This document shows, piece by piece, positions 1 through 64,000 of a stretch of DNA of 64,000 nt (its first letter is position 1; each line of letters begins with the position of its first letter). The DNA comes from Bacteroidales bacterium (GTDB lineage Bacteria > Bacteroidota > Bacteroidia > Bacteroidales > VadinHA17). A program made the position numbers and the translations under genes. The stretch is taken from assembly GCA_011620595.1 (NCBI GenBank), contig WOYX01000062.1:40300-104299 (forward strand), in the 5' to 3' direction. The notes beneath the pieces were generated by a model. It saw nothing but the letters and a program-made list of their open reading frames with translations, was not told the origin of the DNA and searched no databases.

Positions 1-2
1 TA

Positions 3-143
3 ACCACTGTAGCAGAGATACTTACCGACAGAGGTGTCAGGCTGTATATCCATCCCAGTCATAATGTTCCCGGTGACACCACGGCCAGGGAGAGGCTTGA
101 CGAGGCGCTGGCGGAGTACAAGCGCAGGATTGCATGCGTATAG
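3..143 (+). CDS. 3' end of an unidentified gene entering from the left edge (partial)
   Basis: Open frame 3-143 (TTVAEILTDRGVRLYIHPSHNVPGDTTARERLDEALAEYKRRIACV*) ending in TAG at 141, just upstream of the next gene. Confidence 0.55.
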   Translation, partial: TTVAEILTDRGVRLYIHPSHNVPGDTTARERLDEALAEYKRRIACV

Positions 144-158
144 TTACTATTGAAGGCC

Positions 159-1169
159 ATGGACTCACTGGAGAGAACGATTTGTTTCATTGAAGGCGGC
201 AGGCCTGACCGTGTTCCGTTTCACCCCATCCTCATGCGTTTCGCAGCAAAACATGCAGGGGTAAGATACAGGGACTTCTGTCTCAGCCACTCGCACAAAT
301 GCATGGCGAACATCAAATGTGCTACCGATTTTCAGTCGGACTGGGTCAACACCATGTCCGATGCCTATGCAGAGGCAGAAGCTTTCGGCACCAAGCTTCT
401 TTATCCGGAGGATGACCTGCCCATGGTGCAGAAATATGCCATTGCAGATATCAGTGACATTGACAGGATGACTGTTCTGAAGCCGGGTGACCATAGCCGC
501 CTGAGGGAGCGCTCTGCCGAGATCAGGGAATACCGTGCTATCAATGCCGGAAAGATGTTCATCTGCGGATGGGTTGAAGGGCCACTGGCAGAATACTGTG
601 ACATCCGGGATATAAACCTCGCAATGACCGATCTCTACGAACATCCGGAAGAGGTTCACAAAGCCCTGGACATCATCACTGAGAGTGCGATGGCTTTCAT
701 CACGGCGCAGGTCAGGGAGGGGGCACACTGTATCGGTATTGGTGATTCTGTCTGTTCTCTGATATCGCCTGAGCTTTATGATGAGTTCTGCCTGGGCCGT
801 GAGAAAGCCCTGGTGGAACACATTCACAGAATGGGAGCACTTGCCAAGATACACATATGCGGAAACATCTCCGCCATTCTTCCCGGAGTTATCAGCACGG
901 GGTCTGACATTATTGATATAGATCACCGCACGGGACCTGTGACAGAGGCTGTGAGAATGCTTGGCGAGAGGCAGGTCTTCGCGGGCAAGAGTGACCCGGT
1001 GTCGGTCCTGCAGGACGGCGACGAGCAGAGAATACGCGAGAGTGCAATTGCCTTCTTCAGGGAAGCGCAGGGACGTGCAATCCTCTCTGCCGGATGCGAG
1101 GTAACACCGGGAACCAGTGTTGACAACCTGGCCTGCTTCGCCGGCCTGTCATCGGAACTATTGAAGTAG
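159..1169 (+). CDS. Uroporphyrinogen decarboxylase / MtaA-CmuA methyltransferase family protein
   Basis: N-terminal PDRVP motif, EAEAFG, GWVEGP, HICG metal motif, C-terminal ILSAGCEV; ATG at 159 preferred over TTG at 150. Confidence 0.8.
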   Translation: MDSLERTICFIEGGRPDRVPFHPILMRFAAKHAGVRYRDFCLSHSHKCMANIKCATDFQSDWVNTMSDAYAEAEAFGTKLLYPEDDLPMVQKYAIADISDIDRMTVLKPGDHSRLRERSAEIREYRAINAGKMFICGWVEGPLAEYCDIRDINLAMTDLYEHPEEVHKALDIITESAMAFITAQVREGAHCIGIGDSVCSLISPELYDEFCLGREKALVEHIHRMGALAKIHICGNISAILPGVISTGSDIIDIDHRTGPVTEAVRMLGERQVFAGKSDPVSVLQDGDEQRIRESAIAFFREAQGRAILSAGCEVTPGTSVDNLACFAGLSSELLK

Positions 1170-1197
1170 TAATCTAAATAAACAGGAGGCTGTCATC

Positions 1198-2088
1198 ATG
1201 GGAAAGAATGTTGCACTGGTCCTTTCAAGTGGCGGGGCAAGAGGTTTCGCTCATATAGGAGCCATAAAGGTACTTTTACAGCACGGCTACAATATAACCT
1301 CCGTGGCCGGAACCTCAATGGGGGCATTGATAGGGGCCATCTATGCCGCGGGGCAGCTCGAAGAGTTTGAGGAGTGGGTCAGGACTCTCGATGTGATGGA
1401 GGTACTGAAGCTTACCGACATCAGCCTGAGCAGCAAGGGCTTTGTCAAGGGCAAGAAGATCATGGAGAAGCTTAAGGAGATAGTGCCCGAGAGGTCCATT
1501 GAAGAGCTACATATCCCTTACTGTGCCGTTGCAACCAATCTTATCAAAGGTAAGGAGAAGGTATTTACCGAAGGTAGTCTCTTTAATGCCATCCGTGCTT
1601 CGATATCGATCCCTACGGTTTTCCAGCCCTGGCAGATAGGTGAGGATTACTTCGTTGACGGCGGTCTTGTTAATCCTATCCCCATCAACAGGGTAAAACG
1701 CGAAAAAGGTGATCTTCTGGCTGTCGTTAATGTCAATGCCGACATACCCTATGAAGGGGTGCCGGAGGAGGATGAGGAGAAGAAGGATGAAGAGAAAGAC
1801 AGCAAGTTCATCAAAAAGGTCAAGGAGATACAGTCGAAGAGTGAGAAGCATATCCCGGAGGACAGGAAGGATGACATCGGCCTCTTCAATCTCAATAACC
1901 GCAGCCTCAGCATAATGCTCAACCAGATAGCGGCACTCACCCTGAAGAATTATGAAACTGACATAATGATTGAGATCTCAAGGCAGTCATTCGGCACATA
2001 TGATTTTTACAAGGCGGCCAAGATCATCAGTGAGGGTGAGAGAGCAGCCTCCCGGGCCCTGAATCGGGACCCCGTCAAACAGGGGTGA
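1198..2088 (+). CDS. Patatin-like phospholipase (RssA/NTE family)
   Basis: LSSGGARGFAHIG oxyanion motif, GTSMG nucleophile elbow, DGG catalytic Asp; AGGAGG upstream. Confidence 0.9.
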   Translation: MGKNVALVLSSGGARGFAHIGAIKVLLQHGYNITSVAGTSMGALIGAIYAAGQLEEFEEWVRTLDVMEVLKLTDISLSSKGFVKGKKIMEKLKEIVPERSIEELHIPYCAVATNLIKGKEKVFTEGSLFNAIRASISIPTVFQPWQIGEDYFVDGGLVNPIPINRVKREKGDLLAVVNVNADIPYEGVPEEDEEKKDEEKDSKFIKKVKEIQSKSEKHIPEDRKDDIGLFNLNNRSLSIMLNQIAALTLKNYETDIMIEISRQSFGTYDFYKAAKIISEGERAASRALNRDPVKQG

Positions 2089-2171
2089 TCAGCGGCTTTT
2101 TTTATGCTGATAAGTTGTAGATTTTGGGAAAATTGTTTATCTTTATCAGTTAACCTAAAATTAAAATCGCA

Positions 2172-3071
2172 ATGAAAAAATTCACTCTGATCATCTTCCT
2201 CGGCATGATGGTAGCGGCGCCGGCCCTGAAGTCGCAAAAGCCGATAAAAGTGCTGGAAGACAGTATTCAGATTGGCAACTGGCTCTATCCCGGTTTCAAT
2301 GTGACCATCCCTGAGGCCGATTATGACAATACCCTGAAGAACTGGGTCAAGTTACAGGAGACGGGTACGAAATCAAAAGTGCAGACCGAGAATGGCGAGA
2401 TGACGATCTTCGGGGCCAATGTCAGGGAGATATCTCCCACCCCGGTAAACATCTACAGCCATCTTGTAAATGAGGATACGGTATGTCGGCTGTTTGCCTG
2501 CATCGAGATAAAAAAGGACCAGTATGTTGAGCCTGCCGCGGGTGATATTCAACTGACAGCTGCACGCAACTTTCTCAAGGAATTTGCCAAATCGCAATAC
2601 ATTGAAGTTATCAAGGGCCAGCTTGCTGCCGAAGAGAAGATACTGCGCGACCTGAACAGGGAGCTTGGCAGCCTCCAGAGCAGCAAGGCCCGTACCCAGA
2701 GAACTGCCAAAAACAAGAGAGGTACTATCAACAATGAGCAGGAGAAGCTTCAGGTAAGGCACAATGAGCTGGGCATGCTGTCAACCGAGATCATCAACAA
2801 GAACAATGAGATGATGAGCATGCCGGTAGGCGCCGGTCGAGATGCCATGGCTACCCAGATCAAAGAGCTGGAGAAGAGGCGCAAGAAGCTGCAGAAAGAG
2901 ATATCCAGATCAGAGAACAAGATCAACAAGGCAAGATCCACGATAAACCAGGCTGACAGATCGATACCCCGGAATGAGAATGAGCAGGATGTACTGAAGG
3001 CCAGGATTGATGCACAACAGGCTGTAGTGCAGAGCTTCATTGACAAGCTGAACGCTGTCAAACTCTATTGA
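2172..3071 (+). CDS. Secreted hypothetical protein with long C-terminal coiled coil
   Basis: Sec signal peptide MKKFTLIIFLGMMVAAPALKS; K/E/Q-rich heptad C-terminal half; AT-rich leader. Confidence 0.75.
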   Translation: MKKFTLIIFLGMMVAAPALKSQKPIKVLEDSIQIGNWLYPGFNVTIPEADYDNTLKNWVKLQETGTKSKVQTENGEMTIFGANVREISPTPVNIYSHLVNEDTVCRLFACIEIKKDQYVEPAAGDIQLTAARNFLKEFAKSQYIEVIKGQLAAEEKILRDLNRELGSLQSSKARTQRTAKNKRGTINNEQEKLQVRHNELGMLSTEIINKNNEMMSMPVGAGRDAMATQIKELEKRRKKLQKEISRSENKINKARSTINQADRSIPRNENEQDVLKARIDAQQAVVQSFIDKLNAVKLY

Positions 3072-3122
3072 AAACATGTATTGCAATAACAACTCTATCA
3101 ACTCATAATAAATCAAAGAGAA

Positions 3123-3446
3123 ATGAAAAGCCAGGAGCAAAAAGAGAACTATCAGAAGAAAATTGAATCTCAGCTCGATGAATGGAGAGCTGAGATTGAC
3201 CGTCTGAAAGCAAAGGCCAGAAATACCTCTGCGGATACCAAACTGAAATACCAGGAGAACATTGACAAGCTGGAGATGAAGATGGATGAGGGGAAGTCGA
3301 AACTCAAGGATATCAGGGAATCAAGCGGCGAAGCATGGGAGTCAATCAGGGAAGGCGCCGACTCGATATGGGACACCATGAAGGCCACATTCGCCGAGGT
3401 AAGGGATAAGCTGAGTGACGACGAGAAAGAGGAGAAGAAGGCTTAA
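3123..3446 (+). CDS. Small coiled-coil protein (sll1863-like stress protein)
   Basis: YQKKIESQLDEWRAEIDRLKAKA...SGEAWESIREG pattern typical of this helical family. Confidence 0.7.
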   Translation: MKSQEQKENYQKKIESQLDEWRAEIDRLKAKARNTSADTKLKYQENIDKLEMKMDEGKSKLKDIRESSGEAWESIREGADSIWDTMKATFAEVRDKLSDDEKEEKKA

Positions 3447-3564
3447 AATCCGGAAAGAAACCATCGGCTGAAGATGAATCTGATCTGGCCGGCAGGAGAT
3501 ATTATCGATTGCACGGGCATATATGGATATGCCTTCAGACTGTGAACAGTTAAAACTGAGGAGA

Positions 3565-3981
3565 ATGAAGAAAACACTAAGGATTGTCCTTGTAATACTC
3601 ATATTTGCTGCCGCTATCTTTTTCTGGTGGCGTCATTACTTTGTATTCGGTGAAGGCGTAAAGGCCGGTGACCTTAACTACCTGGTAAGAAAGGGATACC
3701 TCTTCAAGACATGGGAGGGCAAGCTGATACAGACCGGATTCAAGACATCCACCCCGGGAGCAATTCAAAGCAACGAATTTGAATTCAGCATGGTGAATGA
3801 CAGCCTGGCCCATGTCCTGGAAAGGGCAAGCGGCAAGTTTGTCGAGCTCCGTTACAAGGAGTATATCAGGCCCCTGCCATGGAGGGGCATGAGCAGGTAT
3901 GTCGTGATCGAAGTTCTTGATATCGAGGATCAGGATAATAAGGATGAGACTCCGGCGCTTATTCCCTATCAGACACTCTGA
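3565..3981 (+). CDS. Conserved membrane-anchored hypothetical protein
   Basis: N-terminal TM helix followed by the conserved-looking GVKAG..KGYLFKTWEG..FEFS..LRYKE motif; ATG at 3565. Confidence 0.75.
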   Translation: MKKTLRIVLVILIFAAAIFFWWRHYFVFGEGVKAGDLNYLVRKGYLFKTWEGKLIQTGFKTSTPGAIQSNEFEFSMVNDSLAHVLERASGKFVELRYKEYIRPLPWRGMSRYVVIEVLDIEDQDNKDETPALIPYQTL

Positions 3982-4003
3982 TTATATAAAATCCAAAAAA
4001 ATC

Positions 4004-4759
4004 ATGAAATACAGAATTACAATACTTATTCTGTCAGTTTTTCTATTGGCAGCATGTTCGCAGTTAACACAGTTAATGCAGTCAGTATCAGCCGTAAATG
4101 AGCTGACGGAGGGTGACATAATTGAGGGGCTGAAGGAGGCGCTAACGGTAGGTGCACGAAATGCCGCGGAAAGACTTGCCGCGGAAAACGGGTATTACGG
4201 TGATCAGCAGGTAAGGATACCACTTCCAGAGGAAGCGAAAGTAATTGTGGAAAACATAGGCAGGATACCAGGCGGGGATCAACTTATTGAGAATGTCATT
4301 CTTAGCATCAACAGGGCAGCAGAAGATGCTGCCCGTGAGGTGGCTCCTGTCTTTGTGGAAGCAGTAACACGGATGACCATTGCCGACGGGTACAACATAC
4401 TGCATGGAGCCGATAACGCGGCGACGGAGTATCTGAGGAGCAACACGTGGAATGAGCTTTACTCTCTCTACAAGCCGAAGATCACAGCCTCTACGGAGAG
4501 GGAGATGGTGGCAGGCATCTCCGCACAGCAATCATGGCTTGCACTCACGGAAAAATGGAACATGGTGGCCAACAGTGTTGCCGGCCGGCTTGCAGGATTC
4601 AATCCTGTGACAACTGATCTGGATGATTTTCTGACCAGGAAGGCGCTGGAAGGTGTTTTTCTGAAGATCGCAGATGAAGAGCTAAAGATCAGGAAAGAGG
4701 TTTCTGCCCGGGTCACACCGCTGCTTCAGAGAGTATTCGGAACTCTTGACAGCCAGTGA
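4004..4759 (+). CDS. DUF4197 family lipoprotein
   Basis: Lipobox LLAAC; GLKEALTVGA, INRAAEDAA, DNAATEYL, IADEELKIR..LLQRVFG motifs; ATG at 4004. Confidence 0.85.
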   Translation: MKYRITILILSVFLLAACSQLTQLMQSVSAVNELTEGDIIEGLKEALTVGARNAAERLAAENGYYGDQQVRIPLPEEAKVIVENIGRIPGGDQLIENVILSINRAAEDAAREVAPVFVEAVTRMTIADGYNILHGADNAATEYLRSNTWNELYSLYKPKITASTEREMVAGISAQQSWLALTEKWNMVANSVAGRLAGFNPVTTDLDDFLTRKALEGVFLKIADEELKIRKEVSARVTPLLQRVFGTLDSQ

Positions 4760-4837
4760 TATCTCAGCCAGGCAGGGATAGAAGGTCAAGACCCTCTCTT
4801 TCTAAAACTCTTGTATAATTGCAAAAAATTTAGAAGA

Positions 4838-5214
<377 letters not shown>

Positions 5215-5332
5215 CCGATTCCGGGGGATGGCTCCGGCACTAATTTTTATCAACTTTTTATTACCCTCACCCTTCAGAACAGCAGAGGTTGCTATATTCG
5301 CAGATCAAACCTGGAATAAATAAGAATAGGGC

Positions 5333-6586
5333 ATGGGACTGAAGAACCGGCTTATCATAATGAATTTCCTCCAGTTTTTCATCTGGGGGTCATGGCTGCT
5401 CACCATAGGGGCATACTGGTTTCAGAACAAGAACTGGACAGGAACGGATTTCGGAGCGATTTTTTCAACCATGGGGCTGGCCTCGCTCTTCATGCCGGCA
5501 ATAGCGGGCATAATAGCTGACAGGTGGGTCAACGCCGAGAAGCTCTATGGCCTCTTCCACATCTCGGGAGCAGTGCTGCTTGCCATCCTGCCAACGATCA
5601 ATGATCCGAAGACCTTTTTCTGGGTCCTGCTGATCACCATGATGTTCTACATGCCTACCCTTGCGCTCGCCATCACCGTGGCATACAGTTCGATGAAGAA
5701 CAGGGGCATGGATATCATCAGGGATTATCCCCCGATCAGGGTATGGGGTACCATCGGTTTCATCGTGGCGCTGTGGGTGGTTAGTCTCCTTGGTTTTGAG
5801 ACTTCACCCATGCAGTTTTACGTAGCCGCTGCAGCCTCACTCGGGCTGGGCATCTATGCCTTCACCCTGCCCAAATGTCCGCCGCTGGCCCGCGGACACA
5901 AGAAGAAACTGGTGGAAGAGCTTGGTCTCAACGCCTTCGAGCTCTTCAAAAACACCAAGATGGCGCTCTTTTTCATCTTTGCCATGCTACTGGGTGCGGC
6001 ACTGCAGCTCACCAATGCATACGGAGATACATTCCTTCACGACTTTGCCGATATACCCGCATACAAGAATCTGCTGGCAGTAAAATACCCCGCCATCATC
6101 ATGTCTGTATCGCAGATATCCGAAACACTCTTCATCCTTACCATTCCCTTCTTCCTGAAGAAGTTCGGAATCAAAAAGGTGATGCTCATGAGCATGGTAG
6201 CCTGGGTATTCAGGTTCGGACTCTTTGCATACGGAGACCCGGCAGGCGGACTCTGGATGATCATACTGTCATGTATTATCTACGGTATGGCCTTTGATTT
6301 TTTCAACATCTCAGGATCACTCTTTGTGGAAACACAAAGTGAGCCGGAGATCAGGGCCAGTGCACAGGGGCTCTTCATGATGATGACAAACGGTTTCGGG
6401 GCCTTCATGGGTAGCCGTATCAGCGGGATCGTCATCGACAAGTACTTCATGCTTGAGAGCGGAGCCTTCGACTGGAAAGGGATATGGCTGGCCTTTGCCG
6501 CATATTCGCTGGTTGTGGCAATCCTCTTCGCCCTTCTCTTCCGACATAAACACGTGCCGGAGCCAGTTGAAAATATCAGTCATTAA
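5333..6586 (+). CDS. nupG: Nucleoside:H+ symporter (NupG/XapB, MFS)
   Basis: FLQFFIWGSW, PPIRVWGTIGF, SQISE, YGMAFDFFNISG, RASAQGL motifs; about 12 TM segments. Confidence 0.9.
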   Translation: MGLKNRLIIMNFLQFFIWGSWLLTIGAYWFQNKNWTGTDFGAIFSTMGLASLFMPAIAGIIADRWVNAEKLYGLFHISGAVLLAILPTINDPKTFFWVLLITMMFYMPTLALAITVAYSSMKNRGMDIIRDYPPIRVWGTIGFIVALWVVSLLGFETSPMQFYVAAAASLGLGIYAFTLPKCPPLARGHKKKLVEELGLNAFELFKNTKMALFFIFAMLLGAALQLTNAYGDTFLHDFADIPAYKNLLAVKYPAIIMSVSQISETLFILTIPFFLKKFGIKKVMLMSMVAWVFRFGLFAYGDPAGGLWMIILSCIIYGMAFDFFNISGSLFVETQSEPEIRASAQGLFMMMTNGFGAFMGSRISGIVIDKYFMLESGAFDWKGIWLAFAAYSLVVAILFALLFRHKHVPEPVENISH

Positions 6587-6840
6587 TTCCCCGTCCTGCC
6601 ATCATGTATATATAATTTGACTTTTATTGGGCACATGGAGCCTCCATGTTTGCCAATTATTTTCATACTTGCTTGTGTTTTTTAAACATGGAGGATTCAT
6701 ATTTTATTATGTACTTCTGTATGACATAATAAATTTGTGAATTGTAATACCATGTTATTAATAGATATAATACCGGCGGGAGGGGTTCGGGCTACGCATG
6801 GCTGGTGGCAGGGTCAGGGCATAATCCTGCAGCGGAAATA

Positions 6841-7710
6841 TCAATATACCCCAAGAAGGATGAGGCTCAGTCCGATAACAATCATACCACTTATAAGACC
6901 GTAGATTGCAACATGGTGTTTGCCGTACTTGTGTGCGGCCGGAAGCAGTTCATCAAATGAGATATAAATCATTATGCCTGCCACCATGGCAAAAACATAT
7001 CCGAGACTTATGTCGCTGTCAAACAGCGAGAGGATGAAATAGCCTGCCACTGCCCCGACAGGTTCCGAGAATCCTGACAGTACCGACCAGGTGAGTGCCT
7101 TCTTCCTCGAACCGGTGGCATAATATACCGGGACAGAGACGGCAATTCCTTCAGGGATATTATGAATGGCAACAGCGATAGCAATGCTTACCCCCACTGC
7201 AACATCTGACATTGCAGACATGAAGGTTGCGATACCTTCAGGAATGTTGTGTATCCCGATAGCCACGGCAGTAAAGACCCCCAATCGCATCAGCTTCTGG
7301 TCTTTGGCTCCTGACCAACCCGTCCGCCGCCGCCTTCCCTGGCATTCAGGCTTGTCAGGATCCCTCGTCTCCGGGTGCATCTGCTCCACTCTCTTCAGTT
7401 CATGCGGGTTGCCCTGTGACGGGAGTATCTTATCGATGGCTGCAGACAGCCCTATCCCGAAAATGAATGACATAAATGTCAGCCACGCTGCAGGAGCGGC
7501 ATCATAATTCATCCTCATAATTTCCCCTGCGTTGGTAAGGATCTCGGTAAAAGAGATGAATATCATCACACCTGCCGAAAAACCAAGGGAAAAGGCAAGG
7601 AAGGTGGTCTTGGTGCGCTTTGCGAAGAAGGCGATAAGTCCGCCTATTCCCGTAGCCATTCCGGCGAACAGCGTCATGCCGAAAGCAAAAAATATCATGG
7701 ATCGGTCCAT
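6841..7710 (-). CDS. zupT: ZIP family divalent metal transporter
   Basis: LGFSAGVMIFISF, IGIHNIPEG, IAIHNIPEG, SGFSEPVGA, ISFDELLP motifs. Confidence 0.9.
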   Translation of the reverse strand: MDRSMIFFAFGMTLFAGMATGIGGLIAFFAKRTKTTFLAFSLGFSAGVMIFISFTEILTNAGEIMRMNYDAAPAAWLTFMSFIFGIGLSAAIDKILPSQGNPHELKRVEQMHPETRDPDKPECQGRRRRTGWSGAKDQKLMRLGVFTAVAIGIHNIPEGIATFMSAMSDVAVGVSIAIAVAIHNIPEGIAVSVPVYYATGSRKKALTWSVLSGFSEPVGAVAGYFILSLFDSDISLGYVFAMVAGIMIYISFDELLPAAHKYGKHHVAIYGLISGMIVIGLSLILLGVY

Positions 7711-7719
7711 TCAGGGCTT

Positions 7720-7752
7720 ATTTAGATTCATTTTAAATTGTAAATTTAGAAT
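7720..7752. promoter_or_regulatory. Candidate Fur-family operator upstream of zupT
   Basis: Imperfect palindrome ATTTAGATT-C-ATTTTAAAT (7720-7738) plus a second half-site ATTTAGAAT (7744-7752), 10-40 bp upstream of the zupT start. Confidence 0.45.
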
Positions 7753-7825
7753 AAACATTGAAAAACAGGTGACAAAGGGCAATCATAGTAAAAAAAACTA
7801 TTAATTAGTGATCTGAGAAACCACG

Positions 7826-8392
7826 ATGAGTCACTTTGATTATTTCAGAATACTGGGCATAAGGCAGGGCGCTTCCGATGATGAGATCAGGAGGGCATAC
7901 CGAAGAAAGGCCATGGAGTTGCATCCAGACCGCAACAGTTCAGAGGATGCTCAGGATCAGTTCATCAGGGTAACGGAGGCTTATGAATACCTCACCTCCC
8001 ACCCCCACGGCAGGAATATCAGTGAGGAGGAGCTGAGGAGGAATTACCAGGCATGGGTTGATTACAGGCGGGCTGAAGCCAGGCGAAGGGCAGAGCAGTA
8101 TGCCAGGAAATCCTACTCCGATTTCAAGAAGAGCAGTCTCTACAGGAGCACCTCAGCCATTGACGGCACCATGGTCTTTCTTGGTTTTGCTCTTGCCATA
8201 ACAGTCATTCTCATGACGGTATTCGGGTACAGCTACCGCCTCAGGACAGCCACCTCACCCCAGGAAGAACCCTCGCTGTCGCTGGCCATAGTAACCTTTA
8301 CCGTTGGCGTTATCTATCTGATAATTACCATATTTTATTTCAGCGCCTGGCTTGCCCAGGAGAAAAACAGGAAACAAAAGAGAAATGTCTGA
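7826..8392 (+). CDS. J-domain (DnaJ-like) protein with two C-terminal TM helices
   Basis: DYFRILG..ASDDEIRRAYRRKAMELHPD..F..VTEAYEYL with HPD motif; two hydrophobic helices. Confidence 0.85.
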   Translation: MSHFDYFRILGIRQGASDDEIRRAYRRKAMELHPDRNSSEDAQDQFIRVTEAYEYLTSHPHGRNISEEELRRNYQAWVDYRRAEARRRAEQYARKSYSDFKKSSLYRSTSAIDGTMVFLGFALAITVILMTVFGYSYRLRTATSPQEEPSLSLAIVTFTVGVIYLIITIFYFSAWLAQEKNRKQKRNV

Positions 8393-8873
8393 CAGAATCA
8401 AAATCAGGAACCCTTTTGATCCGGCCGGGAACCCCTGTTTCGGTTGCAGTCCCACCAATCATGCAGGACTCAGACTAACCTTTGAGGCTGAAGATGGAAA
8501 GCTTTATGCAGCCTGGGATCCGATGCCGCAGTTCCAGGGTTATATCAACGTTCTTCACGGTGGTATCATTGCCACCCTGCTTGACGAGACCGGGGCATGG
8601 TGCATCAACGTAATGGCAGGTACTTCAGGTGTGACATCATCACTGACGGTAAGGTATCTGAAACCGGTTCACATCAGCAGAGGCATGGTAAGTGTGGAAG
8701 CTGCCATTGTCAGGCTGGAGGAGAGGAGTGCACACATACACTGCAGGCTCTCTGACGGTGAGGGGAAGCACTGTGCCGAGGCTGATATCGAATACTTTCT
8801 CTACCCGCCGGAGATAGCCCGTAAACGCTATCATTACCCGGGAAAAGAGGCTTTTTACCCGCAGAAAGGCTGA
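8385..8873 (+). CDS. PaaI/hotdog-fold thioesterase
   Basis: CFGC..N..GL.L.F, LHGGIIATLLDE, LTVRYLKPV; ATG at 8385 overlaps the upstream gene end. Confidence 0.85.
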   Translation: MSDRIKIRNPFDPAGNPCFGCSPTNHAGLRLTFEAEDGKLYAAWDPMPQFQGYINVLHGGIIATLLDETGAWCINVMAGTSGVTSSLTVRYLKPVHISRGMVSVEAAIVRLEERSAHIHCRLSDGEGKHCAEADIEYFLYPPEIARKRYHYPGKEAFYPQKG

Positions 8874-8916
8874 AGATCGTCTGCAGGTCGGAGACAATCA
8901 TCAGCCTGCTCGCCTT

Positions 8917-9942
8917 TCATTTTCCATACCGTGCCAGGGGGATGGCGGTGTGATCTGAGAAGTCAGACCTGAGGTATTTGTAATAACCGGTTATACCGAT
9001 CATGGCCGCATTATCCGTGGTATAGCGCAACTCCGGCAGGAAGAGGTTCCACCTCTGTTTTCCCGCTTCCCTCCCTGCTGCCTGCCGTAGTCCAGAGTTG
9101 GCTGAGACGCCACCCGCGATACCTACCTCCCTTATGCCTGTCTCCTTTGAGGCCCGTACCAGTTTACCGATCAGTATCTCGATTATCGTGCGCTGCAGTG
9201 ACGCCGCAAGGTCGTTACGCCGGCTCTCAATGAAACCAGGCTCCTCCGCCACCCTGTCGCGCAGGAAATAGAGGAAGCTGGTCTTCAGTCCCGAAAAACT
9301 GAAGTTGAGTCCCCTGATCCGTGGTTTGGCAAAGACGAAGGCGTAGGGGTCACCCCCGGCCGCGAGTCTGTCTATCACCGGTCCTCCCGGATAGGGCAGT
9401 CCCATCACCTTGGCGCACTTGTCAAAAGCCTCACCCGCAGCATCATCAATCGTTGCCCCAATTATCTCCATGGAGAGATGATCATGCATAACCATCAGCT
9501 GGGTATGTCCACCCGACACGAGCAGACACAGGAACGGGAAATCCGGCAGGGCATCCTCTCTTCCAGGTTCCCTGACAAAGTGGGACATGACGTGGGCCTG
9601 CAGGTGATCAACCTCTATGAGAGGTATATTACGTGCCAGTGCAAATCCCTTTGCAAATGAGCTGCCCACGAGAAGTGATCCGAGCAGACCGGGTCCTCGT
9701 GTCCAGGCAACAGCACTTATCTCTTCTGCGGTTGTCCCGGCCATCGCCAGTGCCCTGTCAACCACCGGAACAATGTTTGCCTGGTGCGCCCTCGAGGCAA
9801 GTTCGGGTACCACTCCACCGTAAGCCTCGTGCACGGCCTGTCCTGCGATTAGGTTCGAAAGCACCACACCGTCTCTTATGACAGCAGCGGAAGTGTCGTC
9901 ACAGGAAGATTCTATCGCAAGGATAGTAACAGTTGGCGCCAT
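8917..9942 (-). CDS. tsaD: tRNA N6-threonylcarbamoyladenosine transferase TsaD
   Basis: ILAIESSCDDT, GGVVPELASRAH, HLQAH, LLVSGGHT, DDAAGEAFDK, TDNAAMI; start ATG at 9942. Confidence 0.95.
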   Translation of the reverse strand: MAPTVTILAIESSCDDTSAAVIRDGVVLSNLIAGQAVHEAYGGVVPELASRAHQANIVPVVDRALAMAGTTAEEISAVAWTRGPGLLGSLLVGSSFAKGFALARNIPLIEVDHLQAHVMSHFVREPGREDALPDFPFLCLLVSGGHTQLMVMHDHLSMEIIGATIDDAAGEAFDKCAKVMGLPYPGGPVIDRLAAGGDPYAFVFAKPRIRGLNFSFSGLKTSFLYFLRDRVAEEPGFIESRRNDLAASLQRTIIEILIGKLVRASKETGIREVGIAGGVSANSGLRQAAGREAGKQRWNLFLPELRYTTDNAAMIGITGYYKYLRSDFSDHTAIPLARYGK

Positions 9943-9994
9943 TTTTGTATTACTCTTTTTTATTAACTTCGCCTGCGGCGGAATGTCGTAATGA

Positions 9995-12900
9995 ATGGGC
10001 AAAATTATTAAAAAAATCGTCAGGGTACTTCTTACTGTCGTTGCGGTGCTCATCATCGTTCCTGCCGTCATTATGCTGCTGCTCCAGGCCCCCAGAGTAC
10101 AGACGTTCACCGTCAGGCAGATCACGGGCATCCTCTCCGGAAAGACAGGGGCGGATATTAACATCGGTAAAGTATCTTACTCCTATTTCAGGAAGGTGCT
10201 GCTTGAGGATATCCTCTTTGAAGATCAGAACGGAGATACACTCCTCACTGTCCGTAAGGTTAATCTGAGAATAAGGACCATCAGGCCATCAGAAGGTCGT
10301 TTCAGCTTTGGCAGAACGGACCTTCATGATGCAGATTTCCGGATGATTACCGACACATCAGGTGTTATGAACCTCACACGTTACATTGATGCCATCAGGG
10401 GTGACAGGAAGCCTGACACTGCCAGCAGAGTTGACATACGATTTTCAGATATCTACCTTTACAACGGTGCGTACCTGCTGTCAAACAGGTCAGACAGTTC
10501 GGGCACCATTCCGGGAAGGGTGAACTTCAAGAACCTCAGGGTGTCAGAGATAAATGCAAAGGTCAGGGACCTGAACATTATCAGGGACTCGGTCAGTATG
10601 GTGATCAGGGACCTTACCTTCGCCGAGGCCGGAGGTTTCACAACAGAAAACCTTGACATGAATATAGCCATTGCCGGCAATAAGCTGTCATTCAGGGATA
10701 TAAACCTAAAGACCGCTGCCAGCTCGATCCTGGCTGACAGGATAATACTTACAGCCCGGAATTCGGCATCATGGAAAGACTTTGTCAATGAGGTAAAGTT
10801 TGACATGCTGTTTCAGAGTTCCGATATTGCCACTCAGGATCTGGCCTGGTTTATCGCTCCGCTGAAAGGCATCAGTGAGTCCGTCACTCTTTCAGGAAGG
10901 CTTAACGGCACTGTGGCTGAGCTGAATGGGCGTGATATAGCAATAAAATATTCAACCTCCACCAGTCTGAATTTCGACTTTGATATTTCAGGTCTTCCAT
11001 CGATAAATGAAAGTTATCTCTTTGTTGACTTCACAGACATGCGTACCACTGCGTCTGATGTTGAGAAAGTGATGCTTCCCGGCAGGGATCCCATCAGGCT
11101 TCCCGAGCCGGTTCACGGGCTCGGTCTTATCTCCTATAGCGGCAGTTTCACAGGGTTTACAACTGATTTTGTCTCTTTTGGCAAGCTTACAACAGAGCGA
11201 GGGAGTGTTTCAACAGACCTCTCGCTGAAACCAGACGGCAGGAACAGGTTCAGCTTCAAGGGATTTTTAAGCACAAGTGATTTTGACCTGGGTTATGTCA
11301 CCGGCAACACCGGGCTCTTTGGCGGACTTTGGATGCATGCTGACCTTGACGGATCGATGGAGTCGTTCAGGCATCTTTCCGCCAACATCAGCGGAGTGAT
11401 TGACAGCGTGGAGATCAACTCGTACAACTACAGCAATATCGCTGTGGAGGGCAGTTACGTGGACAGCATATGGGATGGTTCAGTGGCAGTAAGAGATCCG
11501 GCTGTGGTCATGGATCTGATGGGAAGGTTTGATTTGAAAAAGAGCATGCCTGAATTTGATTTCACCATGAATCTTTCGCACGCCGACCTGCACAGGATGA
11601 ACCTGATCAGCAGCGATACCCTTTTCAATGCTTCCGCGCTTCTCACCGCCAGTTTCAGGGGTAACAGAACCGACAACATTGCGGGAGAGATCAGGCTGAT
11701 AAATTCCACGCTGAACAACTCCAACGGAGAGCTGAGCATCTATGATTTCCTGATCAGCGCCCTTCAGGAGGATGGAGTGAATATACTGAAGCTCAGATCC
11801 GATTTTGCAGATGCCGAGGTACGGGGAAGGTACACCTTCGAAGCTATTCCGGCCACGGTTAAGAGGGTGCTTGCTGATCTCTATCCATCACGATTTCCGT
11901 CAGGAGTGAAGGAGGATGTGGTTCCGGGGGCTGACTTCACCCTTTCAGCGACCATCAGGAAGATAGACAAGCTCAACGATTTCATGGGAACAGGATTGAG
12001 CATTGCTGACGGCAGCAGGATAACCGGGAGTTTAAACTCAGACCGTTCAGAGATAAGTATTGCACTGCGTTCCGGGGCGATCACCTATGCAGGAACCACA
12101 CTGAGCAGTATGAATCTCTCCGGTTCTGCCGGGGGCGGGAAATTGTCAGTCACCCTGAAGGCGGACACCGTACTTCTTCCTGACAGATCGGTATTGGGCA
12201 ACTTCGTTGCAGAAGCCGGCAGTCATACTGACACGCTGAATCTGGGCATGCGATGGGATAACGGGGACGGAGGCAGAACTTTCGGGGAGGTGAGTGCCAG
12301 GGGATTCTTCAGCCTCAACACCATGAACAGGGCTTTCCTTACGGTAAGCCTCCTTCCTACGGCGTTCACCATTGACCGCATACCGTGGAGTGTGAGTCCG
12401 GCACGCATAGTCATAGACTCAACCACCGCCTGGTTTGACAATATACTTGTCAACAGCAGCAACAAATACATAAGACTTGACGGAAAAATCTCCCCGGAGC
12501 CCGAGGAGAGGCTTACGCTCACCTTTGAAGGACTGAACCTCTCATATGTCAATAAGCTGGGCAGCAGGGACAGGCGCGGAAACAAGGAAAAGAAACCTGC
12601 CTCACCTCAGATGAATATCGGGGGTGTTATGGGAGGCTACATCACCCTCTCTGATATATATGAAGACTTCCTGTTTGAGAGTAATTTCAGTGTCAGTGAC
12701 TTTATGCTCAACGAAAACAGATACGGTCTGCTCTCAGTGATGAGTGAGTGGAATCCCCGGGATAAGGTGGCTGAGATACATGTCTTCAACGATTATGAGG
12801 GATCAAGATATTTTGACATCAGCGGCACCTACTCACCGTCGTCAAAAGGGGCAGACCTCACTGTCGCAACAAACAGCATGCCCCTTGATGTCATCAATCC

Positions 12901-14527
12901 CCTGGTAGCTGCCTTTGCCTCTGATGTAAGAGGTTCAGCCACCGGAGTCATCAGGCTGCAGGGAGGATTGAAGAAGATGATGCTGAGCGGTGCGGTGATG
13001 GCCCGGGATGCATCCATGAAGATCGACTTTCTTCAGACGAGATACAGTTTCTCCGACAGCATCAGGTTCAATCCCGAAGGTATCCTGTTCAGCAACATCA
13101 GGATTTTTGACGAGAGGAAGAATCAGGGAACGATAAACGGAATGCTCTCACACCGCTCATTCAAAGACATTGGCATTGCTCTCGACATCAATATGGAGAG
13201 GATGATGGTTCTGAACACCCGCTCCAAGGACAACGAAAGCTTTTACGGCACTGCCTTTGCCAGCGGTTACGCAGGCATAAGGAGCAATGAGGAGAGGCTC
13301 TCCTTCAATATTTCAGCACGTACTGCCGGTGGCACGGAGTTTTTTATCCCGTTGAATTCCTCATCGAGCGTCAGTGACTATCCATATATTGTCTTCACAG
13401 ATCCTGCCAGCAATAAAATGGCAGCAGATGAGGAGAGGACCATCTTCACCAGGCAGGTCAAAGGAAGCAATCTTGATCTCAATTTTGACCTTGCAGTGAC
13501 CCCCGAGGCCAGGGTGCATCTCATTATGGATGCCACTTCCGGCAGTGTTATAAGGGGTACCGGGTCAGGAAATCTGAATATTAACCTTAATTCAAAGGGT
13601 GAGCTGAGGATGGCCGGAGATTATGTTATCAGTGACGGGGATTACCTGTTCACCCTGGGTAATATACTCAACAAGCGCTTTGTGGTTGAGGAGGGTGGCA
13701 AGATATCCTGGAACGGTGAGATTGATGATGCCGAGCTGGATCTGAAAGCCATATACCGTACCAAGGCCTCGCTGGCACCCCTCTCGTTTGCGTATACAGA
13801 TATGGATAAGCTGAAGGAGAGGCTGCCCGTGGAGTGTCATCTTCTGCTCTCCGACAAGCTGCTTAATCCGGCTATAAAATTCGACATATATCTGCCCACT
13901 GCCGACGAGGAGACGAGGGATTACCTGAGGATGGCCATAGACACTGAGGAAGAGCTCAGCAGGCAGTTCCTCTATCTTCTGGTAATGAACAGTTTCTATA
14001 CCGATCCGGCCCTCTACAGTGCCACCGGCGGCAGCACACAGGTTCCATCCAGCCAGACGACAGGGACTCAGGATGCCACTATCCTGGGTATGACAACCAC
14101 TACCGAGATGCTTTCAAACCAGCTAAGCAACTGGCTGTCGCAGATAAGCAACGACTTTGACATAGGCTTCAATTACAGACCCGGGGATGAGCTCACCGAT
14201 GATGAGATAGAAGTTGCACTTTCCACGCAGCTGCTGAATGACAGGATCACACTGAACGGCAACCTGGATGTAGGAGGGGCACAAACCAAAGAATCGACCA
14301 GCAGGTTCAGCGGAGAATTTACCATTGAGTTCAGGCTTACCGAGATGCTCAGGCTGAAGGTGTTCAACCGTTCGAACAACATTCTTTTCTACCCGGTACA
14401 TCCATATACACAGGGTGCGGGTGTCTTTTACAGGCGTGATTTTGACAGGCTGAATGATCTCTTTATAAATCCCGGTGAGCGGAGGAAAAAGAATATCGTA
14501 CAGGAGGAGGAGACCGGAGGCAAATAA
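9995..14527 (+). CDS. tamB: Translocation/assembly module TamB-like protein (DUF490 C-terminus)
   Basis: 1510 aa, N-terminal anchor, beta-rich repeats, C-terminal LSNQLSNWLSQIS...TQGAGVFYRRDFD; divergent from tsaD as is common in Bacteroidota. Confidence 0.85.
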   Translation: MGKIIKKIVRVLLTVVAVLIIVPAVIMLLLQAPRVQTFTVRQITGILSGKTGADINIGKVSYSYFRKVLLEDILFEDQNGDTLLTVRKVNLRIRTIRPSEGRFSFGRTDLHDADFRMITDTSGVMNLTRYIDAIRGDRKPDTASRVDIRFSDIYLYNGAYLLSNRSDSSGTIPGRVNFKNLRVSEINAKVRDLNIIRDSVSMVIRDLTFAEAGGFTTENLDMNIAIAGNKLSFRDINLKTAASSILADRIILTARNSASWKDFVNEVKFDMLFQSSDIATQDLAWFIAPLKGISESVTLSGRLNGTVAELNGRDIAIKYSTSTSLNFDFDISGLPSINESYLFVDFTDMRTTASDVEKVMLPGRDPIRLPEPVHGLGLISYSGSFTGFTTDFVSFGKLTTERGSVSTDLSLKPDGRNRFSFKGFLSTSDFDLGYVTGNTGLFGGLWMHADLDGSMESFRHLSANISGVIDSVEINSYNYSNIAVEGSYVDSIWDGSVAVRDPAVVMDLMGRFDLKKSMPEFDFTMNLSHADLHRMNLISSDTLFNASALLTASFRGNRTDNIAGEIRLINSTLNNSNGELSIYDFLISALQEDGVNILKLRSDFADAEVRGRYTFEAIPATVKRVLADLYPSRFPSGVKEDVVPGADFTLSATIRKIDKLNDFMGTGLSIADGSRITGSLNSDRSEISIALRSGAITYAGTTLSSMNLSGSAGGGKLSVTLKADTVLLPDRSVLGNFVAEAGSHTDTLNLGMRWDNGDGGRTFGEVSARGFFSLNTMNRAFLTVSLLPTAFTIDRIPWSVSPARIVIDSTTAWFDNILVNSSNKYIRLDGKISPEPEERLTLTFEGLNLSYVNKLGSRDRRGNKEKKPASPQMNIGGVMGGYITLSDIYEDFLFESNFSVSDFMLNENRYGLLSVMSEWNPRDKVAEIHVFNDYEGSRYFDISGTYSPSSKGADLTVATNSMPLDVINPLVAAFASDVRGSATGVIRLQGGLKKMMLSGAVMARDASMKIDFLQTRYSFSDSIRFNPEGILFSNIRIFDERKNQGTINGMLSHRSFKDIGIALDINMERMMVLNTRSKDNESFYGTAFASGYAGIRSNEERLSFNISARTAGGTEFFIPLNSSSSVSDYPYIVFTDPASNKMAADEERTIFTRQVKGSNLDLNFDLAVTPEARVHLIMDATSGSVIRGTGSGNLNINLNSKGELRMAGDYVISDGDYLFTLGNILNKRFVVEEGGKISWNGEIDDAELDLKAIYRTKASLAPLSFAYTDMDKLKERLPVECHLLLSDKLLNPAIKFDIYLPTADEETRDYLRMAIDTEEELSRQFLYLLVMNSFYTDPALYSATGGSTQVPSSQTTGTQDATILGMTTTTEMLSNQLSNWLSQISNDFDIGFNYRPGDELTDDEIEVALSTQLLNDRITLNGNLDVGGAQTKESTSRFSGEFTIEFRLTEMLRLKVFNRSNNILFYPVHPYTQGAGVFYRRDFDRLNDLFINPGERRKKNIVQEEETGGK

Positions 14528-14653
14528 CTTTTCAACAACAGCCCCTTTTTTCCACCGAAGGGATAATTCGCACCTGTTTTGGACGTTTTTTTAATATATT
14601 CGCGCGATGATATAAAAAAGTAAGTCAAACAGTTAACATTTAAAAAAAACACA

Positions 14654-15334
14654 ATGATATTAGCAAACATTTTACTACAGGGTACAGCAGCCACGCCGGC
14701 CGCCGAAGAGGCATCAATGTCACTGGCTGATCTTTACGTGGCTGGTGGCTGGGTGATTGTCATCATCACCCTGCTCTCATTTATTGCTCTTTATATATTC
14801 ATTGAAAGAGTTCTTGTCATACGGAAGGCCTCAAAGGTAGATGCCAACTTCATGAACCGCATCAAGGACTACATGTATGAAGGCAAGGTTGATGCCGCAC
14901 TGCAGCTATGCAGAAAGACTGACTCCCCGCAGGCCAGGATGGTAGAGAAGGGCATCACCCGTCTCGGCAGGCCCCTTGCCGACGTCACTGCAGCCATTGA
15001 GAATGTCGGAAGGCTGGAGATACACAAGCTGGAGAAGAGGTTCCCCACTCTGGCGACAATTGCCGGAGCAGCACCTCTTGTCGGCTTTTTCGGAACTGTA
15101 ATAGGTATGATCAAGGCCTTCTATGCGATGTCGCTGGCAGGTAACAGTCTTGACATCAGCACTCTCAGCGGCGGCATCTATGTGGCCCTGATAACCACGG
15201 TAGGAGGTCTCATACTTGGGATCCTGGCCTACTTCGGGTACAATCTCCTGGTAGTCAGGGTTGAGAACGTGGTTTTCCAGCTTGAGACCACCTCCACGGA
15301 GTTCCTGGATATTCTTAATGAACCTGTAAAGTAG
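14654..15334 (+). CDS. exbB: MotA/TolQ/ExbB proton channel protein
   Basis: LATIAGAAPLVGFFGTVIGM, GIYVALITTVGGL. Confidence 0.9.
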   Translation: MILANILLQGTAATPAAEEASMSLADLYVAGGWVIVIITLLSFIALYIFIERVLVIRKASKVDANFMNRIKDYMYEGKVDAALQLCRKTDSPQARMVEKGITRLGRPLADVTAAIENVGRLEIHKLEKRFPTLATIAGAAPLVGFFGTVIGMIKAFYAMSLAGNSLDISTLSGGIYVALITTVGGLILGILAYFGYNLLVVRVENVVFQLETTSTEFLDILNEPVK

Positions 15335-15340
15335 CATCGG

Positions 15341-15733
15341 ATGGCAATATCAACCAAAAATAAGGTCAGCGTAAACTTCAGTAATGCAGGCATGTCTGAT
15401 ATAGTGTTCCTGCTGTTGCTGTTCTTCATGCTGACATCAACACTGGTTCAGCCAACAGCGATAAAGCTGCTGCTGCCGAAGGGTACCACACAGACCTCTG
15501 CGCGTCCCATGACCACTGTCTCCATTACCAGGGACCTGCAGTATTTCATTGAAGACCAGCCCATACAGCTTGAAAACCTCGAATCGGCCCTGCAGGCCAA
15601 GGTTGGCAGTAACCCGGAAATTTATATCTCTCTCCACACTGACAGGAGTGTTCCTGTTGAGTATGTAGTGAACGTGATGAACATTGCGGCGAAAAACCAA
15701 TACAAGCTTATACTTGCCACAACACCCAAATAG
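15341..15733 (+). CDS. exbD: ExbD/TolR biopolymer transport protein
   Basis: MSDIVFLLLLFFML TM helix with conserved Asp; periplasmic domain ending LILATTPK. Confidence 0.9.
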   Translation: MAISTKNKVSVNFSNAGMSDIVFLLLLFFMLTSTLVQPTAIKLLLPKGTTQTSARPMTTVSITRDLQYFIEDQPIQLENLESALQAKVGSNPEIYISLHTDRSVPVEYVVNVMNIAAKNQYKLILATTPK

Positions 15734-16595
15734 CAACCGCGAGCCTCTTACCCGTGAGAGGAAGCAGGGTATGGTCATCAGTACGCTGGTGCACCTGGTG
15801 CTTGCTCTCCTTATCATATTTGTCACCTTCAGGGTAAAGCTGCCCGACACCTCTGAAGAGGGGCTGCTTGTTAATTTCGGGTTTGACGAGACCGGTGAGG
15901 GTCTTTATGAACCCGCCCCACAGCCTGTCTCCCCTCCTGCACCGCCGCCGTCGGCTTCTGATGAGGATTCTGATGATGCAATACTGACACAGGACTTTGA
16001 GGAGGCGCCGGAGGTTATGAAGAAGGAGCCTGATCCTGAAGAGATCAGGAGACAGGCTGAAGCGCGTGCTGCACAGATCAGGAGAGAACAGGAGCTCGAG
16101 GCTGAACGGATAAGGCTGGAGCAGGAGAGAATTGAGAGGCAGAAGAAGCTGGAGGAGCAGAGGCGTATTGATGAGGCAAACGCCCGTGCCAGGAACGCTT
16201 TCGGCAATGCTGCCAATACAGGCACTGCAGGTCAGAGTGAGGGTGTTGCCGGGGGCACCGGTAACCAGGGAGTGGAAACGGGCACCGTTGGCGCAGAAAG
16301 ATACGGACCCGGGGGCGGAACTGGCAACATCTCGTTTAGCCTCGGCGACAGAGGTGCTACGGCTCTGCCGTATCCCCCGTATGATTACCAGGGTGAAGGA
16401 AAGGTAGTTGTTGAAGTGACCGTGGATCAGTCAGGCAGAGTCACAAACGCCAGGTCAGGGGTCGTAGGATCGACTACACAAGATGAATATCTTTTAAGGG
16501 TAGCCCGTGAGGCGGCACTCAAGGCACGCTTTGACAGCAGACCCAATACGCCCATCCAGAAGGGAACCATCACCTACAATTTCAAACTCAAATAG
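15714..16595 (+). CDS. tonB: TonB/TolA-family energy transducer (start uncertain: TTG 15714 or ATG 15771)
   Basis: S...H TM motif (STLVHLVL), Pro-rich and charged helical linker, TonB C-domain GKVVVEVTVDQSG..AREAALKARF..GTITYNF. Confidence 0.8.
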   Translation: MPQHPNSNREPLTRERKQGMVISTLVHLVLALLIIFVTFRVKLPDTSEEGLLVNFGFDETGEGLYEPAPQPVSPPAPPPSASDEDSDDAILTQDFEEAPEVMKKEPDPEEIRRQAEARAAQIRREQELEAERIRLEQERIERQKKLEEQRRIDEANARARNAFGNAANTGTAGQSEGVAGGTGNQGVETGTVGAERYGPGGGTGNISFSLGDRGATALPYPPYDYQGEGKVVVEVTVDQSGRVTNARSGVVGSTTQDEYLLRVAREAALKARFDSRPNTPIQKGTITYNFKLK

Positions 16596-16662
16596 CGATT
16601 GTTGCTTGCGAAGGAGGTGGGTTGCCGTTTCAGTACAACAGAGTTTTCTGATCAGAGTCTCT

Positions 16663-16767
16663 TCAGATGAGGCCCACAATCAGATCCGGCACGCGGGTCA
16701 AAAGAGGCCCACAATCAGATCCGGCACGCGGATCAAAAGAGGCCCACAATCAGGTCCAGCACCCCTG
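16663..16767. repeat. Three tandem 35-bp copies of the 3' end of the TSUP gene
   Basis: Units at 16663, 16698 and 16733 of about TCAAAAGAGGCCCACAATCAGATCCGGCACGCGG; the third is the real gene end. Confidence 0.9.
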
Positions 16768-17506
16768 TCAGCTTCAGGGCTGAGGCCATGACAGAAATCA
16801 GCAGTACAATGCGTACAACCCGGGGGCCCCAGCTCACGGCCACCTTTGAGGCGAGCCATCCGCCCGTACCCTGTCCCACGGCCAGGACTATTCCGTACAT
16901 ATACTTCACCTGATCGCTGATGATGAAGACAAAGAGGGCAATTCCCGTGAGAAGAGTGACTATCAGCACCTTGTGAGCATTGGCCTTTGTCAGCCCCTCT
17001 CCTGCCCCGAGCACCAGTGCCGCAAGCAGGAAGATTCCCACCCCGGCCTGAATGAACCCGCCGTAGACACCGATGAAGAAGAGCAGCAGGATGACCCACC
17101 AGCGTCTTTTGGTGCTGATTGCCACGGCATGCTCCCTGAGCCACTTCTCCGGCTTGTATAGTATAACGAAGAACATGAAGATCAGCAACCCTGCAATCAG
17201 CAGCTCCATGATCCGCTCGTTGATCCTTACCGCCAGCAGTGAGCCGACCAGTGATCCGGCCACGGCAGGAGCAGCCATCCATACCGTATCACGGAATCTG
17301 AATATCTTTTGCTGCCTGAAGCTCAGGCTGCTCACCGCGCTCTGCACCAGCACGCCGATACGGTTGGTGCCGTTGGCGATGTTGGCCGGGAGTCCCAGAA
17401 ACATCAGCAGGGGCAGTGTTATCAGTGATCCGCTGCCGGCAAGAGTATTGACAAAACCGGCAAAGAGGCCGGCCACAATGACAGCCAGATACATGTACCA
17501 TTCCAT
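16733..17506 (-). CDS. Sulfite exporter TauE/SafE (TSUP) family membrane protein
   Basis: AGFVNTLAGSGSLITLP, ANGTNR, GVYGGFIQAGVG, ANAHK. Confidence 0.9.
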   Translation of the reverse strand: MEWYMYLAVIVAGLFAGFVNTLAGSGSLITLPLLMFLGLPANIANGTNRIGVLVQSAVSSLSFRQQKIFRFRDTVWMAAPAVAGSLVGSLLAVRINERIMELLIAGLLIFMFFVILYKPEKWLREHAVAISTKRRWWVILLLFFIGVYGGFIQAGVGIFLLAALVLGAGEGLTKANAHKVLIVTLLTGIALFVFIISDQVKYMYGIVLAVGQGTGGWLASKVAVSWGPRVVRIVLLISVMASALKLTGVLDLIVGLF

Positions 17507-17520
17507 AGGAGAGGGATGTT

Positions 17521-17910
17521 TTATCTCTCGAGGATATCCCTGACAGCGGCCTGGAGGTTATCTATCAGATCAGTATCCTTTATTACGTAGTCAGCTATGC
17601 CCCGGCGTGCAAACTCCAGCACCACGGCCCCCTTCTCCTGCGCGGAGAGCATTATCACAGGCACTTCGGGTGCCAGCCTTGTGATCTCTTCATAAACGGC
17701 CATGCCATCCATGGGCTCATCACCCTCCTTCAGGAAATAATAATCAAGTATGATCAGGTCAGGCTTTTCATCAAGAGCAGGAATACACTCTTCACCATAG
17801 GCAAAGGCCCTTACCCTGTAACCCGCACTTTCGAAGCGCGTTGCGACAAGAGTGGTGATCAGCGGATCATCATCGACCACAAATATTAACTTTTCTTCCA
17901 CGGCGACCAC
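17521..17910 (-). CDS. Stand-alone response-regulator receiver domain
   Basis: IFVVDDD, PDLIILD, VIMLSA, DYVIK; GTG start. Confidence 0.85.
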   Translation of the reverse strand: MVAVEEKLIFVVDDDPLITTLVATRFESAGYRVRAFAYGEECIPALDEKPDLIILDYYFLKEGDEPMDGMAVYEEITRLAPEVPVIMLSAQEKGAVVLEFARRGIADYVIKDTDLIDNLQAAVRDILER

Positions 17911-17950
17911 CTTTATGGCAGGTAAAAATACAAAAGGAATTTCAAATTTC

Positions 17951-19231
17951 CTACATGGAGAAAAGAGGGTAGTCCTTCATCATCTTAACCACCCTTTCAC
18001 CCACTGAGGCAATGACCGATTCGTTTTCAATGCCGGTTATCACCTCGTCGATCAGTGACACTATCGTGGCCATATCGCTCTCTTTCAGTCCGCGCGTTGT
18101 GACTGCAGGTGTGCCAACCCTGATACCCGATGTCAGGAAGGGAGAGCGGGAGTCAAAGGGCACCATGTTCTTGTTAACCGTTATGTGAGCCTTCACCAGC
18201 GTATTTTCAACCTTTTTCCCTGATATTTCCGGGAAGCGTGTTCTGAGATCTATGAGCATGGAGTGGTTGTCAGTGCCGTCTGAGATGACCTTGTATCCCA
18301 GCCCCATGAATGCCTCAGCCATTACTGACGCGTTCTTCTTCACCTGCTGCTGATAGAGGCGGAATTCAGGTGTCAGTGCCTCGCCGAATGAGACTGCCTT
18401 GGAGGCGATAACATGTTCCAGGGGGCCTCCCTGTATGCCCGGGAAGACTGCCGAGTTGAGCATGGCCGACATCATCTTCACCTCACCCTTCGGGGTGGTT
18501 ACGCCCCACGGGTTGGGAAAGTCCTCGCCCATCAGGATTATGCCGCCGCGCGGACCCCTGAGAGTCTTGTGGGTGGTGGATGTAACTATATGTGCGTATT
18601 TTAGCGGGTTGTCAAGCAGGCCGGCGGCTATCAGACCTGCCGGGTGTGCCATATCTATCATCAGCATGGCACCGGTTTTATCTGCTATCTCACGCATCCT
18701 GGCATAATCCCATTCGCGTGAATAGGCCGAAGCGCCGCCCACTATCAGCTTTGGTTTCTCCCTGAGGGCAACCTCCTCCATCATGTCATAGTCAACCCTG
18801 CCTGTCTCCTCCCTGACGCCGTAAGCCACCGGGCGGTAGAGAATACCCGAGGAGTTGACGGGGGAACCGTGTGAGAGGTGACCGCCGTGAGAGAGGTCAA
18901 GCCCCAGGAAAGTATCTCCCGGCTTCAGCACCGTGAGGAATACAGCCATGTTGGCCTGCGCCCCCGAGTGCGGCTGGACGTTGGCATACGCAGCACTGAA
19001 CAGCTGCTTGAGCCGGTCAATAGCCAGCTGCTCTGTCTGGTCAACAATCTCACATCCGCCGTAATACCTTGCTCCGGGGTACCCCTCGGCATACTTGTTG
19101 GTAAGTACGGAACCCATGGCTTCCAACACCTGAGGACTGACAAAGTTCTCGGATGCAATCAGCTCAAGTCCGTCTGTCTGACGTTTGCGTTCACGATCTA
19201 TCAGATCGAATATGACAGTGTCTCTTTCCAT
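17951..19231 (-). CDS. glyA: Serine hydroxymethyltransferase
   Basis: [40 protein letters not shown] (PLP Lys); ATG at 19231. Confidence 0.97.
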
Positions 19232-19297
19232 AAATATCTGTTCTTTGATTACTTCATTATCAGGACCGTGAATCACTGATCACGGAGAGGTAAGAGG

Positions 19298-19305
19298 CAA
19301 ATATA
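19298..19305 (-). promoter_or_regulatory. Bacteroidota sigmaA -7 element for glyA
   Basis: TATATTTG on the minus strand matches TAnnTTTG, about 67 bp upstream of the start. Confidence 0.55.
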
Positions 19306-19355
19306 CATTTAAATATTAATTTTATTCATGAGACTGTTTTTACTATTTTAGCTTC

Positions 19356-19929
19356 ATGAGAAAGAGTGCAATTATAATTCTGGCTTCGCTGATCTCAGCC
19401 TCGTGCAGTAACGGGGAGACCCCGGCAGCAGAGGGCAGCGCTGCTGTTCTCGGGGAGATACCGGTACCTGCCATCGGGTTTTTCCCGGAGCATTATCTCT
19501 GTCACAGAGCAGGAGTAATTACAATTGACGGTGAGATCACTGACGGGGAGTGGTCATAGGCACCCTGGAGCAACCTGTTCACGGATATTGAAGGCGACCT
19601 GAAACCCTCGCCGCTGCATGACACCCGACTGAAGATGCTGTGTGGGATGACAGCCACCTCTACATAGCAGCTGAGATGAATGAACCGCATACATGGGCAA
19701 CGCTGAAACAGCGTGATACTATATATTTCATGACAACGACTTCGAGGTGTTCATTGATCCCGACGGCGATACACACGGCTTTTACGAGTTTGAGATGAAC
19801 GCCTTCAACACTGTATGGGACCTGCTGCTCGCCATGTCCTACCGTGACAAAGGGCGGGCGATAGATGCATGGGACATTGCCGGGCAGAAGTCTGCCGTGA
19901 AGATTTACGGCACGCTCAATGACCCGTCA
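19356..19929 (+). pseudogene. CBM9-like (carbohydrate-binding family 9) lipoprotein, disrupted and truncated
   Basis: Lipobox ISASC; ITIDG..EW, TAG at 19557, then [37 protein letters not shown] and [33 protein letters not shown] across two frameshifts (about 19640 and 19722). Confidence 0.8.
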
Positions 19930-21699
19930 CTCTTCCGAGAACTGTCTGAGCAGTTCACGGTATGCCGAGAAGATTCTCGATTTTGAAATGAATCCGACGT
20001 AGCGACCCTGATCGAGGACAGGAAGGTTCCATGCTCCCGTGCGTTCAAAGGCCTGCAGAACGGCATCGCCCCTTTCGCGCAGGTCAATATATGAAGGTGG
20101 TATGGTCATGAGATCCCTGATGGTGACCTTATCGTACAGTTCAGGTCTGAACATCTTGTCCCGGACATCGTCAAGCAGTACAACTCCTTCGAGGATACCG
20201 TATTCATCAACCACGGGAAATATGTTGCGCTTCGACCTTGATATCTGCTTTACCAGGTCGCCAAGGTTACCCTCGGGATTGACCGTCTGCAGGTCTTTTT
20301 CCACTTCCCTGGTCCAGTCGAGCAGTACCATCACAGCCTTGTCCTTATCATGGGTTATCAGTTCCCCGCTGGCAGCCAGTTGTTCGTTATAGATGGAGTG
20401 TTTCTGGAAGCTCCTGGCTGTGACGAAGGCGATGGTTGATGTGATAATCAGTGGTATCAGCAACCCGTAGCCTTCCGTTATCTCCGCAATAAGAAAGATA
20501 GCCGTCAGGGGGGCGTGCAGCACGGCGGCAAAGACTCCGGCCATCGCTGTCAGGGTAAAGCTGCTTTCTACGAGTGAGAGTCCGAACAGGTGGTTCGTAA
20601 CGCTGCTGAATAAATAACCTGCCACTGCCCCGGTGAAGAGTACCGGGGCGACCACTCCTCCCACACCTCCGGCGCCGTTGGTTGAGGCTGTGGCCACCAC
20701 CTTAAGCAGCAGCAGCAGCGCCATCAGCACCGCAAAAACCCAGAAACTGGAAGTCTCAATCCCGAACAGGCCGTGTCCCGGCAAGCTACCTCCGTCAGCC
20801 TCCAGAAGCTTCATAACAGCATCATACCCTTCGCCGTAGAGTGCCGGCATGAAGAAGATCAGTACACCCAGGATTATTCCTCCTGTCAGCATCCGGACCC
20901 AGCTATTCGCTATCTTCCTGTAAAGCTTCTCAATGGCCATATTCACTCTGGTGAAATAGAGTCCCGCAAGTCCGCAGAAGAGACCCAGTATTAGATACCA
21001 TGGCAGTTCGCTGAGCAGGAAGCTCTCATTCACCTGAAATGATAAAAGCACATTGTCACCCATAAAGAAGTAGGCGACAGTGGCGGCAGTGACCGATGAG
21101 ATCAGCAGTGGTACTATTGAAGACATTGTCAGGTCAAGCATCAGCACCTCAAGTGTGAAAAGAATTCCCCCGATGGGAGCCTTGAAGATACCCGAGATGG
21201 CTCCTGCGGCGCCGCATCCAAGCAGCAGTGTCACATACTTATAATTCAGGTTGAAGTATCGACCTATATTTGAGCCTATTGAAGCACCGGTAAGAACGAT
21301 GGGGGCCTCTGCTCCCACCGATCCTCCGAAACCTATGGTCAGAGAGCTGGCAAGGATAGAAGACCAGCTGTTGTGACTCCGGATATAGCTCTTGCGCCTT
21401 GAGATGGCGTAGAGGACCCTGCTGACACCGTGAGAGATGTTGTCCCTTACCAGGTATTTGACTGTCAGAACGGTAAGAAATATCCCAAAGAGAGGGTAAG
21501 CTATTGACAGCACCCCTCCTGCACCTCTCATAACACCCTGTGTAAAAAGCAAATGGGTGAAATGAATTGCATTCTTTATTGCCACCGCAGCAATAGCACT
21601 CACCAGCCCGACAACGAAACTGAGCAGATAGATCAGGGTCTGCTGATCGGCAAAAAGTGATTTAATGTACTGTATTTGCTTGGTAAACAAAGCGTTCAA
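19927..21699 (-). CDS. ClC-family chloride channel/antiporter with tandem CBS domains (probable TTG start)
   Basis: [36 protein letters not shown] motifs and C-terminal CBS pair; promoter element at 21734-21741 puts the start at TTG 21699 or 21690. Confidence 0.85.
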
Positions 21700-21733
21700 G
21701 GCAGATAGATTATATAAAACTGCATAATGCTCA

Positions 21734-21741
21734 CAAATATA
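21734..21741 (-). promoter_or_regulatory. Bacteroidota sigmaA -7 element for the ClC gene
   Basis: TATATTTG on the minus strand, in the divergent gap between the ClC gene and the M16 peptidase gene. Confidence 0.5.
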
Positions 21742-21795
21742 AAATAATTTGAGGAGCGGAGGTTTATTTTGGTAAGTTTGGGATATTTTGCCTTT

Positions 21796-23037
21796 ATGAT
21801 CAGATTTGAACGGCATACGCTTGAGAACGGATTGAGGGTTATTGCTCACCGTGACGAGGGCACTCCGATGGTGACCGCCAACATGCTGTATGACGTTGGT
21901 GCCAGGGATGAGGATCCGGAATCAACGGGGCTGGCCCATCTGTTTGAGCATCTGATGTTTGAAGGCACCCGTGAGGTGCCCATGTTTGATATGCCTGTGA
22001 TGATGGCCGGAGGAGAGAACAACGCCTTCACCAACAATGACTTTACCAACTACTACATAACGCTGCCGGTCAACAATCTCGAAACTGCGCTCTGGCTGGA
22101 GGCCGACAGGATGACGGGCCTGGATCTCTCAGAAGAGAGGATTACAACACAGAAGAGCGTAGTGATTGAGGAGTTCCGTCAGCGATACCTGAACCAGCCC
22201 TACGGTGATCTCCTCCTGCTGCTCAGGCCGCTTGCATACAGGGTTCATCCCTACCGGTGGCCGGCTATAGGCATGGATATAAGTCATATAGAGAAGGCTG
22301 ACACCATCTCTGCCAGGAAGTTTTACAGGAAATTCTACACTCCGTCAAATGCTGTTCTTTCCGTTGCCGGTAACGTTACGCCCGGGGAGGTGTTCCGTCT
22401 TGCTGAAAAATGGTTCGGAGACAAGCCGAAGGCACCGCGTCGGCGGAGACGACTGCCTGCCGAGCCTGTCCAGAACGAACGCAGGGAGATAACCGTAAGG
22501 AGAAGGGTACCATCAGCCCAGCTTATCATGGCCTGGCATACGGATGGAAGAAACAGCAGGGACTTCATCGTGCTGGACATGCTCACCGACATCCTGGCAG
22601 GATGTGAGTCAGCCCGTTTCCCGGCTCTGTTGGTGCGGGAGAGAGAGATTTTCACAGAGGCTGACATATATCTGTCAGGTGAGATTGACCCCGGGCTGGT
22701 CCTGTTCAGCGGCAAGCTCAGGAACGGCACAGATATCCGCAAGGCCGAAAAGGCGGTGGAGCAGGAGCTCCGCAGGCTGTCCGCATATCCTGTTACTGAC
22801 GCGGAGCTTGACAAGGCACGCAACCGGTATGAGTCGCTCAGGCTGATCTCCCATCTCAGCGCATCGAACAAAGCCTTCAACCTGGCGCTTCACGAACTAC
22901 TGGGTGATGCAGAAGGAATCAACAGGGAGAAAGAGAGATATCTGAGTGTTACGGCCTCGGAAATGGCTGAGACAGCGGCCCGCACCTTTCTTCCCGGAAA
23001 CTGCAGTGTTATTCATTATATTCCGGAAGCACAATGA
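21796..23037 (+). CDS. M16 family zinc metallopeptidase, catalytic subunit
   Basis: GLAHLFEHLMFEG (HXXEH), NAFT..D.TNY, LWLEADRM, HPYRWPAIG; ATG at 21796. Confidence 0.92.
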   Translation: MIRFERHTLENGLRVIAHRDEGTPMVTANMLYDVGARDEDPESTGLAHLFEHLMFEGTREVPMFDMPVMMAGGENNAFTNNDFTNYYITLPVNNLETALWLEADRMTGLDLSEERITTQKSVVIEEFRQRYLNQPYGDLLLLLRPLAYRVHPYRWPAIGMDISHIEKADTISARKFYRKFYTPSNAVLSVAGNVTPGEVFRLAEKWFGDKPKAPRRRRRLPAEPVQNERREITVRRRVPSAQLIMAWHTDGRNSRDFIVLDMLTDILAGCESARFPALLVREREIFTEADIYLSGEIDPGLVLFSGKLRNGTDIRKAEKAVEQELRRLSAYPVTDAELDKARNRYESLRLISHLSASNKAFNLALHELLGDAEGINREKERYLSVTASEMAETAARTFLPGNCSVIHYIPEAQ

Positions 23038-24320
23038 AGGAGACGATTACAGGGCGGCCTCCCAAAATAAACATTCCTTCGGCAGGTGACACTTCGTTTC
23101 CTCCATGTATCAGGCTGAGCAACGGCCTGCCTGTATACCTGATCGGCAACGGTCCGGAGGGTCTGTTGAGGATTGAGTTTGTCTTCAATGCCGGACAACG
23201 AATGGAGAAGATTCACCTTGCCTCTGCAGCAACCAACGCCATGCTTACCGAGGGTACTGAGTTGCATGACGCCGCTTCGATAAATAATCTTATTGATGCC
23301 ACCGGTGCATTGTTCAGTCATACTGCCGACAAGGATTCTGCAGGACTGGTAACCGTCACGCTGACAAGAAAGCTCGACGAGGTGATCTCCCTGGCAGAGG
23401 AGGTTTTGTTCCATCCATCCTTCCCGGAAAGGGAGTTCCGCATGATGAAGGAGAAGAGGATGCAGGCTTTTCTTACCGGAAGGCAGAGAACCGCGGTCAG
23501 AGCCAGGGAGGAGTTTTACCGTGCGCTGTGCGGTGATACGAATCCTTACGGCAGGGTAACTTGTGCAGAAGATTATGATTCGCTGACCACTTCACACCTC
23601 CGTGACTTCCATGCAGCCCTTTACATTCCGGGAAACATGTACATTACCGTTGCCGGTCGAAACCCGGAACAGGCCCTCCCCCTGCTTGAGAACCGTTTTG
23701 CCGGAGAGGGTAAAAGTCAATGGAGCAAGCCTGTGATCTCTCCCATGGAATTCGCGACGGCCAGTCCGGGTTTAATCTTCTGCGAGGTAAAAGACTCCGT
23801 TCAGAGCACGGTGAGAATGGGTTGGAAGGGCATAACACGGGATCACCCTGATTACCTGGGACTGCAGGTTGCCACCATGCTTCTCGGAGGGTATTTTGGT
23901 TCAAGGCTGATGCGAAAAATCAGGGAGGAGAAGGGTTACACATATGGGATACATGCTGTCGCAGGCGCTTTCCATGGCATCGGCTACATCGTCATTATGA
24001 CCGATGTTGCCACCGGCTGGCGCGAGGAGACTCTCGGGGAAATAAGGAAGGAGATAGCCAGACTGCAGGAAGAAGATGTGAGCAACGATGAACTTCTGGT
24101 TGTCAGAAACCACACCATGGGTGAGATAGCCAGGATGTTTGACGGCCCCTTCTCGGTGGCTGAAGCAATAAAGGGCATTGTGGACTACGATGCCGGACAT
24201 GACTATTATGAGAAGTTTGTGGAAACTGTCAACAACATTACCCCCGGTAAAATAAAGGAGCTGTTCAACACGTACTTCAGAAGTGACCAGGCCTACGAAA
24301 TAATAGCCGGAATAACATGA
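23034..24320 (+). CDS. M16 family peptidase, non-catalytic partner subunit
   Basis: Lacks HXXEH; has LLGGYFGSRLM..IREEKGYTYGI; ATGA overlap with the upstream gene. Confidence 0.88.
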   Translation: MKETITGRPPKINIPSAGDTSFPPCIRLSNGLPVYLIGNGPEGLLRIEFVFNAGQRMEKIHLASAATNAMLTEGTELHDAASINNLIDATGALFSHTADKDSAGLVTVTLTRKLDEVISLAEEVLFHPSFPEREFRMMKEKRMQAFLTGRQRTAVRAREEFYRALCGDTNPYGRVTCAEDYDSLTTSHLRDFHAALYIPGNMYITVAGRNPEQALPLLENRFAGEGKSQWSKPVISPMEFATASPGLIFCEVKDSVQSTVRMGWKGITRDHPDYLGLQVATMLLGGYFGSRLMRKIREEKGYTYGIHAVAGAFHGIGYIVIMTDVATGWREETLGEIRKEIARLQEEDVSNDELLVVRNHTMGEIARMFDGPFSVAEAIKGIVDYDAGHDYYEKFVETVNNITPGKIKELFNTYFRSDQAYEIIAGIT

Positions 24321-25789
24321 AACAGATCCCCAGACTGGCACTGTTGGCATCTCTCATTTTTGTAGTGCCGGTGCTTCAAGGGCAGCAGGACAGCATACTG
24401 CCGGCAGTGCCTGTGCCGGAGAGTGTCACCGTTAACCCGTATAACGGAAGCAGCACCATCAGGTGGATCCCGTCCGTGTCAACCGATGTGGAACGATACA
24501 TCATATATGCTTCAGACCTTCTTTACGGATTTCTTGCCATAGACAGTGTCGCGGCATCACATATTCCGGAGTATGTGCATGCAAACTCATTCGCACGTTA
24601 CAGAAGCACAGGTTACAGTGTCGCTGCCAGGGACTCCTCAGGTAACCGGAGTCCGATGAGCGAGCCGTTGTGGACTGTTTACCTCTCAGCAGCGAATGAC
24701 AGCTGTAACAGCCGCATCAATCTTTCATGGACTCCCCACGACAATGCCAGGCATCCTTCAGATCACTATGAACTGTGGGTCTCGGTAGCACAGGATTCTG
24801 TTTATAACTACCTTACGCTCGCTAAAACGGACACTTCCTGTATTTTTCGTGATTATCTTCCCGGCACCCGCTATTGTTTCTTCATTACTGCCACCAATGA
24901 AGATGGAGCCTTTTCCTCGTCATCCAACAGGCAGTGCATCACTACAGGTATTGAAACAGCCCCCGGATGGCTGCGTCTTGAAGCAATTTCTGTTGAGGGC
25001 GGCAGACTGGTCATCACAGGGAGCTATGACCTTGAGAGCACCATGGATGACTTTGTCCTGCTGCGTTTTGATGAAGGAATATCCGGATGGTCTCAGTGTG
25101 GAACGGCTACCGGTTTTGACGGCACTGTCTCCTTTGCGCTCTCTGATGCTGACACCGACAGGGTCACTCCTTACGTCCTGGCAGTGCTTAACAGCTGCGG
25201 CATCCCCGCGGACAGTTCGCTGCCGGGCAGGAACATCGTTCTGACCTCAATGAAGAGAGGCACAGAGGTCGATCTGCGATGGAACAGGCCGGGCTTCTCG
25301 TCTGCTCCTTTGTTTTCCGTATGGCGCGACAGGGGCTACGGCTGGGAGGAGACATCCGGCGGATTGACAGACACGGTTTGGTCTGACGATCTCTCCCTTT
25401 TCGCAGGGAGTGTCACATCTGCCTGCGTCGCATACCATGTGACTGCTACTCATGCCGGGTCTCCGCCCGGCACACCTGCTTCAGGGTCAAACGTGATCCT
25501 TGTCCCGTTGACCTGGGAAACTTACATGCCCAATGCCTTCACTCCTGACGGTGACGGGCTCAATGACCTCTTCATGCCTGCTCTCTCCTTCCTGCCAGTA
25601 GAGTATGAGTTCAGCATCTATACCCGCAGCGGGGTTCTATTATTCCGGACTGCTGATCACGGTGAGGGATGGAACGGCCGTCACAATGGAAAGCTGATGC
25701 CATCGGGGGTCTACCTCTGGAGCCTGAGGCTTACGACACCGTCAGGGCAGACTGAGGCAAGAAGAGGTACGGTAACTATACTGCCCTGA
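24317..25789 (+). CDS. T9SS substrate with FN3-like repeats and type-B (gliding motility-associated) C-terminal domain
   Basis: Signal peptide; YSVAARDSSGNRS FN3-like strands; C-terminal MPNAFTPDGDGLNDLF..IYTRSG..F..WNG..GVY..GTVTIL. Confidence 0.85.
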   Translation: MKQIPRLALLASLIFVVPVLQGQQDSILPAVPVPESVTVNPYNGSSTIRWIPSVSTDVERYIIYASDLLYGFLAIDSVAASHIPEYVHANSFARYRSTGYSVAARDSSGNRSPMSEPLWTVYLSAANDSCNSRINLSWTPHDNARHPSDHYELWVSVAQDSVYNYLTLAKTDTSCIFRDYLPGTRYCFFITATNEDGAFSSSSNRQCITTGIETAPGWLRLEAISVEGGRLVITGSYDLESTMDDFVLLRFDEGISGWSQCGTATGFDGTVSFALSDADTDRVTPYVLAVLNSCGIPADSSLPGRNIVLTSMKRGTEVDLRWNRPGFSSAPLFSVWRDRGYGWEETSGGLTDTVWSDDLSLFAGSVTSACVAYHVTATHAGSPPGTPASGSNVILVPLTWETYMPNAFTPDGDGLNDLFMPALSFLPVEYEFSIYTRSGVLLFRTADHGEGWNGRHNGKLMPSGVYLWSLRLTTPSGQTEARRGTVTILP

Positions 25790-25818
25790 TCATTAAAGAA
25801 TAAATGACCCGATTTTCA

Positions 25819-25826
25819 TATCTTTG
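25819..25826 (+). promoter_or_regulatory. Bacteroidota sigmaA -7 element for relA/spoT
   Basis: TATCTTTG about 25 bp upstream of ATG 25851. Confidence 0.5.
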
Positions 25827-25850
25827 TTCTTCCTTTGGGGCAGGTTAGTG

Positions 25851-28112
25851 ATGGGTAAGACAAAATCAAACATATTTACCGCGGAAGATATCAGCCAGAT
25901 TGAGGGTGAGTACAAACTCCTTTCTGACAATCTTTACAGGTGTGACAGTCCCGGAGACAGGGAGTTGATAGATAAGGCCTTCAATTTTGCCAATGAGGCA
26001 CACCGTGACATGTACCGCAACTCGGGAGAGCCGTACATAATCCATCCCATTCATGTAGCGCGTATCGTGAATCAGGAGATGGGGCTTGGAGCAAAGTCGG
26101 TAGCGGCGGCGCTGCTGCATGATGTGGTTGAGGATACCGGCGTGCCCCTGGAGGAGATACGCAGGGAGTTCGGCCCCAAGATAGCTTCCCTGATTGACGG
26201 TCTGACTAAGATCTCGGGCACCTACAACAAGGAGACAAACTCCCTGCAGGCTGAGAACTTCCGGAAGATGCTGATGACCCTTTCCGACGATATCAGGGTC
26301 ATTCTCATAAAGATAGCTGACAGACTGCATAATATGCGCACTCTCGACTCGATGCCGGAATACAAGAAGATGAAGGTCGCCGGTGAGACTATATACCTCT
26401 ATGCACCTCTTGCGCACCGTCTGGGACTCTTTGCCATCAAGACAGAGCTTGAGGATTTAAGTTTCAAGTACAGGCATCCGCGTATCTATGATGAGATAGC
26501 CCACAAGGTCAAGATGGATGAGAAGAAGAACCTCGCCCTCATCAACAGGTTCAGTCTGCCCATCATTGAGGAGCTCAACAACAATGACATCATCTTTGAT
26601 ATCTCCGGCAGGTTCAAGTCGATATACTCCATCTGGAAGAAGATGCAGTCGAAAAACATCCCTTTTGAGGAGGTTTATGATCTGCTGGCTGTCAGGATTG
26701 TCTTTGAGCCCGGGCCCGAGATGAGTGAAAGGGCGCAGTGCTGGCAGATATATTCACTTATAACGGATATCTACACTCCTAAGCCTGACAGGCTCCGTGA
26801 CTGGATCAGCAGGCCTAAGTCGAACGGTTATGAAGCCCTTCACCTGACGGTTATGGGGCCGGAGGGACGGTGGGTGGAGGTACAGATACGCAGTCAGCGT
26901 ATGGATGACATCGCGGAGCGCGGGTTTGCAGCCCACTGGAAGTACAAGGGCGACATACTGCAGACGGAGAGCGAGCTTGATAAATGGCTCAAGCACATAC
27001 GTGAGATGCTGTCAAACCCCATGTCTGATCCGCTGACTTTCCTTGATGAGTTCAAGATGAGTCTCTTTTCTTCGGAGATAATGGTCTTCACGCCCAAGGG
27101 CCTGCTGGTCAATCTTCCGAAAGGGGCTTCGGCCCTTGATTTCGCCTATGAGATTCACACTGACATAGGCAACAAGGCCATCGGAGCAAAGGTCAACTAC
27201 AAGCTATCCCCTCTCTCTACTACGCTTCAGAGCGGGGATCAGGTGGAGATTATCACCTCTAACATAGCCAAGCCCGAGAAGGAGTGGCTCGAGTATGCCC
27301 ACACGGCAAAAGCCAGGAATAGCATCAAGGATGCCCTCAGAGATGAGTCTACTGACCGCATCCGGAAGGGACGGGAGATGCTGGAGACCAAACTGGGTGA
27401 GCTTGGCATCATGCCCAACTCGGATATCATCAAGAAGATGCTTGACTACTATGAGCTGCTCAGCAAGGACGAACTTTACTCACGCATAGGGCTGGGCCTG
27501 ATAAATCCCGACGAGTTGCCCAAGGTGCTCAAAAAGGTACCTGAAGGCAGTCTTAAGAAATACTGGAAGCTGGCCATCGGAGGAGTGACACGCAAGAGTT
27601 CCGGGGAGAAGGAGACACCTTCACTGAACGGTACAATCGACAAAAGCCATCCTTACCTGTTGCGTGAAGATGTTGACAACAGCGGAGAATCCTACCGCAT
27701 TGCCGAATGCTGCAATCCCATCCCGGGAGATGAGGTTGTCGGGTATATTGACCCCTCCAATGCCATCATCGTCCACAAACCAAAATGCCCGACAGCGGTG
27801 AAGCTTATGTCAAGCGAGGGCAACCGGATCATCCAGGTAAGGTGGACCATGCACAAGATAGCCTCATTTCTTGCGCGGGTAAGCATCAACGGCATTGACC
27901 GGATAGGGCTCATCAATGAGGTAACCAATATTATCTCCACTGAGCTCAATGTAAACATACGGAACATCAATGTATCGGTTTACGACGGCATCTTCGAAGG
28001 CACCCTCGACCTTTACGTGCATCATACACGGGACCTCAACAATCTCATAATGCAGCTGTCAAACGTCAAGGGCATCGCCAGTGTGAAGAGGATCGAAGAA
28101 TTCATTGAATAA
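25851..28112 (+). CDS. relA: Bifunctional (p)ppGpp synthetase/hydrolase (long RSH)
   Basis: R.SGEPYI.HP, LLHDVVED hydrolase motif, EVQIRS synthetase motif, TGS, CCNPIPGD and ACT domains. Confidence 0.95.
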   Translation: MGKTKSNIFTAEDISQIEGEYKLLSDNLYRCDSPGDRELIDKAFNFANEAHRDMYRNSGEPYIIHPIHVARIVNQEMGLGAKSVAAALLHDVVEDTGVPLEEIRREFGPKIASLIDGLTKISGTYNKETNSLQAENFRKMLMTLSDDIRVILIKIADRLHNMRTLDSMPEYKKMKVAGETIYLYAPLAHRLGLFAIKTELEDLSFKYRHPRIYDEIAHKVKMDEKKNLALINRFSLPIIEELNNNDIIFDISGRFKSIYSIWKKMQSKNIPFEEVYDLLAVRIVFEPGPEMSERAQCWQIYSLITDIYTPKPDRLRDWISRPKSNGYEALHLTVMGPEGRWVEVQIRSQRMDDIAERGFAAHWKYKGDILQTESELDKWLKHIREMLSNPMSDPLTFLDEFKMSLFSSEIMVFTPKGLLVNLPKGASALDFAYEIHTDIGNKAIGAKVNYKLSPLSTTLQSGDQVEIITSNIAKPEKEWLEYAHTAKARNSIKDALRDESTDRIRKGREMLETKLGELGIMPNSDIIKKMLDYYELLSKDELYSRIGLGLINPDELPKVLKKVPEGSLKKYWKLAIGGVTRKSSGEKETPSLNGTIDKSHPYLLREDVDNSGESYRIAECCNPIPGDEVVGYIDPSNAIIVHKPKCPTAVKLMSSEGNRIIQVRWTMHKIASFLARVSINGIDRIGLINEVTNIISTELNVNIRNINVSVYDGIFEGTLDLYVHHTRDLNNLIMQLSNVKGIASVKRIEEFIE

Positions 28113-28142
28113 GAGTGTCAGACACAAATAAAGCATCATGCA

Positions 28143-28616
28143 ATGTCGAATGAAGATGCCAGAGTGATAGTCAAACAGGTTTTTACTGAATATCTTGGCA
28201 GCCGCTCACTACGAAAGACCCCTGAGCGGTTTGCCATCCTTGATGAGATCTACTCACACGAAGGTCATTTTGATATCGAGTCGCTCTTCAACTTCATGAA
28301 GAACAAAAACTACCGCGTGTCGAGGGCCACACTCTACAATACCATTGATCTGCTTATAGACAGCAGGCTGGTGAGCAAACACAAGTTTGGGCGCAGCCAG
28401 GCACAGTATGAAAAGACCTTCCGCACAGGGCAGCATGATCATATCATTGATACCGAGACGGGAAAGGTTATTGAATTCAGTGATCCGAGGATAAACGATA
28501 TAATAAAAAATGCATGTGAGGAGAATTCGTTCATTCTCCATCACTATGCACTCTATGTATTCGGGATTCCCGACAAATCCAGGAGGCAGAAGGGCCGGAC
28601 CGGTGAGAACGGCTGA
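28143..28616 (+). CDS. fur: Fur-family transcriptional regulator
   Basis: [32 protein letters not shown]; upstream of purA as in many Bacteroidota. Confidence 0.88.
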
Positions 28617-28653
28617 ACCTGTCCGGATCCCGGGACATCAGTCTGAAGCTCTT

Positions 28654-28830
28654 TCAGAAGGCGTAGCAAATGTAAAGCCGAATGGAACACTTACTGTAAA
28701 CTTATTGGTAAGATTGAGGTCATCAAGCCAATTCTCCATTTCTCCTTCGGGTGTCTCATAGCTCGTTTTCCTGACTCCCAGGCCGGTGTAAATCTCAAGG
28801 GCAAATCCGCCCTTTGTAATCACATTGCCT
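28654..28830 (-). pseudogene. C-terminal remnant of an outer-membrane beta-barrel protein
   Basis: ITKGGFALEIYTGLGVR...VSVPFGFTF amphipathic strands; restoring one base gives a canonical terminal beta-signal GFTFGYAF* (TGA at 28654). Confidence 0.5.
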
Positions 28831-28931
28831 GCTTCGCCTGCCGGAATTGTCAACAATCGTCTCCTGAGAGCCCATAACCATGATTTATTTTGTAAATTGA
28901 GCCAGTTCTCAAAACAGGATTACAGAGAGAG

Positions 28932-30194
28932 ATGAAGATAGACATATTGCTCGGCCTCCAGTGGGGAGATGAGGGTAAGGGAAAGATTGTAGATGCGCTG
29001 ACACCTGATTATGATATTGTTGCGCGGTTCCAGGGCGGGCCCAACGCCGGCCACACCATTGAATTCAACAACACGAAGCATATATTGCACCTGATACCTT
29101 CAGGTATCTTTCATGAGGGTAAGACCAACGTCATCGGCAACGGGCTGGTCATTGACCCTGTAGTCTTCAGGCACGAGGTAGAGAGTCTCGGTATTGACGT
29201 TGCCCGGGTGCGTGAACGGCTTCTGATCTCGGTAAAGGCCCATATGATCCTTCCCACGCACAAGCTGCTTGATGCAGCCCATGAGGCCTCTCTTGGTGAA
29301 TTGAAAATCGGTTCCACTCTCAGGGGCATAGGGCCGGCATATACTGACAAGGCATCCCGAAACGGGCTGAGGGTTGGTGATCTCTTCAGGAGAGAATTCA
29401 GGGAGATATACAACTCACGGGTTAAGGAGCATACAAGAACGTTGAAAGGGTACGGTTACTGCAATGATCTGCGTGCGCTGGAGGAGGAGTGGTTTGATTC
29501 GGTTGAATATCTTAGGCAGTTCAGCACGATCAACGCCGACTATTATCTTCATAAGAGTCTTCTGAGAGGCAAGCGCATACTTGCAGAGGGGGCCCAGGGA
29601 ACGATGCTCGACATTGATTTCGGCACCTATCCTTTTGTCACATCTTCCAACACCGTGGCTGCCGGGGCATGTACGGGGCTGGGCATGGCTCCCTCCCGCA
29701 CCGGGGAGGTCTTCGGCATCTTCAAGGCCTACTGCACCAGGGTGGGAAGCGGACCCTTCCCTACTGAACTGGATGATGAATACGGACAGATGATGCGTGA
29801 CCGCGGCAACGAATACGGCTCAACAACCGGGAGGCCGAGGCGATGCGGATGGCTTGACCTGCCGGCGCTGAAATATGCCATTATGGTCAACGGCGTTACA
29901 CGGCTCTTCATGATGAAGGCTGATGTGCTCTCAGGCTTTGATGAGATCAGGGTATGCCGTTCATACCAGGTCAGCGGCGCCGAGGTTACTGAATTGCCGT
30001 ACTGTCTTGGAGATATTGAGGGACTCAACTACCAGTCGTTTCCGGGATGGCAGAATGACATCTCCGGCTGTCTTGAGTGGACGGCTGTCCCCGCGGCTCT
30101 GAAAGGTTATGTGGAGTATATTGAGAAAGAGACCGGAGTGCCGGTAACGATCGTCTCCGTCGGTCCCGACAGGTCAGCCACAATTTACAGATAG
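28932..30194 (+). CDS. purA: Adenylosuccinate synthetase
   Basis: GLQWGDEGKGK, RFQGGPNAGHT, EGAQG..LDIDFGTYPFVTSS, TTGRPRRCGW. Confidence 0.97.
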   Translation: MKIDILLGLQWGDEGKGKIVDALTPDYDIVARFQGGPNAGHTIEFNNTKHILHLIPSGIFHEGKTNVIGNGLVIDPVVFRHEVESLGIDVARVRERLLISVKAHMILPTHKLLDAAHEASLGELKIGSTLRGIGPAYTDKASRNGLRVGDLFRREFREIYNSRVKEHTRTLKGYGYCNDLRALEEEWFDSVEYLRQFSTINADYYLHKSLLRGKRILAEGAQGTMLDIDFGTYPFVTSSNTVAAGACTGLGMAPSRTGEVFGIFKAYCTRVGSGPFPTELDDEYGQMMRDRGNEYGSTTGRPRRCGWLDLPALKYAIMVNGVTRLFMMKADVLSGFDEIRVCRSYQVSGAEVTELPYCLGDIEGLNYQSFPGWQNDISGCLEWTAVPAALKGYVEYIEKETGVPVTIVSVGPDRSATIYR

Positions 30195-30198
30195 CCCT

Positions 30199-30669
30199 TT
30201 ATTCCCTGCTGTAGACCCAGGCTTCACCATTGATATTATCCTGTATTCCGGGCAGTGCGTTCCAGGCCTCCCGTATGGTGGCAAACGACTTGGCTGATAC
30301 CAGGCTCCACCTGCCTCCATTCATGGGAACAATCATGGCATCATAGCCAAAGCTGCGGATATGTTCGAGCCACGCATCAGCATATGAAGGTGTGAGGAAA
30401 CTGCCAACGATGACATGAAACCGTGAATACTCAAGTTCCCGCTGCTGTTCCGCAAGAGCCAGCTCAGCCTGACGCTGACGTTCTGCCTCGGCCTGCTTTT
30501 CATTGGCAACCCGGATGGAATCAGCTACACGGAACGCCTCCTGCTGCCGCCTCAGAGCCTCTGCCTCCCTTGCCTTCTTCTTCCCGAAAGGATTTATGCT
30601 TTTCATGAAATCACATGACGGGGTGAGAAGCAGTATCGCTGCAAGTATCACCATGGGGATTCTCTTCAT
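30199..30669 (-). CDS. SPOR-domain lipoprotein
   Basis: Lipobox-like TPSC; coiled linker; FHVIVGSF...A...AWV SPOR signature. Confidence 0.8.
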   Translation of the reverse strand: MKRIPMVILAAILLLTPSCDFMKSINPFGKKKAREAEALRRQQEAFRVADSIRVANEKQAEAERQRQAELALAEQQRELEYSRFHVIVGSFLTPSYADAWLEHIRSFGYDAMIVPMNGGRWSLVSAKSFATIREAWNALPGIQDNINGEAWVYSRE

Positions 30670-30814
30670 AAACTGCAGTTTTTCATTATAATAGGCTGTA
30701 AAGGTATGGATTTGACCTCAAATATGCAATGAAATTGAATTAAACGTATCTCCGGACGACAATTCTTGTCTATATTAGATCGCGATTTTAAGTCCCATAA
30801 AAAGCATAAAGCAG

Positions 30815-32728
30815 ATGAAATCACTTATCCGGTTTTTTGAAGAGAATGTTGAAAAGTATGCCTCCAACGTATGCCTGTGGGAAAAGCTTCAGGACAAGTA
30901 TGAAGGCACCACCTATCAGGAGACACGCAGACAGGTACAGGAGTTCGGTGCCGGCCTCATGCAGCTGGGCATCAGGAAAGGTGACCGGGTAAGTATGCTC
31001 TCCGATGGCAGAAATAGCTGGGTGATTGGTGAGATGGGGATTCTCTATGCAGGGGGAGTGAACGTGCCGATCTCCATCAAGCTTAATGCCGAGGAGATCA
31101 AATTCAGGCTGATCCATTCAGGATCAAAGATGGTCATCACCTCCAGCACCCAGGCGCCGAAGATTCTTGAGATCAGGGAACAGTGCCCCGAACTGGAGAA
31201 GGTGATATTCATGGATCCCAGGGAGGAGTATACTGAGGGGCAGATTCATTTCAACGAGATCAGGAAGATAGGACGCGAATGGCTGGAGAACCCGGGCAAC
31301 AGGAAGAAGTTTGAGGAGTTCACATCATCCATTGAACCATCAGACTTTGCCAATATCTGTTATACTTCAGGCACTATGTCCGATCCCAAGGGCATCATCC
31401 TTACTCACGGCAACTACGTGACCAACGTTTACCAGTCATACAGCCTGATGGACATACCACAGTACTACAAGACCCTCCTGATATTGCCGTGGGATCACTC
31501 TTTTGCACACACGGCAGGGATCTACGCCTTTATAGGCAAGGGAGCCAGTATAGCGTCGGTAAAGGTCGGCAAGACTCCCATGGAGACACTCCGCAACATA
31601 CCTGTATGCCTGAAGGAGATCAAGCCCAATCTTCTCCTGAGTGTTCCGGCGCTGGCAAAGAACTTCCGGAAGAACATAGAGAAAGGTATAAAGGAGAAGG
31701 GAAGGATGACGGAGGCGCTGTTCAACTTCGCCCTGAAGATGGCATATTCGTATAACAAGGAGGGATACAACAAGGGAAAGGGAATACAGAAGATCAAAAA
31801 ACCGCTGCTCAGGCTCTTCGACAAAATCCTCTTCAGCAAGGTACGGGAGGCCTTTGGCGGGGAGCTCGACTTCTTCATCGGGGGCGGCGCGCTACTTGAC
31901 ATTGAGTTGCAGCGGTTCTTCTATGCCATCGGGGTACCCATGTACCAGGGTTACGGGCTCTCAGAGGCCTCTCCCATCATCTCCTCCAACTCAGCCAGAC
32001 GGCATAAGCTGGGTTCATCAGGCTATCTCGTAAACAACATGGACCTGAAAATATGCGATGAAAACGGAAATGAGCTTCCCGTAGGAGGCAAGGGCGAGAT
32101 TGTCATCCGGGGAGGCAATGTAATGTATGGCTACTGGAAGAATGAGAATGCCACCAATGAGGTCATCCGTGACGGCTGGCTCTACACCGGTGACATGGGA
32201 TATATGTCCGAAGACGGTTTCCTCTATGTACTGGGACGGTTTAAGAGTCTTCTCATCGCCGATGACGGTGAGAAGTTCAGTCCTGAAGGCATCGAAGAGG
32301 CCATAAGTGAGCAGTCGAAATACATTGACCAGTGTATGCTTTACAACAACCAGAAACCCTACACCATCGCTCTGATCGTTCCTAATCAGCATGCCCTGAA
32401 GATTTACCTGGAGGACCGCAATCTCACCGCCACCACCGAGGAGGGCAAGCGTGCCATACTGAACCTTATAGAGAATGAGGTAAATGAATACCGCATCAAC
32501 GGAAAGTACGGCCATATGTTCCCTCATCGCTGGCTTCCGGTGGCAATTGGCATTCTCAATGAAAGCTTCAATGAAGAAAACGGTATGATGAACTCTACCA
32601 TGAAGATTGTGAGGGGCAAGATCACCGAAAGGTACAGTGACCTGATTGAGTGGCTCTACACCCCCATGGGGAAGATCACCTACAATGAAAGAAACATGGA
32701 AGAGGTCGAGAAGATGAAGCTTGGCTGA
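30815..32728 (+). CDS. Long-chain fatty acid-CoA ligase (AMP-binding)
   Basis: YTSGTMSDPKG, YQGYGLSE, WLYTGDMG, LGRFKSL. Confidence 0.9.
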   Translation: MKSLIRFFEENVEKYASNVCLWEKLQDKYEGTTYQETRRQVQEFGAGLMQLGIRKGDRVSMLSDGRNSWVIGEMGILYAGGVNVPISIKLNAEEIKFRLIHSGSKMVITSSTQAPKILEIREQCPELEKVIFMDPREEYTEGQIHFNEIRKIGREWLENPGNRKKFEEFTSSIEPSDFANICYTSGTMSDPKGIILTHGNYVTNVYQSYSLMDIPQYYKTLLILPWDHSFAHTAGIYAFIGKGASIASVKVGKTPMETLRNIPVCLKEIKPNLLLSVPALAKNFRKNIEKGIKEKGRMTEALFNFALKMAYSYNKEGYNKGKGIQKIKKPLLRLFDKILFSKVREAFGGELDFFIGGGALLDIELQRFFYAIGVPMYQGYGLSEASPIISSNSARRHKLGSSGYLVNNMDLKICDENGNELPVGGKGEIVIRGGNVMYGYWKNENATNEVIRDGWLYTGDMGYMSEDGFLYVLGRFKSLLIADDGEKFSPEGIEEAISEQSKYIDQCMLYNNQKPYTIALIVPNQHALKIYLEDRNLTATTEEGKRAILNLIENEVNEYRINGKYGHMFPHRWLPVAIGILNESFNEENGMMNSTMKIVRGKITERYSDLIEWLYTPMGKITYNERNMEEVEKMKLG

Positions 32729-32749
32729 TACCCGATAGATTTATTGCAC

Positions 32750-34633
32750 ATGAAACTGAAAATCTTACCGGTTGCCCTGGGTGCAGTGGCTCTGTTGACA
32801 TTCTGCACAGATGACAGGACTCCGGCATGGCAGCCGGCGGAGAATCCTCTTTTCACTACCTGGGGTGAAAACATCGATCCCCTCTCCCCATGGCCGGAGT
32901 ACCCGCGGCCGGGTATGGTACGTAACGGATGGATGAGTCTGAACGGGCAATGGGACTATGCCATATGCAGCAGGGATGAGGAGCGCCCCGATCCTGAAGG
33001 TAAGATCCTTGTCCCCTACCCTGTTGAGTCAGCTCTCTCCGGAGTAAAGCGAATGATGTCCGACTCTCTTGCGTTGTGGTATTCACGGGAGTTTGTCATT
33101 CCGAAGACATGGAAGGAAAAACAGCTGATACTTAATTTCGAAGCATCAGACTGGGAGACGAAGGTATGGATAGACGACAACTTCGCCATCAGTCACCGCG
33201 GGGGCTATGACCCCTTCTCATGCAATATCACTCCCTACCTCTCAGGCAGGAAGAAGCACACCATAGTGGTCAGGGTCACCGACCCCGTTGACAACGGCAG
33301 TCAGCCAAGAGGTAAGCAGGTCTCCCAACCAAAAGGCATCTGGTATACTCCCACTACCGGCATATGGCAGAGCGTCTGGCTGGAGCCTGTAGAAAAGACC
33401 TGGATAGGCGAAATCCGTATTGTGCCTGACATTGACAGGGAAATGCTGACGGTCACCATTACCGAAGAGCGCTGCCAGGGTCCTGAGGACTGTCCACCGG
33501 TAGATATGGCTCCTTCGCTTGCCGAGGTTACGGTAATGTATGACGGTGAGACAATAGCAACCGGATCAGCCTTCACAGAGAGTGCCATTGAGTTGCAGAT
33601 ACCCTCGCCGAAGCTTTGGACTCCGGATGACCCGGCCCTGTATGACATCAGGGTCCGGCTTATTACGGGAGGAACAGTGACGGACGAGGTGCTCTCCTAT
33701 GCAGGCATGAGGAAGATATCCCTCGGCACTGACGCTGACGGCTTCACCAGAATAATGCTCAACAACGGTTTTGTGTGGCAAAACGGCACCCTGGACCAGG
33801 GCTTCTGGCCTGACGGCATATACACTCCTCCTTCGGATGAAGCGATGGTATACGACGTTGAGATGCTCAAGAAGATGGGGTTCAACATGCTGCGAAAACA
33901 TGTCAAGGTGGAGAACAGGAGATTTTATTACCATACCGACAGGCTTGGTATGCTTGTCTGGCAGGATATGCCCAGCGGTGATGATTATATCTGGGGAGAT
34001 ATGCCCGACATCACCAAAAGCGAAGCCGATTCGGCACAATTCATGACAGAGCTTGCCAGGATGATAGAGACAAAGTACAACTATCCGTCAGTGGTCATGT
34101 GGGTAATCTATAATGAGGGGTGGGGACAGTACAATACTGCCGCGGTCACTGATTATGTTGCCGCCCTGGATACCACGCGACTTGTCAACAGCGCCTCAGG
34201 CTGGACCGACAGGGGAACCGGACACGTCAGGGATGTGCATCACTACCCGGAGCCTGTGGCACCTCCGGCTGAAAGAGAGAGAGCCATTGTGCTTGGTGAA
34301 TTCGGAGGACTGGGACTGCCGGTGGAGGGTCATACCTGGGAGCAGAAGAACTGGGGTTACCGTAACATGGGTGATGCAGCCGACCTGCTCGGAAAATATG
34401 AAGAGTATTATGATGCTGTCAGGCAGATGGTTTCGGAGAAAGGGCTCAGTGCCTCAGTCTATACACAGACCACTGACGTTGAGACTGAGACCAACGGGCT
34501 GATGACCTATGACCGGAAGGTTGACAAGATGGGATTTGAAAATGTGCGAAAAGCGATGGTCAGTCCGCCGTCGGAAGCCACCAGTGACAACCGGAAGTCG
34601 GCAGTGATAGCCGCCACTGACAACCGGCAGTAG
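32750..34633 (+). CDS. Glycoside hydrolase family 2 (beta-galactosidase-like), probable lipoprotein
   Basis: EYPRP..LNGQW, HRGGY, GIWQSVWLE, LDQGFWPDG, RKHVK, NEGWG acid/base, GEFGG nucleophile; ATG at 32750. Confidence 0.9.
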   Translation: MKLKILPVALGAVALLTFCTDDRTPAWQPAENPLFTTWGENIDPLSPWPEYPRPGMVRNGWMSLNGQWDYAICSRDEERPDPEGKILVPYPVESALSGVKRMMSDSLALWYSREFVIPKTWKEKQLILNFEASDWETKVWIDDNFAISHRGGYDPFSCNITPYLSGRKKHTIVVRVTDPVDNGSQPRGKQVSQPKGIWYTPTTGIWQSVWLEPVEKTWIGEIRIVPDIDREMLTVTITEERCQGPEDCPPVDMAPSLAEVTVMYDGETIATGSAFTESAIELQIPSPKLWTPDDPALYDIRVRLITGGTVTDEVLSYAGMRKISLGTDADGFTRIMLNNGFVWQNGTLDQGFWPDGIYTPPSDEAMVYDVEMLKKMGFNMLRKHVKVENRRFYYHTDRLGMLVWQDMPSGDDYIWGDMPDITKSEADSAQFMTELARMIETKYNYPSVVMWVIYNEGWGQYNTAAVTDYVAALDTTRLVNSASGWTDRGTGHVRDVHHYPEPVAPPAERERAIVLGEFGGLGLPVEGHTWEQKNWGYRNMGDAADLLGKYEEYYDAVRQMVSEKGLSASVYTQTTDVETETNGLMTYDRKVDKMGFENVRKAMVSPPSEATSDNRKSAVIAATDNRQ

Positions 34634-34696
34634 GCAGTCTTCTGCAGTGATAGCCGCCAGTGACAACCAGAAGTCGGCAGTGATAGTCGGCAGTCG
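34576..34696. repeat. Imperfect 33-bp tandem repeat spanning the GH2 stop codon
   Basis: AGCCRCCASTGACAACCRGMAGTMGGCAGT units at 34576, 34609 and 34652, followed by GTCGGCAGT and GACTGAA short repeats. Confidence 0.85.
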
Positions 34697-34735
34697 TTAA
34701 CTCATTGAATGACTGAAGACTGAAGAGCAGACTGA

Positions 34736-35287
34736 TCAGACGATCAGTCTGTTCTTGAATGGCAGGAAGGTCATGAAGTCAGCGTGGTGTACGATATAGG
34801 CCTCCGTTGTGCGCTTCACAAGGTCTCCCTCATGGGCATGGGCAGCAATAATATGACACACCTCGGGGGGGACCCCGCACTCTTCGGCCAGGCTGACGCC
34901 TGAGAAGGGATGCCTGAGATACTGACCATATTTGCCCTGCAGGGCCTTGCCGGTTGCATCAAGCTCATATTCAAGCATCTTACCAACATCTGCAAGGATA
35001 GCTCCTGCAATGAGGACATCCATGTTAACTGGCAGCTCACTGCGGAAGAACTCGTTCATCTTCATTCCGGCGTCACGGGCCACATGTACGACACACCTCT
35101 TGTGGTCCATGAAGGTAACCTTCAGGTCCGGTCCGCAAAGAAGTGTAAAGGGGATGCGGTTCAGGTCGTCAGCGGTGAGGACGCTTCTTTCAAGGGCCGT
35201 CTCCCATGTGCGGGCTGTCTTCTCCCTGAGCTCAGGGTCACTTATCCATTCCAGCTCAGGCCATAGTTTCTTAACCTCTTCAGTCAT
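34736..35287 (-). CDS. HD-superfamily (HDIG-like) protein with HD->AD substitution
   Basis: DH, AGAILADVGK, LRHPFSG, IAAH, HHADF motifs. Confidence 0.8.
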   Translation of the reverse strand: MTEEVKKLWPELEWISDPELREKTARTWETALERSVLTADDLNRIPFTLLCGPDLKVTFMDHKRCVVHVARDAGMKMNEFFRSELPVNMDVLIAGAILADVGKMLEYELDATGKALQGKYGQYLRHPFSGVSLAEECGVPPEVCHIIAAHAHEGDLVKRTTEAYIVHHADFMTFLPFKNRLIV

Positions 35288-35293
35288 GACATA

Positions 35294-36490
35294 CTATTTT
35301 AATGCTGCGATGATCGCATCAGTCATCTGTACGGTGGAGGCGGCACCCATGGCTATCACTTCAGGATTGCCGGTCATCTTCATCATGTCGTAGGTCCGTA
35401 CCTTACCCTCTTCAATCACTGCTGCCACGGCATTCCTGATGCTGGCGGCAATTGGTTTTTCGTCAATATAGTCGAGCATCATGCATGCCGACTCAATCAT
35501 AGCCACAGGGTTAACGATAGGCACATCATAACTTGCATATTTGGGGGCTGAACCGTGGGTCGGCTCAAATACTCCTATACCCTCTTCTGAAAACTGTGCA
35601 CTGCAGGCAAATCCCAGACCGCCAATAAGGCCGGCAAAGGCATCAGACACAATATCACCAAACATGTTTCCGGCAACTATCACCCCGTAATCTTCCGGGT
35701 TCTTGGTCAGCCACATCATCTGGGCGTCAATATTGGTGTTCCAAAGCTGTATGGCAGGATACTCATTCTTCTGCATCTCTTTGGCTATCTTCCACATTAG
35801 TCCTGATGTCTCACGGATAACATTTGGTTTTTCGCAGACGGTGACAGATTTGTAGCCGTATTTTACCGCATGCTCAAAGGCTGCCCTTACTATCCGCTCA
35901 GTATATTTCTTTGTAAATATGCGTGTTGAGATGGCCAGCTCTTCTTTGGGGCACCATCCGAAATTACTGCGGAACTTGGGATGTGTCATCAGTGCGTCGT
36001 ACACCTGCTCCGGGGGGTTTGACCATTCAACTCCACCGTAGAGCCCTTCAGTGTTCTGGCGGAATATAACTACGTCAACCATCGGTTCTTCCGGGTTGCC
36101 GTCCCTGCCGCGCCGGATGAAGTTCAGGGGGTTGCCCTTGTAACTGCGGCAGGGTCTGACGCAAATATCCAGTCCGAAATGCTGTCTGAGCCCCACAATG
36201 GGACTGCTGTAAGTAAATCCCCTGCCCTGCAGTTCGGGAGCCAGTTCGGCAGCAGCATCATCCTTGGGTTTGGAGGTTATTGCTCCGAACAGGGCGATCT
36301 TATGCTCAGCGATAAGGTCAATGGTTCGTTTTGGAAGAGGGTTGCCTTCGCGACACCAGAAATCCCATCCGATGTCACCGTAAACATATTCAGCATCAAA
36401 GCCTGCTGCCTCAAGGACTCGCACTGCCTGTTCCAGGACCACGGCACCTATTCCGTCACCGGGTAGTGCCACAATTGTACGTTTAGCCAT
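35294..36490 (-). CDS. Isocitrate/isopropylmalate/homoisocitrate dehydrogenase family protein
   Basis: LPGDGIG, RQNTEGLY, KPNV, NMFGDIVSD, FEPTHGSAPKYA. Confidence 0.9.
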   Translation of the reverse strand: MAKRTIVALPGDGIGAVVLEQAVRVLEAAGFDAEYVYGDIGWDFWCREGNPLPKRTIDLIAEHKIALFGAITSKPKDDAAAELAPELQGRGFTYSSPIVGLRQHFGLDICVRPCRSYKGNPLNFIRRGRDGNPEEPMVDVVIFRQNTEGLYGGVEWSNPPEQVYDALMTHPKFRSNFGWCPKEELAISTRIFTKKYTERIVRAAFEHAVKYGYKSVTVCEKPNVIRETSGLMWKIAKEMQKNEYPAIQLWNTNIDAQMMWLTKNPEDYGVIVAGNMFGDIVSDAFAGLIGGLGFACSAQFSEEGIGVFEPTHGSAPKYASYDVPIVNPVAMIESACMMLDYIDEKPIAASIRNAVAAVIEEGKVRTYDMMKMTGNPEVIAMGAASTVQMTDAIIAALK

Positions 36491-36601
36491 ATCTGTTCTA
36501 TTTAACTGGGTTTTTCATGTGCCGTAAAAATATGGTTTTTATTGTGTTAAAAAAAAGAGTTTCAGCAAGTATATTTTATGAACGTTGCAATGGAAAAAAA
36601 C

Positions 36602-36609
36602 TATATTTG
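36602..36609 (+). promoter_or_regulatory. Bacteroidota sigmaA -7 element for pepD
   Basis: TATATTTG about 35 bp upstream of ATG 36645, with TTG upstream. Confidence 0.55.
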
Positions 36610-36644
36610 CCACCTAATCTGTTATTTCACGCAATAAGGAAACA

Positions 36645-38111
36645 ATGGGGGAATTAGAGGATATCAAGCCGAGGAGAGTATGGAGTTATTTTGAGGAGAT
36701 AAGCCGGATACCGAGACTATCAAAGAATGAGGGAAGGATAAGGGAATATTTGCTGGACTTTGCAAAAAAGCACAACCTGCAAGCCAGGGAAGACAGTGTC
36801 GGCAACATATTGATCATCAGGGAGGCTGCTCCGGGCAAGGAGAAGGTAGCCACGGTTGTATTGCAGTGCCATCTTGACATGGTGGGTGAAAAGAATGCCT
36901 CACACCCCCACAACTGGGAGACCGACCCTATCATTCCCGTCATTGACGGTAAGTGGGTCACCGCAAGCGGCACCACCCTGGGTGCCGATGACGGCATCGG
37001 CATGGCTGCCCAGATGGCTGTCCTTACAGATTCTTATCTTCAGTGTGGCCGCATTGAATGTCTCTTCACGGTTGATGAGGAGTCGGGCATGACCGGGGCA
37101 ATAAATTTGCAATCCGATTTCTTTACAGGCCGCATACTGCTAAATCTCGATTCTGAAGACGAAGGCATTCTGTTTATAGGCTGTGCCGGGGGTATAGACA
37201 CACAGGCTGTCCTTCCGTTTACGCCTGTACCGGTAGCTGCAGGCCACAGGGCCATGAACATATCTTTAACCGGACTTCACGGCGGCCATTCGGGTGATGA
37301 GATACACAAGGGGTACGGCAACTCCATTAAGATTATTTCCCGCCTCATGCAGAACCTTGAGAAGAACTACGGAATCCTGATCAGTAACTTTACGGGAGGC
37401 AACCTGAGGAATGCCATACCCAGGGAGGCATTTGCAACGATAACCTTTGATCCTCAGCATGAGGAGAAAATACTTTCAGACACTGCCGCCTTCAATGAGC
37501 TTATCCGTGAGGAATACGGTCCTCTTGAGCCCGATCTGAAGGTAGCTGCCACGCCTTCTGATCTCCCGGCTACCGTTATTGATGCTCAGACCCAGCACCG
37601 TCTGCTGAGTGCCCTGAGTATTGTACCCCACGGTGTTCTCGGGTGGTCAAAGGAGATACCTGACCTTGTGGAGACATCCAGTAATCTGGCTACCATAAGG
37701 CTCACTGAAGAGAACACCATCCATGTGGTGACAACCCAACGCAGCTCCTCGGAAGAGGCAAAGCAATATGCAATGATGAAGGCAGAGGCAGGTTTTGACC
37801 TTGCCGGGGCAAAAGTAACCCATTCAGACGGATATCCGGGATGGAAGCCGAACATGAATTCAGCCATCCTCAGGTTGATGATCGACTCATATCGCAAGCT
37901 TTTCGGCAAGGTACCGCAGGTAAAGGCCATTCATGCCGGGCTGGAGTGCGGACTGATCCTTGAGAAATACAAGGGAATAGACATGATCTCCTTCGGACCG
38001 ACAATCAAGGGAGCTCACACCCCGGAAGAGAGGATAGAGATAGAGACGGTTCAGATGTTCTGGGATCTGCTCATCGATGTCCTCAGGCATATCCCTGAAG
38101 AAAACCAATAG
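36645..38111 (+). CDS. pepD: Aminoacyl-histidine dipeptidase (M20C)
   Basis: LQCHLDMV, TTLGADDGIG, TVDEESGM, NLDSE, GGHSG, IHAGLECG, SFGP..AHTPEE. Confidence 0.93.
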   Translation: MGELEDIKPRRVWSYFEEISRIPRLSKNEGRIREYLLDFAKKHNLQAREDSVGNILIIREAAPGKEKVATVVLQCHLDMVGEKNASHPHNWETDPIIPVIDGKWVTASGTTLGADDGIGMAAQMAVLTDSYLQCGRIECLFTVDEESGMTGAINLQSDFFTGRILLNLDSEDEGILFIGCAGGIDTQAVLPFTPVPVAAGHRAMNISLTGLHGGHSGDEIHKGYGNSIKIISRLMQNLEKNYGILISNFTGGNLRNAIPREAFATITFDPQHEEKILSDTAAFNELIREEYGPLEPDLKVAATPSDLPATVIDAQTQHRLLSALSIVPHGVLGWSKEIPDLVETSSNLATIRLTEENTIHVVTTQRSSSEEAKQYAMMKAEAGFDLAGAKVTHSDGYPGWKPNMNSAILRLMIDSYRKLFGKVPQVKAIHAGLECGLILEKYKGIDMISFGPTIKGAHTPEERIEIETVQMFWDLLIDVLRHIPEENQ

Positions 38112-38125
38112 CAGCTTTTATTCTG

Positions 38126-38147
38126 CCTCCCTAAACTCATCGGGAGG
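38126..38147. terminator. Possible hairpin terminator between convergent pepD and rubredoxin
   Basis: CCTCCC-N10-GGGAGG inverted repeat; no clear U-tract. Confidence 0.35.
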
Positions 38148-38166
38148 AGAGTACTGACAATGAGAC

Positions 38167-38328
38167 CTATTCCACCTCCGTAAAATCATCGGAAGGAGCA
38201 CCGCAGACAGGGCATGCCCATTCTGCCGGCAGCTCTTCAAAAGCAGTTCCCGGGTCAACCCCGTTCTGTTCGTCTCCTGTTTCGGGATCGTAGATATATC
38301 CGCAGACCGGACACCTGTATTTGTTCAT
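38167..38328 (-). CDS. Rubredoxin (53 aa; absent from the ORF track)
   Basis: Manual translation [53 protein letters not shown]; two CxxCG knuckles and the GT.F..LP..W.CP.C signature. Confidence 0.97.
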
Positions 38329-38345
38329 TGAATTTAGTAGTTGGT

Positions 38346-39896
38346 TTACCTACTTACTTTTCGTACCGAGTCTATGACAGTGCCGTCCACCCATTTGATG
38401 GCTGCCACCACCCTGTCGTCAAAAGCAGCTTTCTCCGGCTTTCCGCAGATCCTTTCAGCCATCTCCTTCAGCTCTTCCACCGTCACCAGTGGCAGCCCCT
38501 TGCCCCTGACGGAGTCAAGCAGATCCTGCCTGCGCGGATTGATGGCGATACCCCGCTCGGTTATGATTACGTCAATGAGTTCACCTGGGCCGCACAGTGT
38601 TGTCACCTGGTCAACTATCACCGGAATCCTGTCACGGAAAAGAGGTACGGGCAGAATGACATTCCGGGCGTGAAGGCAGTTTTGCCACCCTCCTATGCCA
38701 TGCAGCATCAATCCGTCAGAGTGAGTGACAACATTGCCGTTGAACTCAGTGTCAATCTCCGTGGCTCCAAGGATCATGATGTCCATCATGGTTGTCAGGT
38801 TGCCCTTGGAATGGTAGTTATAGGCGTTGAAAACCGAATAGGGTATATGATTCGGATTCTCCTCCACTGATCTGACAGCGTCAAGGTCAAAAGCCTGGGC
38901 GTCAAGGATATATCCCATCTGTCCCTCTTCCAGCATCTTTACCATATATTTTGTGCTGCCACCGAAGCCGAAGCTTAGCTTCCAGCCTTTCTTTTTCAGC
39001 ATCTCATGGACAAAGACAGCAATGGCCAGGCTGGTGCCTCCGGCTCCCGCCTGCATTGTGGCACCGTCATACAGCAATCCTGATTTCTCGAGGAACATGG
39101 CTGTAAGTTCAGCGATGAGCAGCCTGTCGGGACTCCTGGTGATCTGTGTTGTTCCCGATACTATTTTTTCTGGTATTCCCAGTTTGTCAACCACAACCAC
39201 GCAGTCAACATAATTTCCCTCTATCTCCATGGGGAAGCAGGGCAGGTCAACAAGGTTGTCGGTTACCACTATCACCCTGTCGGCATACAGGTAGTCTGCC
39301 TTGGCATAGCCCAGCACACCCGTTGCGGAGGGTCCTCCCGTGCCTTTTGCGTTACCGAAGGAATCAGCTGCCGGGGCTGTGATGACAGCTATGTCTATCT
39401 TCACCTCGCCGTCCTGTATGGCCTGCACCCTTCCACCGTGAGAACGGAGCACAGCCGTGCCCTTCATCCTTCCTTCAGAGACGAACCTGCCCAGGGGTCC
39501 GTTCATGCTCCCTTCGATGCGGTTTATAGTGCCATCCTCGAGATATTTTATCACCGGTTCATTGCAGGGAAATGATGCGGAGGGCAGCCAGACGAGGTCT
39601 TTTACGCCCATCTCCGCAGCGATGTCAAATATCCGGTTATTGACCAGGTCGCCGTCGCGCAGGTGATGGTGAGTTGATACGGTCATGCCGTCACGCAGTC
39701 CGCAGCGTTCCAGGGCCTCACGGAGTGAGGCGACAACCTTGTTGTTGTCGCCCGGGTAATCAATGCATGTGGGCAGGGGAGGGCCATATTTCCTGCCTGA
39801 GGGACGGTGCTTGCCGACGCCCTTGAAAGGGACAGCCTCGTGCCCGTTTATTTCATCCGGCACCAGGCGGCCGGCAGCATTTTCTATCATTTTCAT
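38346..39896 (-). CDS. citF: Citrate lyase alpha subunit-like acyl-ACP/CoA transferase
   Basis: [66 protein letters not shown]; ATG at 39896. Confidence 0.88.
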
Positions 39897-39915
39897 GACC
39901 GGTAATCTCTTTAGG

Positions 39916-41139
39916 TTATTCCTCTGGCTCCTGTTCCTCCCAGTTTTCGGGCAGCAATCCCAGCCGTACGGCAAGAGCAATGGTTTTCTCAGCACGTGCC
40001 ACCACGGGAGGGTCAATCATCTTCGAGCCCAGGGCTACCACGCCCAGCCCTCTTCTCCGGGCTTCACGGAAGGCAAGGACAATCTTCTTTGCCTTTTCAG
40101 TCTCTTCAGGCTCCGGCGAGAACCCTTTTCTGATGACAGCTATCTGGCGGGGGTGTATACAACCCATCCCTTCAAATCCCATTGCCTTGGATCTCAGCAC
40201 GTTGTCAAGCAGTCCCTCCATGTCTGCCACATCCGAGAAGACTGAGTCGATAGGTTGTATCCCTGCTGCCTTGGCTGCCACCACAAGACGGTTGCGTGCA
40301 TAGAGTGACTCCAGTCCCTCCTTTGTACGTTGCACTCCAAGGTCAGCCGTATAATCTTCGAGGCCTATTGCCATGGCCACCACGGAGGAGGAGGAGGTGG
40401 CGATCTCAAATGCCTTTTCCACGCCGGCAGCGCTCTCTATGATAGGCATCAGGAACACTGGCCGGCCGATTTTTTCTCTCTCCCTGATCTCCCCGATCCG
40501 CTCATCAATCTTCATTACCGACTCCCTGCTTTCGCATTTGGGTATAAGCACAAGGTGGACATTGTGAGGAATCACATAATCCAGATCCTCCAGTCCGCGA
40601 TCTCCCTGGTTGATACGTACCATTCTCTCGGCACCATAGAAATCCACGGCCCGCAGTGCATTCCTGACCAGTATCCGTGCTTCGTCCTTTTTCTCCGGGG
40701 CTACCGAATCCTCCAGATCAAGTATCACACCATCGGGTGAGTGAAGTCCGGCATTCAGGAACATGCCCGGGTTGTTTCCCGGGAGGTAGAGCCGTGAGAA
40801 GCGGAATCTGCCTCTCTCTGAGGCGTAACGGTTCTCTGCAATCATTTCGGGAAGGAATGGGGCTGGCATCCGGCCCAATGCCCTGACTGCTGCCTCCACC
40901 CTGGCCGCAATAACAAAGGGAAGAGCCCCGGAGTCATCGACTTTCATCCGGGCGTTTTCAATCCCGAAGTATCGGAGAAGATCACGGCACTGTTTCTCAA
41001 TGGCATTGCCGTACATTGTTTTTACCTTTGACCTGATCTCGAGCTCGACACCGCCAGAGGCAGTACTTTCAAGAGTCACCTCAATGTCAGATCTCACTTT
41101 TGGCCCGGTGTTACCGGTCACTGCCTGTTTCATCTCCAT
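39916..41139 (-). CDS. citE: CitD (acyl carrier)-CitE (citryl-CoA lyase-like) fusion protein
   Basis: N-terminal CitD-like domain (RSD..S.V..YG..I..DDSGAL..I.ARVEAAV) fused to CitE (SRLYLPGNNP, LDLEDSVAP, VRIN, IIESA, GLEDYTADLG, CIHPRQ, MIDPP). Confidence 0.88.
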   Translation of the reverse strand: MEMKQAVTGNTGPKVRSDIEVTLESTASGGVELEIRSKVKTMYGNAIEKQCRDLLRYFGIENARMKVDDSGALPFVIAARVEAAVRALGRMPAPFLPEMIAENRYASERGRFRFSRLYLPGNNPGMFLNAGLHSPDGVILDLEDSVAPEKKDEARILVRNALRAVDFYGAERMVRINQGDRGLEDLDYVIPHNVHLVLIPKCESRESVMKIDERIGEIREREKIGRPVFLMPIIESAAGVEKAFEIATSSSSVVAMAIGLEDYTADLGVQRTKEGLESLYARNRLVVAAKAAGIQPIDSVFSDVADMEGLLDNVLRSKAMGFEGMGCIHPRQIAVIRKGFSPEPEETEKAKKIVLAFREARRRGLGVVALGSKMIDPPVVARAEKTIALAVRLGLLPENWEEQEPEE

Positions 41140-41173
41140 TTTTCAGGGGAATTTTTAACAAACTTAATAAAAA

Positions 41174-42529
41174 TTATCCGAGGTAGCTCAGCATTATCCC
41201 TGCTGCGATGGCAGATCCGATTACGCCGGCCACATTTGGACCCATGGCATGCATCAGAAGATGGTTAGTCTTGTCGGCCTTGAGCCCTTCCACCTCAGAT
41301 ACGCGCGCGCTGTCAGGCACGGCGGAGACACCTGAGTTGCCAATAAGTGGATTGATCTTGTCTCCTTCGGGCAGGAAGATGTTCATTGTCTTGGCGAACA
41401 GTACTCCCGCGGTGGTTGCTATAGCAAAGGCTGCTGCACCCAGGGCAAAAATGAGGATCGACTCCTTTGTCAGGAATACGTCAGCCTGTGTTGAAGCACC
41501 AACGGTTAGCCCTATCATTATATTCACGATATCTATCAGGGATGTGCGGGCTGTCTCTGCCAGTCTCTTTGTTACGCCCGACTCCTTGAGTATGTTTCCG
41601 AAGAAGAGCATACCCAGTAGTGGCAGTGCACTTGGTGATATAAAGCAGGTAAGCAGCAGTCCGAATATAGGAAAGAGTATCTTTTCGGTCTTGGTGACGG
41701 CGCGGGGCGGCTTCATGCGTATCAACCTCTCCTTCCTGTTGGTGAGGAGTCTCATGATCGGAGGCTGAATGACAGGCACGAGTGCCATGTAGGAGTATGC
41801 CGCTATGGCAATGGGGCCGATGAGGTTTTTCACCGGGGTGCCGTCAGCCAGCAGATTCATTCCGTTGGCCAGGCGGGAAGAGATGAATATAGCCGTAGGG
41901 CCATCCGCTCCTCCGATTATGCCTATTGCTCCGGCTTCAGGGGGAGCAAATCCCAGCAGAAGAGCTCCGATGAATGTAATGAATATCCCAACCTGTGCGG
42001 CAGCACCCAGGAGAAGCAGTCTGGGATTGGATATCAGTGATGAAAAGTCGGTCATGGCACCTATGCCCAGAAAGATCAGGGGAGGATATACTCCCTTGAG
42101 CACCCCGAAATAGAGGTAGTTCAGTACGCTTCCCTGCTGGTAAATGCCCACCTGGAGGTTCATGCCGCCATCGGAAAAGATGGGTATGTTCCCTATCAGT
42201 ATTCCTGTTCCAATGGGTACAAGCAGCAATGGTTCATATTCATATCTTATGGCCAGGTAGATAAAAATCAGGCCTACCAGAATCATAATCAGGTGCCCTG
42301 ACGTCACATTACGGAACCCGGTGAAAGCCCAGAATTGCCTGAGACCAGCAAGAAATCCCTCTTCTGTCTGGTTGTCCGGCTGATACTGTGGAAGGGCAGC
42401 ACTGGCTTCAATTCCTGTTTCTGTCTGCGCTTTCTGCCTGTCATGTTCAGGTTTGACGAATGCCAGCCACGCCAGTGAGGTTATCACCAGCAGAGCAAGT
42501 ATAGTCCACGTCTTTCTCTTTGCCATCAC
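41174..42529 (-). CDS. mmdB: Na+-transporting decarboxylase beta subunit
   Basis: EPLLLVPIG, FLGIGAMTDF, IGIIGGADGPT, AAYSYMALVPVIQPP, SAVP, HAMGPNVAGVIGSA. Confidence 0.92.
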   Translation of the reverse strand: MMAKRKTWTILALLVITSLAWLAFVKPEHDRQKAQTETGIEASAALPQYQPDNQTEEGFLAGLRQFWAFTGFRNVTSGHLIMILVGLIFIYLAIRYEYEPLLLVPIGTGILIGNIPIFSDGGMNLQVGIYQQGSVLNYLYFGVLKGVYPPLIFLGIGAMTDFSSLISNPRLLLLGAAAQVGIFITFIGALLLGFAPPEAGAIGIIGGADGPTAIFISSRLANGMNLLADGTPVKNLIGPIAIAAYSYMALVPVIQPPIMRLLTNRKERLIRMKPPRAVTKTEKILFPIFGLLLTCFISPSALPLLGMLFFGNILKESGVTKRLAETARTSLIDIVNIMIGLTVGASTQADVFLTKESILIFALGAAAFAIATTAGVLFAKTMNIFLPEGDKINPLIGNSGVSAVPDSARVSEVEGLKADKTNHLLMHAMGPNVAGVIGSAIAAGIMLSYLG

Positions 42530-42960
42530 TAACCAATTACAATTAGAACCTCATCCTGAAGGACAGACTGCCCGGGGGCAATGTTTACAGCGGTGACCTT
42601 GCCTGCACTCTCTGCCTTAATGGCATTTTCCATTTTCATCGTTTCGAGGGTGCACACCGTCTGGCCGGCAATGACGTCGTCGCCCGGCCTGACAAGGACC
42701 TGGATGATAACACCCGGCAGCGGAGCTCTGATATCTGCAGCCTTGCCTGAAGAGGTTTTTTCGGGGGCTGGTTTGGTCTCCCTGGCCGGTCTTTCCTGTA
42801 CTGTTGCGCCGGTGACCACAGTCTTAATCTTGGGAATCTCGTGCTGCATCTCCACTTCGTAGAGAGTTCCGTTTACCTCTATCCTTGCAATGTTGTCGTC
42901 GATATCGAGCACCTCAACCTCATACAGGTTACCGTTGATCTTGAACTTATAGTTTTTCAT
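42529..42960 (-). CDS. mmdC: Biotin carboxyl carrier subunit of methylmalonyl-CoA decarboxylase
   Basis: MKNYKFKINGNLYEV N-terminus; APLPG; ETMKME biotinylation site. Confidence 0.9.
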   Translation of the reverse strand: MKNYKFKINGNLYEVEVLDIDDNIARIEVNGTLYEVEMQHEIPKIKTVVTGATVQERPARETKPAPEKTSSGKAADIRAPLPGVIIQVLVRPGDDVIAGQTVCTLETMKMENAIKAESAGKVTAVNIAPGQSVLQDEVLIVIG

Positions 42961-42991
42961 TCGATTGTTTAATTGTTATTTCATTGGTCGA

Positions 42992-43053
42992 ATGGAACTT
43001 GCATGAAAAAACAATCATGTCCTTTTGTGAGCTGCAGCTCATGCAAGTTTCAT
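42992..43053. repeat. ~62-bp inverted-repeat (hairpin) element, copy 1
   Basis: ATGGAACTTGCATGA...TCATGCAAGTTTCAT arms; homologous copy at 53339-53402. Confidence 0.75.
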
Positions 43054-43076
43054 CTTGCTCTCCGGTTATGGTGATC

Positions 43077-43448
43077 TTAAAGGTTATTCATATTGTATAA
43101 TTTCGAGCTCCACGGTGAGTAGTTCCTGGAGACACGCTTGATTGTTATGACACCGCTTTCCACGTCATGAAGCTCATTGAAGTACTGGTAGAGTGCCATG
43201 GCGATTGCCGCATTGACTTCTCCTGACTGAATTGTCCTTGCTGTCTGTGCTTCGGCCGGGTCAATTCCCTTTTTCCGGGCAAAGCTCTTCAGCTTGAAGT
43301 TCAGAATATATGTCAGTATATACCTGAAAAAGAAATAGACAACCAGCAGTGAAAGAAATACTATACTTATGCCGACCACAACGATGGTCCAGGCAAGCGG
43401 ATCAAGGCCTGCTGCAGCCCCGGCAAGTAAGAGTGTGTGCATTGTCAT
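43077..43448 (-). CDS. OadG/MmdD-type small membrane subunit
   Basis: One TM helix (IVVVGISIVFLSLL), AAIAMAL..HDVES..ITI..SPWSSK typical of Bacteroidales. Confidence 0.85.
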   Translation of the reverse strand: MTMHTLLLAGAAAGLDPLAWTIVVVGISIVFLSLLVVYFFFRYILTYILNFKLKSFARKKGIDPAEAQTARTIQSGEVNAAIAMALYQYFNELHDVESGVITIKRVSRNYSPWSSKLYNMNNL

Positions 43449-43454
43449 ATTTTG

Positions 43455-45014
43455 TCAGAGTGGAATGTTGCCATGTTTCTTCATCGGTCCCGGATCCTTT
43501 TTTGTCGTAAGGGTCCTGAGGGCCCTTATGATTCTGAACCTGGTATTCCGGGGTTCGATGACATCATCAATATAACCGTATTTTGCTGCTTCATAGGGAT
43601 TTGCGAACTTCATGCGGTACTCTTCCTCCTTCTTCAGGACGAATTCCTGACGTTCAACCGGGTCTTCTATCTCGCTGATAGCCTTTCCGTCGAGTATTTC
43701 AATGGCTCCGTGGGGTCCCATTACCGCGATCTCTGCCGTCGGCCACGCATAGTTAAGGTCACCTCTGAGCTGCTTTGAAGACATGACGCAATGAGCTCCT
43801 CCGTATGATTTTCTGAGGGTTATTGTCACCTTGGGCACGTTGGCTTCGCCGTATGCAAACATCAGCTTGGCGCCGTGGATTATTATGCCGCCGTACTCCT
43901 GCTTTGATCCTGGCATAAAGCCCGGGACATCGACAAAAGTAATAATGGGGATATTGAATGCGTCACAGAAACGGATAAAGCGTGCTGCCTTCCGCGAGGC
44001 TTCGATGTCAAGCACTCCTGCAAGGTGAGCGGGCTGGTTGGCAACGATTCCCACGGGCATGCCGTCAAACTTGGCAAAACCGACAACGATGTTCTTAGCA
44101 TAGGCTTCATGAACCTCCACAAATTCATGATAGTCGACCACGCGAATTATGACATCCTTGACATCATAAGGCTGGTTGGGGCTTTCGGGAATGATATCAT
44201 TAAGGTCATCCTCGAGTCTGTCAATAGGGTCATCGCACTCGGTCTGCGGCGGTTCCTCAAGATTATTCTGAGGCATAAAGCTAAGCAGTTTCCTGATGAG
44301 GTCGAGTCCCTCCTGTTCCTCATCCACGGTGAAGTGAGCAACACCTGATTTTGTGGCGTGGACATCAGCCCCGCCGAGATCATCAATGGATATATCTTCG
44401 CCTGTGACTGTCTTTGCCACTTTCGGACCGGTGACGAACATATAGCTGCTCTTGCGACTCATCACAATAAAGTCGGTCAGCGCCGGAGAATAAACTGCGC
44501 CGCCGGCACAGGGGCCAAAGATGGCGGATATCTGCGGTATCACACCGGAGGCCAGTATATTCCTCTCAAAGATTTCGGCATAACCTGCCAGGCTTCTCAC
44601 GCCCTCCTGGATGCGCGCACCGCCGGAGTCGTTGATACCTATCACCGGTGCTCCCACCCGCATGGCCTGGTCCATTATCTTGCATATCTTCTGTGCGAAG
44701 GTCTCTGAGAGTGATCCTCCGAAGACGGTGAAATCCTGTGCAAAGACATAGACTACCCTACCGTCTATTGTACCGTGGCCGGTGATCACACCGTCAGATA
44801 GGTATTTCTTGTCGGCCAGGCCAAAATCCTCCGTTCGGTGGGTGACAAACATGTCATACTCTTCGAAGCTGCCTTCATCGAGCAGCATTGTTATGCGTTC
44901 CCTGGCTGTAAGCTTGCCCTTGGAGTGCTGGTTCTGAATGCGTTTTTCGCCCCCGCCCTCACGAGCTTTCTCCCTGAAATCAAGGAGCTGCTTAATTCTA
45001 TCCTGACTATTCAT
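43455..45014 (-). CDS. mmdA: Acyl-CoA carboxyltransferase (methylmalonyl-CoA decarboxylase alpha)
   Basis: [59 protein letters not shown]. Confidence 0.92.
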
Positions 45015-45027
45015 AAAACCTTAGTGT

Positions 45028-45447
45028 TTATTGTTTCCTCTTTCCCTTGTCTTCACACAATTCGGTCAGAACGCCAAAGGTCGACTTCGGGTGGAGGAAG
45101 GCAATACTCAGTCCTTCCGCACCGCACCTCGGTTCAGGGTCAATAAGTCTGATACCTGCTTCTTCCACCTCCCGGAGGCGCTCTTCAATGCTTTCAACGG
45201 CATAGGCTAAGTGGTGTATCCCTTCCCCCCTCTTCTCAATAAATTTACCTATCGGTCCTTCAGGGTCCGTGGACTCCAGCAGCTCGATCTTTGTCTGGCC
45301 TATCATGAAAAAGGCGGTCCTGACCTTCTGGTCAGCCACCTCTTCAATGTTGTAGCACTTCAGTCCGAGCACCTTCTCATAAAACGGAATCGCCTCGGCT
45401 ATTGAATTTACGGCAATACCAATATGCTCAATATGTGTAGGTTTCAT
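45028..45447 (-). CDS. mce: Methylmalonyl-CoA epimerase
   Basis: IEHIGIAV, QKVRTAF, KIELLE, GEGIHHLA, FLHPKSTFGVLTELCE. Confidence 0.95.
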   Translation of the reverse strand: MKPTHIEHIGIAVNSIAEAIPFYEKVLGLKCYNIEEVADQKVRTAFFMIGQTKIELLESTDPEGPIGKFIEKRGEGIHHLAYAVESIEERLREVEEAGIRLIDPEPRCGAEGLSIAFLHPKSTFGVLTELCEDKGKRKQ

Positions 45448-45599
45448 AAAACTGACTGTATTAATTTTCCAAAAAAAAGATATCGCAAATTAATGGTAAT
45501 TACCCCCCACTTCCAGAACAATTATCATGTTTTCGATTTTTTTAAATCAGGCATTGCAGGGAGCCTCCGCTGGCTCACCGCCGGGCAGTAATTAGCGCG

Positions 45600-47162
45600 T
45601 CAGAACGGAAATTCGTCCGGAGTAGCCTCCAGCTCCTCGGTCTCTGGCTTAAGTGCTGCCTCATGAACCGGGTTTCCGTCGACGAAAATGGCCTTGTACG
45701 GCTTTGTCGGGCAGGCATATTCGCATGCGCCGCATCCTATGCATATCTCGTCCCTGACTTCCGGGATGAGCAGTTTTCCTTCATACGGTACCATATGACA
45801 GGCTTTTGTGGGGCAGTGTTCAGAGCATGCACCGCAGGCTGTCTTCTCAGTATGTACAATACAGTTCTCCTTGATAAAGACGGCCTTGCCTAGCTGGGTC
45901 AGCTTCTTGGCTTCAATCATCAGGGGCATGATGGCTCCCGTGGGGCAGACGTCGGTACAGCGGTTGCAGTCATAATTGCAGAACCCCCTGTGAAAATCCA
46001 TCCGCGGCTGCATGATACTGGCGAAGCCGTATTCGCTGACAGAAGGCTGCAGAACATGGGTAGGGCATTCAATGATACAGAGGGAGCAGGCCGTGCATCT
46101 TGATATGTATGATTCGATGCTTACCGAGCCTGGCGGTGAGACCGGATAGAGCCTGTCTTCCCTGACAGTTGATTCCTTCGTTGGCGCAGGCGGATCACCC
46201 TGGGCGCGTAACAGCTGGGAAGCTCCGGTGAGAAGCACAATTGAACCGGTGATGAAATTGCGCCTGGAGGGGTCTGTCTCCTCTTTTTTTGTGCTGCGCC
46301 TGAGGCGTACGGGACCATACGACATGGCATTTTCACTGCAGCTGTCAAGGCAGTTGAAGCAGTTGACACACCTGCTTACATCAATATGTTTGTTGAGAAA
46401 GTCAATGCATGACGATTTGCACGCCATGGCACATCTCCCGCACCGGGTGCACTTTTCCTCTTCAAAACGAATCCTGAAGATTGATAACTTGCTGAGAAGT
46501 CCGAGGAAAGTACCCACGGGGCATACGGTGTTGCAGTAAAGTCTTCCGTAGCGGAAGGACAGAAAGCCTACAAGAAATAGAAACGCTACGGGAATGAAAT
46601 AAGCTGCCAGCTCATAGGGAACAATATCTATCCTGTAAAGAGCGTATATGTCAAACTTGCCGAGCAGTGTGGCCAGGAGGTTATTGATAAGCAATACTAC
46701 AGGCTGTCCAAAATAGGTCATAAACCTGCCAAAGATGCTGTAGGGATCAAGAATGGTAAGCACATATACGCCGCCGAGGACCAGTATTCCGGCAGTAAGC
46801 ACAAGTATGAAGTAACGGAGCCATGTGTAGGGCTTCTTGTAGCCGTATCTGCGGAAGCGTCTCTTAATCAATCCTCCCATGCGGCTGAAAACATCCTGAA
46901 GTATTCCCAGCGGGCAGAGGAAGGAGCAATATGTCCGCCCTGTGATGAGAGTAAGTATAATGATTACTATGAAGCCTGTGGCGGCTGCCACGCCGGCAAT
47001 GACAAACTTAAGCAGCGAGGGTGCAAACTGGAGGTACAGTATCGGACCAAAGGCCTTCTCTCCCAGTGTCCCCCTGTAATCAATAAAAAGATAAACAAAT
47101 ATCAGCAGCACGAATACTGCAAAAACGGTTCGTATATGTCTGAGTGCCGATGACCGCATCAA
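45600..47162 (-). CDS. Membrane polyferredoxin (NapH/MauN-like N-part plus NapF/G-like C-part)
   Basis: Several TM helices, two CxxxCP motifs, about six 4Fe-4S motifs, internal SRRNF twin-arginine followed by a hydrophobic stretch. Confidence 0.9.
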   Translation of the reverse strand: MMRSSALRHIRTVFAVFVLLIFVYLFIDYRGTLGEKAFGPILYLQFAPSLLKFVIAGVAAATGFIVIIILTLITGRTYCSFLCPLGILQDVFSRMGGLIKRRFRRYGYKKPYTWLRYFILVLTAGILVLGGVYVLTILDPYSIFGRFMTYFGQPVVLLINNLLATLLGKFDIYALYRIDIVPYELAAYFIPVAFLFLVGFLSFRYGRLYCNTVCPVGTFLGLLSKLSIFRIRFEEEKCTRCGRCAMACKSSCIDFLNKHIDVSRCVNCFNCLDSCSENAMSYGPVRLRRSTKKEETDPSRRNFITGSIVLLTGASQLLRAQGDPPAPTKESTVREDRLYPVSPPGSVSIESYISRCTACSLCIIECPTHVLQPSVSEYGFASIMQPRMDFHRGFCNYDCNRCTDVCPTGAIMPLMIEAKKLTQLGKAVFIKENCIVHTEKTACGACSEHCPTKACHMVPYEGKLLIPEVRDEICIGCGACEYACPTKPYKAIFVDGNPVHEAALKPETEELEATPDEFPF

Positions 47163-47165
47163 CTG

Positions 47166-48092
47166 CTACATTTTCATCCTGTGGATGTTCATTGAGGAGA
47201 GGTCCATCTTGCCTGCTCCCATGGCTGCGGCCAAGGCTATATGCTCAATTGATGACGGCTCTTTGCCCATCATTTTGGCGCCTGCAGCATCAATTGCCAC
47301 CCAGTCGGTGGAGATCATCAGGGATTTCATATTTGAGAGGTCTCCCACCGACACACCACGGGGACCGTTGCGCATCATCACATTATAGGCATCCATGATG
47401 TTCAGTGCGGGCTTTTTGTCAAAGAGGGTATAGTCGGCTATGCACTGGTTGAGATTGTTCCTGTGCCAGTAACCACGGTCCCAGACAACACCCATCATAT
47501 TCTTAAGGGCACCGGTCATCCTTGCCGAACTGTGATGCTTGAGAATGGGCACATTGATAAAAACATCGCTGCTGAGCACCAGTTCATGAACCTTGGTTTT
47601 TGTAAGCTTCTTCCCGTTGGGAATGGTCACCTCCTGGTAGTAACTCTCAGAACCGCTGGGCACCATTTTTGCGCCGGCATCCTTTACAGTCTGCTCTATG
47701 CCGGAGTTCTTGTAGCATTTGATCCAGTTATCGCAGGTATTGTCGAAGACATATACCTCTTTGGCCCCTGCCCTGAAGCAATGTTCTATGACCCTCTTCA
47801 CGAGGGCAGGATTTGTATTTGCACCCTTATCAGGTACAACATCCCATCCTATATTAGGCTTGACAAGAACCTTCTGTCCCTTGCCAACAAATGTACCCAT
47901 GCCTCCCATTGCCTGTATACCGAGATCAAACATTGCAGCAGGTTCTCCGCCCATGACAGCCACAAGATCATAGTTGGCCCCCGATGGCATCGGTTTGCCT
48001 GCAAACAGCTTCTCATACCTGCCAAAACTCATCATGGCTCCTGCTGCCATCCCGGCACCGAGAGAACTGCGCAGAAATTTGCGTCTTTTCAT
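47166..48092 (-). CDS. DUF362 domain protein with Tat signal peptide
   Basis: MKRRKFL Tat motif; VLVKPN, TNP..V, INVPILKHH...TGALKNMMG, D.VAID motifs of DUF362. Confidence 0.88.
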   Translation of the reverse strand: MKRRKFLRSSLGAGMAAGAMMSFGRYEKLFAGKPMPSGANYDLVAVMGGEPAAMFDLGIQAMGGMGTFVGKGQKVLVKPNIGWDVVPDKGANTNPALVKRVIEHCFRAGAKEVYVFDNTCDNWIKCYKNSGIEQTVKDAGAKMVPSGSESYYQEVTIPNGKKLTKTKVHELVLSSDVFINVPILKHHSSARMTGALKNMMGVVWDRGYWHRNNLNQCIADYTLFDKKPALNIMDAYNVMMRNGPRGVSVGDLSNMKSLMISTDWVAIDAAGAKMMGKEPSSIEHIALAAAMGAGKMDLSSMNIHRMKM

Positions 48093-48242
48093 ACCCTTCT
48101 GTATCTTATATTACCCCAAAAATGAGAATGCGCAAAATAAACATTTTTTTTAATATATAGCTACCGTATTCTTATATTAGCAGCCTGAGGGCAAGGCAGT
48201 GCGCCACGGTGCCTGAGGATAACCGAATGTTAAAAAAACCTA

Positions 48243-49577
48243 ATGATGAGGATAGCAATATATGACTGTTTTTCGGGAATAAGCGGTGACATGAACCTCG
48301 GGGCTATGCTCGACCTGGGCGTTGACCGCGATATCCTGATTGAAGGCCTCAACAAACTGAAACTGCAGGGATGGCATCTTGAGATCACCGCTGACCAAAG
48401 GCACGGCATCACTGGCACGAAGGTTACGGTGGTGACAGAAGACGACAATGATCATATCCATGACCATTCCGGAGGAGACAGTCATGAGCCTCATCACGGT
48501 GAGCCTCAGAATACCGGAAGTCACCATCATGAGAATAATCACGCTCACCATCAAGAGCATCATCATCACGGTGAGCAGGCGCAGGAGGAGGCCGGAGGAG
48601 GCCGGCAACCGCACAGAAACCTTGCCGACATAGAGAAGATCATCAACGGCAGTTCTCTCGACAGTAAGATTAAGGATACGGCCCTGGGTATCTTCAGACA
48701 TATAGCTGAAGCTGAGGCCGCTGTTCACGGCAAGCCGGTCAGTGAGATTCATTTTCACGAGGTGGGTGCAATAGATTCAATCATTGACATCGTGGGTGCG
48801 GCAATTTGTTTTGAGGCACTTGCAGTTGACAGGGTATATGCTTCCGTCGTAGAGCTCGGCGGAGGGTTGGTCAGGTGTGCACACGGGGTGATGCCTGTCC
48901 CGGCCCCTGCCACGGCCAGAATCATCAGCGGCTTCCCGGTACACACCGGAGGAGTTGATTTTGAGGCTACAACACCTACCGGTGCTGCAATTATTGCTGC
49001 GATGGCAGAGCCACTTCCCGCAGATATCTCATATGTTATCAGGAAAAGCGGTTATGGTATCGGGCAGAAGAACAACCCGTCGCTTCCGAATATCCTGAGG
49101 ATAATCCTGGCCGAGAGTGCTGAAGAACGGCCCAGGGGTCACAATGCCGTGCTGGCGGAATGCAACATTGACGATATGAACCCTGAGATATCGGAACATA
49201 TTTCAGGAAGATTGTTTGCCGCCGGCGCCGGTGATGTCTGGTTCACCCCGGTCATCATGAAAAAGGGAAGACCGGCATATACCCTGAGTGTACTCTGCGG
49301 TGAGGAGCACCTGGATGCGGTGAGGGAGGTTATCTTCACCGAATCGACCACCATTGGTCTCAGGGTGGTGCCCGTCATGAAGGAGACGCTTCACCGGGAG
49401 TTTGAAGAGATGGAGACGCCCTACGGGCCGGTTGTCATCAAAAAATCATACTACAACAACAGGCTTGTTTCGGTCAAGCCTGAAGCTGACCGGTGTGCTG
49501 AGATAGCCAGGGAGACAGGGCTGCCGATGAAGCAGATTATACAGGAGATAACAGCAGCCGTGCAGGAACAGGAATGA
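48243..49577 (+). CDS. larC: Nickel-pincer cofactor nickel insertase LarC
   Basis: DCFSGISGDMNLGA, His-rich insert, HFHEVGAIDSIIDIVG, HG..PVPAPAT, TPTGAA, ECNIDDMNPE, MKKGRP, T.G.R, KPE. Confidence 0.93.
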   Translation: MMRIAIYDCFSGISGDMNLGAMLDLGVDRDILIEGLNKLKLQGWHLEITADQRHGITGTKVTVVTEDDNDHIHDHSGGDSHEPHHGEPQNTGSHHHENNHAHHQEHHHHGEQAQEEAGGGRQPHRNLADIEKIINGSSLDSKIKDTALGIFRHIAEAEAAVHGKPVSEIHFHEVGAIDSIIDIVGAAICFEALAVDRVYASVVELGGGLVRCAHGVMPVPAPATARIISGFPVHTGGVDFEATTPTGAAIIAAMAEPLPADISYVIRKSGYGIGQKNNPSLPNILRIILAESAEERPRGHNAVLAECNIDDMNPEISEHISGRLFAAGAGDVWFTPVIMKKGRPAYTLSVLCGEEHLDAVREVIFTESTTIGLRVVPVMKETLHREFEEMETPYGPVVIKKSYYNNRLVSVKPEADRCAEIARETGLPMKQIIQEITAAVQEQE

Positions 49578-50407
49578 GCAGCAGTGAAAAACTTGACAGA
49601 CTCAGGGCGCTCATAGCTGAGTGCGGCGCTGCCGCCATAGCCCTATCCGGCGGTACTGACAGTACTTTCCTGGCCAGTGTGGCAGCAGCAGTGCCCGGCT
49701 TCAGGGTTATGGCACTGACGGTCAGGACACCCTATATGTTTGACGGTGAACTGAGAGATGCAGCCATATTCTGCAAAAGCATTTCAATAGAGCAGAAGGA
49801 GATCAGTGTATCAATACCGGTATCGCTGGGCGACAATCCCCCGGAACGGTGCTATCTATGCAAGAGTGAACTGATGGGAGCCATCGTGGCGGCAGCTGCG
49901 GAACAGGGATTTGACACTGTTTTTGACGGCACCAATGCAGATGACCTGCATGAACACCGGCCGGGTATGAGAGCCCTTAAGGAACTTGGCATAAGGAGTC
50001 CGCTGGCAGAGACAGGACTTACAAAGAGTGAGATCAGGCAGCTGGCACGAGAAGCAGGGCTCGAGGTGAGCGACAAGCCATCCAACTCCTGCCTCCTTAC
50101 CCGATTCCCTCACGGCACCACGATCACAGTCGGTGATCTAAGGAGGGCACACGAAGCGGAGATGAGTATCTCAGCACTGGGGTTTGCCGGCGCAAGGGTA
50201 AGGATCCACGGGGAGCTGGCAAGGATAGAAATCAGGAGGGAAGAGCTGGCGCGTCTAGCGGATGAAGAGACCAGGAAGAAGATAACAGCTGCAATCAGGC
50301 AATCGGGTTACCGGTACGTAACCATTGATCTGGAGGGTTACCGCAGCGGTAGCATGGACATAAAAGAAGCCAAACATGAATGCCCTGGAACTGGAAAAGA
50401 TACTTAA
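49574..50407 (+). CDS. larE: NPN sulfur transferase LarE
   Basis: PP-loop SGGTDS, RCYLCK, DGTNADD...RPG, SCLLTRFP, RVR.HG..ARIE, GYRSGSM. Confidence 0.93.
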   Translation: MSSSEKLDRLRALIAECGAAAIALSGGTDSTFLASVAAAVPGFRVMALTVRTPYMFDGELRDAAIFCKSISIEQKEISVSIPVSLGDNPPERCYLCKSELMGAIVAAAAEQGFDTVFDGTNADDLHEHRPGMRALKELGIRSPLAETGLTKSEIRQLAREAGLEVSDKPSNSCLLTRFPHGTTITVGDLRRAHEAEMSISALGFAGARVRIHGELARIEIRREELARLADEETRKKITAAIRQSGYRYVTIDLEGYRSGSMDIKEAKHECPGTGKDT

Positions 50408-51131
50408 AGGGATAAGCAGCGGATCGGTATCCGTTGAGGAGGCCATGGAACAGCTGCGTGATTTTCCCTACAGCGATCTCGGTTTCGCCCGTATAGACCA
50501 TCACCGTGAGCTCCGTACAGGTTATCCGGAGATAGTCTACTGCGCCGGCAAGACGGCAGAACAGGTGGAAGCCATCTTCAGGGTCATGGATGATCATGGC
50601 AACAACATCATTGGCACCAGGGCTCCGGGGGAGATGTATCAGCAGATACGCCACTCTTTTCCCGAAGCCGTCTATTACGAGACGGCAAGGATAATCAGCA
50701 TAAACAAAAAGGCGCTTGTCCGGCCGCCGACGAAGATTGCCGTGATCACTGCCGGCACCTCTGACATTCCGGTGGCGGAGGAGGCTGCTGTAACGGCCGA
50801 GCTGCTCGGCAATGATGTGGTGAGGATATATGATGTCGGGGTTGCAGGCATACACCGGCTCGTTGACAAACTGCCTGAGATACGTTCATGCAGGGTGTCA
50901 ATAGTGATTGCCGGGATGGAAGGCGCCCTGGCCAGTGTTGTAGGCGGACTGGTGAACATGCCTGTCATTGCGGTGCCCACGAGTGTGGGCTACGGAGCCT
51001 CTTTCGAAGGCCTGTCGGCTCTGCTGGCCATGCTGACCAGCTGCGCAGCCGGAGTGACGGTCGTCAACATTGACAACGGCTTCGGGGCCGGCTTCTCAGC
51101 CAGCCAGATAAACAGGATGCACGGAGTATGA
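50376..51131 (+). CDS. larB: NPN carboxylase/hydrolase LarB (PurE-like)
   Basis: IDHHRELRTGYPE, AGTSDIPVAEEA, DVGVAGIHRL, AGMEGALAS, PTSVGYG, VVNIDNGFGAG. Confidence 0.95.
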   Translation: MNALELEKILKGISSGSVSVEEAMEQLRDFPYSDLGFARIDHHRELRTGYPEIVYCAGKTAEQVEAIFRVMDDHGNNIIGTRAPGEMYQQIRHSFPEAVYYETARIISINKKALVRPPTKIAVITAGTSDIPVAEEAAVTAELLGNDVVRIYDVGVAGIHRLVDKLPEIRSCRVSIVIAGMEGALASVVGGLVNMPVIAVPTSVGYGASFEGLSALLAMLTSCAAGVTVVNIDNGFGAGFSASQINRMHGV

Positions 51132-51766
51132 GAGGCAGGGTACTTCTCTCAACTGCCTATTTTCCTCCGGCCGAATATTTCAGCCTGATAGCCTGCTCTG
51201 AAGATGTGATCATAGAAAAACATGAAAATTACCTGAAGCAGACATACCGCAACAGGTGCATGATCCTGGGGCCCAACGGCCCTCTTCAGCTGACTGTGCC
51301 GGTTCTCCGGGGCTCCTTCCACAAGACGCCCCTGAGAGAGCTGCGGATCGACAACAGCCGTCGGTGGAGGGAGCTTCACCTGAGAGGCATTGCCTCGGCC
51401 TATGCTGCTGCCCCGTTTTATGAATACTATTATGACATCATCGAGAGCGTCATCTCGGGAAAATATGAGTTCCTCCTCGATCTCAATGAGAGGGCCCTGA
51501 GGAAGATGTGTGATGCTGCAGGAATTGAAGTCCGGATATCATTCACCGATGAATTCATCAGAGAGGGAACCGTGGAGGAGGATTACCGTTACAGCATCAC
51601 GCCAAAAAGAGCTGTCTCCGTTCCAGGTTATAAAGCTCTCCCCTACACCCAGGTATTCAGCGAGAGATTCGGATTTACTGAAAGGATGAGCATCATTGAC
51701 ATTCTGCTCAATAACGGACCAGGGACCCGGGCATTGCTGCAGGGATGCCTGGAAAACCGTCAATAG
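51128..51766 (+). CDS. WbqC-like family protein
   Basis: STAYFPP, KQTYRNRC.I, LTVPV, W...H, AY...PFYEYY, YTQVF..FGF...MSIID.L.N.GP. Confidence 0.85.
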   Translation: MRGRVLLSTAYFPPAEYFSLIACSEDVIIEKHENYLKQTYRNRCMILGPNGPLQLTVPVLRGSFHKTPLRELRIDNSRRWRELHLRGIASAYAAAPFYEYYYDIIESVISGKYEFLLDLNERALRKMCDAAGIEVRISFTDEFIREGTVEEDYRYSITPKRAVSVPGYKALPYTQVFSERFGFTERMSIIDILLNNGPGTRALLQGCLENRQ

Positions 51767-51776
51767 TAATCAACTA

Positions 51777-53309
51777 TCAGAATTTAAAACCCAGCGTTGC
51801 TGTAAGATATTTATCGTGCGTATCAATGTAAACCGGATCGCTGCGATAGAGAGGATTGCTTCTCGGATCATCGGGATACATCATATAGCCTTCACTGCCG
51901 GTCAACCAAACCATCGAGAGGTCGATATAAAACTTATTCTGCCTGAAGCCAATACCGGTGCTGTAACCGTTGTTGGTGGCACTCTCATTGAGGGTTCCCT
52001 CACGAAATGAGGAGCCGTAGTGGCTGTATCCTCCCCGCAGGTAGAGTGATCCGAGTCGCACCTCAGCACCCAGTCTCAGGTTACCCGCGGATCCCAGTTC
52101 CGATTTGAGATCTTCATTCTCGCTATAGAAATCATAGCCGTCCGTTCCCCTGCTCAGCCTGGCAGTGGCATAGTCAATAAATTCGTAATCTGCGCTCAGA
52201 AGGGCAACATTGCCGACCTGGTATGCAATCCCTGCATTTATGCGGTAAGGAGTGGTAATGCGGTACCGGTATGTCAGCTCACCTGACTCGCTTGAGTAAT
52301 CTATATCATCACTGAAATCAGCAGGTGTGTCATTGTTAAGGAATGCGGTAAAGTTGTTGTAGAACCACTCATCAACAGTATATACCGTAGGCGTTGTGAA
52401 GCTCAGCCCGAGCCGAAGGGATTCAACGGGCCTCACTATTGCTCCCAGCTTGAAATTGAATCCGGAACCGCTGGCCACGAAATGATCTGTATATGAGAAG
52501 TTTTCGAAGTCAAAAATAATGTCTGCATCATCGATCTCGGAATGCAGGTAATGGCTGGTATAGGAGAGACCGGTGATCCCGAATGCGGCTCCAAGGTATA
52601 ATTTGTCACTTATGTTTGCCCCTATGGCTATATTGTGTTCATTAGTGTAGCCAAAGTTGTCAATCGTCCTCTTCATCTTCTGTCCGTAAACCGGTTCTGT
52701 ATCACCATAATAGGAGAAGATAGAGGCATATTGTCTAAATTCTCCGGAGAGCGTGTCTATCATGTACGAGTCGTAAGCGACCCATGGCATACCTTCAAGT
52801 TCCCAGGTGTTGTACCCGGGATTCCCATTATACCCGGATGCCTGCAGTGCCCAGAAGTCGACCATGGAGGAGTTGTCACTTATGCCGTCTATCACTGCAT
52901 AACGATAAAAGTTATTGGTACGGTTCAGTGTATAGGCAATGTTGAGGTTTGTCAGTCCTGACTTCCTGCCGGTAGAAAGTGAGGCTACCACTCCTACCTG
53001 GCCCAGATTAAAGTCGGAGGCGCTTTTGTCATCGCTGAATCCGTTGAAATTGGTATTCAGGGTACGGAACATCAGGTTTGGTGAGATGGCTATCTCCGTT
53101 GAGCGGAAGACGCCTGCTGCAGCGGGGTTCAGTGCCACGGCAGAGATGTCTCCTCCCAGTGCCGTGAAGGCACCGCTCATGCCGTTGAACCTTGCAGTAC
53201 CCTGGTAGAATATCCTGGAGTACCGCAGCGCATCATCGAGTGTCTGGGCTGCAGCCGTGGAGGCGACAAGCATCAGAGTGGCGGCTATTGTTAAGATCCC
53301 TGGTTTCAT
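51777..53309 (-). CDS. OmpP1/FadL-like outer-membrane beta-barrel protein
   Basis: Signal peptide, GTARF.GMSGAF.ALGGD.S...NPA motif, C-terminal TLGFKF beta-signal. Confidence 0.85.
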   Translation of the reverse strand: MKPGILTIAATLMLVASTAAAQTLDDALRYSRIFYQGTARFNGMSGAFTALGGDISAVALNPAAAGVFRSTEIAISPNLMFRTLNTNFNGFSDDKSASDFNLGQVGVVASLSTGRKSGLTNLNIAYTLNRTNNFYRYAVIDGISDNSSMVDFWALQASGYNGNPGYNTWELEGMPWVAYDSYMIDTLSGEFRQYASIFSYYGDTEPVYGQKMKRTIDNFGYTNEHNIAIGANISDKLYLGAAFGITGLSYTSHYLHSEIDDADIIFDFENFSYTDHFVASGSGFNFKLGAIVRPVESLRLGLSFTTPTVYTVDEWFYNNFTAFLNNDTPADFSDDIDYSSESGELTYRYRITTPYRINAGIAYQVGNVALLSADYEFIDYATARLSRGTDGYDFYSENEDLKSELGSAGNLRLGAEVRLGSLYLRGGYSHYGSSFREGTLNESATNNGYSTGIGFRQNKFYIDLSMVWLTGSEGYMMYPDDPRSNPLYRSDPVYIDTHDKYLTATLGFKF

Positions 53310-53338
53310 TCTTTTATTTATTTTAATTTTTAATGCAC

Positions 53339-53402
53339 ATGAAACTTGTATGAACTTATTTAATCATATCATTTTGTCGGAACCTGCTCATGCAAGTTTC
53401 AT
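53339..53402. repeat. ~64-bp inverted-repeat (hairpin) element, copy 2
   Basis: ATGAAACTTGTATGA...TCATGCAAGTTTCAT; homologous to 42992-43053. Confidence 0.75.
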
Positions 53403-53479
53403 TTTCCGTTTTATTTGGTATACAATTACTTGTGCTCCTGCTTTTTGCGGAACAAAATCACATGGTTTGAAATGTCATA

Positions 53480-54895
53480 TTATCTCCTTCTCCCGCCTGA
53501 TGATGAGGAGGAGGTAGAGGATGAAGAAGAGGATGATGATGATGAGCCTGAGCTATAGCTTCCTCCTGACGACGCTGATGATCCTCCGGAACTATAGCTG
53601 CTACGTCCTCCCGAGTATGATGAACCGCTACTGCTCCTGTTAACACCTGATGAAGATGAGCTGCTGCGTGAGGGTACTGAATAGGTAACAGATGGTGACG
53701 ATGATCTCGACGGGGTGTATCTCTGTGAGCTGCCGGGTGCAGGCACCGACGACCGGCTGCTGTTCGTGACCGGAGCAGTACTCCTGTTGTAGGCCGGATT
53801 TGGTGTGGTGCTCCTGGTGGTGTTGTATGAGGGCCTGGAACTCATCCTCGGGTTACTGTAACTTGGGGTGTAGGTTCTCTCCGTGGTCTGATACTGGGGC
53901 CTGTTCACCACCTGATTTCCTGTCTGCGTCCTCTCCGGCACCTGCTGCCGGACTGTTCTGGAACGGTTCTGCGTCTGGCCCTCAGGAGTAGTCTGGTACT
54001 GTGTCCTGGTCTGAGTTTCAGGCCTTAACTGTGACTGAGATCTGTTCTGATTCTGGATGGTATTGCCCGTGGCCTCCCCCCTGCGGGTATATTCAGGTCT
54101 TGACACTGTGCTTTCAGCTGTTCCGGACTTGGTGGTTGTGCCGGTCCCGGGCACACCCCTGCGTGATCCTGTGGAGATACCTGCTTTCTGGTCAGCAGAC
54201 GAAGGCACCCTCCTGCTGGTTACGGTTCCTGAACCGACAGATGCATCAGCTGCCTTTCTCCTGGCATCGGATGTGGTATATGAGCCGCGGGCCATGCTGC
54301 TGTAACCTCCCCTGCGGGCTACCGAGGGCCTGAGGTCATCGTTGTAGTAATAAGCCGAATACCAGGGAGCGTAGTATCCGCTCCACGGCGAGTAGTATGG
54401 TGAATAGAAGGATGAGTAATAAGGATAATAGGAATAGGGACTGTACCAGTCATACCAGAAAGGATCATATCCCCGGTAAGGATATCCGTAAGAACCGTAG
54501 TACCCGTATCCCAGGCCGAGACTCAGAGAGAATGGTGAGAAGTAGAAGGGGTCTCTCCAGTAAGGATAGAAGTAGTCACTGTTGAAGAGATATATCCTTT
54601 CGGCTGCACTGCTTCCGTAATAGTTGTTGATAACAGTGGCTTCGCCAGGTGAGGCATAGTCAACGTATTCGTTTTCAGCTATATACTCATCAGCTATCAG
54701 GGTGTCGGCTGCAAATATGTTGTCATAATATGTCTGGTCAGCGTCTCTGACCACCGCAGTGCTTCTTTCAACCACTACGGGCTGATCTGAAGGCCTGTAG
54801 TAAAGGTCATCACTGACAGTTCCCGTAAAGCGCAGTGAAGAGCACGAGCTTGCTGTCAGCAGTACCACCGGGATTATGTACAAATACTTTTTCAT
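53480..54895 (-). CDS. Tyr/Pro-rich lipoprotein with long Ser/Arg/Thr-rich disordered tail
   Basis: MKKYLYIIPVVLLTASSC lipobox, DDLYY motif, Y/W/P-rich middle, poly-Ser tail ending GGRRR; ATG at 54895. Confidence 0.85.
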   Translation of the reverse strand: MKKYLYIIPVVLLTASSCSSLRFTGTVSDDLYYRPSDQPVVVERSTAVVRDADQTYYDNIFAADTLIADEYIAENEYVDYASPGEATVINNYYGSSAAERIYLFNSDYFYPYWRDPFYFSPFSLSLGLGYGYYGSYGYPYRGYDPFWYDWYSPYSYYPYYSSFYSPYYSPWSGYYAPWYSAYYYNDDLRPSVARRGGYSSMARGSYTTSDARRKAADASVGSGTVTSRRVPSSADQKAGISTGSRRGVPGTGTTTKSGTAESTVSRPEYTRRGEATGNTIQNQNRSQSQLRPETQTRTQYQTTPEGQTQNRSRTVRQQVPERTQTGNQVVNRPQYQTTERTYTPSYSNPRMSSRPSYNTTRSTTPNPAYNRSTAPVTNSSRSSVPAPGSSQRYTPSRSSSPSVTYSVPSRSSSSSSGVNRSSSGSSYSGGRSSYSSGGSSASSGGSYSSGSSSSSSSSSSTSSSSSGGRRR

Positions 54896-54928
54896 TTCAC
54901 CTCCTGTTATTATCCAAACCAAAAATAC

Positions 54929-54944
54929 ACAAATTTCGTACCAA
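54929..54944 (-). promoter_or_regulatory. Candidate sigma54 (-24/-12) promoter for the lipoprotein-OMP operon
   Basis: Minus-strand TTGGTACG-AAAT-TTGT versus consensus YTGGCACG-N4-TTGC, correct spacing, about 35 bp upstream of the ATG. Confidence 0.5.
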
Positions 54945-55170
54945 GAGTGGCCAGTGCGGCACATAAATGTCATTTCCCCCGATATTCATCCTTTTTTGGC
55001 TTGCCACCGCTACCATCGCTGCTCCATGGTTATCTTCAGCAGGTCTGTTTATCTGTATATCGCTTGAAATTTTGCTTATCACCCCGGGGCTCACTTCCTG
55101 GTTTGCAAGATTTGTCTATTTTTACGCTATCTTTTTTCCGTTAAACAAATATAAACAGTAAAGCAGAGCA

Positions 55171-56646
55171 ATGGCCAGGTTTCTTACAAACAGGGAGGAA
55201 AATTATTCGCAGTGGTACAATGATCTGGTGATAAAGGCTGATCTGGCAGAGAACTCGGCGGTCAGGGGTTGCATGGTGATCAAGCCTTACGGTTATGCCA
55301 TATGGGAGAAGATGCAGGCTGAGCTCAACAGGATGTTCAAGGCTACCGGGCATGTCAATGCCTATTTTCCCCTGTTTATTCCCAAGTCGTTTTTCAGCAG
55401 GGAAGCCGCTCATGTTGAAGGGTTTGCCAAGGAGTGTGCTGTGGTCACCCATTACCGGCTCAAAAACTCTCCTGACGGTTCGGGTATTGTTGTGGACCCC
55501 GATGCAAAGCTTGAGGAGGAGCTGATAGTAAGACCCACTTCAGAGACCATTATCTGGAACACCTATAAGGACTGGATACAGTCGTACCGTGACCTGCCGC
55601 TGCTCATCAACCAGTGGGCCAATGTTGTCAGGTGGGAGATGCGTACCAGGCTCTTCCTTCGGACAACAGAATTCCTCTGGCAGGAGGGGCACACGGCTCA
55701 CGCCACCAGTGAGGAGGCGCAGGAGGAGGCTTTGAGGATGCTCGGGATCTATTCAGATTTTGTGGAGAATTACATGGGAGTGCCTGTGGTCAGGGGCGTG
55801 AAGACCGAGAGTGAAAAGTTTGCCGGTGCCATAGATACCTATACTATAGAAGCGCTGATGCAGGACGGAAAGGCGCTCCAGGGTGGTACAAGCCACTTTC
55901 TCGGACAGAATTTTGCCAAAGCGTTTGATGTCAGGTTCACAAACAAGGAGGGAAAACTCGACTATGTATGGGCTACCTCCTGGGGAGTCACCACGAGGCT
56001 CATAGGGGCGCTGGTGATGGCCCATGCCGACAATAACGGGCTGGTACTTCCGCCTAAGCTGGCACCGATACAGGTGGTCATTGTACCCATCTACAAGGGC
56101 AATGAACAGCTGGATGCCATTTCTGCCATAGCCCTTGAACTCAAGACCTCACTAGAGAAGGCGGGCCTTACAGTGAAGTATGACGACCGTGATACCCAGA
56201 AGCCGGGGTTCAAGTTTGCCGAATATGAGCTCAAGGGGGTGCCGGTCAGGCTGGCCATAGGTCCGCGTGATGCTGAAGAGGGCACCGTAGAGGTGGCACG
56301 CCGCGATACCCTTACCAAGGAGACAATATCCCGCACCGGCATCGTTGACCATGTCACAGCCCTGATGGAGGAGATACAGCAGAACATCTACAGGAAGGCA
56401 CTGGCATTCAGGGAGCAGAACACCTACTGGTGCGATTCCTGGGAGGAGTTCTGTGACATCATCGAGAACAGGGGCGGTTTTGTGATGGCACACTACGACG
56501 GCACGCCGGAGACAGAGGAGCAGATCAAAATTCTCACCAAGGCCACCGTGAGAGCCTTACCCTTCAATAATCCCGACGAAGAGGGAAGATGTATACTGAC
56601 GGGCAAGCCTTCGCACAGAAGAGTGCTCTTTGCAAGGGCTTATTAA
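55171..56646 (+). CDS. proS: Proline-tRNA ligase (archaeal/eukaryotic type)
   Basis: [53 protein letters not shown]-terminal FARAY. Confidence 0.97.
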
Positions 56647-56712
56647 TCCGCTGCCCCGGAGTTGATATCAAATTAATCGCTAAATTTAGTCGGTGAATCA
56701 AAATACGTTAGC

Positions 56713-57426
56713 ATGACGGAAGAGACAGCCCGCAGAAAGGGAATGATAGTCGATACCCTTAAAAGCAAGTCCGTGCTTAAACAGATAGTGTTTGACAACA
56801 CTGCCACCGCCTTTATGATGGTCAAGGATATACTGAAGAACCTTGCAAAGGAGGTAAACGGTCAGCTCACCGGCATTGATCCGAGGATACATCTGGAATA
56901 TACTGACAGGAGCAACTTTGATGCACAGCTTATGGTATCTGCCGATATGCTTTTGTTCAGCATGCACTCCAATATCTTCCAGTTTGACCGTGAGCATCCG
57001 GCATGGAAGACAGCCTACATCCAGAAAAACAAATTCAACGCCTACAGCGGTATCATAAACATCTACAATTTCCTGGCTGATTCATTCAAATATTCAAGGC
57101 TTGATGACCTTGGATACCTCATTGCCCGTATCTTCATCAATCATGAGAACCAGTATTTCGTCGAAGGAAAGAGGCAGATGGGCATGCTCTTCACCAACTA
57201 CGGCAATGAAGCCTTCAGCACCGAATCACTTCAGAAGATTGTCTATACCGCCATAAACTATTCTCTCGAGTTCGATCTTCTGGTGCCGCCTTACGACACA
57301 GTAAAGATTGCCTCTGTAGGGCAGGCGGAATCAAAGATACAGCACTCAAGGCTGATAACCGGGAAAAGGCTGGGATTCCAGTTTAACTCTGACGATGTTC
57401 TGGATGCCAATTCAACGCAGACGTGA
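56713..57426 (+). CDS. Conserved hypothetical protein
   Basis: Long ORF co-directional with proS; F.MHSNIF, IYNFLADSFKY, YFVEGKRQ, FDLLVPPY look conserved but I cannot assign a function. Confidence 0.75.
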   Translation: MTEETARRKGMIVDTLKSKSVLKQIVFDNTATAFMMVKDILKNLAKEVNGQLTGIDPRIHLEYTDRSNFDAQLMVSADMLLFSMHSNIFQFDREHPAWKTAYIQKNKFNAYSGIINIYNFLADSFKYSRLDDLGYLIARIFINHENQYFVEGKRQMGMLFTNYGNEAFSTESLQKIVYTAINYSLEFDLLVPPYDTVKIASVGQAESKIQHSRLITGKRLGFQFNSDDVLDANSTQT

Positions 57427-59243
57427 AGCCATGTACATATAGGAACAGTTATCCGCGTTTACTATCTCTTATCCTGATTTTCTCGGTCTTCCCGCTCTTG
57501 AAGTCCTATGCCCAGGAGCTGCCGCAGGACACACTGTCGCGTGCCTTTTACGATTCCCTTAAGGTAAAGGCCGAAAAGAGACGCTTCACCAGTCTCCTTT
57601 ATGACATGCTTATTGTCACCCACGCCCCTCCCGGTTCAGCCAGGGAGAACATGACAAGTACGGCGCCGTATGACGATTACAGAGGAAAGATCATCAGAAA
57701 CCGTGAGCTGATAAGGCTCAACGCCTTCGGTACCGCCATCGACAATCCTGCCGGGTATGACCCCTCCCGTACCGAGAAGGTGATGAACTCAACCTATACC
57801 AAAACAAAACGGTTTATTCTGAACCAGTACATCCTGTTCCGGGAAGGAGATACCATCTCACCGCAGGAGATGGCTGACAATGAAAGGCTGCTCAGGCAGC
57901 TGCCATATATTGATGACGCTCGCATCATAATTGTACCTGTTGACAGTGCTCAGGCCGACGTTGCGATCATCGTGCGCGAAAACTACCCCTACGGTGTCAG
58001 CGTCAGTGTTGATGGGCTTGAAGCAGGAATGCTCAGGGTTTTTGACAGGAACCTGGCCGGACTGGGTCATGAGCTGTCACTCTCAATGCCATACAATTTC
58101 AAGAAGTATCCCTGGCCGGGCATCGGTGTGAACTATTCCATAAGGAACATAGCCCGCTCCTTCTCCGACCTGGAGCTGGGATTCTCTGACGGGCTGGGGG
58201 TGAACTGCCTGAAAGGTCAGTTTGACCGTGATTTTGTCACCTCTGAAACCAGATATGCATGGTCTGCCTCCCTGACAATGACGCGTACCACGGAAGATCT
58301 CGACACCATGCAGACAGCGGTGCCCCTGAAGTATATCAGGCATGACTACTGGGCTGCCAGATCATTTATACTGGACAAAGAAACCGTGACACGCATCATT
58401 GCCGGCACACGGTATATTCACAATAATGTCTATGCCAGGCCGGAGATTGACGACTTCTCCTACTATCGTCTGCAGAACTACCAGCAATGGACCGGCAATC
58501 TGAGCCTGACCTCGCAGAGATTTATCAATACCTCTCTCATATACGGTTACGGACGCACGGAGGATATACCCTACGGTTACATGGTAGAGGTGATGGGCGG
58601 CAGGGAGAAAAATGAATACAGATGGAGAACCTTTGCCGGAATGAAGCTTGCCTTCGGCAATCTCTTCAACCGGGCAGGCTATCTCTACGGCGGTCTCAGC
58701 TACTCGTCCTTCATCAACGGGGGGAAGTCGGAACAGGGTGTTGTCCAGGCCACTCTCAGGTACTTTACACCCCTGATACCTGCAGGCCGGTCAAAGATCA
58801 GGATATTCTTCAACAGTTACTACACCGGAGGGTTCAACAGATACACCGACGAGTTTCTCTTTATCAGGAACAATGACTTCGTAAGGGGCTTCCGCAATGA
58901 CTCGATAAAGGGTACGGAAAGGGTCACAGCCTCTGTTGAACCGGTACTCTTTCTCAGTAAACCGCTTATAGGCTTCAGGTTTGCACTCTTTGCCTTTGCC
59001 GATGCCGGATTTCTTGCAACTGACGGGTTCGGTGAGGGCAGTTACTACGTGATCCCCGCAATAGGTGCCGGTGTCAGGGTAAGAAATGATCAGCTGGTGC
59101 TGAACACCATACAGATCAGGCTGGCGTGGTATCCCAATGTACCACCGTGGTCAGAGCATTCATGGTTCAATGCAGCCGGAATACCCAGGCTGCGGCCGCC
59201 TGGATTTGAGCCGCAGCCGCCGGGGATGATTCCCTACCAGTGA
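57423..59243 (+). CDS. Omp85/BamA-TamA-like outer-membrane protein with POTRA-like domain
   Basis: Signal peptide; T..FIL..ILFREG...ER.LRQLPYI.DARI POTRA; NLAGLG; VRGF; GAGVR; GTG start overlapping the upstream stop. Confidence 0.7.
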   Translation: MKPCTYRNSYPRLLSLILIFSVFPLLKSYAQELPQDTLSRAFYDSLKVKAEKRRFTSLLYDMLIVTHAPPGSARENMTSTAPYDDYRGKIIRNRELIRLNAFGTAIDNPAGYDPSRTEKVMNSTYTKTKRFILNQYILFREGDTISPQEMADNERLLRQLPYIDDARIIIVPVDSAQADVAIIVRENYPYGVSVSVDGLEAGMLRVFDRNLAGLGHELSLSMPYNFKKYPWPGIGVNYSIRNIARSFSDLELGFSDGLGVNCLKGQFDRDFVTSETRYAWSASLTMTRTTEDLDTMQTAVPLKYIRHDYWAARSFILDKETVTRIIAGTRYIHNNVYARPEIDDFSYYRLQNYQQWTGNLSLTSQRFINTSLIYGYGRTEDIPYGYMVEVMGGREKNEYRWRTFAGMKLAFGNLFNRAGYLYGGLSYSSFINGGKSEQGVVQATLRYFTPLIPAGRSKIRIFFNSYYTGGFNRYTDEFLFIRNNDFVRGFRNDSIKGTERVTASVEPVLFLSKPLIGFRFALFAFADAGFLATDGFGEGSYYVIPAIGAGVRVRNDQLVLNTIQIRLAWYPNVPPWSEHSWFNAAGIPRLRPPGFEPQPPGMIPYQ

Positions 59244-59302
59244 ATGCAACAGTCTGAAGCACTGTTGTGCATCAGGAAGATGGCACTTCTACGATTGATT
59301 GT

Positions 59303-59310
59303 TAACTTTG
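59303..59310 (+). promoter_or_regulatory. Bacteroidota sigmaA -7 element for tilS
   Basis: TAACTTTG about 17 bp upstream of ATG 59327. Confidence 0.5.
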
Positions 59311-59326
59311 CATAAGTCAGTCAGAG

Positions 59327-60643
59327 ATGCTACAGAGATTTCTTCACTATTCAAACCAGGAGAGACTGTTCAGCAAGAGCAGCAGGATTCTCCTTGCCGT
59401 CAGCGGAGGTATCGATTCGATGGTTATGGCTTACCTGTTCAGGGAGGCCGGCATAGACCATGAGATAGCTCACTGCAACTTCTCGCTCAGAGGCAGGGAA
59501 TCTGACGGCGATGAAAGGTTTGTGGTCAGCTACGGTTCACGGCTCGGAATAAAAGTGCATACCAAGAGGTTTGACACCCTGGGTCATGCTGCCTCGGGAA
59601 AGATCTCGGTACAGATGGCGGCCCGTGAGCTGCGTTACGAATGGTTTGACACCCTGGTCAAACGCGACGGATTTGATGCAGTGGCTGTAGCGCACAACCT
59701 TGACGACAACATTGAGACTTTTATCATCAATCTGCTCCGTGGCACCGGTATCAGCGGGCTTACCGGCATGAGCCCCCGTCACCGGAACGTCATCAGGCCT
59801 CTCCTTTTTGCACCAAGGGATGATATAGAAGCCTGGGCAGCGGAAAAAAGGGTAAGATACAGGGAAGACAGCTCCAATGCCGGTTTGAAGTATGCACGCA
59901 ACATGATCAGGCACATTATCATCCCTGATCTGGAGAAGGTGCGGCCGGGAGCAAGAAACGCCATTACTGCCACAATGAATCATCTCAAATCGAGTTCGGA
60001 GATCGCGGATATCTACATCGAAAAGATCCGGCAGGAGATATTCAGATGCCGGGATGATGGTTATGAGGCCGACATAAGCAGTCTGATGGCCCTCAGCCCG
60101 GCAGCACCTCACATCTATGAGCTGTTCCGTAAATTCAACATCTCCTCCGGGCAGACCGGAGAACTGCTTTCACTGCTACGATCGCCCACGGGCAGATTCA
60201 TGGATACTTCAACCCACCGGCTGCTCATTGACAGGGGCAAGCTCCTTGTAACCGAAAAGAGCGACGGGCCTCCTCCGGAGCAGCTGTTCCAGTCTATTGA
60301 TGAGATGCACATATCAGGCCTCTTCACTGACCTGCGGGTACTGCATCCTTCCGATGAGCCGATACCGCCGGGCAGGCTGACAGCATGCGTTGATCTGGGA
60401 GTGATAACCTTCCCGCTGAAGGTCAGACAGTGGGCAGCCGGTGACAGGTTCAGGCCACTGGGCATGACCCGTATGAAGAAGATCAGTGATTTCCTGATTG
60501 ACCTCAAGGTACCTGCAACAACCAAGGAGAAGGTACTTCTCCTGATGTCGGGTGAGAATGTTGTATGGGTTATGGGTTACCGTATAGATGACAGGTACCG
60601 TATCACCGACAAGACTGAGCGTATACTCTCAATGACCATCTGA
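59327..60643 (+). CDS. tilS: tRNA(Ile)-lysidine synthetase
   Basis: AVSGGIDSM, HCNFSLRG, ARELRY, AHNLDD.IET, IRPLL, C-terminal GDRF.PLG..KK.SDF. Confidence 0.95.
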   Translation: MLQRFLHYSNQERLFSKSSRILLAVSGGIDSMVMAYLFREAGIDHEIAHCNFSLRGRESDGDERFVVSYGSRLGIKVHTKRFDTLGHAASGKISVQMAARELRYEWFDTLVKRDGFDAVAVAHNLDDNIETFIINLLRGTGISGLTGMSPRHRNVIRPLLFAPRDDIEAWAAEKRVRYREDSSNAGLKYARNMIRHIIIPDLEKVRPGARNAITATMNHLKSSSEIADIYIEKIRQEIFRCRDDGYEADISSLMALSPAAPHIYELFRKFNISSGQTGELLSLLRSPTGRFMDTSTHRLLIDRGKLLVTEKSDGPPPEQLFQSIDEMHISGLFTDLRVLHPSDEPIPPGRLTACVDLGVITFPLKVRQWAAGDRFRPLGMTRMKKISDFLIDLKVPATTKEKVLLLMSGENVVWVMGYRIDDRYRITDKTERILSMTI

Positions 60644-60752
60644 ACTGCCCTCTTTTATACCTGCCTCTGTGCAGGGTGGGCATCAGCACTTGCAGAGTGA
60701 GTCCATTACACTTCTGCAGAAGCCTCCTCGACACTGATGTTCTCCTCTCCCG

Positions 60753-61748
60753 TCAGCGTTCACGCTGACCGTTTATTCCCCTGTCAATCAGCAGAAGATC
60801 AGCCAGTCCAATGGCGACTGCAGATTCCAGGATGACAGGTATACGTCTTGCGATACAGGTGTCATGCCTGCCGGTTATCCCGAGCTCGGTCATCTCGCCC
60901 TTTTCGGTATCGAAGGTCTTCTGAGGCACGCCCGTACTGGCGGCAGGTTTTACTGAGACTCTCATAATCAGATCATTGCCATTGGTGATGCCGCCGTTTA
61001 TACCCCCGGCATTGTTCGTCGAGGTTTTTCCCCGGGCATCAATGAACGGATCATTATGGAGAGAACCATAGCTTCCTGCAGAGGCGAATCCCGCCCCGAA
61101 TTCAACACCGTTGACGGCAGGTATCCCGAACGCTATCTGACCAAGGGCTGCCTCTACTGAGAAGAAAGCCGGCTCACCCAGTCCTTTAGGAACATTCTGC
61201 ACAACGCATTCTACCACTCCCCCGACGGTGTCATTTGTCTCTGAGGCCTTCTCTATGGCAGCAGCAATATCGGTATCACCTCCTGCCTCCCTGAGGGTGG
61301 CGGTGATGATAGCCGGAGAGAGGATCTTCCTGGCGAAGTAGCCGGCCACAACCATTCCCCACGTCAGGCGACCTGAGAAATGTCCTCCTCCCCTCATGTC
61401 GCTGAAGCCTCTGTATTTGTATCCGGCGGTAAAATCTGCATGACCGGGCCGCGGTATACTTGTAAACTGCTCGTAATCGCCGGGCTTGATATCCTGGTTG
61501 CGTGTGCAGAATACCAGCGGGCTGCCGGTGGTGAAGTTGTTGTATATACCACTTATGACCTCAGGCTCATCACTCTCCCTGCGAGTTGTCGTTCCGGGGA
61601 GCAGTCCCTTGCGGCGTGACAGGTCAGCCATGAGCTCCTCGCGCCAGTAAGGCAGTCCGGCCGGACAGCCGTCAATGACCACTCCCACGGCAGGTCCGTG
61701 TGACTCGCCAAAAATTGATACTCTGAATATTGTTCCAACTGTGTTCAT
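60753..61748 (-). CDS. aroC: Chorismate synthase
   Basis: FGESHG, RPGHAD, RGGGHFSGR, GGINGGI.NG, GRHD.C. Confidence 0.95.
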   Translation of the reverse strand: MNTVGTIFRVSIFGESHGPAVGVVIDGCPAGLPYWREELMADLSRRKGLLPGTTTRRESDEPEVISGIYNNFTTGSPLVFCTRNQDIKPGDYEQFTSIPRPGHADFTAGYKYRGFSDMRGGGHFSGRLTWGMVVAGYFARKILSPAIITATLREAGGDTDIAAAIEKASETNDTVGGVVECVVQNVPKGLGEPAFFSVEAALGQIAFGIPAVNGVEFGAGFASAGSYGSLHNDPFIDARGKTSTNNAGGINGGITNGNDLIMRVSVKPAASTGVPQKTFDTEKGEMTELGITGRHDTCIARRIPVILESAVAIGLADLLLIDRGINGQRER

Positions 61749-61763
61749 CTTTCCACTGTTTAG

Positions 61764-62810
61764 TCATCTGTTTGCTTTTTTGCCCTCGCGGTAAAAATTA
61801 ACGAAGGCAGATATCTCCTGCAACGGTACTCTTTTTACTACTGCGCGTCCCACTGCCCGAAGCAGTACCATATTGATTGAACCTTCCTCAGCCTTCTTGT
61901 CGTGCGACATCATACCGACGATGTTAGCGGGCAGTTCAAGTTCAGGCAGCATGCCTGTCTTCTCAATTAATGACTCCAGCGTCCTCAGTTCCGAATGAGG
62001 CATATCTCCGGTCCATGCGGAAAGTTCTGCTGCAAGCAGCATCCCCTTTGTCACCGCCACCCCATGGGGAATCCTGTAATAGATCTCCAAAACGTGACCG
62101 AAAGTATGTCCGAAATTCAGTACTCGCCGTGGGCCTTTCTCGAGAGGATCACGTCTCACCACCGAGGCCTTGATCCTCACAGCCCGTCTTATCAGGTCAC
62201 CCAGAATGACAGGGTCACCGTCCAATACCTTCGTCATTGAGGCGGATATGTCAAAGAAGAGATTGCGGTCTCTGATCACCGCATGCTTTATCAACTCCCC
62301 GAGTCCTGACTGAAGCTCCTCCTCAGGCAGGGTTGAGAGCATGCGGTGATCGCACAGCACAAACTCAGGCTGTTTGAAAGTGCCTATGATATTTTTGTAA
62401 TCACCCAGGTTAACAGCGGTCTTGCCTCCCGTGCTGGCATCAACCTGTGATAGCAGACTTGTAGAGACAAATGCGTGTCTCACGCCCCTCATATAGATTG
62501 AGGCTGTCATGCCTGCGAGATCGCATACTACGCCTCCACCGAAGCCGAGAATAAATGATGAGCGGTCTGCTCCTCCCTGCAGCAATCTGCCGCACAGTTC
62601 CTCGGCTTTACCCAGCGTCTTGCTCTGTTCTCCGGGCTCAACAGTAAGCACCACCCCCGGAGGAAAGATCCTGCCGTACAGGCCATGCACATTTGTGTCA
62701 GTAATGATGAAGAGACCTGTTGCCGGTAATAACGGTTCTATATCCTTCATCTCGCCGCCCAGCAGAAGCATCGACCTGCCATGGGGAGTATTGATTTTAA
62801 CGCGGTTCAC
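61764..62810 (-). CDS. aroB: 3-dehydroquinate synthase (probable GTG start at 62810)
   Basis: GEQSK, GGGVVCDLAG, TSLLSQVDASTGGK, KNIIG.F, LNFGHTFGH, HG.AV, DKK. Confidence 0.92.
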   Translation of the reverse strand: MNRVKINTPHGRSMLLLGGEMKDIEPLLPATGLFIITDTNVHGLYGRIFPPGVVLTVEPGEQSKTLGKAEELCGRLLQGGADRSSFILGFGGGVVCDLAGMTASIYMRGVRHAFVSTSLLSQVDASTGGKTAVNLGDYKNIIGTFKQPEFVLCDHRMLSTLPEEELQSGLGELIKHAVIRDRNLFFDISASMTKVLDGDPVILGDLIRRAVRIKASVVRRDPLEKGPRRVLNFGHTFGHVLEIYYRIPHGVAVTKGMLLAAELSAWTGDMPHSELRTLESLIEKTGMLPELELPANIVGMMSHDKKAEEGSINMVLLRAVGRAVVKRVPLQEISAFVNFYREGKKANR

Positions 62811-62914
62811 GGTGCCTAAAAATAACAAACGAATTATTTGTTTACCATGATTTAATTCACATCGTCACACAATTATGGAAAAAAAAGTAAAAAAATATTA
62901 CTTTCAACCCTGAA

Positions 62915-63577
62915 ATGAACAAACCGGTGAAGATTGGTGACAGGTACAGGAGCGTCCTGGGATGGTTTGCCGTGAATATGCCTGTGGCAGGGACGGAGCT
63001 CCGCTACAGCGATCCCTTCCAGTTCCTTGTTGCTGTAATATTGTCAGCCCAGTGCACTGACGTGAGGGTTAACCTTATCACACCTGCGCTGTTCGACAGG
63101 TTTCCTGATGCCCGGGCGATGGCCGGGGCCTCGCAGGAGGAGATTTTCGGGCTGATAAAAAGCTGTTCTTATCCCAACAACAAGGCCAGGCATCTCAAGG
63201 GTATGGCTGAGATGATCGTCAGCCGATTCGGGGGCAGGGTACCCTCGGAGAGGGATGAGCTGACGCAGCTTCCCGGTGTGGGGAGGAAGACTGCCAATGT
63301 CATTGCATCGGTGGTATGGAACAGTCCTGTCATTGCAGTTGACACCCATGTCTTCAGGGTTGCCGGTCGCCTCGGCCTTATCCCCGGAGCCAGGAACCCG
63401 CTTGAGGCGGAGTTGAAGCTGACCAGGAATATCCCTGCCGCACAGAGGCCGCTGGCACACCACTGGCTGCTGCTTCACGGAAGATATGTCTGTACTGCAC
63501 GTAAACCTGCATGCAGCAGATGCGGCCTGAGGGAGTGGTGCGAATACTACCGGAAGAATGCTGCCACAAACGCATAA
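62915..63577 (+). CDS. nth: Endonuclease III
   Basis: LVAVILSAQCTD..VN, LPGVGRKTANV HhH, VDTHVFRV, C-x6-C-x2-C-x5-C 4Fe-4S motif. Confidence 0.96.
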   Translation: MNKPVKIGDRYRSVLGWFAVNMPVAGTELRYSDPFQFLVAVILSAQCTDVRVNLITPALFDRFPDARAMAGASQEEIFGLIKSCSYPNNKARHLKGMAEMIVSRFGGRVPSERDELTQLPGVGRKTANVIASVVWNSPVIAVDTHVFRVAGRLGLIPGARNPLEAELKLTRNIPAAQRPLAHHWLLLHGRYVCTARKPACSRCGLREWCEYYRKNAATNA

Positions 63578-63647
63578 AAAGTGAGGCATGATAATATTTG
63601 GCAGATAGAACCCGTTAATTTTACCGGGATCAAACCGCCGCCCGAGA

Positions 63648-64000
63648 ATGCCAATGCCTGATACAGTTACCCAGATGGAAAAACGCAAGGAGAAAAGCAG
63701 AAACAGTGATTCACCGTCAGGCATTCCTGCTTCGCTCAACCTTCCCGCCGATATTCCCATACTGGCATTCAACTCTACCAACCAGCTCATAACCCTGAGC
63801 AATCTCGAGACACAGCAGTATATAGAGGTAAACCAGGCGTTTCTTGAGACAACAGGTTACAGCAGGGAAGAAATAATAGGAAAGACCTCCGACGACATTC
63901 AGCTGTATGTGGACCTGGTGCAGAACCGTAGGAACATGAGGCTGCTGTCGCGTTTGAAGAGGGTGAGCGACATGGAGATCCGGCTGCGGATGCGCTCGGG
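63648..64000 (+). CDS. PAS-domain sensor protein, N-terminal part (runs off the window; start 63648, 63654 or 63675)
   Basis: Manual translation ...FNSTNQLITLSNLETQQYIEVNQAFLETTGYSREEIIGKTS..., the VN.AF...TGY..EE.IG PAS signature. Confidence 0.8.
   Translation, partial: MPMPDTVTQMEKRKEKSRNSDSPSGIPASLNLPADIPILAFNSTNQLITLSNLETQQYIEVNQAFLETTGYSREEIIGKTSDDIQLYVDLVQNRRNMRLLSRLKRVSDMEIRLRMRS

Follow-up and report, generated by a model that had tools for sequence, protein, structure and literature searches.

The genes larC, larE and larB, whose products would make the nickel-pincer cofactor NPN, lie in this Bacteroidales genome back to back with the gene for a predicted Tat-exported DUF362 protein, which is modelled with the fold of the cofactor-binding half of LarA and is encoded beside an Fe-S membrane protein. 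We think it moderately likely that this protein is a periplasmic NPN dehydrogenase wired to quinone via the polyferredoxin, with its cofactor made by larCEB or, in relatives, salvaged through a protein resembling an ECF S component (S-like). A respiration-linked nickel-pincer enzyme is the likely reading because larCEB adjoins an exported LarA-like protein with an Fe-S partner, and because the S-like gene often replaces larCEB in relatives that lack it; DUF362 is a candidate nickel-pincer enzyme. DUF362 is a large family of unassigned function, and it bears on what uses NPN in genomes with larBCE and no larA, which make up about 15% of genomes according to the accessible text of PMC11796402.

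The window, the whole stretch of DNA that was analysed, comprises 64,000 nt from a Bacteroidales bacterium (VadinHA17; GCA_011620595.1, contig WOYX01000062.1, 40,300-104,299 forward). The five ORFs described in a first-pass annotation were intact where it had placed them, with the 3-bp and 150-bp gaps as it gave them (Table 1). LarB, LarE and LarC form a complete NPN biosynthesis set, all above curated NCBIfam cut-offs (LarC1, 209 bits against 90; LarC2, 146 against 50; LarE, 270 against 150; LarB, 301 against 175), and the CxxC...C pattern of LarE is presumably that of the [4Fe-4S] type. A promoter scan of the intergenic region gave no excess over shuffled sequences (8 found, 6.9 expected).

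Table 1. Features of the DUF362-lar locus, in window coordinates.
Feature	Position	Strand	Remarks
Polyferredoxin ORF, intact	45600-47162	-	520 aa
Internal twin-arginine motif SRRNFI, polyferredoxin residues 299-304	46251-46268	-	precedes last hydrophobic segment
DUF362 ORF, intact	47166-48092	-	308 aa; 3-bp gap to polyferredoxin
H187-x9-K197-x12-H210 motif of DUF362	47463-47534	-	hhalign to LarA, 5HUQ numbering
DUF362 N-terminus (about 30 residues), predicted twin-arginine signal	48003-48092	-	RRKFL motif at N-terminus
Divergent intergenic region DUF362/larC	48093-48242	.	150 bp
larC, nickel insertase	48243-49577	+	LarC1 and LarC2 fused, His-rich insert; profile matches
larE, sulfur insertase	49574-50407	+	Cys93/Cys96/Cys173; profile match
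larB, NaAD carboxylase/hydrolase	50376-51131	+	profile match
WbqC-like gene	51128-51766	+	PF08889; 4-bp overlap with larB

The DUF362 protein was assigned to PF04015 (174 bits against a Pfam cut-off of 24), a family in which 5548 representatives at 50% identity matched at E<=0.001. Literature outside subscription journals, judged by title and start of abstract (COG2006, COG2768, IPR007160, PF04015), held no characterisation of the family. The earlier description of a twin-arginine protein was borne out by the N-terminal RRKFL motif and a tatC gene in the genome; 87 of 88 orthologues retain RRxF, which, with the hydrophobic stretch that goes with it and the genomic Tat system, marks DUF362 as a predicted Tat substrate. 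Sequence searches yielded only chance-level matches to solved structures, whether by single sequence or profile, and no match to Lar_N (PF09861) or the NCBIfam LarA models at E<=0.001, so that the link to LarA required a fold search; an atlas search returned DUF362 clusters only. The structure model (pLDDT 93.6) superimposed on 9EIA, 7S91 and 5HUQ with Z scores of 17.9, 17.8 and 17.1 (VIA-align; rmsd 2.8-3.0 A over 206-208 residues, 2.8 A over 207 for 9EIA). Five chains exceeded Z 8, all of the LarA family, the next unrelated fold scored 5.7, and Foldseek matched the LarA-family fold at E 2e-6.

The part of LarA matched by the model is residues 33-270, leaving over about 30 of the 308 residues of DUF362. 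In the accessible text of PMC11851776 this part of LarA is the NPN-binding domain and the C-domain recognises substrate side chains; DUF362 is modelled with the former fold and without the latter domain. With the LarA superfamily (DUF2088; Lar_N PF09861; 5HUQ, 9EIA, 7S91, 9Q3J, 4NAR) DUF362 shares the N-domain fold at Z 16-18, the larBCE genomic link and Pfam clan CL0471, which DUF362 and DUF2088 have in common according to the portion of PMC11770544 available. Profile alignment by hhalign, weak as a match (probability 40.8, E 2.8e-4), placed H187 on the catalytic H174 and K197 on the cofactor tether K184 of LarA, whereas H210 fell two residues from the nickel ligand H200, its probable equivalent. 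Conservation among orthologues was 87/88 for H187 and 88/88 for both K197 and H210. Unlike LarA, DUF362 has no C-terminal domain, Lar_N match or equivalent of K298; it carries a Tat signal and has a fixed Fe-S membrane partner, and identity in the structural alignment is 8-16%. The second catalytic histidine, H108, also had no counterpart in the alignment, in a region of low confidence; of 88 orthologues, 38 have H and 45 have N at position 118 (N here), and 84 have C120. No residue pattern separated orthologues of lar-bearing genomes from those of lar-less ones.

By its sequence, the polyferredoxin, with 30 Cys, appears to be of the dual Sec/Tat 'PFD' type, in which NapH and NapG are fused. 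Fer4 Pfams matched, as did NapH (183-282) and NapG/NapF (292-494), all under cut-off. The PFD assignment follows the description in the accessible part of PMC5449189: like the PFD/NapGH quinol dehydrogenase, the protein has a NapH-like transmembrane part, an internal twin-arginine motif and a NapG-like, Cys-rich periplasmic C-terminus. An alignment of 72 homologues shows R301 without exception, F303 in 53, and at position 300 either R (43) or K (29). We predict that the polyferredoxin is an Fe-S wire between periplasm and quinone pool. The part of PMC5449189 at hand names no catalytic partner and does not contain the term 'DUF', whereas here the adjoining gene in 87 of 88 loci encodes DUF362, not nitrate reductase. 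A model of the DUF362-polyferredoxin complex, proposed in the first-pass annotation, scored 0.57 against 0.00 for the best control; the runs shared at least 95% of their contacts, and partner pLDDT was at least 93. Of 157 solved pairs 116 attained this mark, as did 2 of 215 mismatched ones, but those that did so at 0.60 or below were only 18 solved pairs and both mismatches; the prediction lends weak support to the association.

The divergent DUF362-larC pairing is more than chance, recurring in 17 of the 29 Bacteroidales genomes that hold both genes, from 11 families; in the other 12 the two lie apart. In a gammaproteobacterial record (Competibacteraceae, L266) the order is DUF362>PFD>larC>larE>larB in one direction, an operon independent of the Bacteroidales arrangement, and a further locus (L107) reads larC<DUF362>PFD>larB. 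The earlier expectation that DUF362 and polyferredoxin co-occur with larBCE held only in part: 29 of 89 Bacteroidales genomes with a DUF362 orthologue hold both, 17 of them with the genes facing, but larB and larC are both missing in the other 60, which rules out obligate co-occurrence.

Elsewhere, the intergenic region separates DUF362 from either larC or the S-like gene on its far side, and in two loci (L042, L098) the S-like gene occupies the exact larCEB slot of three others (L097, L109, L112), between the same flanking genes. It was found in 35 of the 60 lar-less DUF362 genomes versus 1 of the 29 with lar, and overall in 1 of 40 lar-bearing versus 59 of 211 lar-less genomes; the S model was built from 18 DUF362-adjacent genes, and with the training genomes left out the gene was found in 18 of 43 lar-less genomes that have DUF362. 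In the roughly 5 kb around DUF362, 88 loci held the S-like gene 25 times, larC 16 times and both never, and 80 further loci gave 16, 27 and 0, although the two sets may share genomes. Outside Bacteroidales (25 genomes), 16 had larB and larC and 8 of the other 9 the S-like gene, so that 24 carried one route. This either-or pattern recurs in at least five distant lineages. Two genomes (G258, G297) have both routes, and T. maritima has larBC and DUF1893 together. Against our reading, neither larBC nor the S-like gene was present in 25 of the 89 Bacteroidales genomes, although K197 and H210 are kept there; an S-like gene of greater divergence was revealed neither by a 32-row model nor in their loci. 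The DUF362 tree offered just 3 independent pairs with support, and the sign test was not significant (median p 0.5).

Only one of the two S-like subtypes was folded: 13 of its first 15 matches were S components, the best being RibU (Z 11.2, rmsd 3.8, 147 aligned), at Z scores below the 13 asked for helical bundles. Foldseek gave nothing at E<=0.001, PF12822 fell under its cut-off for one subtype and did not match the other, and the atlas lead was 0.89. Homology between the subtypes was not significant by hhalign (probability 0.23), and they have in common only spaced Pro/His positions. The modelled six-helix fold, the length of about 170 aa and the either-or relation to a biosynthetic operon resemble ECF S components (RibU, FolT, PanT, BtuM). 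A TM1506/DUF1893-AKR-5TM-TonB receptor neighbourhood was noted in 2011 (PMC3239186); for neither system did the literature searched contain a link to NPN, larBCE or DUF362, and literature outside subscription journals yielded nothing relevant on NPN salvage or uptake. Gene context suggests that the substrate of the S-like protein is probably the pincer cofactor.

The premise that larCEB stands without larA holds for the window but fails genome-wide. The only Lar_N match of the genome is a LarA homologue on another contig (C19; putative hexonate epimerase by NF052594, which it matches with 621 bits where the cut-off is 500) with the full D72/R75/H108/H174/K184/H200/K298 set; a larA elsewhere was the first point that the first-pass annotation had itself listed against its reading. 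AKRs that resemble NphT, share its His/Lys motif and have a Tat signal are also encoded on other contigs. Because the genome holds these clients, we ruled out larCEB as an orphan operon; it would also supply the LarA-family hexonate epimerase in the cytoplasm and, probably, these AKRs. The view of DUF362 as an exported NPN client on an Fe-S chain has lost this orphan premise, but it retains the modelled LarA N-domain fold, the His/Lys motif, synteny, the Competibacteraceae operon and replacement of larCEB by the S-like gene in many lar-less genomes.

NphT (AKR superfamily, 9YEB; PMC13524815) sets a precedent: it is an NPN enzyme other than a racemase, was discovered through larBCE adjacency, and performs intermolecular hydride transfer with a His/Lys tether. 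Its close homologues occur both in this genome and, in lar-less genomes, beside the S-like gene with NphT H144/K200 (L142, 9YEB at E 9e-59; L164). NphT differs from DUF362 in its TIM-barrel fold and redox-neutral disproportionation, and no Fe-S or membrane partner is described for it. The main text of PMC13524815 does not mention DUF proteins, ferredoxins or signal peptides, and the supplement parts searched had no match; the paper counts 12 known nickel enzymes and cites an NPAD ornithine cyclodeaminase.

We propose that LarB, LarE and LarC would make NPN in the cytoplasm, where K197 would tether it and H210 bind nickel, before Tat exports the loaded protein. H187 would act as single base while hydride passes to the pincer from the substrate, a carbinol that may be a sugar or a hydroxy acid. 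DUF362 lacks the LarA C-domain and probably the second histidine, and the hydride would not be returned to the opposite substrate face. Since DUF362 could not hand hydride back, the periplasmic NapG-like clusters would re-oxidise the cofactor, with electrons going to the quinone pool; this oxidising direction was chosen assuming an NAD-like cofactor potential, and discharge of a hydride cofactor into one-electron clusters is a step of the proposal only. In relatives without larCEB, the ECF S-component-like protein would probably import the cofactor.

It is unlikely, in our judgement, that larCEB serves only the LarA hexonate epimerase and the NphT-like AKRs while DUF362-PFD uses another cofactor (a metal ion or unmodified pyridine nucleotide) and the S-like cluster takes up nickel or a vitamin of the niacin type. 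In accord with it, Lar_N tracks larBC (35/40, odds ratio 98) more closely than DUF362 does (29/40, 6.6), and a Lar_N match is missing in only 2 of the 29 genomes with both DUF362 and lar. A nickel or niacin importer would, however, be expected alongside larBC, not confined almost wholly to lar-less genomes, and the S-like gene takes the larCEB slot itself. Proteins of the NikM/CbiM type carry an N-terminal Met-His motif, and S-like proteins have no such conserved motif. The gene also flanks NphT-like AKRs, whose characterised relative is inactive with NAD(P)(H) (PMC13524815), and the Competibacteraceae operon is independent of the Bacteroidales order.

Less probable still is that DUF362 binds NPN as a periplasmic carrier or redox-reset protein, which stores the cofactor, re-oxidises it or passes it to exported NPN enzymes, for instance the NphT-like AKRs with Tat signals. 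DUF362 corresponds to the cofactor-binding half of LarA only, without the substrate-recognising C-domain, Tat-signal AKRs with the motif are in the genome, and AKR genes adjoin DUF362 in two loci (L241, L251). Against this, the equivalent of the catalytic H174 is nearly invariant, most loci have no AKR within 5 kb of DUF362, and 9 loci that have no DUF362 orthologue contain a parallel module of Tat-AKR-FeS and polyferredoxin; that module also suggests that catalytic heads are interchangeable on one type of wire. That the adjacency is merely inherited gene order without functional link, as the genomes with the genes apart, the conserved flanking housekeeping genes and the non-independence of kin genomes might indicate, is very improbable given the co-directional and split arrangements (L266, L107), the LarA-type fold and motif, and the either-or pattern in distant lineages.

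If DUF362 carries NPN, as in the dehydrogenase reading we favour, net redox chemistry would take place outside the cytoplasm and the cofactor would become part of the respiratory chain. Should the either-or pattern stem from salvage, NPN would resemble a vitamin that microbes exchange, the presence of LarA and NphT genes in larBC-less genomes would be explained, and client searches anchored on larBCE adjacency would overlook many. Of 14 lar-less genomes that have a Lar_N gene, 9 carry the S-like gene; neither DUF362 nor an AKR lay near 21 of 39 additional S loci. More tentatively, and with somewhat less than even confidence, we suggest that NPN is a shared micronutrient, which many anaerobes, unable to make it, may scavenge, as such or as its ribose-free base, via a TonB receptor and an ECF S component together with either a phosphoribosyltransferase or a DUF1893 protein, loading a large, overlooked exported class (DUF362, Fe-S AKRs) for net quinone-linked oxidation, not racemisation.

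Two features had been overlooked in the earlier note: the internal twin-arginine motif of the polyferredoxin and the fourth gene of the lar run. The latter, WbqC-like, is probably a positional neighbour, since it persists in loci where larCEB has given way to another gene or disappeared (L042, L098, L120, L122).

All five open reading frames of the first-pass annotation, together with its 3-bp gap and 150-bp divergent gap, were confirmed on the window sequence. A profile search of the window proteins indicated that LarB, LarC, and LarE pass their curated cut-offs, and the DUF362 protein carries an RRKFL motif at its N-terminus. In its 520-aa neighbor, the membrane half resembles NapH, the Cys-rich tail resembles NapG, and SRRNFI occurs as an internal motif, the same layout as in the dual Sec/Tat polyferredoxin of PMC5449189. 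The WbqC-like gene overlaps larB, and close homologs of the locus proteins carry Bacteroidales labels. LarC has a His-rich insert (window 48440-48620, 17 His within residues 66-125) that is likely a nickel store. Directly downstream of the polyferredoxin gene and on its strand, window 38346-45447 encodes methylmalonyl-CoA epimerase and Na+-translocating decarboxylase-like genes, then citrate-lyase-like genes, an order kept only in close relatives.

DUF362 and DUF2088 share the Pfam clan CL0471, according to PMC11770544. In a fold search with the DUF362 model (pLDDT 93.6), LarA-family chains alone scored above Z 8 (17.9, 17.8, 17.1, 16.0, and 16.0, then 5.7). A profile alignment with LarA that was weak overall (probability 40.8, E 2.8e-4) placed DUF362 H187 on H174 and K197 on K184, which we take to be the tether lysine; H210 lay two residues off H200. 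In the LarA literature, H174 is a catalytic base (PMC12393405), H200 the nickel ligand (PMC11851776), and a lysine thioamide the cofactor tether (PMC13524815, PMC12393405). The fold match covered LarA residues 33-270, a region described as the NPN-binding domain, with substrate side chains recognized by the C-domain (PMC11851776). Conservation was nearly complete among DUF362 orthologs (H187 in 87/88, K197 and H210 in 88/88) and high among wider homologs (H187 and K197 each in 116/121, H210 in 114/121). LarA H108 and C-domain K298 have no clear counterpart in DUF362, which would argue against ordinary racemization. DUF362 is not a LarA member, as it has no C-domain and no Lar_N match; judged from the model, it may instead be half of LarA and work like the LarA cofactor domain. 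Three conserved cysteines (C105, C120, C217) could matter for the hydride-to-one-electron-cluster step.

In 87 of the 88 loci fetched and 78 of 80 GTDB loci, two sets that may have genomes in common, the polyferredoxin gene comes after DUF362. Modeling of the DUF362-polyferredoxin complex, proposed in the first-pass annotation, lent weak support: the pair scored 0.57 vs 0.00 for the control, and in the benchmark 116 of 157 solved pairs but also 2 of 215 mismatched ones got to this mark, with 18 of the solved pairs and both mismatches at 0.60 or below. A survey of 251 Bacteroidales genomes, each 90% complete or better, found a DUF362 ortholog in 89. The expected company of larBCE held for only some of them: 29 also carry larBC, and in 17 of these, from 11 families, DUF362 faces larC; larB and larC are absent from the other 60, single-contig G274 and G280 among them, and the DUF362 proteins of lar-less genomes retain the motif. 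In a Competibacteraceae record (L266), DUF362, polyferredoxin, larC, larE, and larB all run in one direction.

The view of larCEB as an orphan operon without larA had to be given up. A single Lar_N gene is present in the source genome (completeness 96%) and lies on contig C19; its product keeps 7/7 LarA signature residues and reaches 621 bits with the model of the putative hexonate epimerase family NF052594, whose cut-off is 500. It also encodes a Tat-signal AKR close to the hydride transferase NphT (9YEB, E 1e-52), with H144 and K200 kept, in two identical copies that are either a real duplication or an assembly artifact; as a predicted exported NphT homolog, it is a candidate for a periplasmic NPN enzyme in its own right. 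Two further Tat-signal AKRs have NphT-like His and Lys motifs. The C19 LarA homolog and the Tat-signal NphT-like AKRs thus mean that larCEB is not orphan.

Coordinates of LarA-family, AKR, and DUF362 features (G000, source genome; L, fetched locus)
Feature	Location	Remarks
LarA-family gene	L001:775-2058 (G000:C19)	in a run with mannonate-oxidoreductase-like SDR, HAD-like protein, pdxB-like and gnd-like genes; orthologs in 14 larBC-less genomes
NphT-like AKR, copy	G000:C49:1213-2166 (L277)	same four neighbors as the C9 copy
NphT-like AKR, copy	L278:3954-4907 (G000:C9)	same four neighbors as the C49 copy
Further Tat-signal AKR	L280:3903-5081 (G000:C5)	His/Lys at NphT-like motif positions; C-terminal Cys motifs
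Further Tat-signal AKR	L279:3770-4834 (G000:C6)	His/Lys at NphT-like motif positions
Further DUF362 gene	L002:1357-2487 (G000:C53)	376-aa type, nested ferredoxin, no Tat motif seen
Further DUF362 gene	L004:1342-1956 (G000:C6)	204 aa, partial
LarA homolog	L131:1831-3213 (G027)	twin-arginine-like N-terminus; adjoins sulfatase-like gene; K298-equivalent is Ala in alignment
Polyferredoxin + Tat Fe-S AKR module	L143, L146, L148, L150, L151, L154, L161, L162, L171	with DUF1893, TonB receptor, S-like genes; lar-less Bacteroidales

Neighbor clustering in lar-less genomes identified a membrane protein of roughly 170 aa (S) adjoining DUF362. One S subtype faces DUF362 in the slot held elsewhere by larCEB: the gene order in L042 and L098 is outer-membrane gene, wbqC, S, DUF362, polyferredoxin, lepB, and L097, L109, and L112 have larB-larE-larC where these two have S. 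The second subtype lies ahead of DUF362, and in 6/7 loci a small type I phosphoribosyltransferase gene separates the two. No locus had both S and larC (25 and 16 of the 88 fetched loci, 16 and 27 of the 80 GTDB loci, respectively). Across the Bacteroidales survey, S was found in 60/251 genomes, 1/40 lar+ vs 59/211 lar-, and among DUF362 carriers in 1/29 lar+ vs 35/60 lar-. The S model was trained on 18 of the S-positive genomes; none of the 42 positives outside this set is lar+, and S occurs in 18 of the 43 remaining lar-less DUF362 genomes. Fourteen lar-less genomes have a Lar_N gene, nine of them with S, and in 25/89 DUF362 carriers neither larBC nor S was found, even with a broader S model. 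When one S subtype was folded, ECF S components filled 13 of the top 15 rows of a fold search, the best match being RibU (Z 11.2, rmsd 3.8, 147 aligned; the tool's bar for helical bundles is 13); a Foldseek search with the S model gave no significant match.

We looked for the same pattern in the 25 of 80 GTDB loci with titles outside Bacteroidales (Ignavibacteria, Desulfobacterota, Opitutales, Proteobacteria, Cyclobacteriaceae, and one unspecified Bacteroidota), leaving aside a record titled Chloroflexota whose gene order is that of Bacteroidales. In these MAGs, whose completeness was not shown, larB was found in 16/25, with LarC in 15/15 searched and in the locus itself for the sixteenth. Of the nine larB-less genomes, seven gave an S match with the first model, and in an eighth a divergent S and a phosphoribosyltransferase gene come directly after polyferredoxin; neither larB nor S was found in G298, and G297 has both.

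Together, these data moderately favor a candidate role for DUF362 as an NPN-bearing periplasmic dehydrogenase that would pass electrons onto a NapGH-like wire, its cofactor supplied by larCEB in the source genome and by salvage in lar-less relatives. Nickel import stays a rival to salvage, since the TonB receptor of the S cluster resembles NikR-linked receptors (37% identity). It is also conceivable, if rather unlikely, that DUF362 works on another cofactor and larCEB serves LarA and NphT only. A role as an NPN carrier or reset protein we consider improbable, and inherited gene order is a highly improbable source of the DUF362-lar adjacency. LarC and LarB occur in the same 40/251 genomes (six LarC matches partial), and 35 of these 40 have a Lar_N match. 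Counting against the favored role are the 25/89 carriers with neither larBC nor S and the odds ratio for co-occurrence with larBC, 98 for LarA vs 6.6 for DUF362 (Fisher p-values are overstated because kin are not independent). The DUF362 tree shows at least 9 changes of lar and 17 of S but yields just 3 supported independent pairs, and a test of lar/S on it was not significant. Our literature search, with subscription journals outside its scope, returned no paper characterizing DUF362 or NPN salvage, and the main text of the NphT paper (PMC13524815; part of the supplement outside the search scope) makes no mention of DUF proteins.

Another DUF362 type or an AKR lies within about 5 kb in 18 of 39 further S loci, and neither in 21. 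In nine of the 18, a Tat Fe-S AKR and a polyferredoxin form a second module, frequently accompanied by DUF1893 and a TonB receptor; these AKRs keep the His and have Glu instead of Lys. Two AKRs from S loci, in G099 and G216 (both lar-less), resemble NphT and retain its His and Lys. According to PMC13524815, NphT requires NPMN, and NAD(P)(H) did not work. DUF1893 was found in 23/251 Bacteroidales genomes, lar+ in none, and T. maritima has DUF1893 and larBC together. PMC3239186 notes a DUF1893-AKR-5TM-TonB neighborhood and proposes NAD or ADP-ribose binding. A different larECB cluster, with nikR, an unknown-family membrane protein, and a TonB receptor, occurs in genomes without a Tat-DUF362 ortholog (L123-L129). 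In three loci (L284-L286; G148, G065, G202) the larE/larB/larC set is divergent and scores weakly for LarC, which in one case is a 248-aa LarC1 alone; this set was probably acquired separately. Finally, in L135-L137 and L141 a DUF362 protein of 660 aa, whose C-terminal domain is of the type IX secretion kind, is encoded directly upstream of an S-like gene.
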